Shown: positions 1 to 27,430 of the stretch, one piece after another
Layout of the letters: each line of letters opens with the position of its first letter
Position numbering within the stretch: the first letter of the stretch is position 1
Source: Opitutales bacterium
GTDB lineage: Bacteria; Verrucomicrobiota; Verrucomicrobiia; Opitutales; UBA9783
DNA: 27,430 nucleotides
NCBI GenBank assembly: GCA_017479315.1
Contig: JAFVCI010000002.1
Span: 1 to 27,430, forward strand
Direction: 5' to 3'
The notes under the pieces: generated by a model
Told to the model about the DNA's origin: nothing
The model's database searches: none
The model's input: the letters and a program-made list of their open reading frames with translations, nothing else
Made by a program: the position numbers and the translations under genes

Positions 1-171
1 AAGGAATTGACCGATTTGTCGAAAATCGATCCCGGTCAGTTGGATCAAAGCCGCTTATTACAGGCACAGGTCAACCTGTCGCGTTGGCAACTGGCATCGC
101 AGCTGCTGTCAAATTTTGCTTCGGGTATCGCTTCCGGGCTGAAGAATACCGTTCAAAACGTAGGGAGGTAA
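1..171 (+). CDS. sctF: T3SS needle subunit SctF (YscF/PrgI-like), 3' part only; runs off the window start
   Basis: Frame +1 is open from base 1 to TAA at 169-171 and reads KELTDLSKIDPGQLDQSRLLQAQVNLSRWQLASQLLSNFASGIASGLKNTVQNVGR. The DP..LL..Q....W......S.......K..VQN C-terminal helix fits needle proteins, and it lies directly upstream of a TPR chaperone and sctI-J. Not in the ORF track. Confidence 0.75.
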   Translation, partial: KELTDLSKIDPGQLDQSRLLQAQVNLSRWQLASQLLSNFASGIASGLKNTVQNVGR

Positions 172-178
172 TTAAATC

Positions 179-622
179 ATGGATGAGGAGTTAAAAAAGG
201 TATTTCCGGGCGAATTGCTGGAACTGCTCGCCAATGTCGCCTTTGTCGGTATCGAACGCGGGCACTTCAAGGAAGCGCAGGAGATTTTTGCCGCATTGGT
301 CGAAGCCCGACCGCACAACATCAATTCCAAAATCGCGCAGGCGATGGGGGAATTGATGATGTGCAACGTGAAAGACGCCAATAAAATGCTGATGGCGTGT
401 CTCAAAGAAGATCCGAACAACGAAACGGTCAAGGGTTTTCTGGCGATTGCACTCAAAATGGGGCAAGCGGACGACCAAGCCGTCAGTTTATCGAAACACA
501 TTCTGAAAAACTGTAAAGACAACGATACGCGATCCATTGCGCAGGGAATTTTGGAAACCTGCAAAAAAACGCTGTCGTTGCATAAATTGCAGGCGGAACA
601 GTGCCAGAAAGTCGCCAATTAA
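179..622 (+). CDS. sctG: TPR-like T3SS needle chaperone (YscG/SsaH-like)
   Basis: 147 aa helical protein (LANVAFVGIERGHFKEAQEIFAALVEARP) with a TPR-like pattern. SD GGGAGG upstream. Position between needle and inner rod. Confidence 0.65.
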   Translation: MDEELKKVFPGELLELLANVAFVGIERGHFKEAQEIFAALVEARPHNINSKIAQAMGELMMCNVKDANKMLMACLKEDPNNETVKGFLAIALKMGQADDQAVSLSKHILKNCKDNDTRSIAQGILETCKKTLSLHKLQAEQCQKVAN

Positions 623-637
623 AGGAGGGAGACACGT

Positions 638-1060
638 ATGCCCATTGAAGGCGATATTTTAACCAACGCGTTCAGCAATTCCAATGCGCAGCAGGCATAT
701 CAGCAGTCGGGCAGTACGCTCGATGATATCAAAGCGGATTTGCCGAACCTGCTTCAGGATGAACCGCCGTTGGCGAACGAACAACCCGCTCCGCGCGTAC
801 CGTCCGCAGTTCATGAGGGAGCGGTCACACCCGGCGAAGCCATCTTGAATACCATCCAGAAGGTGTCGGACGCGCACGCCAACGCGATGCATGCGTTGCA
901 GGAAGTCACGAAGGGTCTGAACGATAAAGATACGTTCACCATGGCGGATGCCGCAAAAATGCAACTCGGCGTGATGAAATGGCAGTTGCAAAACGAACTG
1001 ACAAGCAAAGTTGCCGGTTCGGTTTCCAACGGCATTCAAACCTTAATGCGAAATCAGTGA
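638..1060 (+). CDS. sctI: T3SS inner rod protein SctI (YscI/HrpB2-like)
   Basis: C-terminus MQLGVMKWQLQNELTSKVAGSVSNGIQTLMRNQ matches the YscI/HrpB C-terminal pattern. Strong SD AAAGGAGG at 621-628. Immediately precedes sctJ. Confidence 0.85.
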   Translation: MPIEGDILTNAFSNSNAQQAYQQSGSTLDDIKADLPNLLQDEPPLANEQPAPRVPSAVHEGAVTPGEAILNTIQKVSDAHANAMHALQEVTKGLNDKDTFTMADAAKMQLGVMKWQLQNELTSKVAGSVSNGIQTLMRNQ

Positions 1061-1860
1061 TGAAGAAGCGCGCGTTGATTTCTTTAAGCCTGCTGTCGTT
1101 GGCGGGATGCGGACAACAAATCTTATATAAAGGTTTGCCGGAAAAAGAAGTCAACGACATGGCGGCAATTCTGTTGTCAAACGACATTGCCTGCACCAAA
1201 ATTGCCGGTGCGGAAAACACGTGGGATTTGACCGTCGACAAAACGCAGTTTTCTCAGGGCGTTCAGCTTCTCAACGAGGCGGGTTACCCGAAGGACACGT
1301 TTTCTTCGTTGGGCGAAGCGTTCAAAAAGTCGGGACTGGTTTCGTCGCCGACGGAGGAGCGCATTCGCTTCATGCATGCGCTTTCGGATGAGCTGGCGGA
1401 AACATTGACCCACATTCACGGCGTTGTTACCGCACGCGTTCACATTGTTCTGCCGGACAACGACCCGTACACGGAAAAATTTACGCCTTCATCGGCATCG
1501 GTTTTTATTTCTTACCTGCCGCAAATCAACTTGGACGATTGCTCGCGCGAAATCCGACAGCTGGTGACCAACAGCATTGAAGGGCTTTCCTACGACAAGG
1601 TTAATCTGTCGATGTTCCCAGCTTCCAATCCCAACGATCGCCTGCCGTTCGCAAACGCGAAAAAGCCGAACACGAAGGACATTTTCGGAGTAAAAATCAA
1701 TATCGCCTCGGTCGCTCCGTTCTTCACGCTTTTGGGCATCTTTTTCGTACTGGGGATTTTAAGCGGTATCGGCGTGCTGTTTCTGCTGAAACATTTCAAA
1801 AAGCAACCGACCGAACCCCAACCCTCAACCGAAACGAAAGACAACGGTGAACAACGGTGA
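1060..1860 (+). CDS. sctJ: T3SS inner-membrane ring lipoprotein SctJ (YscJ/HrcJ)
   Basis: ATG at 1060 overlaps the sctI stop (TGATG). Lipobox LAGC, LYKGLPEKEVNDM, ERIRFMHALSDELAETL, GVVTARVHIVLP, PSSASVFI and a C-terminal TM segment. The ORF-track start at 979 is likely too early. Confidence 0.96.
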   Translation: MKKRALISLSLLSLAGCGQQILYKGLPEKEVNDMAAILLSNDIACTKIAGAENTWDLTVDKTQFSQGVQLLNEAGYPKDTFSSLGEAFKKSGLVSSPTEERIRFMHALSDELAETLTHIHGVVTARVHIVLPDNDPYTEKFTPSSASVFISYLPQINLDDCSREIRQLVTNSIEGLSYDKVNLSMFPASNPNDRLPFANAKKPNTKDIFGVKINIASVAPFFTLLGIFFVLGILSGIGVLFLLKHFKKQPTEPQPSTETKDNGEQR

Positions 1861-2495
1861 CAACGGATGCAACACGATCGGAACGAATACGCCAAACGGT
1901 TGACCGCAATTTTCGGTTATCCGTTCATTCGTCGTTTTTGGATCCGTATCTGCCGAAGGCTCTGCACAACTTTACGGCACTGGAACATCCGCGGCTAAAA
2001 TTCAAAGTCTTCGCGCATCTTTTCCGTCATCTGAAATTAAAACCCCTTTCGGAGGAACTTTTGCAACACCCGTATTGTGATTTTTTAGACTTATCGCCGC
2101 AACAATGGAGCACGTTTAGGGATTTGCTCGGCGCGTTGTATTTTTTGGACGAAGTCAAAACAACGGTCAGTTATTTTAAGAAAAAGCTTCTGCTGGAACT
2201 GATTTTCGAAAAAGGCTACAATCTTGCCCTGCACCGCGGCAATTTATATGCGCCGATATTGAAAACCATCGCGATACCGCTCCGTAACGGCGAATTGGAG
2301 CAAAGAATTCATGCCGTCGGGAAATTTTTGACGGAATACCTGTGGACGCAACAGCCGGAACCGCTGATCCAACGCTTCGTTTTAAAGTTTAACAACAACT
2401 CGACGTGGAATTTCCAACACGTCATTGATCCGCACCTGCAACAACAGCTGTTTAACATTTGCCGACATCTTTTAAAAGAAACGGAGGTTTTTTGA
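1857..2495 (+). CDS. Probable SctK (YscK-like sorting platform adaptor)
   Basis: 212 aa helical ORF translationally coupled to sctJ (GTGA overlap) and followed by sctL. The assignment is positional because SctK is poorly conserved. Confidence 0.6.
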   Translation: MTTDATRSERIRQTVDRNFRLSVHSSFLDPYLPKALHNFTALEHPRLKFKVFAHLFRHLKLKPLSEELLQHPYCDFLDLSPQQWSTFRDLLGALYFLDEVKTTVSYFKKKLLLELIFEKGYNLALHRGNLYAPILKTIAIPLRNGELEQRIHAVGKFLTEYLWTQQPEPLIQRFVLKFNNNSTWNFQHVIDPHLQQQLFNICRHLLKETEVF

Positions 2496-2498
2496 AAA

Positions 2499-3134
2499 AT
2501 GCTGATTTTAAAAACTTCGAAACAATTCTGTCCCGCCGATCGCATCGTCCGTTGTGACGAATACATGCTGCACGCAAAGGCGGAAGAGATTTTGAAAATT
2601 GCACAAAAGAAGCAAAAAAAGCTCCTCGAGCACGCCGATGTCCAAATCAAGCTCATGAAGGAAAATGCGCAGTCCGAATGCGACGAGTTATTCAAGAACG
2701 CACAGGCAGAGAGTGAAAAGCAGTGTCAGCAAAAGATGACCGAAATGATTTTTTCGATGACGGAGAACGGCATTCGCTACTTTTCGTTGCTCGAACAAAC
2801 CTTCGTGCAAACATTAAAGGATCTGTTTCTGAAAATTCTCGGGGAAATTCCGCCCGAAGAACGCATGTATCAGCTGGTGAAGCAATCGATTAAGACCCTG
2901 TCGGAGGAGAAAACACTTCATATTTCGGTGCATCCCGATCAGCTGGTTCTGCTCAAAAGCAAAACGGACGAATTGATTGCGCAGCATCCGTCATTGAAAC
3001 ACATCGAAGTCGTTGCCGACAAAGCACTCCCGATCGATTCCTGCCTTCTGGAAACCGAGACGGGTATTTTGGATGCCGGCATCCCGTTGCAACTTGAAAC
3101 CCTCATCAAGGCCGTCCGGGCAAGTTTAAAGTAA
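2499..3134 (+). CDS. sctL: T3SS stator SctL (YscL/HrpE/FliH family)
   Basis: AEEILKIA coiled-coil N-terminus, LHISVHPDQ, and C-terminal [29 protein letters not shown] typical of FliH/YscL. Confidence 0.92.
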
Positions 3135-3138
3135 TCCT

Positions 3139-4464
3139 ATGGACAACCTTTTCCCAAACGGCTTCTTTACGCGCACCATCCAGGCAACGGCTTCCCTTGT
3201 GACCAAAGGCAAAGTCCTGCAGGTGGTCGGAAGCATGATTAAAGCTTACGTACCGGGCGTCAAAATCGGCGAACTGTGCACCCTGCATAATCCGAACGAC
3301 CAAAACGACGCGTTGGCGGAAGTTGTCGGGTTTGTCCAGGACGCGGCTCTGTTGACGCCTTTGGGCGAAGTCAACGGCATTTCTTCCTCCACACAGGTCA
3401 TTCCGTCAGGGCGCACCCACAGCGTTCCCGTGGGCATGGGATTGCTCGGTCGGGTGTTGGACGGATTGGGCAACGTCAGCGATGCGGACACCAAAGGACC
3501 CTTTGAACCGGAAACCTACTATCCCGTTTATGCCGATCCGCCGCCTCCCATGACCCGAAAGCCGATTGATACGCCGATTTCGCTCGGTTTGCGCGCGCTT
3601 GACGGTCTTCTCACTTGCGGCGAAGGACAGCGTCTTGGAATTTTTGCGGCGGCGGGCGGTGGGAAAAGTACGCTGTTGGCGCAAATCATCCGCAATACCG
3701 AAGCGGAAGTCACGATCCTGGCACTCATCGGTGAACGCGGACGCGAAGTGCGCGAATTCGTCGAAAAGGATTTGGGCGAAGAAGGGCTCAAACATTCGGT
3801 GTTGGTCATCGCAACTTCCGACCGTTCCTCCACGGAACGTTTAAAAGCCGCCTATGTTGCCACCAGCGTCGCCGAGTATTTTCGGGACAAAGGGAAGAAA
3901 GTCCTTCTCTTAATGGACAGCGTAACGCGTTTCGGGCGTGCACAGCGCGAAATCGGACTTGCGGCTGGAGAACCGCCGACGCGACGCGGATTTCCGCCGT
4001 CGGTGTTTGCAACCTTGCCGAAGCTGATGGAACGTGCCGGGCAATCGGAGAAGGGCTCGATTACCGCGCTGTACACCATTCTCGTGGAAGGCGATGACAT
4101 GACGGAACCGATCGCAGACGAAACGCGCTCTATCCTGGACGGGCATATTATCCTTTCGCGCAAACTGGCGTCCGCGAACCATTACCCCGCGATTGATGTT
4201 CTTGCAAGCATCAGTCGTTGCATGAACGCCATCGTCGAAAAAGAACACAAAGCGGCGGCGGGAAAATTCCGAAGTTTGCTTGCCAAATACCAAGAGGTGG
4301 AATTGCTGTTGCGCATCGGCGAATACAAAAAGGGCAACGATGCCGAAACGGATGAAGCCATCGATAAAATGCCGCAGTTGAACGAATTCCTGCGGCAGGG
4401 CTTGACGGAGAAAACTTCCTTTAAAGAGACGATCGAACGCATGATCCAAATCGTCAATGCATGA
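3139..4464 (+). CDS. sctN: T3SS ATPase SctN (YscN family)
   Basis: Walker [25 protein letters not shown], Walker [55 protein letters not shown]. Confidence 0.98.
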
Positions 4465-4943
4465 GTGCCAAATACGAACTCCGGGATATTCTGCGCATTC
4501 GCAATCGTCGCAAGGATGCCGCCGAAACAGCACTGCTAAAGGCCAAACAGGCATTGCGCGAAGCGGAACAATTTCTGAAGGAACAGCAGGATAAAGAGGC
4601 GGATTTTATTCAAAAAAAGCCGAAGTTTATTCAAAGAATTTACGAACTGGCACTTGAGAAAGTTAAGTTCAGGCGCAATTACATGGACATCATCGCCTTC
4701 AAGCTCGGAAAGCTGGACGAACATCAAATGAAACTTGCCGTCGAAGTCGAAAAAGCTCATAATAAATGCAACGAGGCGTATGAGAAAGTTCGAGAGTGCG
4801 CACAGGCTTTGACGCAGGCGCGAAAGGAAATGGATAAGATCGAAGAGCACAAAAAGATTTGGAAGGAAGACATGCGGCGTTTGGATGAATTTACGCAGGA
4901 TAAGGAACTGGAAGATTTCAAAACAAAGGCACACCATGAATGA
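4461..4943 (+). CDS. sctO: T3SS stalk SctO (YscO/FliJ-like)
   Basis: 160 aa charged coiled coil ([12 protein letters not shown]...) coupled to sctN by an ATGA overlap; canonical position after the ATPase. Confidence 0.85.
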
Positions 4944-6285
4944 AGAGCTTTCGATCGGAACGGATACCGTCGGTGAAACCGATGTTTTGTCGGTTTCCGC
5001 GACCGATGCGGATGAAAATGTTGTCGTTGACGTAAAGCATTTAACGGTCGATCCTGAAAACGTCACCCGTTTTCGGGAGCAATTACATTCCAAGTCTCAA
5101 TCAAAAGAGACAAAGAACATTTCGACCGTCGAAGGCGAAACAAAACGCGAAATATCCGAAAGTCTCGTTTTAAAGCATTCCCGCAAAGACTTTTACGAAA
5201 AATCGATGGAATTCGATGTAACAAAGAGCATTTCGACCGCCGAAGGCGAAACAAAACGCAATGCATCCGAAAAGCCCGTTTCAAAGCATTCGGCACCGAA
5301 CGAACGGACACTTTTCGGAAACAACGGCAGAAATACTCCGCCTTTTGTTGCCGGCAAAGCTCACCCCTGTCCGTCCAAAAACCAAAGTATCGACAATTTC
5401 CGCAAAGACTTTTACGAAAAACCGATGGAATTCGATGTAAATTTCCAAAGTTCCGCACCTAAAGCTTCCAGTGGTACGATGGCACGTACTTCGGGAATTT
5501 CCGACGCCGCGAGTACTTCAATACACACACGGAATTTGAGGGCGGTTACGAAAGAACTTTCTTCGGGAATACCCTCCGCCGAAACGTTTCATGCTCCCGA
5601 AAACCGTACAGCCCCGCATCCATACGGCGGGAACGACACGGTTTCGGCAAACGCATCGGCAACCAAACCGACGGGGACGAAACAGCAAAATGTTCCCGAA
5701 ACCTCAAAACCACTTTCAAAAACCGATAACACCGCATCAACGGCTGAACCTCTCTCAAAAATAAAGACCCGCGAACATCCGCATTCGCCTGAAAGTGCTT
5801 CCGATATGCACAAAACCGCCGTTTGGGAGACTATTCCGTTTTTGCGAACAACCGTCGAAACGACTGCTCCCGTACAGGAGCCGACCGCCACGCAGGCATC
5901 GAAATCGCAGGCAATGCTTATTGCGCAACAAATACGCGACCACATTATCGATCGAATTTTGGTTTCTTCGAGCGCCCTCAACACTCAACACACCGTGACG
6001 GTTCGGCTGTCGCCGCGGCTGTTGCGGGACACGGAGGTGCAATTCACGCAGAACGGCACTTCGCTGGACATACAGCTGGTGTCGCAAAACAAGGACAGCG
6101 TTCAATTCCTGCAACAATATCAATCGGATTTACAAACGTACCTGCAAGGAGAACTCAAAACGTACCGCGCGATTTCGGTGCGGGTTCCGTCATCGCAGGC
6201 CTCTGCGGAACTTGCGCAACCGCACGACGGACGCTCGCGCAACCGTTTCGATTATCAATCGGCAGATGAGGAGGAAACAACATGA
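4936..6285 (+). CDS. sctP: T3SS needle-length ruler SctP (YscP/FliK-like)
   Basis: Likely start ATG 4936 (MNEELS), 449 aa. Long S/T/P/K-rich disordered region followed by a FliK/T3S4-like C-terminal domain (VTVRLSPRLLRDTEVQFTQNGTSLDIQLVS...LQQYQSDLQTYL, GRSRNRF). Lies between sctO and sctQ. Confidence 0.85.
   Translation: MNEELSIGTDTVGETDVLSVSATDADENVVVDVKHLTVDPENVTRFREQLHSKSQSKETKNISTVEGETKREISESLVLKHSRKDFYEKSMEFDVTKSISTAEGETKRNASEKPVSKHSAPNERTLFGNNGRNTPPFVAGKAHPCPSKNQSIDNFRKDFYEKPMEFDVNFQSSAPKASSGTMARTSGISDAASTSIHTRNLRAVTKELSSGIPSAETFHAPENRTAPHPYGGNDTVSANASATKPTGTKQQNVPETSKPLSKTDNTASTAEPLSKIKTREHPHSPESASDMHKTAVWETIPFLRTTVETTAPVQEPTATQASKSQAMLIAQQIRDHIIDRILVSSSALNTQHTVTVRLSPRLLRDTEVQFTQNGTSLDIQLVSQNKDSVQFLQQYQSDLQTYLQGELKTYRAISVRVPSSQASAELAQPHDGRSRNRFDYQSADEEETT
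5110..5440 (+). repeat. In-frame internal duplications in sctP (A-B-A'-spacer-B')
   Basis: A at 5110-5180 and A' at 5221-5291 are 111 nt (37 codons) apart (KNISTVEGETKREISESLVLKHS vs KSISTAEGETKRNASEKPVSKHS). B at 5181-5221 and B' at 5400-5440 are ccgcaaagacttttacgaaaaaYcgatggaattcgatgtaa, 41 nt with 1 mismatch (RKDFYEK[S/P]MEFDV). Confidence 0.93.
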
Positions 6286-7328
6286 CGGAACGCTTCAAAC
6301 CGAGCATTTCGTTACCGCCGGCGTACGTACACCTGGGGAACGTCTGGCGCAAACCGTTGCCGTTTAAGTATCGGGAAAACGAATGTTTCTTCAAAATCGG
6401 CGGCTGTCAAACCTTCACGCGCGGCGCGGTATTAAGTTATATTTGGAGAGAAAAAACCGTCTACTTCTTCGCGCCCGAACAGGGTTTGTGCGAATTTCTG
6501 GAGCCCAAATTGGCGGGGCTGGACATCAATGCGCTCGGGAAAGAGTTTTTAAATTTATTTCTGGAAACGTTGCGCGAGGATATTTGCGGGATTTTTCTGC
6601 AATTTCATGAAACTTTAAAAATTCGCGAAAGCCACTGGAGCATTCAAACCATTCCGAACACCCTCTATTTCGATTGGTACAACGCCGAAAAGAACCTTTA
6701 TCGCCTGTACATTATCGAAGACGGCGACAATGCCGCACCGCAACTGATGGAGAAAATTTATCAAAAGAACGGTTCTTCGGAAGGCTTGAACGGCAATGCG
6801 TGCATTTTCCCGTTCCGCTTATTGACGGGGCAGGCGCGTTTGACGGTTGAAGAACTCAAATCGCTGCGCGTCGGGGACATTATCTTGTCGCAGACACCGC
6901 GCAATCGCGTCAAATTTTACTGCGGGAAAGCCGTGTTTTTTGCCGAAAAGAAGGAACAACAATTTTGCGTTACCGGTTTGCTTATGGAAGAAGAAAATCA
7001 TGATTTACCCGTCGGTGTCATGCCCGACGACGATGCCGAATTATCCGAGCTCGAAGGTGATAATGCGCTTGCCGAAGGATCGGCGGAACCCGAAAAAGCC
7101 GCGTTCCCGATGGAACAACTGCCCGTGGTGATTGCCTTCGAAGCGGGCAAAAAGGAAATTACCTTCGAACAGCTGCAACAGGTGCACGAAGGTTACACGT
7201 TTGAATTGGACCAAAAGCCCGACGAACAGGTGCAAATTCTGGCGAACGGGCACTGCATCGGACAGGGCGAGTGGGTCCAAATCAACGACCGCCTCGGCGT
7301 GCGCATCACGCACTTATCGCTTAAATAA
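6282..7328 (+). CDS. sctQ: T3SS cytoplasmic ring protein SctQ (YscQ/HrcQ)
   Basis: Two SPOA-type segments (FRLLTGQARLTVEELKSLRVGDIIL and LPVVIAFEAG...ILANGHCIGQGEWVQINDRLGVRIT). ATGA overlap with sctP. Confidence 0.92.
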   Translation: MTERFKPSISLPPAYVHLGNVWRKPLPFKYRENECFFKIGGCQTFTRGAVLSYIWREKTVYFFAPEQGLCEFLEPKLAGLDINALGKEFLNLFLETLREDICGIFLQFHETLKIRESHWSIQTIPNTLYFDWYNAEKNLYRLYIIEDGDNAAPQLMEKIYQKNGSSEGLNGNACIFPFRLLTGQARLTVEELKSLRVGDIILSQTPRNRVKFYCGKAVFFAEKKEQQFCVTGLLMEEENHDLPVGVMPDDDAELSELEGDNALAEGSAEPEKAAFPMEQLPVVIAFEAGKKEITFEQLQQVHEGYTFELDQKPDEQVQILANGHCIGQGEWVQINDRLGVRITHLSLK

Positions 7329-7373
7329 TGAACGCTTAAATAGTGAAGCCCTAAACCCGCAAAGCCGCTTCCC

Positions 7374-8153
7374 ATGCCGGACACGAGCCCTTTCATCTAC
7401 GATTCCGCCGGGATCATGATCCTGCTCGTAACGTTGGCACTCGTGCCGTTCGTTGCGATGATGGTCACGTCCTTCATTAAACTGGTGGTGGTGATGAATT
7501 TGTTGCGCCAGGCAATGGGATTGCAACAGGTTCCGCCGAACATGGTGCTCAACGGCTTGGCGATTGTTTTGACAATTTACATCATGGCACCGACGTTGCA
7601 GGAAAGCATTCAACGCGTTACCGAAGCCAATACGGTACTTGAAAATCGGAAAGCGCACCCCGATACCTTCAAACTGCCGCCGTCTATGCAACCGTTCGCA
7701 AAAAAGCAAAGTTCCGATTGGCTTGCCAATTTATTTCCTGCGGCGCAAACGGTTCGAAACAAAGCGGACGAACTCGGGGCGATTTTTAATTACGTCAAAC
7801 AACCGCTGACGGACTTCTTAACCAAACATTCAACCCCGAAACACAACGCGTTTTTCAAGTCCATCGCCAAGAAATTATGGCCGAAAGCCTATTTGGAAGA
7901 TTTGGACGATTCAAGCTTATTGCTTATCGTTCCGTCGTTCGTTTTGTCCGAACTAACCGCGGCATTTGAAATCGGATTTCTGATTTATTTGCCGTTTATC
8001 GTCATCGATTTGGTGGTTTCGAACGTTCTGCTCGCCATGGGCATGATGATGGTCTCGCCGATGACCATTTCGCTGCCGTTCAAACTGATGCTGTTCGTAC
8101 TCGTCAACGGCTGGGATAAAATCGTCGAAGCGTTGGCGTTGACGTACCGATGA
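7374..8153 (+). CDS. sctR: T3SS export gate protein SctR (YscR/FliP family)
   Basis: LALVPFVAMMVTSFIKLVVVMNLLRQAMGLQQVPPNMVLNGLA, SELTAAFEIGFLIYLPFIVIDLVVSNVLLAMGMMMVSPMTISLPFKLMLFVLVNGW. Confidence 0.97.
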   Translation: MPDTSPFIYDSAGIMILLVTLALVPFVAMMVTSFIKLVVVMNLLRQAMGLQQVPPNMVLNGLAIVLTIYIMAPTLQESIQRVTEANTVLENRKAHPDTFKLPPSMQPFAKKQSSDWLANLFPAAQTVRNKADELGAIFNYVKQPLTDFLTKHSTPKHNAFFKSIAKKLWPKAYLEDLDDSSLLLIVPSFVLSELTAAFEIGFLIYLPFIVIDLVVSNVLLAMGMMMVSPMTISLPFKLMLFVLVNGWDKIVEALALTYR

Positions 8154-8284
8154 CATTCGTCGGATGTTAAGAAATAGATTGCGAACTTTTATTCAACAAA
8201 ATCCGACTGACTCAAATTTTCCGCGCTAAAAACACTTGACATATTGCTTTATGATCATCCCGATGATTTTGAGGGAGAAATGCC

Positions 8285-8524
8285 ATGAAGGGTAAATGTT
8301 TCGTATTAGGGATTGTGACAGCGGTTGTTGGAAAGTCGATTTGCTTTGCGGATTATGTTGCGGAGCAAATTGTTCATCCGCGAACGGGACAGCAGACGGT
8401 CTTTTGGGGAGATGCCTCAAAAGGGAAGGACGCTTACATCGTCAGTTACGACGAGAAGAGTCAAAAATTTTATCTCGAAAAAATCGAGAAAAACAAACCG
8501 TCCTCGAAAAGCGATTCCGAATAA
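8285..8524 (+). CDS. Small hypothetical protein with putative Sec signal peptide (79 aa)
   Basis: SD GAGGGAG ending 7 nt before the ATG. MKGKCFVLGIVTAVVGKSICFA/DY resembles a signal peptide, followed by a polar beta-rich body. Lies inside the hairpin-rich region, so it could be spurious. Confidence 0.55.
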   Translation: MKGKCFVLGIVTAVVGKSICFADYVAEQIVHPRTGQQTVFWGDASKGKDAYIVSYDEKSQKFYLEKIEKNKPSSKSDSE

Positions 8525-8958
8525 CCCGACAACATCTCGGTTCGGTTGAACTCAACGCAACGGTCTGCGCACCGTTTGGGTGTTGTTGGATGGGCAAGTC
8601 TGCTCAAACAAGGCGACAGTCGGTTTTTGACGATGTTCCGTAGGCGTTCTCGTCCTCATCGTTAGTTACGGTGAGAGGGTGTGCGTCTGCCTCGCCGGAA
8701 GGGGAAGGATAGCCTCTTTGTCGAGGATGAAGATAAAGAAAGTTGCCGTGTTTCAGCTCAAACGAGCACAATACGGCGGTTGTGTGTCTCGCAAAACCGA
8801 TATTTCGCAAGTCTGCGGTATCGGGGTGTTGGGACACGCCGTTGTTTTATAGTAACAGAACGATAAACCCGGATGCCGTTCGGATTGGTTTATCGGCAGA
8901 AATTTATCCGAAGCAGGTGTTTTCGGTCGGTTTTTGTGTTTTTTCCGACTGAATTTTT
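8337..8958 (+). ncRNA. Candidate large structured RNA of unknown family (boundaries approximate; may start near 8255-8280)
   Basis: At least 12 near-contiguous stems found by eye, many with G-U pairs that form only on the plus strand. Examples: 8337-8351/8358-8372 (15 bp, 5 G-U), 8400-8409/8415-8424, 8526-8537/8578-8589, 8741-8752/8770-8781, 8782-8791/8830-8839, 8861-8869/8887-8895. Loop motifs repeat and the region ends in a terminator-like hairpin. Confidence 0.6.
8922..8958 (+). terminator. Possible intrinsic terminator closing the structured region
   Basis: 9-bp stem ttcggtcgg (8922-8930) / ccgactgaa (8945-8953) followed by ttttt. The loop is long (14 nt, T-rich), which is atypical. Confidence 0.4.
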
Positions 8959-9020
8959 GGTACGTCGCGGCGGATTTTGATTGTATTTTTACGAAAAGCG
9001 GTTTTAAATCGGGCAAACAG

Positions 9021-9431
9021 GTGGCAACTCCTAAGATAGGTCAGTGGTTTGAAAAGCAGGACTTCGGTCTGTTGCTGTTTCGCGTGCTTTTCGGGATCTG
9101 CCTAACGGTACACGGTGTGTGTTCGTTACGTAGCGGAGTGGCGTTAAAACACCTCGGCGAGGCGGCAACTGCCGTCGGTCTGCCGTTTTCGAGTGTATTT
9201 TGGGGCATTGTCGCTGCACTTTTGCTGATCGCCTGCGGAATTTTTACCATCCTGGGCTTTTATTTTCGATGCGCCATGGCAACCGTTCTGGTCATGGGAC
9301 TCATCGGCGCATGGCAACGGATGTCGCTCGCGTTCTTTTTTGTCTCGCCATACGCGCCTTCGGCGTTGATGATGTTCATCGGTCTGACGTTTCTGTTCAT
9401 CGGTTCGGGGCGTTTTGGCGTAAAAAAATAG
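9021..9431 (+). CDS. DoxX-family membrane protein
   Basis: Likely GTG start at 9021 (MATPKIG). DFGLLLFRVLFGICLTVHG, several TM segments and a C-terminal LFIGSGRFG are typical of DoxX. Confidence 0.75.
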   Translation: MATPKIGQWFEKQDFGLLLFRVLFGICLTVHGVCSLRSGVALKHLGEAATAVGLPFSSVFWGIVAALLLIACGIFTILGFYFRCAMATVLVMGLIGAWQRMSLAFFFVSPYAPSALMMFIGLTFLFIGSGRFGVKK

Positions 9432-9449
9432 GTAAGAAAGGATGATTTT

Positions 9450-10778
9450 GTGAAAATTCATAGTGAACCCGTCAGTTCGGTGGTACAAAAGGCAAGCGTT
9501 ACGTTTGATGCGAAGGAGTGCGAAGGGGCACAATTATCGGTGTTAAAGCGGTTGCAGGCAACGGCGACGCTTCCGGGATTTCGAAAAGGGAAAGTGCCGT
9601 TTGAGCTTTTAAAACAACGTCTCGGCGACGGTCTGGAAGCGGAAATACGTCAGGAACTGTTGCAGCGGGCGTTGCGTCAAATCAGAGACGAACAACCGTC
9701 GTTGAAAATTGTGTCCGTCACAAAGGCGGATGTTTCCGACAAGGATAAAGGGCGGTTGTTGGAAACGGAATTTGAAGTCGCACCGCAGTTGACGTTGCCC
9801 GATTACAAAAACTTTCCGCTGGAACCGATGAACATCGTTGTTTCGGAGGAAGAAAAAACCGCCTTCATTGATCGCCTGCGGAAGCAACACGCGACGTACG
9901 AAACGGTGGAGCGCGCGGTACAATCGAAGGATTACGTAAAGCTTTCCTACGAAGGCACCGTCGACGGCAACCCTATTCAAAGTTACGGAAACGTACCGTC
10001 ATTGTGGGGAAAGCAGACAGGCACTTGGGAGGAGGCGGATGCGAAGGACGGTTTCGGTATTCCCGAGATTGTTTCGGGACTGGTCGGTTTGAAAGCCGGC
10101 GACGAAAAGGATATTGCGGTGCATTTCCCCGAAGATTTTGCGGTTGAAGCGTTGCGAAAAAAGGAAGGTACCTATCACGTATCCGTTCTGGAGGTGCGAG
10201 AAGTCAAACTGCCGCCGTTGGATGAAGAGCTGTTTAAAAAGTTGCAGGTTAAAGATGCGGAACAGCTGACGTCTTTCGCCGAAGCAAGCATTCGCCGACA
10301 GAAAGAATACGAATACGCTTCCGAACAAAAGCAGCGCATTGCGGATTTCCTCATTCAGTCGGTCACAAGCGATCTGCCGCCGACATGGATTAAAAACACG
10401 ACCAACAAAGTTTTGCGGGAAATGGTGAATTTGTTTTCGGCGCACGGCGTCAAAAGCGAAGAGATGGAGGCGCAGAAGGAAGATTTGCACGAAAAGGCGC
10501 GAACGATTGCCATTGATCGCGTAAAGTTGAACCTTTGCTTCGAGAAAATTTTCGAAGAAGAAAAATTAAAGCTGGAAAGTCACGATTTTGATCCGATTAT
10601 TCTGCAGGAATCCCGCAGTTTGCGCATTCCGCCGAAGCAGTTGGTTCAAAAGATCCAACAGGACGAAGCCCTGCGCGAAGATATTCGCATGAAGGCGTTT
10701 CAGGCGAAGATGATTAATTGGCTCTTTGTTTTATTGTTCCGAAAGGCGCACCCGAACACCGAAACTTCCGCTTCATAA
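9450..10778 (+). CDS. tig: Trigger factor
   Basis: Ribosome-binding signature [14 protein letters not shown]-like middle domain ([13 protein letters not shown]), and tig-clpP-clpX synteny. Confidence 0.95.
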
Positions 10779-10783
10779 TTGTT

Positions 10784-11398
10784 ATGCCCTACCTTCCCCT
10801 TCCTTATGTCTACGAGCGCGACGGTCGCGGCGAACGTTCGTGGGATATTTACAGTCGGTTACTGAAAGACCGCATTGTCTTTATCGGCACGCCCATCGAT
10901 GATTTTGTCGCCAATTCCGTCATTGCCCAGTTGCTGTTTTTGCAAATGGAAGACGGCAAAAAGGACATTCATTTGTACATCAACTGCCCGGTCGGAAGCG
11001 TGACGGCGGGCATGGCGATCTACGACACCATGAACTTCCTGCATTGCGACATTGTCACCTACTGCATCGGTCAGGCGGCGAGCATGGCAACGGTGTTGCT
11101 TGCGGCGGGAACGCCGGGGAAACGTTATGCACTCCCGAACAGTCGCGTCATGATCCATCAGCCGTCGGGCGGCGCAACGGGACAGGCGTCGGACATTTCG
11201 ATCGCCGCGAAGGAAATTCTCCGCTGGCGCGCCACGCTCAACGGCGTTCTTGCCAAACACAGCAGGCAACCGATCGAGCGCATTGAAAAGGATTCTGACC
11301 GCGATTTTTTCCTCACCGCCGAGGAAGCGCGCGCCTACGGTCTCATCGATCGCGTGATCGTCAATAACCCGCAGAAAACGGAAACCGCAAGCTCCTGA
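10784..11398 (+). CDS. clpP: ATP-dependent Clp protease proteolytic subunit
   Basis: Likely start ATG 10784 (MPYLPLPYV). [15 protein letters not shown], catalytic GQAASMA (Ser), VMIHQP (His) and DRDFF (Asp). Confidence 0.97.
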
Positions 11399-12732
11399 TG
11401 GCAAAAGACGCAACGCATTGTTCTTTTTGCGGTCGTTCGGCGGATCAGGTCGAAAAGTTGATTTCTTCCCCCGACGGAAAAACGGGCATCTGCGACGAAT
11501 GCATCGATGTTTGTTGCGATATGCTCGACAAAGAGGAAGAAGAGGCGGAAGAGGTTTATTACGAAGGCGAAGAGGAGGAGCCGTCGTTTTCGAAGTCCAA
11601 AAAACAAAAAAAGCCGCTTCCGAAGCTGAAAATTCTATCGCCCAAAACCGTCAAAGGCGTCTTGGATGACTATATTATCGGGCAGGAGCACGCCAAAAAG
11701 ACTCTGGCGGTGGCGGTTTATAACCACTACAAGCGTCTGGTAACGCAAAAAGGACTGACGACCTTTGAAATCGAAGACGGTCTGCAACTGACGGATACGG
11801 TTCCGGAAGCTCTGAAAAACGTCGAAATCGAGAAAAGCAACATTCTGTTTGTCGGTCCGACGGGAAGCGGAAAAACGCTGTTGGCACGCACCTTGGCACG
11901 TACGTTAAATGTACCATTCGCGATTGCCGACGCGACGACGCTCACCGAAGCCGGCTATGTCGGCGAGGACGTCGAAAATATCGTTCTGCGGCTGTTGCAG
12001 GCAGCGGATTATAATGTGGAGCGCGCCGAAACGGGCATCATCTACGTGGATGAAATCGACAAAATCGGTCGCAAAACCAACAACGTTTCCATCAGCCGCG
12101 ACGTTTCCGGCGAAGGCGTACAACAGGCGTTGCTGAAAATCCTGGAAGGCACCGAGTGCAATGTTCCGCGCCGAGGCGGTCGCAAACACCCGGAGCAGGA
12201 ATACGTTCGCGTCAATACCTCCAACATTCTTTTTATCTGCGGCGGTGCGTTCGTCGGTCTCAACAAAATCATTGCCGAGCGCATGGGGCGCAACATCGTC
12301 GGTTTTGAACACAACGACACCAAAATCGACGAAGCGGAGGCGGCGTTCATCGAGCAAAACGTACAAGCCGAGGATTTAATCCAATTCGGCATGATTCCCG
12401 AGTTCGTCGGACGCCTGCCGGTCATTTCGGTGTTACGCGAGCTGACGGCGGAAGATTTAACCTTTATTTTAAAACAAACGAAAAACGCACTTCTGTTGCA
12501 GTACGAAAAACTGTTCGCGATGGAAAACGTTCAGCTCGTCATCGACGACGCGGCGGTAAAGGCGATCGTTCAACAGGCACTGGAGCTCAAAACGGGTGCC
12601 CGCGCATTGCGTTCCATCATCGAACGCCTGATGCTGGATGCCTTTTTTGCGGTTTCCGAAAACAAAACCCTTCGCACGGTACGCATTACCGAGGAAACGG
12701 TTTTGAAGCATACGGCTCCGATTTTATCGTGA
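11398..12732 (+). CDS. clpX: Clp protease ATP-binding subunit ClpX
   Basis: N-terminal C4 zinc finger CSFC...ICDEC, Walker A GPTGSGKT, Walker B IYVDEIDK, RDVSGEGVQQALLK, GARALR. Confidence 0.98.
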   Translation: MAKDATHCSFCGRSADQVEKLISSPDGKTGICDECIDVCCDMLDKEEEEAEEVYYEGEEEEPSFSKSKKQKKPLPKLKILSPKTVKGVLDDYIIGQEHAKKTLAVAVYNHYKRLVTQKGLTTFEIEDGLQLTDTVPEALKNVEIEKSNILFVGPTGSGKTLLARTLARTLNVPFAIADATTLTEAGYVGEDVENIVLRLLQAADYNVERAETGIIYVDEIDKIGRKTNNVSISRDVSGEGVQQALLKILEGTECNVPRRGGRKHPEQEYVRVNTSNILFICGGAFVGLNKIIAERMGRNIVGFEHNDTKIDEAEAAFIEQNVQAEDLIQFGMIPEFVGRLPVISVLRELTAEDLTFILKQTKNALLLQYEKLFAMENVQLVIDDAAVKAIVQQALELKTGARALRSIIERLMLDAFFAVSENKTLRTVRITEETVLKHTAPILS

Positions 12733-13508
12733 AGCACGCACGGCAACAACCGTGGGTGTACGTTGAGGAACTGCGAAGTGTTGCCTCCGTTCTGCCGTTA
12801 CCGACCGACGAAGCGCAACATGTCGTTCGGGTGTTGCGTTGCCGCTCGGGGGATAAAATTACGGCTTTTGACGGTTTCGGACACACGCGCGGGGGGCATT
12901 TGAAAATTGAAAAGAAAGACGTCTCCCTGCATTTTACGGAACCGTTGCAACCAACTCCCCAACCGACGCGACAATTCCAACTGTTATTGTGCCTCCCCAA
13001 TCACGTCGCAACGTTTGAGGAGATCTTGCGCAAAACGTGCGAACTCGGCATTCAAAGCATTCGACCACTGTTTTCGGAACGCACGGAACGTCTTCACTGG
13101 TCGCCCGATGTTTGGGAACAGCGATCGGAACGTTGGCGCCGAATTCTCATCGAAGCCTGTAAACAGGCAAAAAATTGCTTTCTCCCGCAACTTCACGCAC
13201 CTTTTTCTCTGAAGGAATTACAGACATTGCCCTTGGGATACTGTATTCACGGCTCGCTCGATACCGCTTCGTCGCCGCTGCCATCCTCCACACAAAATAC
13301 ATCACTTTTTGAAACATTCTCCCCTGCCCCGTCGGAAACACTCTTTTCGTGTCTCATCGGACCCGAAGGCGGCTTTTCGGATACTGAAGAAGCATTTTTG
13401 TCAAAAATCTCCCGCGGTATTCATTTACCGACCTGCGTTTTAAGAACCGAAACTGCCGTGGTGAGTTTGGTGGCGGTTTTGAAGGTTTGGGGCGGGAATG
13501 TGCGGTAA
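12729..13508 (+). CDS. rsmE: 16S rRNA (uracil-1498-N3)-methyltransferase RsmE
   Basis: QHVVRVLR, KTCELGIQSIRPL, ILIEACKQ, SPOUT motifs LIGPEGGFS and LRTETA. Confidence 0.93.
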   Translation: MKHARQQPWVYVEELRSVASVLPLPTDEAQHVVRVLRCRSGDKITAFDGFGHTRGGHLKIEKKDVSLHFTEPLQPTPQPTRQFQLLLCLPNHVATFEEILRKTCELGIQSIRPLFSERTERLHWSPDVWEQRSERWRRILIEACKQAKNCFLPQLHAPFSLKELQTLPLGYCIHGSLDTASSPLPSSTQNTSLFETFSPAPSETLFSCLIGPEGGFSDTEEAFLSKISRGIHLPTCVLRTETAVVSLVAVLKVWGGNVR

Positions 13509-13619
13509 AATTGTTTCCCTGCAACTTTTTCAGTATATTTTATTCGCTTTTTTGAAAAAACTTCCTGAATTTTTAAGAAAATACTTGCAAAACTCAAAAC
13601 TGCTCTTAAGGATAAAGCC

Positions 13620-14861
13620 ATGAGAACGGAATTAAAATCTCTCTTAAGATCGTGCGCCTTTTCGGCAGCTGTCTTACTTACAGGAGCCTCGGCGCGCGCG
13701 GATGAGTACCTATTGGCAGTCGTTCCTGTAGAAAACGACAAAGATCAATTTCAAATTCGTTGCATGAATATCGATAAACGTCAAACAGATGCGCTGTCTG
13801 TCACTCAAAACCTATGCGAAAAGCGGGTTTCTTTGGGAACATCCTCACACGAGGTTATGGTCAATTTAAATACACCCGAAGACCATACAAGTTTCAGTTT
13901 TGAGATTGGTTCCTTCAAATTTTGTTACACATTCAGTTCCTATGGCGGTGTTATCGAAATTACGGGCGGGGATGAGAGGGATTCTTTGCAGATACAAAAC
14001 CAGGTGGACAATCAGACTTTTAAAATTGACACAATTAAAGCAAACATGCTCTCGATTAAGAGAGGCAGCTATAAGACGGAAGTAATCAGGATGCGTAATT
14101 GTAATGCCAATACGGTTTTGCTTACGGATTACGATGTGTGTAATAGAACAGGGATACCGCTTTTGCAAACGAGCGGGGAAAATTACATACACAATCTGAT
14201 TTTGAATGGTGCTCATATCTCGAATGATGGCACGATGAAAGTGGATGGCATTTTTTGTAATACTAATGGTTCGATTACGGGTTGCTTTCCCGCAATTCTC
14301 CCGGAGACGAGCCATTCGCAAAATGCTTTTATTCTCCGTGATAAAGATTTAATAAATAATGGTTCCGCTCTGAAGGAAGTTGACTCGACATCCAAAAGTT
14401 GTACTTTCTTTAGCGACATTTCCGACCCTCGCGTTAAACGTAATGACTCATGTTATGAACTGCCTGAGGAAGGTTGTTACAGGTTTATACTTTTGGGCAA
14501 TTTTAAGTGTAGTAAAGAGAGATGTGGATATGCCCTTTTGAGGGAGCAGGATTTCCATCCGGTAGCGCACTTATCAGAAGTTTTCGGAACATATTTGAGT
14601 GCTTTTGAGCCGCCGGTAAGCGAGAAGTATACAAGAGAGGCACTTGTAAGTCTCTTCAAAAACGTAAAATCCGTGAACTTACAGATAGGGAAGCAGGATT
14701 TGAACCATACTTTTTATCAACCATGTGAATTGAAATGTGCTTCCATGGGACATGCGCTTGTTATTATACATGAAGATGATTTGCACCAAGAACCACACCA
14801 AGAAGAAAGCTCCCCTTTTTTCCCAAATGAAATAAAGAACGGACTTATACATCAGCGTTGA
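13620..14861 (+). CDS. Hypothetical exported protein (413 aa), lower GC
   Basis: Long open frame with an N-terminal signal peptide (MRTELKSLLRSCAFSAAVLLTGASARA/DE). Cys-rich. About 40% GC in sampled rows versus about 50% or more in flanking genes. No family recognised. Confidence 0.8.
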   Translation: MRTELKSLLRSCAFSAAVLLTGASARADEYLLAVVPVENDKDQFQIRCMNIDKRQTDALSVTQNLCEKRVSLGTSSHEVMVNLNTPEDHTSFSFEIGSFKFCYTFSSYGGVIEITGGDERDSLQIQNQVDNQTFKIDTIKANMLSIKRGSYKTEVIRMRNCNANTVLLTDYDVCNRTGIPLLQTSGENYIHNLILNGAHISNDGTMKVDGIFCNTNGSITGCFPAILPETSHSQNAFILRDKDLINNGSALKEVDSTSKSCTFFSDISDPRVKRNDSCYELPEEGCYRFILLGNFKCSKERCGYALLREQDFHPVAHLSEVFGTYLSAFEPPVSEKYTREALVSLFKNVKSVNLQIGKQDLNHTFYQPCELKCASMGHALVIIHEDDLHQEPHQEESSPFFPNEIKNGLIHQR

Positions 14862-15108
14862 AATCTTGCAACGATTTATATCGCATACTACGCGAGAATG
14901 CTCCTCACGGAAGAGGCGATTTTGGGTTGTTGCATTGAAAAGTTTTTAAAGTACGCCGTTGCGGTGAAGCACAGTGCTTTCTTTTAAAAGATACTTTTTT
15001 ACCCCACCGAACCGAAGTCCATCAAAACACAAAAACCTTTGAGCCGCTGAAACCGGAGAAAAAACCAAGGACTACGCACTAACAGACGTGAATTGTGTAA
15101 AAAAACGC

Positions 15109-15142
15109 AAAAAAACACACGCACGGTAAAAAACAACCGCGC
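15109..15142 (-). terminator. Probable intrinsic terminator downstream of rpmG
   Basis: On the minus strand a 7-bp stem gcgcggt/accgtgc (plus 15136-15142 / 15121-15127) lies about 30 nt after the rpmG stop, followed by gtgtg and T-tracts. Confidence 0.45.
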
Positions 15143-15169
15143 CACCCTTACCGGACAACCAACCGCCCC

Positions 15170-15340
15170 CTACCCTTTAATCTCTTTATGCAGGGTGCGA
15201 CGGCGCAAGAACGGATTGTACTTCATTTTTTCGACTTTTTCCGTCTGCAATTTCTTATTGCGCGTCGTCATGTAACGTGAAGGAGGCTTTCCTTCTTTGC
15301 GTGCTTCGGTGCATTCAATAATTACGGTTTCCCTGGGCAT
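15170..15340 (-). CDS. rpmG: 50S ribosomal protein L33 (56 aa)
   Basis: Manual translation gives [56 protein letters not shown], with the L33 pattern RY.T.RNKK...KYNP.LRR.TLH.E. Below the ORF-track size cutoff. Confidence 0.95.
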
Positions 15341-15466
15341 GCTTTATAAAGAACGCATTTTTGTCTTTGTTTCAAGATAAAAATACCGCATCCGTCACCA
15401 AACGTGAAAAGGGGCGTTTTTATGGAACAATCCGAAAACGCCCCAAACGTCTTGAGCTCCGCAAAA

Positions 15467-15748
15467 CTAGAAGGCACTGTAGCCGTTACGGGCATCTTCT
15501 TCCTGTTGCTCACGGATCTGCTTCTGCATGTCCTGGGTGTAGCGACGCTGCGAAGCGATCATTTGGTCAAACATGTAGCGCATATTGGACTCTTTCATTT
15601 TTTGGCGACGCTCCTCGAACGTTAACGGCTTTACGTCGGTCTGCGCCAAGGCGTTTTGTTCGGGAACGTTTCCCGAAACGGGAACTTCGGGTTCCAAGGC
15701 GGGCATAGCCGACGGCATATAACAGTTGTTGACGGATGAGATGGACAT
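15467..15748 (-). CDS. Small hypothetical protein (93 aa); possible T3SS substrate
   Basis: Likely start ATG 15748 (MSISSVNNCYMPSAMPALEP...). Ser/Pro-rich N-terminus and Q/E/M/R-rich helical C-terminus. Fills the gap between rpmG and the divergent GlmU-like gene. Confidence 0.65.
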   Translation of the reverse strand: MSISSVNNCYMPSAMPALEPEVPVSGNVPEQNALAQTDVKPLTFEERRQKMKESNMRYMFDQMIASQRRYTQDMQKQIREQQEEDARNGYSAF

Positions 15749-15813
15749 AGGTTTTTGAATTTGACTGTTTCTCTCGTATATCGTACGTTTTTTGTGTTTC
15801 ATTCGTTGTTTTT

Positions 15814-16521
15814 ATGACCGACGGTATCCGTGCATCGCAGTTATTTCAAAGTCTCCCTGCCCATTGGTCGTTCAAGGAAGTTTTCTCCTTAGAACAGCCG
15901 ATACACACCTGGATCCCGTTGATTACGGAGGCACTACGATGTTTTTTCGCCGAATGCGAACCGTCGCAATGTATTCACAGCGAACTCCCGTCGCATCTTT
16001 CCGTCACGGGCGATGTTTATATCGGTCGGAACGTTTCTCTTCCGCCGTTCGGAACGATCGAAGGTCCCGCCTACATTGACGATGAGTGTATTTTGCGCCC
16101 GAGCGTGTATATTCGCGGAAACGTTATCGTCGGTCGCGGATGTGTTTTGGGTAATTCCTGCGAATTCAAGAATTCCCTTCTTCTGGAACACGTTCAGGTA
16201 CCGCATTTCAATTACGTCGGCGATTCGATTTTGGGCAACGGCGCGCATTTAGGAGCAGGATGTATTTTGTCAAATTTGCGCCTGGATCAACAATGTGTTT
16301 GCATGCGGACGCCGACGGGAGAAAAAATCCCGACTGGGTTAAAAAAGCTCGGCGCTATATTGGGCGACGGAGCGCAGGCGGGATGCAATTCGGTGTTGCA
16401 GCCGGTATCTTGTTTATTCCCGAACGCCGTCGTTTATCCGTGCGAATCTTTTAAGGGAACGCGCCTTGCCAAAACAGCAAAAGAAGGTCTTTCCCGAACG
16501 GACAAAAATTCGTTACAATAA
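15814..16521 (+). CDS. GlmU-like left-handed beta-helix acyltransferase (stand-alone LbH domain)
   Basis: Hexapeptide repeats (GPAYIDDECILRPSVYIRGNVIVG), NSCEFKNSLL, VPHFNYVGDSILG, HLGAGCILSNLRLD, KLGAILGD match the acetyltransferase half of GlmU. No N-terminal nucleotidyltransferase domain is visible. Confidence 0.8.
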   Translation: MTDGIRASQLFQSLPAHWSFKEVFSLEQPIHTWIPLITEALRCFFAECEPSQCIHSELPSHLSVTGDVYIGRNVSLPPFGTIEGPAYIDDECILRPSVYIRGNVIVGRGCVLGNSCEFKNSLLLEHVQVPHFNYVGDSILGNGAHLGAGCILSNLRLDQQCVCMRTPTGEKIPTGLKKLGAILGDGAQAGCNSVLQPVSCLFPNAVVYPCESFKGTRLAKTAKEGLSRTDKNSLQ

Positions 16522-16546
16522 AGGAACAAAAATGCAATAAACCGCC

Positions 16547-17932
16547 ATGCCCGATCTCATCCAGGAACATCCGATTGCGAGCAAGTTGGATCAATATACC
16601 TTCGAGGATTTAAATCATCTTGCGGAGAACGATTACCTTTCTCTGGATGCGGAAAAGCTGGCGCGGACGTCGCCGCACGAAATCGGCTTATTCCTGGAAC
16701 GCTTAACGGTTGAGGAACAGCGAAAATTTCTGCAGCGTTTATCGGAGAAAAACGCTTCCAACGTTTTGGCGGAAATGGACGCGGAAAATTCCGCCGAAGT
16801 GTTGAGTGCCATGCGGGAATTTCGGGCGGCGCGCATTATCGAACTGCTGGATCCCGACGACGCCGCCGATTTGGTCAGCAAGCTGGATGAAAGCGATCGC
16901 ATTCGTCTGCTGTCCCGCATCAAACCCGACCGCGCGTTTGTGTTGCGCAAACTGTTGCGTTACGATCCGAATACCGCCGGTGGTGTCATGACGCCCGAGG
17001 TCGTGACGTTACGCGAGACCTGGAACATCGGCGAAGCCTTGGAACACATTCGGAAAATTCCGAAGAAAATCGAAAACGTCTACAATTTGTACGTTACGGA
17101 TGGAGACAATCGGTTGCTGGGACTGACGACGCTGCGAAATCTTGTTTTTTCCGAACCGACCAAGCGCGTTTGCGACATCATGAACACGCAAATCCAAGCC
17201 ATCGCCTGCCTTCCCGAAACGGACAAAAACGCGGTTGCCAATACCATGGCGGAGTACAACGTCATGGACATTCCGATTGTGGACGAACAAAACCGCCTTT
17301 TGGGTTGCGTCACCCACGACGACGTTCTGGATATCGTTCAGGAAGCGGCAACGGCGGATTTGCAACAGTTGCACGGTGCGGGAGCCGACGAAAGCATCCA
17401 TGACGGCGTTTGGTACAGCGTTAAAAAGCGCAATCCCTGGCTGTTTATCAACCTCATTCTTGCCTTCCTATCCGCCTACATTATTTCCCGCTTCGGTTCC
17501 GTGATCGAACAAATGAGTTGGATGGCGGCGTTTATGACCGTCATTGCCAATCTCGGCGGCAACACCGGCGCGCAAACGCTGGCGGTCGCCATTCGCGGCC
17601 TGGCACTGGGGGAATTTCAAAAAGGCGACGGCTTGGGTATTTGCGGCAGGGAACTGTTAAAGGGACTGGTGAACGGACTTTTCATCGGTTTCTCCGGCGG
17701 TCTCATCGCAACCTGCATGATGCACAACGCCCTGATGGGTTTCACGGTGTTTCTGGCAATGGTCTTAACCATGGTGCTTTCGGGATTTTTTGCCGCCTTC
17801 ATTCCCATCGTCCTGAAACATTTCAAATGCGACCCCGCCCAAAGTTCCTACATTTTTCTCACCGCTTTCACGGATGTTGCCGGTCTGTTCATCTTCCTGA
17901 AACTCGGCACTTGTTTGCTGTTGTCGCGGTGA
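16547..17932 (+). CDS. mgtE: Magnesium transporter MgtE
   Basis: MgtE N-domain (LDPDDAADL), TAGGVMTPE, tandem CBS domains, RNPWLFINL, GGNTGAQT and TAFTDVAG. Confidence 0.96.
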   Translation: MPDLIQEHPIASKLDQYTFEDLNHLAENDYLSLDAEKLARTSPHEIGLFLERLTVEEQRKFLQRLSEKNASNVLAEMDAENSAEVLSAMREFRAARIIELLDPDDAADLVSKLDESDRIRLLSRIKPDRAFVLRKLLRYDPNTAGGVMTPEVVTLRETWNIGEALEHIRKIPKKIENVYNLYVTDGDNRLLGLTTLRNLVFSEPTKRVCDIMNTQIQAIACLPETDKNAVANTMAEYNVMDIPIVDEQNRLLGCVTHDDVLDIVQEAATADLQQLHGAGADESIHDGVWYSVKKRNPWLFINLILAFLSAYIISRFGSVIEQMSWMAAFMTVIANLGGNTGAQTLAVAIRGLALGEFQKGDGLGICGRELLKGLVNGLFIGFSGGLIATCMMHNALMGFTVFLAMVLTMVLSGFFAAFIPIVLKHFKCDPAQSSYIFLTAFTDVAGLFIFLKLGTCLLLSR

Positions 17933-17945
17933 AATTCGTTTTCTT

Positions 17946-17985
17946 GCCGCAGTTGTACTCCGAAACGGAGCAACTCGGCTCCGTT
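17946..17985 (+). promoter_or_regulatory. Two mutually exclusive hairpins just after mgtE
   Basis: Hairpin 1 spans 17946-17979 (gccg/agttg/ctccg paired with cggag/caact/cggc). Hairpin 2 is aacggagc (17964-17971) / gctccgtt (17978-17985), a perfect 8 bp. Both use the cggag segment. Confidence 0.4.
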
Positions 17986-18080
17986 GTTATCCGCGATAAT
18001 GTTTAATTTTCCCGAAAAACATAAAATACTTCTTTTTTCTCATGAGTTCTTTAACATAAAAATCGCATCCGTCGTCGCTC

Positions 18081-19091
18081 ATGGATAACGAACCTGCTTT
18101 TCAAACCATCCAAACCGTCAAACAACTGGAAAACGGCGCACCGTTTAAGACCGTTGCCGCCGTCCGTCGCATCCACAAAAAAGTCGGGAAAACCGGCAAT
18201 CCGTTCCTGCAGATCGAAGTCGGCGATGCAATCGATACCTTCACGTTTAATTGCTTTGACGGAACCGCGCCGTTTCTCTTTTTCCAAAAAACCGCTTCCA
18301 AATGCCCGCAAATCATCATTATCGAGGGCTTTATCGAGTTTTTTGCCGACAAATTGAGCCCGCGCATCAAGAGCGTTTGGGACATTCCCGAAGAACAGTA
18401 CGAAGCATACTTGCCGAAAGTTATTGAAACGCCCGAAGAACCCTTGGAAGAACTGCAGGCTTCGCTGACGGAATTTATCGAAAGCATTCAATATTCCGCC
18501 CTGCGTGCAACCGTTCGGCAGGTTTTTGAAGAGCTCGGCGAGCAGTTTGTCAACAGCGTCGCGGCGGTTTCGATGCACCACGCCTACATTCACGGTCTGC
18601 TGGAACATACGGTGCACGTAACGCGGGTTGTACGGGCACTGCTGCCGTTATACAAAGAGGTCAATGCGGATTTGGCAATCGCAGGTGCGCTTTTGCACGA
18701 CGTCGGAAAGGTTTTGGAATATCATTACACCGCAGCCGACGGCATCGACCGCACCGATATCGGGCGCCTGCAGGGACACGTCGTTCTCGGTTACCGCCTC
18801 ACCCGAAGCGCGGCTTTAAAAAATCATCTGCATCCCGTTTGGCTGGAACAACTGGAACACATCGTTTTATCCCATCAGGGCGAACCAGAATGGGGCGCCG
18901 CCGTGTACCCTGCAACCGCGGAAGCCGTTCTCGTCAGCCTTGCGGATAACGCCGACGCCCGCATGGGCATGGTGCATCAACAACTGAAAAAAGCCGTCCC
19001 GACACAAACCTTTTCGGATTTTGTGCCGGGATTGGAGACGCGGTTGTACACAAAGGCGCTGGCGAGCGTGAAGGAAACGGAGGAAATTTGA
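18081..19091 (+). CDS. OB-fold + HD-domain 3'-5' exoribonuclease, YhaM/Cbf1 family
   Basis: N-terminal KTGNPFLQIEVGD (OB fold), HHAYIHGLLEHT, ALLHDVGK, SHQGEPEWG and LADNADA. Confidence 0.88.
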   Translation: MDNEPAFQTIQTVKQLENGAPFKTVAAVRRIHKKVGKTGNPFLQIEVGDAIDTFTFNCFDGTAPFLFFQKTASKCPQIIIIEGFIEFFADKLSPRIKSVWDIPEEQYEAYLPKVIETPEEPLEELQASLTEFIESIQYSALRATVRQVFEELGEQFVNSVAAVSMHHAYIHGLLEHTVHVTRVVRALLPLYKEVNADLAIAGALLHDVGKVLEYHYTAADGIDRTDIGRLQGHVVLGYRLTRSAALKNHLHPVWLEQLEHIVLSHQGEPEWGAAVYPATAEAVLVSLADNADARMGMVHQQLKKAVPTQTFSDFVPGLETRLYTKALASVKETEEI

Positions 19092-19142
19092 CGGTTTTTT
19101 ACAGAACCTCGTTTATTCTCGCCATTCTCCACAAATGCTTCC

Positions 19143-19931
19143 ATGCCAGGCGACCTCAAAAACGCATTGCAAAACAAACCGCTTTTCCAAACAATAACCC
19201 TGGTGGAAGAGCGGTTACAGAAGGTACTCGCGCGCGTGTACGGAATTTCCAGACGGCATGCGGAAGAGATGATTGCCGACGGAGCGGTCTGTATCAATGG
19301 CGAAACGGCACACCTCGGCAGTAAGATTGACTGCGCGAAAGATACACTGACGGTGGGGCAAAGAAAGTTACAACCGCACCTGTTGCAGTCGCAAAATTTC
19401 CAAGAGGTTTGGATGTTGTTTAAGCCGAAAGGCGTTATTTGCACGCACGATGCTCCGTTGGCGCGCAACGCGCTGGAAATGTATGTTCCGCCCGTTTTGC
19501 GGCGTCAAAAGTGGATGTTCATCGGTCGTTTGGACAAAGACAGCGAAGGTTTGCTGTTGCTGACCAACGACGGGCAGTTGGCGCACCGCGTGGCGCATCC
19601 ATCCTCCGGCATCGAGAAAGTCTACCGCGTGCACCTGGATAAAGCGTTCGATTTGTCGATTTGCAACGAACTGAAGCAGGGACGCACCTGCCAGGGCGAA
19701 CATTTAAGTTTCAAGTCCGTTCATGTCGTCAATTCCCACAAAATCGATATCACGTTGGGACAGGGCAAAAAGCGCGAAATTCGACGATTATTGTTTTCAT
19801 TCGGCTACGAAGTGCTAAAATTAAAGCGTTGGAGGATCGGCGGACTGATACTCGACAAAAAACTGGCACCGGGGCAATCGCGCCGTTTGACAGCAAAAGA
19901 AGTGAAACAGATTTTCGAAAACGCATGCTGA
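19143..19931 (+). CDS. rRNA pseudouridine synthase, RsuA/RluB/E/F family
   Basis: S4 domain (RLQKVLA...SRRHAEEMIADGAV), KPKGVICT, catalytic GRLDKDSEGLLLLTNDG, GKKREIRR. Confidence 0.93.
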   Translation: MPGDLKNALQNKPLFQTITLVEERLQKVLARVYGISRRHAEEMIADGAVCINGETAHLGSKIDCAKDTLTVGQRKLQPHLLQSQNFQEVWMLFKPKGVICTHDAPLARNALEMYVPPVLRRQKWMFIGRLDKDSEGLLLLTNDGQLAHRVAHPSSGIEKVYRVHLDKAFDLSICNELKQGRTCQGEHLSFKSVHVVNSHKIDITLGQGKKREIRRLLFSFGYEVLKLKRWRIGGLILDKKLAPGQSRRLTAKEVKQIFENAC

Positions 19932-20314
19932 GGGTTGTTGCAGTTTTTTGGATTCTTTGTTTCGAGAGCGGCTTGTGTTCGGCTTGGACGAAACCGTCGC
20001 ACGGTGACAAAAGCTCCGCAACATCCGAAAAAGCGACCAAAACGTTATCATCCGTTCGAAACTTCGAGGGTGTAATCAAAACGGTCGGTTTTTTGGATAA
20101 AATGTCGTTTTGGTGGCAAAATTTGAAAGACGTTCATTATTGTCTGTGTGATAAAAAGAACAGACCGATCGCGTTTTTAAGGTCTCCGCAGGACGTTCGC
20201 AAAGCGCATCAATTGAAAAAACTCGTTCATCGGAACGTCTGCATTAAAGGTATTCCGCAGTACATTAACAAAGAGCCGTACCTCTTAATCATTGTCGAAG
20301 ATGTGTGCCCGTAA
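19925..20314 (+). CDS. Hypothetical exported protein (129 aa)
   Basis: Likely start ATG 19925 (MLRVVAVFWILCFESGLCSA/W, signal-peptide-like). Overlaps both neighbours in operon fashion. The 19661 start in the track overlaps the upstream gene heavily. Confidence 0.65.
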   Translation: MLRVVAVFWILCFESGLCSAWTKPSHGDKSSATSEKATKTLSSVRNFEGVIKTVGFLDKMSFWWQNLKDVHYCLCDKKNRPIAFLRSPQDVRKAHQLKKLVHRNVCIKGIPQYINKEPYLLIIVEDVCP

Positions 20315-21185
20315 TACGCGGATTTTGTTCGGGAAGCCTGTTGCGGATGCGATTTTGACGTCCGTGCGGAAGGAGGTTGCGACTTTAAAAGGACGTCCGC
20401 CGTCGGTGGTTTTTTTGCGCGTCGGAGAGGACGGAGCCTCCGTCTCTTACGTTAAACAAAAGGCAAAATGCGCGTCCAAAGTCGGCATTCAAAGCGAAAC
20501 ACGCGTTTTCGACGAAACGACAACGGAAGAACAACTTTTGGCGGAAATTGCCCGCTTAAACAAAGATCCGAACGTCGACGGCATTTTGGTTCAGTTGCCG
20601 TTGCCGAAACACATAAATACTCTCAACATTCTTCGCGCCGTCGATTCGAAAAAGGACATAGACGGCTTTACCGATATCAATTGCGGTCATTTGTGGCAGG
20701 GCGACGGTTCGTTGATACCGTGTACGCCCGCCGGGATTATTGAACTTTTAAAGTATTACCGCATCACAACGGAGGGCAAACAGGTTGTCATCGTCAATCG
20801 CAGTTCGATTGTCGGGAAACCGCTGGCGGCGTTATTATTGCGACATTCGGAATTCGGGAATGCCACCGTCACCGTTTGCCATTCGTACACGCAAAATTTG
20901 TCCGACATCACCAAACAAGCCGATATTTTGGTGCTTGCCTGCGGAAAACCGCATGCCTTCGGGCGTGATTACGTGAAAGAAGGCGCCGTCGTCATTGATG
21001 TCGGCATCAATCGCGTGCCCGCCGATAACGAACGCGGGTACATGATTCGGGGTGATGCGGATATGGAAGCATTGACGGGGTATGTTGACACACTCACACC
21101 CGTCCCGGGAGGCATCGGACCGCTGACGGTTGCGATGTTGATGAAAAACACGTTGCAAGCGTATTACCTATGTCAACAGCCGTGA
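20301..21185 (+). CDS. folD: Bifunctional methylenetetrahydrofolate dehydrogenase/cyclohydrolase
   Basis: SVSYVKQK, DGILVQLPLP, KDIDGF, PCTPAGI, NRSSIVGKP, NATVTVCHS, PVPGGIGPLTVAML. Start is ATG 20301 or TTG 20292. Confidence 0.97.
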   Translation: MCARNTRILFGKPVADAILTSVRKEVATLKGRPPSVVFLRVGEDGASVSYVKQKAKCASKVGIQSETRVFDETTTEEQLLAEIARLNKDPNVDGILVQLPLPKHINTLNILRAVDSKKDIDGFTDINCGHLWQGDGSLIPCTPAGIIELLKYYRITTEGKQVVIVNRSSIVGKPLAALLLRHSEFGNATVTVCHSYTQNLSDITKQADILVLACGKPHAFGRDYVKEGAVVIDVGINRVPADNERGYMIRGDADMEALTGYVDTLTPVPGGIGPLTVAMLMKNTLQAYYLCQQP

Positions 21186-21823
21186 ATAAAATTCAAAGTA
21201 CATTTTTGCCGCCGGCACCGATCACGCAACGCATGCTTGCGATGCTGTGCGATTTGGTTTTGCTTTTTCTGCTGAATATCTTCATCGTCGGGAAGCTGTG
21301 GTTACCGCTTTATCATGCGGAGGCGATGGCGCAATTTCAAATCCTGATCGAAACCTACTCGCTTCAACTGCTTCAGGGGCACATAGGCGGATTTTTCGCG
21401 GAGCTCAAAAACAGCCCCGAACTGTTACACATGTTCCAAGCACTCGATTGGGTTTTATTTTGGCTCGCCTGGGGATATTACGCCGTCAACGGTTGTTTTT
21501 TTCAAGGCGGTACCCTCGGAAAGCAAATTTTCAACCTGCGCATCCTGAAATTGCCGCAGCTGAAACCGCTGTCCTTTTTTGACAACGTTTGGCGTTCGGG
21601 AACATTTATCTTCTTTCTGCTGACAGGATTCCCGTTTTTGGCGGCATTGGATTTCTTTTGGATGTGCGTTCAACGACAGCACCGCGGACTGCACGATTTA
21701 TTCTGTCAAACGTACGTCGTCAATTGCACGCTGTTGGAGCAAATTCAGGGACAAATCGGTGAAGCGGTGCGTTCGGTGGTTCAGGCGGAAAAATCGAAGG
21801 AAGATACGGAAAAATCAGAATAG
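21170..21823 (+). CDS. RDD-family membrane protein
   Basis: APITQRMLAMLCD (RDD-like), GTLGKQIFNLRI and RGLHDLFCQTYVV, plus TM segments. Confidence 0.85.
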   Translation: MSTAVNKIQSTFLPPAPITQRMLAMLCDLVLLFLLNIFIVGKLWLPLYHAEAMAQFQILIETYSLQLLQGHIGGFFAELKNSPELLHMFQALDWVLFWLAWGYYAVNGCFFQGGTLGKQIFNLRILKLPQLKPLSFFDNVWRSGTFIFFLLTGFPFLAALDFFWMCVQRQHRGLHDLFCQTYVVNCTLLEQIQGQIGEAVRSVVQAEKSKEDTEKSE

Positions 21824-21848
21824 ATCTTGGAAATTTTGTTTCCCGAAC

Positions 21849-22793
21849 CTACTCGCTTTGCTCAATTTGCCGCAACACCGCTTCGGCAACGGCTTCCGGA
21901 GAAACGTTTTTCAAATCGCCATTCGTTGCCTGAAAAATACAATGTTCCGCCGTCGGATACGGTCCGGAACGCTGTCCGCTTGTGGGTCCGTAAATACCGA
22001 CCAACGGTTTTTTCAACGCCGCCGCCAGATGCACGGGACCGCTGTCATTGGCAATCACGCATCGTGCCGATTGAATGAGCGTCGGCAAATCCGATAAACG
22101 TGTCTGACCGATAAAATTCGTAAAACGCGGATGTTGCGGCACCCCCTTCGGCACTCGTTGCCCGATCCATACACAACGGTACGGCGTTTGTTCCAACAGC
22201 AATCGCGTCAATTCGGAGAAAAACGGCCATTCCTTTTCGATGCGACCGCTGTTCGGAAACAACAAAATCGAGCCTTTTTCGAACGGAAAATGCCAATCGC
22301 TCGTTTTCAGCGTCAACGGTCGTTGCGGTTGTGAATGCAATCCTAACGGCGTCAACAAGGATTGCAAAATATCCACCTCATGGAACGGCGCAAAAGTCGG
22401 CATGAAGGTCTTTTTATAAAAAAACCGCGCTCCTTCGCGCGCATTGCCGCGTCCGATTTTCTCTGTTGCTTTTACAAAAAACGTCATCAGTCCCGTTCGC
22501 AAAAGTCCTTGCCCGTCAATAAGGTAATCATACCGATACGCACGCACCTCTTTTATTAAACGGCAAAAGCCACGGATACCGCCGTGACGTTCAAAAATGA
22601 AAAGCTTCGAAATAACGGGGCTCAGACGCAAAAATTCCGCAAAACAATCGCGAATAATCCAATGAATATCCAAGGAAATGCCGTTTTTCTCCGCCGCTCG
22701 ATACAAACCTTCAACTGCCTGCAGCATTTGGACAACGTCCCCGAATGCCGACGGTTTGACGATTAAAATTTTATATTCTTGTGAAGATTGCAC
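21849..22793 (-). CDS. Glycosyltransferase family 9 (LPS heptosyltransferase WaaC/WaaF-like)
   Basis: KILIVKPSAFGDVV, IDGQGLLRT, KEWP, VIANDSGPVHLAAAL, IYGPT. Confidence 0.92.
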   Translation of the reverse strand: MQSSQEYKILIVKPSAFGDVVQMLQAVEGLYRAAEKNGISLDIHWIIRDCFAEFLRLSPVISKLFIFERHGGIRGFCRLIKEVRAYRYDYLIDGQGLLRTGLMTFFVKATEKIGRGNAREGARFFYKKTFMPTFAPFHEVDILQSLLTPLGLHSQPQRPLTLKTSDWHFPFEKGSILLFPNSGRIEKEWPFFSELTRLLLEQTPYRCVWIGQRVPKGVPQHPRFTNFIGQTRLSDLPTLIQSARCVIANDSGPVHLAAALKKPLVGIYGPTSGQRSGPYPTAEHCIFQATNGDLKNVSPEAVAEAVLRQIEQSE

Positions 22794-22972
22794 GAGCTAT
22801 CTGTCCTCCTACAGGGTAGCAGGTTGTATTTGAACAGACAATATCCATACTTATCATCGGATATTGCAATACCGAAAAAAGCACTGCTGTTTGGATTTTT
22901 ACAAAAATTGCATCCCAAAGCTCTTAAACATTCTGCCCGTATGCTCACAGCGAAACAAATATCCACCCGCGT

Positions 22973-23007
22973 ACGAAAAAAGCCGCAAAACGGCGGTTTT
23001 TTTTCGT
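22973..23007. terminator. Bidirectional-type intrinsic terminator
   Basis: acgaaaaaa-gccgc-aaaacg-gcggt-tttttttcgt: a GC stem flanked by A- and T-tracts, about 30 nt downstream of the paralog pair. Confidence 0.7.
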
Positions 23008-23033
23008 GATTGATTATGCGTAAAATAAAATTC

Positions 23034-23795
23034 TCACTTTCTCTTTTTCAACTTCTTCTGCTTTATTTCCTCTTTGCTTTCTTCATCAAAAATTATCTTA
23101 TTACGGTTTGTTATTATTTTCTTTTCCATTTCTTGATCTGACTCACTTTGTCCCGATTCGCAATCCTTACCAAATTCAAGGCGATACAGGAGTCGACGAT
23201 CCCACTTTAGGTCTTTCACCGGATCCTTATTTATAATCAAAACTTTACACTTTTTATCATCACCTATATCTTCCGCACTCTTATCACCCTCTTTTTTGCC
23301 TTCAACCTCTGCCTCTGGGGCATTCCTCTTTTTATTCAAAAATTTATCCTTTTCACCATCACCCTCTCTTTTGCCTTTAGCCTTTTTTGGAAGATACTTC
23401 TCTTTCAACCCTCGTACATAACGACTGAGACGTTTTACTTCACTTGCATCATTCCTCAAAAGAAAAGGATCGATGTGTTTTCTCTCCTTACCACCTCCAT
23501 CGTATTTATACTCAGTCAGTAATGAGGCTACTCGTTCATTCGGAACACTCAAAGGCACGAGAATGCATTTGTAATTCTCCGACGGAATCAGAAATACAGT
23601 TTGAGAGCAAAGTTCCCAACTATGATGCATCCCATTTTCACACGCATCGCAAGGTCTATCGCCCGTCTCTGTACACATCTCATCTTGCTTATGTTCGTGT
23701 CCGAAACTGCATTTCCAGCAAAACGCGCCTTCAAGGCTCCCTGCAATCATACTGCCACCAAGCAGAACGACTTTGCTTAAACTTTTCGCATCCAT
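23034..23795 (-). CDS. Hypothetical exported Cys/His-motif protein, paralog 1, Lys/Glu-rich tail
   Basis: 253 aa. SD GGAG upstream. Signal-peptide-like N-terminus (…LEGAFC/W). Aligns by eye with the upstream paralog over about 130 aa. Low GC. Confidence 0.85.
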   Translation of the reverse strand: MDAKSLSKVVLLGGSMIAGSLEGAFCWKCSFGHEHKQDEMCTETGDRPCDACENGMHHSWELCSQTVFLIPSENYKCILVPLSVPNERVASLLTEYKYDGGGKERKHIDPFLLRNDASEVKRLSRYVRGLKEKYLPKKAKGKREGDGEKDKFLNKKRNAPEAEVEGKKEGDKSAEDIGDDKKCKVLIINKDPVKDLKWDRRLLYRLEFGKDCESGQSESDQEMEKKIITNRNKIIFDEESKEEIKQKKLKKRK

Positions 23796-23809
23796 ACAAA
23801 ATACTTCTC

Positions 23810-24496
23810 CTATTTTTTATCCTTCTTTTCCTGTAATTTTCTTTTCAAAGATCTCTCCTTTATCGCCAATTTTTCTGCTTCTTCTCGCCTCTTAATCTCC
23901 TCCATTTTTTTCCTCTCTTCTTCCTTTTCCGCATCGGACATTGGCACTCCTATTTTCTTTTTTTCTTGTTGTAAAAAAGTGCTAATTTTTTCCAATCGCC
24001 GTCGTTTTTTTTCTTCTGACTCTTGTACCTCTTTTCCCTTTTGGAACTGTCCGCGAAGCTTTTTGTTTTCTTCCGAAAACTTCTCTTTCAACTCTTGTAC
24101 TCGAGATTCAAGGCGTCGTACCTCGATGTTTTGATCAGACTCGATTTCCGGGCAATACTCTGCGTACCGTTCGTCTCTTCGTACATTACTGCATCCGTAT
24201 TCATACCATAATTCGGCGATTTTTCTCTCCGGAACTCTGTACGGAAGAATAACATACTTTATACCTTCCGATCGGAAACCGAACACCGATTGAGGACAAA
24301 CTTCATACCCACTGTGATAATCCGAAGTACACATGGGATTATCACAGGCTCGTTCCCACTGCCAGCAACAAAAACATGCTTCATCCTTTTTATGTTCAAC
24401 TCCTCTACTGCATTTCCAGGCAAACGCACTCTCGATGTTCACCGCAGGAATACTGATACCGAATAAGCCGATTTTTATGAAACTTTTTGCATCCAT
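23810..24496 (-). CDS. Hypothetical exported Cys/His-motif protein, paralog 2, Lys/Glu/Arg-rich tail
   Basis: Start placed at ATG 24496 (MDAKS) by homology with paralog 1. Signal-peptide-like N-terminus (…IESAFA/W) and the shared WKCS.G.EHK.DE.C motif. Confidence 0.85.
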   Translation of the reverse strand: MDAKSFIKIGLFGISIPAVNIESAFAWKCSRGVEHKKDEACFCCWQWERACDNPMCTSDYHSGYEVCPQSVFGFRSEGIKYVILPYRVPERKIAELWYEYGCSNVRRDERYAEYCPEIESDQNIEVRRLESRVQELKEKFSEENKKLRGQFQKGKEVQESEEKKRRRLEKISTFLQQEKKKIGVPMSDAEKEEERKKMEEIKRREEAEKLAIKERSLKRKLQEKKDKK

Positions 24497-24628
24497 TTCC
24501 TCATGCAAAACATTTTTTTAGAAAAAAAGAAACAAAAAAAATACAAAAAATTCCGCAGAAAGAAAACAGCGGCATTTTTTTCTCAAAAAAACGAAACAAG
24601 TAAAGTCAGAAGGATAACAGCAAGCACC

Positions 24629-26794
24629 TTACCGAAAATCCGTCGGGTCTACATCCAAAATATCGATCACATTCGACGGCATTTGAAAACGTTGGCGCAG
24701 GTTTTGAAGTTGCGGAAGAAAAGAAGTTTCGTGCGGTACCAAATACAGCAGGTGCATGCGCCAATAACGATGGGCTTTGTTTATATAAGGCACGGCAGGA
24801 CCCATAATTTCAACGTCCTCGGATACGTTTTTTCGCAAAAAACCGTTCCATTGGTCGACGACGTAGCGAAGCGTTTTTTCGGAGAAACTTCGAAACAAAT
24901 GTCTGACCATGCGACGAAACGGCGGATAACGATGCTGTTTACGCAAAGCCGTTTCGCGATCCAAAAATCCGACGGTATCGTGTTCCAACGCGTACCGCAC
25001 CCAATCGGCTTCCGGCGAAAACGTTTGAAGCACAACTTCCCCGGGACGTTCGGCACGTCCGGCGCGCCCGCTCACTTGCACTAATAATTGAAACAAACGT
25101 TCCGAGGAACGAAAATCTTCCGCCGCGGTGATTAAATCCGCCTGAATGACGCCGACCAGCGTTAAATGCGGAAAATCCAGCCCTTTCGCCACCATCTGCG
25201 TGCCGATGAGAATATCGTACTTTCTCTGCAAAACCGCTTCATACCAATCGTTCTCTTTCGAAGCCGCATCCGAATCGAGTCGCAAAATGCGCGCGCGCTT
25301 GAAAAGTTGCTTCAAACAGGCTTCAATGCGTTGCGTTCCGAGACCGACGCTGAGTTTCATCGGCGAACGGCAGGCGGGACATCGGTCATACGCCGTAACG
25401 CGCGTATCGCAGATATGACACCGCAAGGTACGGTCGGTTTTGTGAAAAACCAAATAACTCTTACAGTTCGGACATTCCAAGCGCACGCGACACTTGGGGC
25501 AGTAGTAGTACGGTGCATATCCGCGGCGATTAAGGAATAACAGAGCCTGTTCGCCGCGATCCAGGCAGGCACTTAATTTTTCACGCAACAACGCCGACAG
25601 CACGAAGGAACCTTCAAAATTCGGCTTTTCGTAGCACATATCCGCCAAGGAAACCTTCGGTAACGGTTGCCCCGACGGGCGTTGTGTCAACATATGAAGT
25701 TCATAGTGCCCGCAACGAACTTCGTTCCAACTTTCCACGGACGGCGTTGCGGAACCCAAAACGCACGGTGCGTTGTTCAAACACGCGCGGTACAACGCCA
25801 AGTCGCGCCCGTGGTAGCGCGGGGTTTCCGATTGTTTGTAGGAAGGTTCGTGTTCCTCGTCGACGACGACCAAGCCGAGGTGTTTGAAAGGCAAAAACAC
25901 CGCGGAACGCGTTCCCAAAATCACATCCATCGTTCCGTTCAACGCTCCCTGCCACACCCGCATACGTTCGCCGTCCGAAAGCAGACTGTGCCAAAGTCCG
26001 ACGCGAATACCGTACGCCGATAAACGTAACTTTATTTTTGCCAGCGCCTGAGCGGAAAGCAGGATTTCGGGCACCAAATATAATGTCTGAAATTCGAGGT
26101 TTTTCGCTTCCGCCGTCAACGCATGATAAAGTTCGGTTTTTCCCGATCCCGTCACGCCGAACAGCAGATGCGCCGAAAATTTTCCTGCCCGTAACGCTGC
26201 CCGAAGTTTCTCGAAAACGCTTTCCTGCTCGTCGGTCAACGGCAACAGTGTATCGTTACTTTGAATTTCCGCCAGTGGTTGTTCGCAACGTTCGACATAT
26301 TTTTTTTCAATTAAACGTTTTAAAAGCGGCGTTCCTTTCGGAAAGTTTTTGCGAAATTCCGCTTCCGAGACAAAAGGATGTTGTTCGATCCAACGATAGA
26401 CAGATAACTGTTGCACGGCGCGCGACGAAAAAAGCGCCGTTACGTCGGTGATATGAAGAAAAAATTCTTTTTTAAATACTTTGCCGATGCGAAGAAACGC
26501 CGGCAGAGCCGTTTCGAGTACGGTACCGAGCGGGCACATGTAATAATCCGCAACCCGTTGAATGATCGCAAGGTTATCCTCACGTACCACGGGTGTTTCG
26601 TACAAAGCCCCTTCAACGGGAACCAACGCATAATCCGATTCGGGTGCGATGTTCGAAACCTTCGTCACCAGCCCTACCGTTCGTCGCCCTCTGACGCGAA
26701 CCTGCACCAACATGCCGACTTGGAGCGGTTGCGGTGCGGTATAAGTTAAAGCGCGGTCGACCGAACGCAACGGCAAAACATCGACATAAAACAT
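24629..26794 (-). CDS. priA: Primosomal protein N' (replication restart helicase)
   Basis: Walker A LFGVTGSGKTE, GTRSAVFLP, VVDEEHE, LGSATPS, FLNRRGYAP, four CxxC pairs and GRAGR. Confidence 0.98.
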   Translation of the reverse strand: MFYVDVLPLRSVDRALTYTAPQPLQVGMLVQVRVRGRRTVGLVTKVSNIAPESDYALVPVEGALYETPVVREDNLAIIQRVADYYMCPLGTVLETALPAFLRIGKVFKKEFFLHITDVTALFSSRAVQQLSVYRWIEQHPFVSEAEFRKNFPKGTPLLKRLIEKKYVERCEQPLAEIQSNDTLLPLTDEQESVFEKLRAALRAGKFSAHLLFGVTGSGKTELYHALTAEAKNLEFQTLYLVPEILLSAQALAKIKLRLSAYGIRVGLWHSLLSDGERMRVWQGALNGTMDVILGTRSAVFLPFKHLGLVVVDEEHEPSYKQSETPRYHGRDLALYRACLNNAPCVLGSATPSVESWNEVRCGHYELHMLTQRPSGQPLPKVSLADMCYEKPNFEGSFVLSALLREKLSACLDRGEQALLFLNRRGYAPYYYCPKCRVRLECPNCKSYLVFHKTDRTLRCHICDTRVTAYDRCPACRSPMKLSVGLGTQRIEACLKQLFKRARILRLDSDAASKENDWYEAVLQRKYDILIGTQMVAKGLDFPHLTLVGVIQADLITAAEDFRSSERLFQLLVQVSGRAGRAERPGEVVLQTFSPEADWVRYALEHDTVGFLDRETALRKQHRYPPFRRMVRHLFRSFSEKTLRYVVDQWNGFLRKNVSEDVEIMGPAVPYINKAHRYWRMHLLYLVPHETSFLPQLQNLRQRFQMPSNVIDILDVDPTDFR

Positions 26795-26795
26795 C

Positions 26796-27430
26796 TTACC
26801 ATGCGTAACTGGTTTTTACCGCCAAAAGATGCCCGTCGGGCGCAAAAATTTCAATCTTCCACGCAATCAAACTGTTCGAAACTTTCCGCTGCGCTTTTTC
26901 ATCAAGTTGTTCCGCTTTATGCGCGTCTTCTTTCTTTTTCATATCCCAGGGATTTGCCTTCTTTTGCTCCCAATCGCCTTGCTTTGCCGCTTCCGCGTTT
27001 TGCAACTCCTCCGCGGCTTCCTTTGAAACAATCCCTGTCGAAGCCGCATCGGTCATACCGAGCCAAATTTCGTTTTGGTACAACAGCGAATGTTTCACCT
27101 GCGGCATTATCCACGTGCGCACATGCTCCTGCGGCGAATCGCTTCCGATAAAGGTTATTTTAAACTCCGACTCCGCGGGTATCATCGATAAGGCGCAATC
27201 CAGCTTCACGATAAAGTACAAACCCGCCTTTTGGGTCAGATCGGAACGCACAATGATGCGCCCCATTTTGCTCTCTTCGTGCGTAAAAGCCTGAATAATG
27301 CCTTTGTAAGCATCTTCGGATTTCGAAACCAATGCTATGTCGTCCACCAAAACTTTCGTTAATGTATAACGTTTCCGCTTCTCTTTCGGGGTGACGGTCT
27401 TCGGCTTACGCGGAACATTCCCGTGTAATG
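26796..27430 (-). CDS. Hypothetical protein, 5' end beyond the window
   Basis: The frame stays open from the window edge (…LHGNVPRKPKTVTPKEKRKRYTLTKVLVDD…) to TAA at 26796-26798, 1 nt before the priA ATG. Pattern IIVRSD...AGLYFIV...LGMT...IAWK....DG..LA..S..W. Confidence 0.8.
   Translation of the reverse strand, partial: LHGNVPRKPKTVTPKEKRKRYTLTKVLVDDIALVSKSEDAYKGIIQAFTHEESKMGRIIVRSDLTQKAGLYFIVKLDCALSMIPAESEFKITFIGSDSPQEHVRTWIMPQVKHSLLYQNEIWLGMTDAASTGIVSKEAAEELQNAEAAKQGDWEQKKANPWDMKKKEDAHKAEQLDEKAQRKVSNSLIAWKIEIFAPDGHLLAVKTSYAW

Follow-up and report, generated by a model that had tools for sequence, protein, structure and literature searches.

An apparently vertically inherited and dispersed injectisome of the Ysc-Bsc-Desulfovibrionales supergroup in Opitutales with reduced genomes

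The stretch of 27,430 nucleotides analyzed here (the window) most probably carries the central operon of a complete, predicted functional injectisome that was vertically inherited, dispersed by genome reduction and serves to inject into a host, a reading to which we assign a probability of roughly 85%. The MAG from which the window derives is assigned to Opitutales (Verrucomicrobiota) and comprises 0.85 Mb in 114 contigs (77% complete, contamination estimate 0.49%); the genome is tiny, at about 1 Mb. Its operon would encode the needle, needle chaperone, inner rod, inner-membrane ring, sorting platform and stator, as well as the ATPase, stalk, ruler, C-ring and first export-gate subunit of a system that would form a Verrucomicrobiota-wide branch of the Ysc-Bsc-Desulfovibrionales supergroup. 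This system probably came into, or originated within, the phylum long before the family of the window, after which vertical inheritance would have been accompanied by the splitting of a single ancestral sct cluster in the course of genome reduction, with the sct genes likely under strong purifying selection. What follows demonstrates the gene content of the system and its family placement, its dispersal and amelioration, and the extent of its conservation and distribution.

Genes in the window were called from Pfam and NCBIfam profile scores relative to the cut-offs of the models, and SctK by hhalign (Table 1). Positions 1-8153 form a densely packed operon of a non-flagellar T3SS in the order sctF (3' end only)-G-I-J-K-L-N-O-P-Q-R. 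This order and the non-flagellar character had been proposed in an earlier note made from the sequence alone, and are confirmed by the profile matches, by hhalign for SctK and by a same-genus relative for sctF. The gene junctions in the block (-4, +3, +4, -4, -59, -4 nt) indicate a translationally coupled operon. Downstream of sctR follow a small unrelated ORF and the genes for DoxX, tig, clpP and clpX, and the housekeeping genes for L33 and priA named in the earlier note were both located in the window.

Table 1. Predicted sct genes and two housekeeping genes in the window.
Gene	Predicted product	Position	Strand	Evidence or remark
sctF	needle subunit	1..171	+	last 56 codons plus stop, frame 1; 5' part lost at contig end
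sctG-like	TPR protein, candidate needle co-chaperone	179..622	+	PF09613 HrpB1_HrpK 34.2 bits (cut-off 29.3), TPR_19
sctI	inner rod	638..1060	+	PF17001 T3SS_basalb_I 37.3 bits (cut-off 32.4)
sctJ	inner-membrane ring lipoprotein	1060..1860	+	TIGR02544 207.4 bits (cut-off 162), PF01514
sctK	sorting-platform protein	1857..2495	+	position and profile comparison
sctL	stator	2499..3134	+	TIGR02499 79.6 bits (cut-off 78.7), PF06188
sctN	ATPase	3139..4464	+	NF005391 750 bits (cut-off 657)
sctO	stalk	4461..4943	+	PF07321 YscO 51.8 bits (cut-off 28.8)
sctP	needle-length ruler	4885..6285	+	C-terminal HpaP (28.3 bits, cut-off 23.8) / YscP domain
sctQ	cytoplasmic ring	6282..7328	+	TIGR02551 118.9 bits (cut-off 100.8), FliMN_C
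sctR	export-gate subunit, last gene of the block	7374..8153	+	PF00813 FliP 221.5 bits
L33		15176..15328	-	
priA		24629..26794	-	

The sctF gene claimed for the operon is present, but only with its 3' part. Translated in frame 1, it matches residues 53-108 of a 108-aa needle-like protein in a same-genus genome (G002) at 98% identity; that protein gives weak needle matches (PF09392, E 0.014), and its gene is flanked by a YscE-sized 70-aa gene and a TPR gene, comparable to yscE-F-G. Weak profile matches and synteny tentatively suggest that it encodes the needle subunit. A 63-aa open-ended ORF at 3-194, considered as sctF, lies in another, spurious frame and was rejected. The TPR gene that follows occupies the slot of yscG and of the TPR gene on pDV of Nitratidesulfovibrio vulgaris Hildenborough (here D. 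vulgaris). For sctJ the longest ORF spans 979-1860, and the start is most likely at 1060 (MKKRALISLSLLSLAGC), which would provide a signal peptide and the lipobox LAGC. The ORF assigned to sctK has no match in Pfam or NCBIfam; an 11-member SctK alignment matches YscK (hhalign, 86% probability, E 4.8e-6) and the gene that separates sctJ from sctL on D. vulgaris pDV (98.5% probability, E 2.5e-15). The ATPase motif named in the earlier note is found at SctN residue 168 (Walker motif), and the best PDB match of SctN is a T3SS ATPase with 535 bits, vs 358 bits for FliI. The SctP translation shows a ~35-aa repeat, present twice (…RKDFYEK.MEFDV…).

In tblastn comparisons, SctN is 70.3% identical to YscN, 70.0% to AscN, 69.8% to the pDV protein, 55-60% to Rhc, 57% to Hrp2 and 43.5% to SpaL. 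IQ-TREE phylogenies, which included no chlamydial or myxococcal SctN, place the window within family f1 (support 100/99), which joins the termite-gut families f4, f8 and f20 (86/88), and within a Verrucomicrobiota-dominated clade (89/81; FastTree 95). This clade groups with a Desulfovibrionaceae/Planctomycetota clade (88/86), and the supergroup that includes Ysc and Bsc is supported with 93/97, leaving Rhc (99/98), Hrp2, SPI-1 and FliI outside. An exclusive grouping with Ysc proper was rejected (AU p = 0.028), so that the proposed Ysc-family membership is valid in the broad sense of 70% identity and supergroup placement but not in the narrow one. Judged from SctN, the nearest relatives are other Verrucomicrobiota, then Desulfovibrionaceae/Planctomycetota, and not Yersinia or Bordetella.

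A chlamydial-type T3SS descending from a common PVC ancestor would be in line with the PVC affiliation, with loci scattered as in Chlamydiae, and with the TPR protein of the window, whose top NCBIfam match is the CdsG family at 54.7 bits (below its cut-off of 170). It is nevertheless very improbable, as SctN scores 320 bits on NF004578, which we take to be the chlamydial model (cut-off 604), vs 750 bits on NF005391, is 70% identical to YscN, and is nested among Ysc, Bsc and Desulfovibrio sequences in the tree without chlamydial sequences, while large-genome Verrucomicrobia hold the same system as one cluster in Ysc/Desulfo order. By model score SctN is not of the chlamydial type, and it does not fall with flagellar ATPases, in agreement with the earlier note; no FliI was found in the window's own genome (77% complete). 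The chlamydial system (cds) likewise resides in a PVC host with a reduced genome, scattered loci among housekeeping genes and a presumed obligate eukaryotic association, but it belongs to another T3SS family by model score and YscN identity and its cluster break points differ. The likeness concerns genome architecture and lifestyle and is one of analogy, not of common descent of the system.

In gene order, the T3SS of pDV (the 'Desulfo' group; PMC3459982) is a better fit than the Bordetella bsc locus to which the earlier note had compared the operon, having the same block sctC-D-(E)-F-TPR-(I)-J-(K)-L-N-O-P-Q-R that ends at sctR, with sctS-T-U elsewhere. In Bordetella, J-K-L-N-O-P-Q-R is likewise contiguous (L062) and SctN is 67% identical, but the locus runs on as R-S-T-U-…-C and SctN falls in a separate Burkholderiales clade. 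On pDV, the system occupies two neighbouring parts of a single plasmid region and has sctW, sycN, X/Y-like genes, a SycD chaperone and sctB, whereas the Opitutales sct genes are chromosomal and distributed over four or more loci surrounded by housekeeping genes, with SctW not detected. The Ysc/Psc/Asc systems of Yersinia, Pseudomonas and Aeromonas share the components SctC, D, F, G, I-L and N-V (an SctE-like gene is present only in the window's relatives) and the orders D-E-F-G-…-I-J-K-L and N-O-P-Q-R; pYV differs in having yscN-U and yscA-L as separate operons, yopR (yscH) between G and I, and YopN/TyeA, YscX/Y, LcrV/G, YopB/D and the pilotin YscW. The same SctN clade, with 71-75% identity, includes Verrucomicrobium spinosum and further Verrucomicrobiota with large genomes (Brevifollis, Verrucomicrobiales, rumen/gut MAGs). 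Brevifollis keeps V-C-D…R-S-T-U in a single locus with SctW adjoining, in contrast to the dispersed cluster of the reduced Opitutales.

The rest of the machine is found elsewhere in the same genome. SctV is encoded on another contig, and sctS-T-U lie on contig C43 beside lptF/G, with an intact NPTH site in SctU. SctC, encoded on contig C12 with rplM on one side and a prepilin peptidase gene on the other, is a full-length match of 238 bits to D. vulgaris SctC, whereas two other secretins match in the C-terminal domain only (44-53 bits). The SctD N-terminus is located at the end of contig C17; sctD lies directly upstream of the window across the contig break and, by analogy with the gene order of relatives, sctE would lie there too. 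The outlying loci are flanked by housekeeping genes (lptF/G, radical SAM, dnaN; rplM, pilD, uppP; fabH), and the housekeeping neighbours of the D..R block differ between two genera. Since the MAG is fragmented and incomplete, a proteobacterial or desulfobacterial T3SS fragment fused to verrucomicrobial DNA by misbinning or chimeric assembly was considered; this is extremely unlikely given the low contamination estimate, and an independent same-genus genome (L097) has the same sct block followed by tig-clpP-clpX-rsmE, while both SctN and ClpX of the contig place in f1. The relatives are recorded as Opitutales/Puniceicoccales, which bears out the assignment of the host to Verrucomicrobiota.

The earlier note further proposed an ancient transfer of a Ysc-type system into a PVC lineage, now ameliorated to host codon style. 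Age and amelioration are upheld: the codon-usage distance of T3SS genes is 0.092 vs 0.088 for 601 other ORFs (p = 0.89), and their GC is 0.494 vs 0.488. A transfer may have run in either direction, and the closest relatives are neither Yersinia nor Bordetella. That the block is instead a recently acquired island or part of a mobile element is strongly disfavoured, although mobility is common among T3SS clusters, the closest named references (pYV, pDV) are carried on plasmids and the sct genes have a slightly raised GC3 (0.596 vs a genome mean of 0.546, p = 0.02). Codon-usage distance and GC equal those of the genome, the large ORFs of the window gave no integrase, tRNA-flank or transposase domains with Pfam, the ortholog occurs in all sampled f1 genomes, and the sct genes are spread among housekeeping genes. 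The SctN tree moreover agrees with that of ClpX: within f1 the topologies are identical, and both recover f4+f8+f20. Across f1, SctN identity is 79-92% and ClpX identity 60-78%, by which measure SctN is the more strongly constrained of the two.

An SctN ortholog is present in 79 of 301 sampled Opitutales genomes, including 18/18 in f1, 16/17 in f4, 17/18 in f8 and 13/14 in f20, all of 0.7-1.4 Mb. In large-genome Opitutales families it is rare, with 0/18 genomes in each of several of them, and in a phylum-wide sample of 401 genomes it is present in 23, including that of the window (about 5%). Abby and Rocha (2012; PMC3459982) listed NF-T3SS for Verrucomicrobia and Kamneva et al. (2012; PMC3542564) linked the T3SS genes of V. 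spinosum with D. vulgaris; a T3SS of this type in the phylum was already published in 2011-2012. Of the novelty claimed for family and lineage, only the latter remains: new is the lineage context of scattered loci and near-universal retention in reduced genomes, not patchy as in large-genome Verrucomicrobiota.

An old, vertically inherited machine retained by whole families of reduced bacteria points to a life tied to a eukaryotic host, and the eukaryote-associated lifestyle suggested earlier is plausible because of the ~1 Mb genomes. The machine may serve to inject putative effectors into the cells of a eukaryotic host, which would explain why reduced lineages cannot lose it. This host would most likely be a protist, as for the verrucomicrobial endosymbionts of the termite-gut 'Nucleococcus cluster'. 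Candidatus Nucleococcus is represented by a ~1 Mb MAG, and its cluster consists of protist endosymbionts (PMC8204192); the possible link is drawn from relatives, not from 16S placement. The apparatus may instead have been retained for a task other than contact-dependent injection, such as constitutive secretion to the surroundings or host cytoplasm, or adhesion. This is unlikely, but agrees with the finding that seven reduced genomes, that of the window (77% complete) and six others (91-96% complete), gave no match to the gatekeeper SctW (PF07201), although the model recognized its positive controls (pYV, pDV, one Brevifollis genome and one verrucomicrobial genome from the rumen), and that tip protein and translocon families gave no match above threshold. 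Against it, gatekeepers and translocators evolve fast and may elude a single Pfam model; needle, inner rod, ruler and secretin are present, and the constraint on SctN exceeds that on ClpX. Injection is also favoured by a TPR_3 class-II-chaperone-like gene on contig C111, which adjoins large unannotated proteins; in G010, a 440-aa neighbour has a sub-threshold SseC match (E 0.0037).

The eleven co-directional genes at positions 1-8153 of the window form a non-flagellar injectisome (sct) block, as the earlier note had read from the sequence alone; their junctions range from -59 to +45 nt and are mostly -4 to +7. The window is the entire contig C53 of a metagenome-assembled genome (MAG) of 0.85 Mb in 114 contigs (77% complete, 0.5% contaminated, 48% GC). 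No family match in Pfam or NCBIfam was obtained for the ORF that separates sctJ from sctL; a profile of 11 of its orthologues matched YscK with 86% probability (E 4.8e-6) and, more strongly, the equivalent Desulfovibrio vulgaris gene (98.5%, E 2.5e-15). The sctF gene that had been placed at the start of the block is real, but just its end lies in the window. In relatives the full needle-like protein has 108 aa, and a 520-aa SctD and a 70-aa YscE-sized gene lie upstream. The needle protein gives weak matches only (PF09392, E 0.014), while its size and position fit and its C-terminus is conserved; a 63-aa open-ended ORF at 3-194 was dropped as sctF, the needle being in frame 1. Downstream of sctR follow, in order, a small ORF, DoxX, tig, clpP, clpX, rsmE, L33, mgtE, folD, a GT9 heptosyltransferase gene and priA. 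SctP measures 466 aa in the window and 362 aa in G010, another sampled genome, and since its length differs in this way between genera, needle length is suggested to vary as well.

Features of the sct block and of loci mentioned in the text (C numbers without a genome are contigs of the MAG that contains the window; G numbers are other sampled genomes)
Feature	Position	Remarks
SctF (needle)	window 1-171, frame 1	final 56 codons only
TPR needle-chaperone-like protein	window 179-622	Pfam/NCBIfam
SctI	window 638-1060	above Pfam cut-off
SctJ	window 979-1860 (ORF), likely start 1060	from that start, signal peptide with lipobox LAGC; TIGR02544 207 bits (> 162)
SctL, SctN, SctO, SctP, SctQ, SctR	rest of block to window 8153	Pfam/NCBIfam
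SctP	window 4885-6285	two copies of a ~35-aa repeat (…STxEGETKR…RKDFYEKxMEFDV…)
79-aa ORF and non-coding spacer	window 8285-8958	after sctR; no sctS there
413-aa ORF	window 13620-14861 (+)	no Pfam match; low GC (0.40-0.45); between rsmE and L33 gene
Adjacent ORFs of 253 and 232 aa	window 23034-24508 (minus)	no Pfam match; lowest-GC stretch of window (GC 0.39, GC skew -0.40)
sctC	C12:4787-6931	between rplM and prepilin peptidase gene
HepT-like/nucleotidyltransferase (MNT) toxin-antitoxin pair	C49:11472-12234	directly 3' of sctV
TPR_3 locus	C111:7177-10106	TPR_3 gene at 9552-10106; 790-aa neighbour
TPR_3 locus	G010:C1:110903-114826	676- and 440-aa neighbours
FliI	G005:C1:31039-32277	~1 Mb genome
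FliI	G018:C1:354956-356170	~1 Mb genome
F1-ATPase-like match	G009:C8:12604-13791	771-aa frame, one in-frame TAG
F1-ATPase-like match	G013:C1:108091-109356	771-aa frame, one in-frame TAG
F1-ATPase-like match	G016:C5:4582-5769	771-aa frame, one in-frame TAG

The remaining components were located on other contigs of the same genome. The sctS-T-U genes lie on C43, flanked by lptF/G on one side and by a radical-SAM gene and dnaN on the other, and SctU has the NPTH site; sctV stands at the end of C49, adjoining the HepT/MNT pair and fabH. The secretin on C12 aligns over ~530 aa, a full-length match, with SctC of D. vulgaris (238 bits) and YscC (187 bits). Two other secretins, on C17 and (beside a T2SS/T4P ATPase) on C20, were rejected as SctC, as both match in the C-terminal domain only and stand in a T2SS/T4P-like context. 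YscD domains are present in the SctD orthologue of G002, a relative in the same genus, and because the N-terminal 307 residues of SctD (81% identity) terminate C17, that contig adjoins the window start. The export apparatus (SctR, S, T, U, V), the ATPase complex (SctN, L, O), the secretin SctC and the SctJ/SctD rings were thus all identified. The predicted core injectisome set is complete yet split over at least four loci; sctC, sctD, sctSTU and sctV are found outside the window.

The MAG that holds the window yielded no FliI, and SctN does not group with FliI, so a flagellar export apparatus was rejected. Five ~1 Mb genomes of the window's family (f1), namely G005, G018, G007, G014 and G017, keep a FliI that branches apart from SctN, with which it shares 48-49% identity; none is present in the window's genus and in several others. 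Flagella have therefore been lost piecemeal while the injectisome was kept. Three genomes of one f1 genus, G009, G013 and G016, hold an F1-ATPase-like match in a frame interrupted by one TAG, which could be two adjoining genes read through, or recoding.

To which of the T3SS families the system belongs is indicated by SctN and by gene order. Against plasmid-borne systems (tblastn), SctN is closest to YscN (70.3%), AscN (70.0%) and the protein of the D. vulgaris Hildenborough plasmid pDV (69.8%), followed by rhizobial (55-60%), Ralstonia Hrp2 (57%), Pantoea (50%) and Shigella SpaL (43.5%) sequences; among PDB entries a T3SS ATPase ranks first (535 bits), then EscN (429) and FliI (358). The window's SctN carries [11 protein letters not shown]. 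In an IQ-TREE phylogeny of 68 sequences, consistent with a FastTree of 156 rows, the window's SctN lies within its own family (100/99), which is joined with three termite-gut families (86/88). These belong to a Verrucomicrobiota-dominated clade (IQ-TREE 89/81, FastTree 95) with Brevifollis, Verrucomicrobiales, Methylacidiphilales and rumen or gut MAGs, placed with moderate support beside a Desulfovibrionaceae/Planctomycetota clade (88/86). A supergroup (93/97) additionally takes in Yersinia/Aeromonas/Photorhabdus and Bordetella/Achromobacter; outside it are Rhc (99/98), Hrp2, SPI-1 and FliI, and the FliI of Bacillus, E. coli and Opitutales relatives form a clade apart (100/99), so that the clustering with flagellar ATPases that would have spoken against the earlier note is absent. 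An exclusive clade with Ysc proper (Yersinia, Aeromonas, Photorhabdus), a group named only after the tree had been seen, was marginally rejected (lnL difference 33.5, AU p = 0.028).

A chlamydial-type SctN would suit a PVC host, both lineages being members of that superphylum. SctN scores 750 bits with NF005391 (curated cut-off 657) and only 320 bits, against a cut-off of 604, with NF004578, which we take to be the chlamydial model; together with the 70% identity to YscN this disfavours the chlamydial alternative, in a comparison that rests on model scores, the trees holding no chlamydial sequence. Among the 150 best 50%-cluster representatives, ten of which were scanned with NCBIfam, no chlamydial-model SctN was found; the hits of those ten were to generic SctN or EscN-like models alone and stayed under the cut-off.

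The window and the relatives G002 and G010 fit the order C-D-E-F-TPR-I-J-K-L-N-O-P-Q-R, with sctC relocated in the own genome. The same order, stopping at R, is found on pDV, and a Desulfovibrionaceae chromosome and Brevifollis have a comparable order in a fused block, which in Brevifollis runs V-C-D…R-S-T-U in a single locus. Yersinia has two separate operons and Bordetella the order J…U-C, so the resemblance to bsc-type loci that had been proposed gives way to pDV. Because the SctN tree and gene order agree, the assignment to the Ysc family is right in the broad sense, while an exclusive union with Ysc proper and nearest kin in Yersinia or Bordetella are not borne out; the precise place is a verrucomicrobial branch beside the Desulfovibrionales type.

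The system is old and vertically inherited, and not an island. The 11 sct genes equal 601 other ORFs in GC and in how far their codon usage lies from the genome mean, as expected from the amelioration to host codon style that had been proposed, with GC3 slightly above that of the other ORFs. Within f1 the ClpX tree branches as the SctN tree does, and the termite-gut families f4, f8 and f20 group together in both. The single-gene ClpX tree gave no resolution between families and so does not bear on whether f1 is sister to f4/f8/f20; one of its rows (L149), an ORF taken in the wrong frame, has a branch length of 10. The neighbours of the D..R block change with genus, from tig-clpPX in one to grpE-dnaJ-recA in another, and across f1 SctN is conserved at 79-92% identity against 60-78% for ClpX.

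With the HrpJ model (PF07201) no match to the gatekeeper SctW was obtained, either in the MAG itself or in six further reduced genomes that are 91-96% complete, whereas the model matched its positive controls: the plasmids pYV (Yersinia) and pDV, Brevifollis and a verrucomicrobial genome of 5 Mb from the rumen. Searches by tblastn with the gatekeepers of these four were negative, and no tip or translocon family scored above threshold, each search using one model that divergent homologues could escape. Ysc proper has accessory genes of its own (YopN/TyeA, YscX/Y, LcrV/LcrG, YopR and the pilotin YscW); of these, the analysis covered the gatekeeper, as above, and the yopR slot, where sctG is followed directly by sctI with no gene between them.

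Sequences that share 71-99% identity with SctN are labelled as Opitutales or Puniceicoccales bacteria, many of them termite-gut bins, which bears out a verrucomicrobial host; one such locus is identical to that of an f1 genome. The ortholog occurs in 79 of 301 sampled genomes of the order: in 18/18, 16/17, 17/18 and 13/14 members of four families with genomes of 0.7-1.4 Mb, and in several small singleton families, while each of several families with 2-5 Mb genomes gave 0 of 18. A phylum-wide sample yielded 23 carriers among 401 genomes (the window's own counted), from several classes and mostly of 2-6 Mb. From these counts, the injectisome is patchy in Verrucomicrobiota of free-living size and near-fixed in reduced Opitutales. 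That a dispersed, conserved and functional-looking injectisome is kept by nearly all members of several ~1 Mb families implies dependence on eukaryotic hosts. We tentatively propose, with a probability of about 0.3, that at least four well-sampled and several singleton Opitutales families (~70 species-level genomes, 0.7-1.4 Mb) are a second, chlamydia-like PVC radiation of obligate symbionts of eukaryotic cells, possibly intranuclear as in Ca. Nucleococcus, in which a vertically inherited Ysc/Desulfovibrionales-type injectisome would be kept as an indispensable host-interaction organ, its genes dispersed and SctW lost, leaving secretion ungated, as would suit a life in constant contact with the host.

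Non-flagellar T3SS in Verrucomicrobia and a 'Desulfo' family have been described (Abby and Rocha, 2012; PMC3459982), and Kamneva et al. (2012; PMC3542564) attributed the T3SS genes of V. spinosum to exchange with bacteria resembling D. vulgaris. Invertebrates are reported as targets against which V. spinosum uses its T3SS (PMC3681970). The study that defined the 'Nucleococcus cluster' of protist endosymbionts (PMC8204192) mentions an unpublished MAG of ~1 Mb for Ca. Nucleococcus, an intranuclear symbiont of protists. Within the limited scope of the literature searched, no paper describing a T3SS in Opitutales, Nucleococcus or reduced Verrucomicrobia was found. As this type of T3SS was already on record for the phylum, of the novelty earlier claimed for family and lineage only the latter stands: what is new is the lineage context, with near-universal retention in several ~1 Mb Opitutales families. 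For the same reason the interest is ecological and evolutionary, with no new mechanism involved. A near-universal, strongly conserved injectisome would mark these families as professional partners of eukaryotic cells, and would offer, besides Chlamydiae, a second PVC lineage in which to follow a T3SS under genome reduction, including cluster break-up, possible gatekeeper loss and the effector repertoire. The SctN of the clade could serve as a simple genomic marker when metagenomes from gut, rumen or the environment are screened for such symbionts.

The TPR_3 genes (SycD/LcrH-like, resembling class II chaperones) on C111 and in G010 adjoin large proteins without family matches, the 440-aa neighbour in G010 having an SseC match below threshold; they are possible translocator or effector operons, leads rather than findings. 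Within the window, the low-GC ORF pair on the minus strand (23034-24508) would be natural effector candidates for the T3SS.

Follow-up and report, generated by a model that had tools for sequence, protein, structure and literature searches.

The interval between the type III secretion gene sctR and doxX in this gut Opitutales genome contains a gene for a conserved small secreted protein (8285-8524, plus strand), followed by a noncoding, hairpin-rich spacer that has been replaced and expanded in a single lineage and whose excess folding is real and unusual. The reading of this spacer that we favor, with roughly even confidence, is that it forms a lineage-specific 3' untranslated region (UTR) belonging to the small gene, with an intrinsic terminator at its end and the doxX promoter beyond. 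The original prediction had treated 8337-8958 as a candidate large noncoding RNA, either a relative of MISL or the founder of a new class. One third of that array turns out to be a protein-coding gene, and the outcome as a whole corrects the MISL or new-class lead.

Genomic setting and the small secreted-protein gene

The window, by which we mean the whole 27,430-nucleotide stretch of DNA that was analyzed, is contig C53 of an 853-kb metagenome-assembled genome that is 77% complete (G000), and its sequence is present in bovine, sheep, and goat gut metagenomes. Upstream of the spacer, Pfam identifies sctN, sctP, sctQ, and sctR, the last of these (7374-8153, plus strand; FliP family, PF00813, E = 1e-65) closing an sctN-O-P-Q-R run. 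Downstream lies doxX (9021-9431, plus strand, with GTG as its start codon), and tig, clpP, and clpX come after it (Pfam DoxX, Trigger factor, CLP_protease, and ClpX); the exact 136-amino-acid doxX product is also called on a different contig. In Ysc-type loci, sctS and sctT come directly after sctR. Here the export-gate genes of the injectisome are split, with sctR in the window and sctS and sctT on contig C43 (G000:C43:3902-4905). A degenerate sctS or sctT in the sctR-doxX gap was considered and set aside because both genes are intact on C43 and the window contains no match to either at E ≤ 1.

The gene at 8285-8524 encodes a 79-amino-acid protein with a predicted N-terminal signal peptide. 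Its stop codon lies at 8522-8524, and a GAGGGAG ribosome-binding site precedes the gene. Homologues found by tblastn are 89% identical in G002 and about 40% identical in G004, both of the same genus, and 50 to 51% identical at the amino acid level in four genomes of other genera; throughout this set, they lie directly upstream of doxX-tig. The mature part of the protein is almost invariant (…HPRTGQQTVFWGDASKGKDAYIVSYDEKSQKFYLEKIEKNKPS…), while the core of the signal peptide is variable. Contigs from two RNA libraries carry variants of the gene, and these fall exclusively at third codon positions (8410, 8413, 8419, 8422, 8425, 8431, 8434, 8437, and 8440). The family forms 19 clusters in the protein database, all of them without a name, and searches of Pfam and the Atlas gave no match. 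The protein is conserved throughout this family of gut Opitutales with reduced genomes and is found only there. We conclude that 8285-8524 is a real gene for a conserved small secreted protein. As a separate observation, the roughly 40% identity of the G004 copy is to be set against identities of 94 to 98% in the neighboring genes.

All 13 of the hairpins listed in the original prediction fold in G000 about as they were described, among them those at 8337-8372 (15 bp, with 5 G-U pairs), 8526-8589 (a 12-bp closing stem around two inner hairpins), 8861-8895 (a 9-bp outer stem), and 8922-8958 (9 bp with a 14-nt loop). The interval is not, however, the nearly empty sctR-doxX gap for which it had been taken. 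A conserved open reading frame (ORF) covering the first 190 nt of the array had been overlooked, and the hairpins at 8337-8372, 8377-8388, 8400-8424, 8439-8451, and 8473-8489 sit inside the coding sequence. The first of these spans the variable signal-peptide end of the gene and weakens in relatives, its energy going from -16.6 in G000 to -12.3 in the related locus L021 and -4.5 in another, L022.

The stretch between sctR and the small gene (8154-8284, plus strand) is presumed from its sequence to hold the promoter of the small gene along with the ribosome-binding site. Three near-identical contigs, L012, L013, and L014 (2,177, 2,177, and 524 nt aligned to the window, respectively), differ from the window at 11 sites, and all 11 lie within 8148-8275. 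The differences are mostly A/T transversions, and three are common to L012 and L013. Either a promoter region that varies among strains or a patch of recombination may account for this.

Turnover of the spacer upstream of doxX

The 496 nt between the stop codon of the small gene and the doxX start codon at 9021 are noncoding. Their hairpin-rich part (8525-8907, plus strand), the candidate 3' UTR, contains main hairpins at 8526-8589, 8640-8690, 8715-8739, 8741-8781, 8782-8839, and 8861-8895. Elsewhere in the genus, the same interval measures 275 to 290 nt (G002, G004, L016, L024, and L029), about 335 nt (L018), or about 165 nt (L019), and in other genera it is 84 to 100 nt. The other spacer types of the genus do not align with that of G000, although the flanking genes are 84 to 92% identical, and the types are mutually unalignable apart from those of G002 and G004. 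Similarity between the G000 and G002 types picks up again only in the last 40 nt or so upstream of the doxX start. By BLAST, the G000-type spacer is absent from 20 other genomes of the family, 4 of them congeneric and 16 not. The spacer has been replaced and expanded in the G000 lineage.

This spacer type is not an assembly artefact, because four independent assemblies carry it at 99.6 to 100% identity. Two diverged carriers are also available: L021 is 86.3% identical to G000, and L022, which has the same sequence as L023, is 93.1% identical. Relative to G000, L021 has indels of +1 and -6 nt and L022 one of -5 nt, which break every ORF in the spacer, so that no conserved ORF remains there. A pseudogene or hidden ORF was rejected on the same grounds and because Pfam matches none of the five longest ORFs. 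The spacer is also not a repeated element: BLAST found no second copy in the 77%-complete genome, and its 11-mer counts (2.2, against a window mean of 2.4) are not raised. An origin in a phage or plasmid was discarded because the phage and plasmid collections searched contain no match. Decay from a duplicate of the small gene was not adopted as an explanation; one 20-nt match at 85% identity links 8437-8456 with 8657-8676 (E = 0.02 in a tiny search space), and nothing around it is collinear.

In the G004-type spacer (L016:173-336 and L005), we observed an 84-nt tandem duplication with 71% identity between its copies, which is further evidence of structural instability upstream of doxX in this genus.

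Folding strength and comparison with known RNA families

The predicted excess stability of 8337-8958 over dinucleotide shuffles was borne out on both strands. Minimum free energies (MFE) were -225.8 kcal/mol on the plus strand (z = -5.96, 20 shuffles) and -179.4 kcal/mol on the minus strand (z = -5.30, 20 shuffles), and 100 shuffles gave z = -4.88 and -3.64, respectively. For the noncoding part alone (8525-8960, 100 dinucleotide shuffles), z was -4.10 on the plus strand and -2.18 on the minus strand. When the whole window was scanned with sliding 300-nt windows, 8551-8850 on the plus strand had the lowest z of 182, with neighbors also below -3. A genome-wide control of 394 ORF-free 300-nt windows had a mean z of -0.57 (standard deviation, 1.35), and the plus-strand windows starting at 8304, 8454, and 8604 ranked 16th, 10th, and 12th in it, outranked by tRNA clusters, one 16S fragment, and a few spots that lack annotation. 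Among the diverged carriers, spacer z values were -5.1 (plus) and -3.7 (minus) in L021 and -2.5 and -2.6 in L022. The spacers of sister lineages reach only +0.7 to -2.0, and we therefore rejected the idea that these conserve the structure without the sequence.

The abundance of G-U pairs had been taken as a sign of selection on plus-strand RNA. This argument does not hold, since G-U pairs account for 15.4% of all pairs in the MFE structure of 8525-8960 and for 19.7 ± 2.6% in composition-matched shuffles; the G-U richness is compositional, the plus strand being rich in G and T, and is no evidence for such selection.

Nine other low-z regions of the genome were examined. Five contain tRNA clusters or a 16S fragment, and four, including one on contig C35, have no Rfam match. 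Of all ORF-free windows in the genome, the C35 region (G000:C35:1003-1303, minus strand; L041) is the most structured (z = -5.8). Downstream of a gene end, it has two to three strong hairpins in tandem, and after these comes the same TTTTTGTGTTTTT tract as occurs in the sctR-doxX interval; it is probably a strong terminator region. Within the window itself, the sliding scan gave further plus-strand z values of -4 or below at 15151-15600, 7051-7350, and 151-600. The first of these lies within a 950-nt region (14862-15813) that has no long ORF, tRNA, or Rfam match.

No Rfam family accounts for the folding. A cmscan of the whole window against Rfam 15 (4,227 families) gave no matches at the gathering score, and at E ≤ 10 the segment 8100-9100 gave only a chance snoRNA match of 14 bits. 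The Rfam models without a match include MISL, ROOL, GOLLD, OLE, HEARO, raiA, RNase P, tmRNA, SRP, 6S, and the riboswitches, and ARAGORN found no tRNA or tmRNA.

MISL is a large, many-hairpin RNA from Verrucomicrobia. The spacer resembles it in its run of hairpins and in its source, the window being from an Opitutales genome, and differs in lacking a match to the Rfam model even at E ≤ 10, in its length of about 430 nt, and in being confined to three close lineages. The comparison with MISL, an Rfam family (PMC10925082), was made by covariance model. With no Rfam match, a single locus, and covariation not above chance (see below), the spacer is neither a recognizable MISL relative nor, on present data, a new class. 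ROOL was first seen in rumen metagenomes, and both ROOL and GOLLD have conserved, covarying multidomain folds that occur in many genomes. The likeness lies in large structured RNA and in an organism that is also found in rumen and gut metagenomes; the spacer, however, has no Rfam match, no covarying fold, and no wide occurrence. REP, BIME, and MITE elements, which are present in many copies per genome and share a common consensus, resemble the spacer in being imperfect palindromes placed between genes after a gene end, and here, too, both strands fold better than chance. In contrast to such elements, nothing in the spacer is repeated elsewhere in the genome, and its hairpins are unlike one another.

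A proposed structured 3' UTR

Long 3' UTRs made of tandem stem-loops stabilize mRNA or insulate, and they are sources of 3'-UTR-derived small RNAs. Several properties of the spacer match structured bacterial 3' UTRs: it follows a stop codon immediately and lies on the coding strand, has mostly independent hairpins in series and no ORF, and ends in a hairpin and U-tract before the next promoter; it also varies among close relatives, with constraint only near the terminator. It differs in size: its length of about 420 nt is far above the usual and exceeds that of its own 240-nt gene.

On this reading, transcription of the small gene would start within 8154-8284, and the plus-strand transcript would run on through the hairpins, so that 8525 to about 8945 would serve as a long 3' UTR. 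Transcription would stop at an intrinsic terminator at 8908-8945, composed of a hairpin and UUUUUGUGUUUUUU, and the last 60 to 70 nt of the spacer would carry the doxX promoter. The hairpins, which would form no single defined architecture, could serve in a generic way to block 3' exonucleases and might also insulate, keeping transcription of a gene linked to the type III secretion system (T3SS) out of the housekeeping operon.

The terminator scan lends support to the proposed 3' end. Terminator-like hairpins at 8908-8926 and 8922-8958 are accompanied by an interrupted U-tract, TTTTTGTGTTTTTT (8908-8958 in all, plus strand). The other plus-strand sites that the scan returned were 8825-8840 and 8869-8883, and it found no convincing terminator earlier after the stop codon of the small gene. 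The U-tract motif occurs at 12 sites in the genome, about half of them after a hairpin, and the minus-strand gene end at C35:1003, with its tandem strong hairpins and identical U-tract, has the same design. The 8908-8958 block is 94% and 91% conserved, compared with 79% at fourfold-degenerate sites, and its hairpin is kept in all three carrier lineages. The conserved region that follows (8959-9020, plus strand) is the presumed promoter and 5' UTR of doxX-tig-clpP-clpX.

Conservation across the spacer points in the same direction. As a neutral reference for G000 and L021, we used the fourfold-degenerate sites of five flanking genes, which are 78.7% identical (288/366). Against this reference, 8525-8700 (79.4% identity) is neutral, 8701-8860 (86.2%) is somewhat more conserved (P = 0.05), and 8861-9020 (93.8%) is strongly so (P = 7e-6). 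Only the last 160 nt, the end with the terminator and the doxX promoter, are thus clearly constrained.

RNA-library contigs cover 8291-8582 (X15) and 8280-8533 (X17), that is, the gene and up to 58 nt of the spacer, and in other RNA runs 6 to 22% of the sampled words of 8590-8985 are present. Four metatranscriptome contig sets have no contig over 8596-8979, although contigs show presence only and such gaps prove nothing. A small RNA from the minus strand was considered, given a weak promoter-like site at 9008-8980, but folding on that strand is weaker and no terminator follows.

In favor of a structured 3' UTR, then, are a real gene, a spacer that turns over, plus-strand folding, a terminator-like end, constraint that rises toward the 3' side, a second gene end of the same design, and RNA contigs that extend into the spacer. 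Against it stand the lack of contigs over 8596-8979 in the four metatranscriptome sets, a length unusual for a 240-nt gene, better-than-chance folding of the minus strand as well, and a need, in one lineage only, for which there is no account. A z value near -4 also requires a cause, and the source of the hairpins lacks an explanation if particular pairs are not selected. The part of the original prediction that allowed for an extremely structured UTR is the one we retain; the part that proposed a MISL relative or a new class, for which there is neither an Rfam family, nor recurrence, nor covariation above chance, is not supported.

Is the structure under selection?

Comparison of the three carriers bears on two further readings of the spacer. 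One, possible but on balance unlikely, is that it is relic DNA: a lineage-specific insertion or replacement, such as the remnant of a mobile or duplicated element, that was born with strong inverted repeats and is now in near-neutral decay. Only the 3' terminator and promoter part would then be functional, and any transcription would be incidental. The neutral rate of 8525-8700 fits this reading, as does the loss of structure among relatives. The hairpins at 8640-8690, 8741-8781, 8782-8839, 8861-8895, and 8922-8958 are kept in G000, L021, and L022, but those at 8526-8589 and 8715-8739 are already lost in L021, and the 5-nt deletion in L022 takes out an inner stem. Paired positions evolve no more slowly than unpaired ones (0.163 versus 0.109). 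Pairs are also broken about as often as expected when the observed substitutions are re-placed at random on positions with the same base: L021 shows 14 broken pairs against 14.3 ± 2.5 expected, and L022 shows 6 against 7.6. The minus strands, too, fold better than chance (z = -2.2 to -3.7), which makes inverted repeats at the DNA level possible, and the quick turnover of the spacer in the genus, including the tandem duplication described above, would suit a relic.

The relic reading nevertheless has to contend with the lack of repeat copies in the 77%-complete genome, of recognizable terminal inverted repeats or a target duplication, and of any phage or plasmid match, as well as with the above-neutral conservation of 8701-8860. 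Neutral decay would moreover imply an ancestor with a z of -7 or lower, which would itself need explaining. The MFE of L021 is also 20 kcal/mol better than that of G000 when its 62 substitutions are introduced there at randomly chosen sites (0 of 200 replicates as good), in a test that is biased toward significance and that overstates decay if both sequences descend from a structured ancestor. L022 shows no significant effect of this kind, and we did not accept MFE retention as proof of selection.

The second reading, which we consider unlikely, is a new, lineage-restricted structured noncoding RNA, a multihairpin sponge or scaffold that might be processed out of the 3' part of the small-gene transcript and have a link to expression of the T3SS or of secreted proteins. 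Plus-strand z values of -4 to -5 in both G000 and L021, stronger than those of the minus strand, agree with it, and over its full length the spacer exceeds fourfold sites in conservation (86.3% versus 78.7%, P = 0.004). In L021, two double compensatory changes (A-U to G-C and G-C to A-U) fall in the outer stem of 8640-8690, where L022 has G-U replacements that pair only on the plus strand. Two loop or mini-hairpin motifs, CATCGT-YAGTT-ACG and GCA-AGTC-TGC, are each present twice, and parts of the spacer appear in RNA libraries.

Taken as a whole, the substitutions do not show the covariation expected among homologues. In L021, the pairs kept by one-sided change, kept by two-sided change, and broken numbered 23, 4, and 14, compared with 22.1, 1.8, and 14.3 expected under random re-placement, and in L022 they numbered 13, 0, and 6, compared with 9.6, 0.4, and 7.6. 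The four two-sided changes in L021 are not clearly beyond the 1.8 that chance would give (P about 0.1), there is no depletion of broken pairs, and the structures of the other lineages gave the same result. Covariation contributes -2.2 of -139.8 kcal/mol in RNAalifold. No covariation above chance was found in this comparison, which, with three sequences, has low power. A noncoding RNA is further disfavored by the absence of an Rfam family, the unenriched G-U content, the neutral 5' 176 nt, and the lack of an RNA contig over 8596-8979 in the four contig sets (presence-only data). It is also confined to one locus in three close lineages, with the 4 congeneric and 16 other family genomes lacking it. 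A covariance model of 8741-8895, built from three sequences with 55 pairs, was run against 150 Opitutales genomes and recovered itself and one further match at E = 0.02 per genome, which is expected by chance.

A more specific version, which strikes us as less probable still, is that the spacer is a young, lineage-specific multihairpin RNA, about 400 nt long, which either forms the 3' end of the mRNA for the T3SS-adjacent secreted protein or is cleaved from it, and that selection acts on the number and stability of its hairpins and not on particular pairs. Such selection would explain strong folding without detectable covariation, and the RNA might act, for example, as a protein-binding sponge or decoy through its repeated YAGUU and AGUC loops.

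Least probable of all, and by our estimate very improbable, is a cis-regulatory 5' leader of doxX-tig-clpP-clpX (an attenuator or RNA thermometer, with 8922-8958 as attenuator or operator): the most conserved block, 8861-9020, does lie directly upstream of doxX, with a 9-bp inverted repeat, a 14-nt spacer, and a U-tract, and the downstream genes are stress and proteostasis genes, but other genera manage with 84 to 100 nt, the spacers of sister lineages are unrelated, no riboswitch, leader, or thermometer family matches, and the bulk of the hairpins lies 100 to 500 nt upstream of the conserved block.

Implications

As it stands, the spacer is best read as an ordinary structured 3' end and is a modest curiosity; were it a functional RNA, it would be an example of the very recent birth of a structured RNA. 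The secreted 79-amino-acid protein encoded beside doxX-tig-clpPX is arguably a more useful annotation than the run of hairpins that drew attention to the locus. What the comparison adds for these reduced-genome gut Opitutales is the very fast turnover of one intergenic site, at which a 430-nt run of hairpins was gained in a single lineage.
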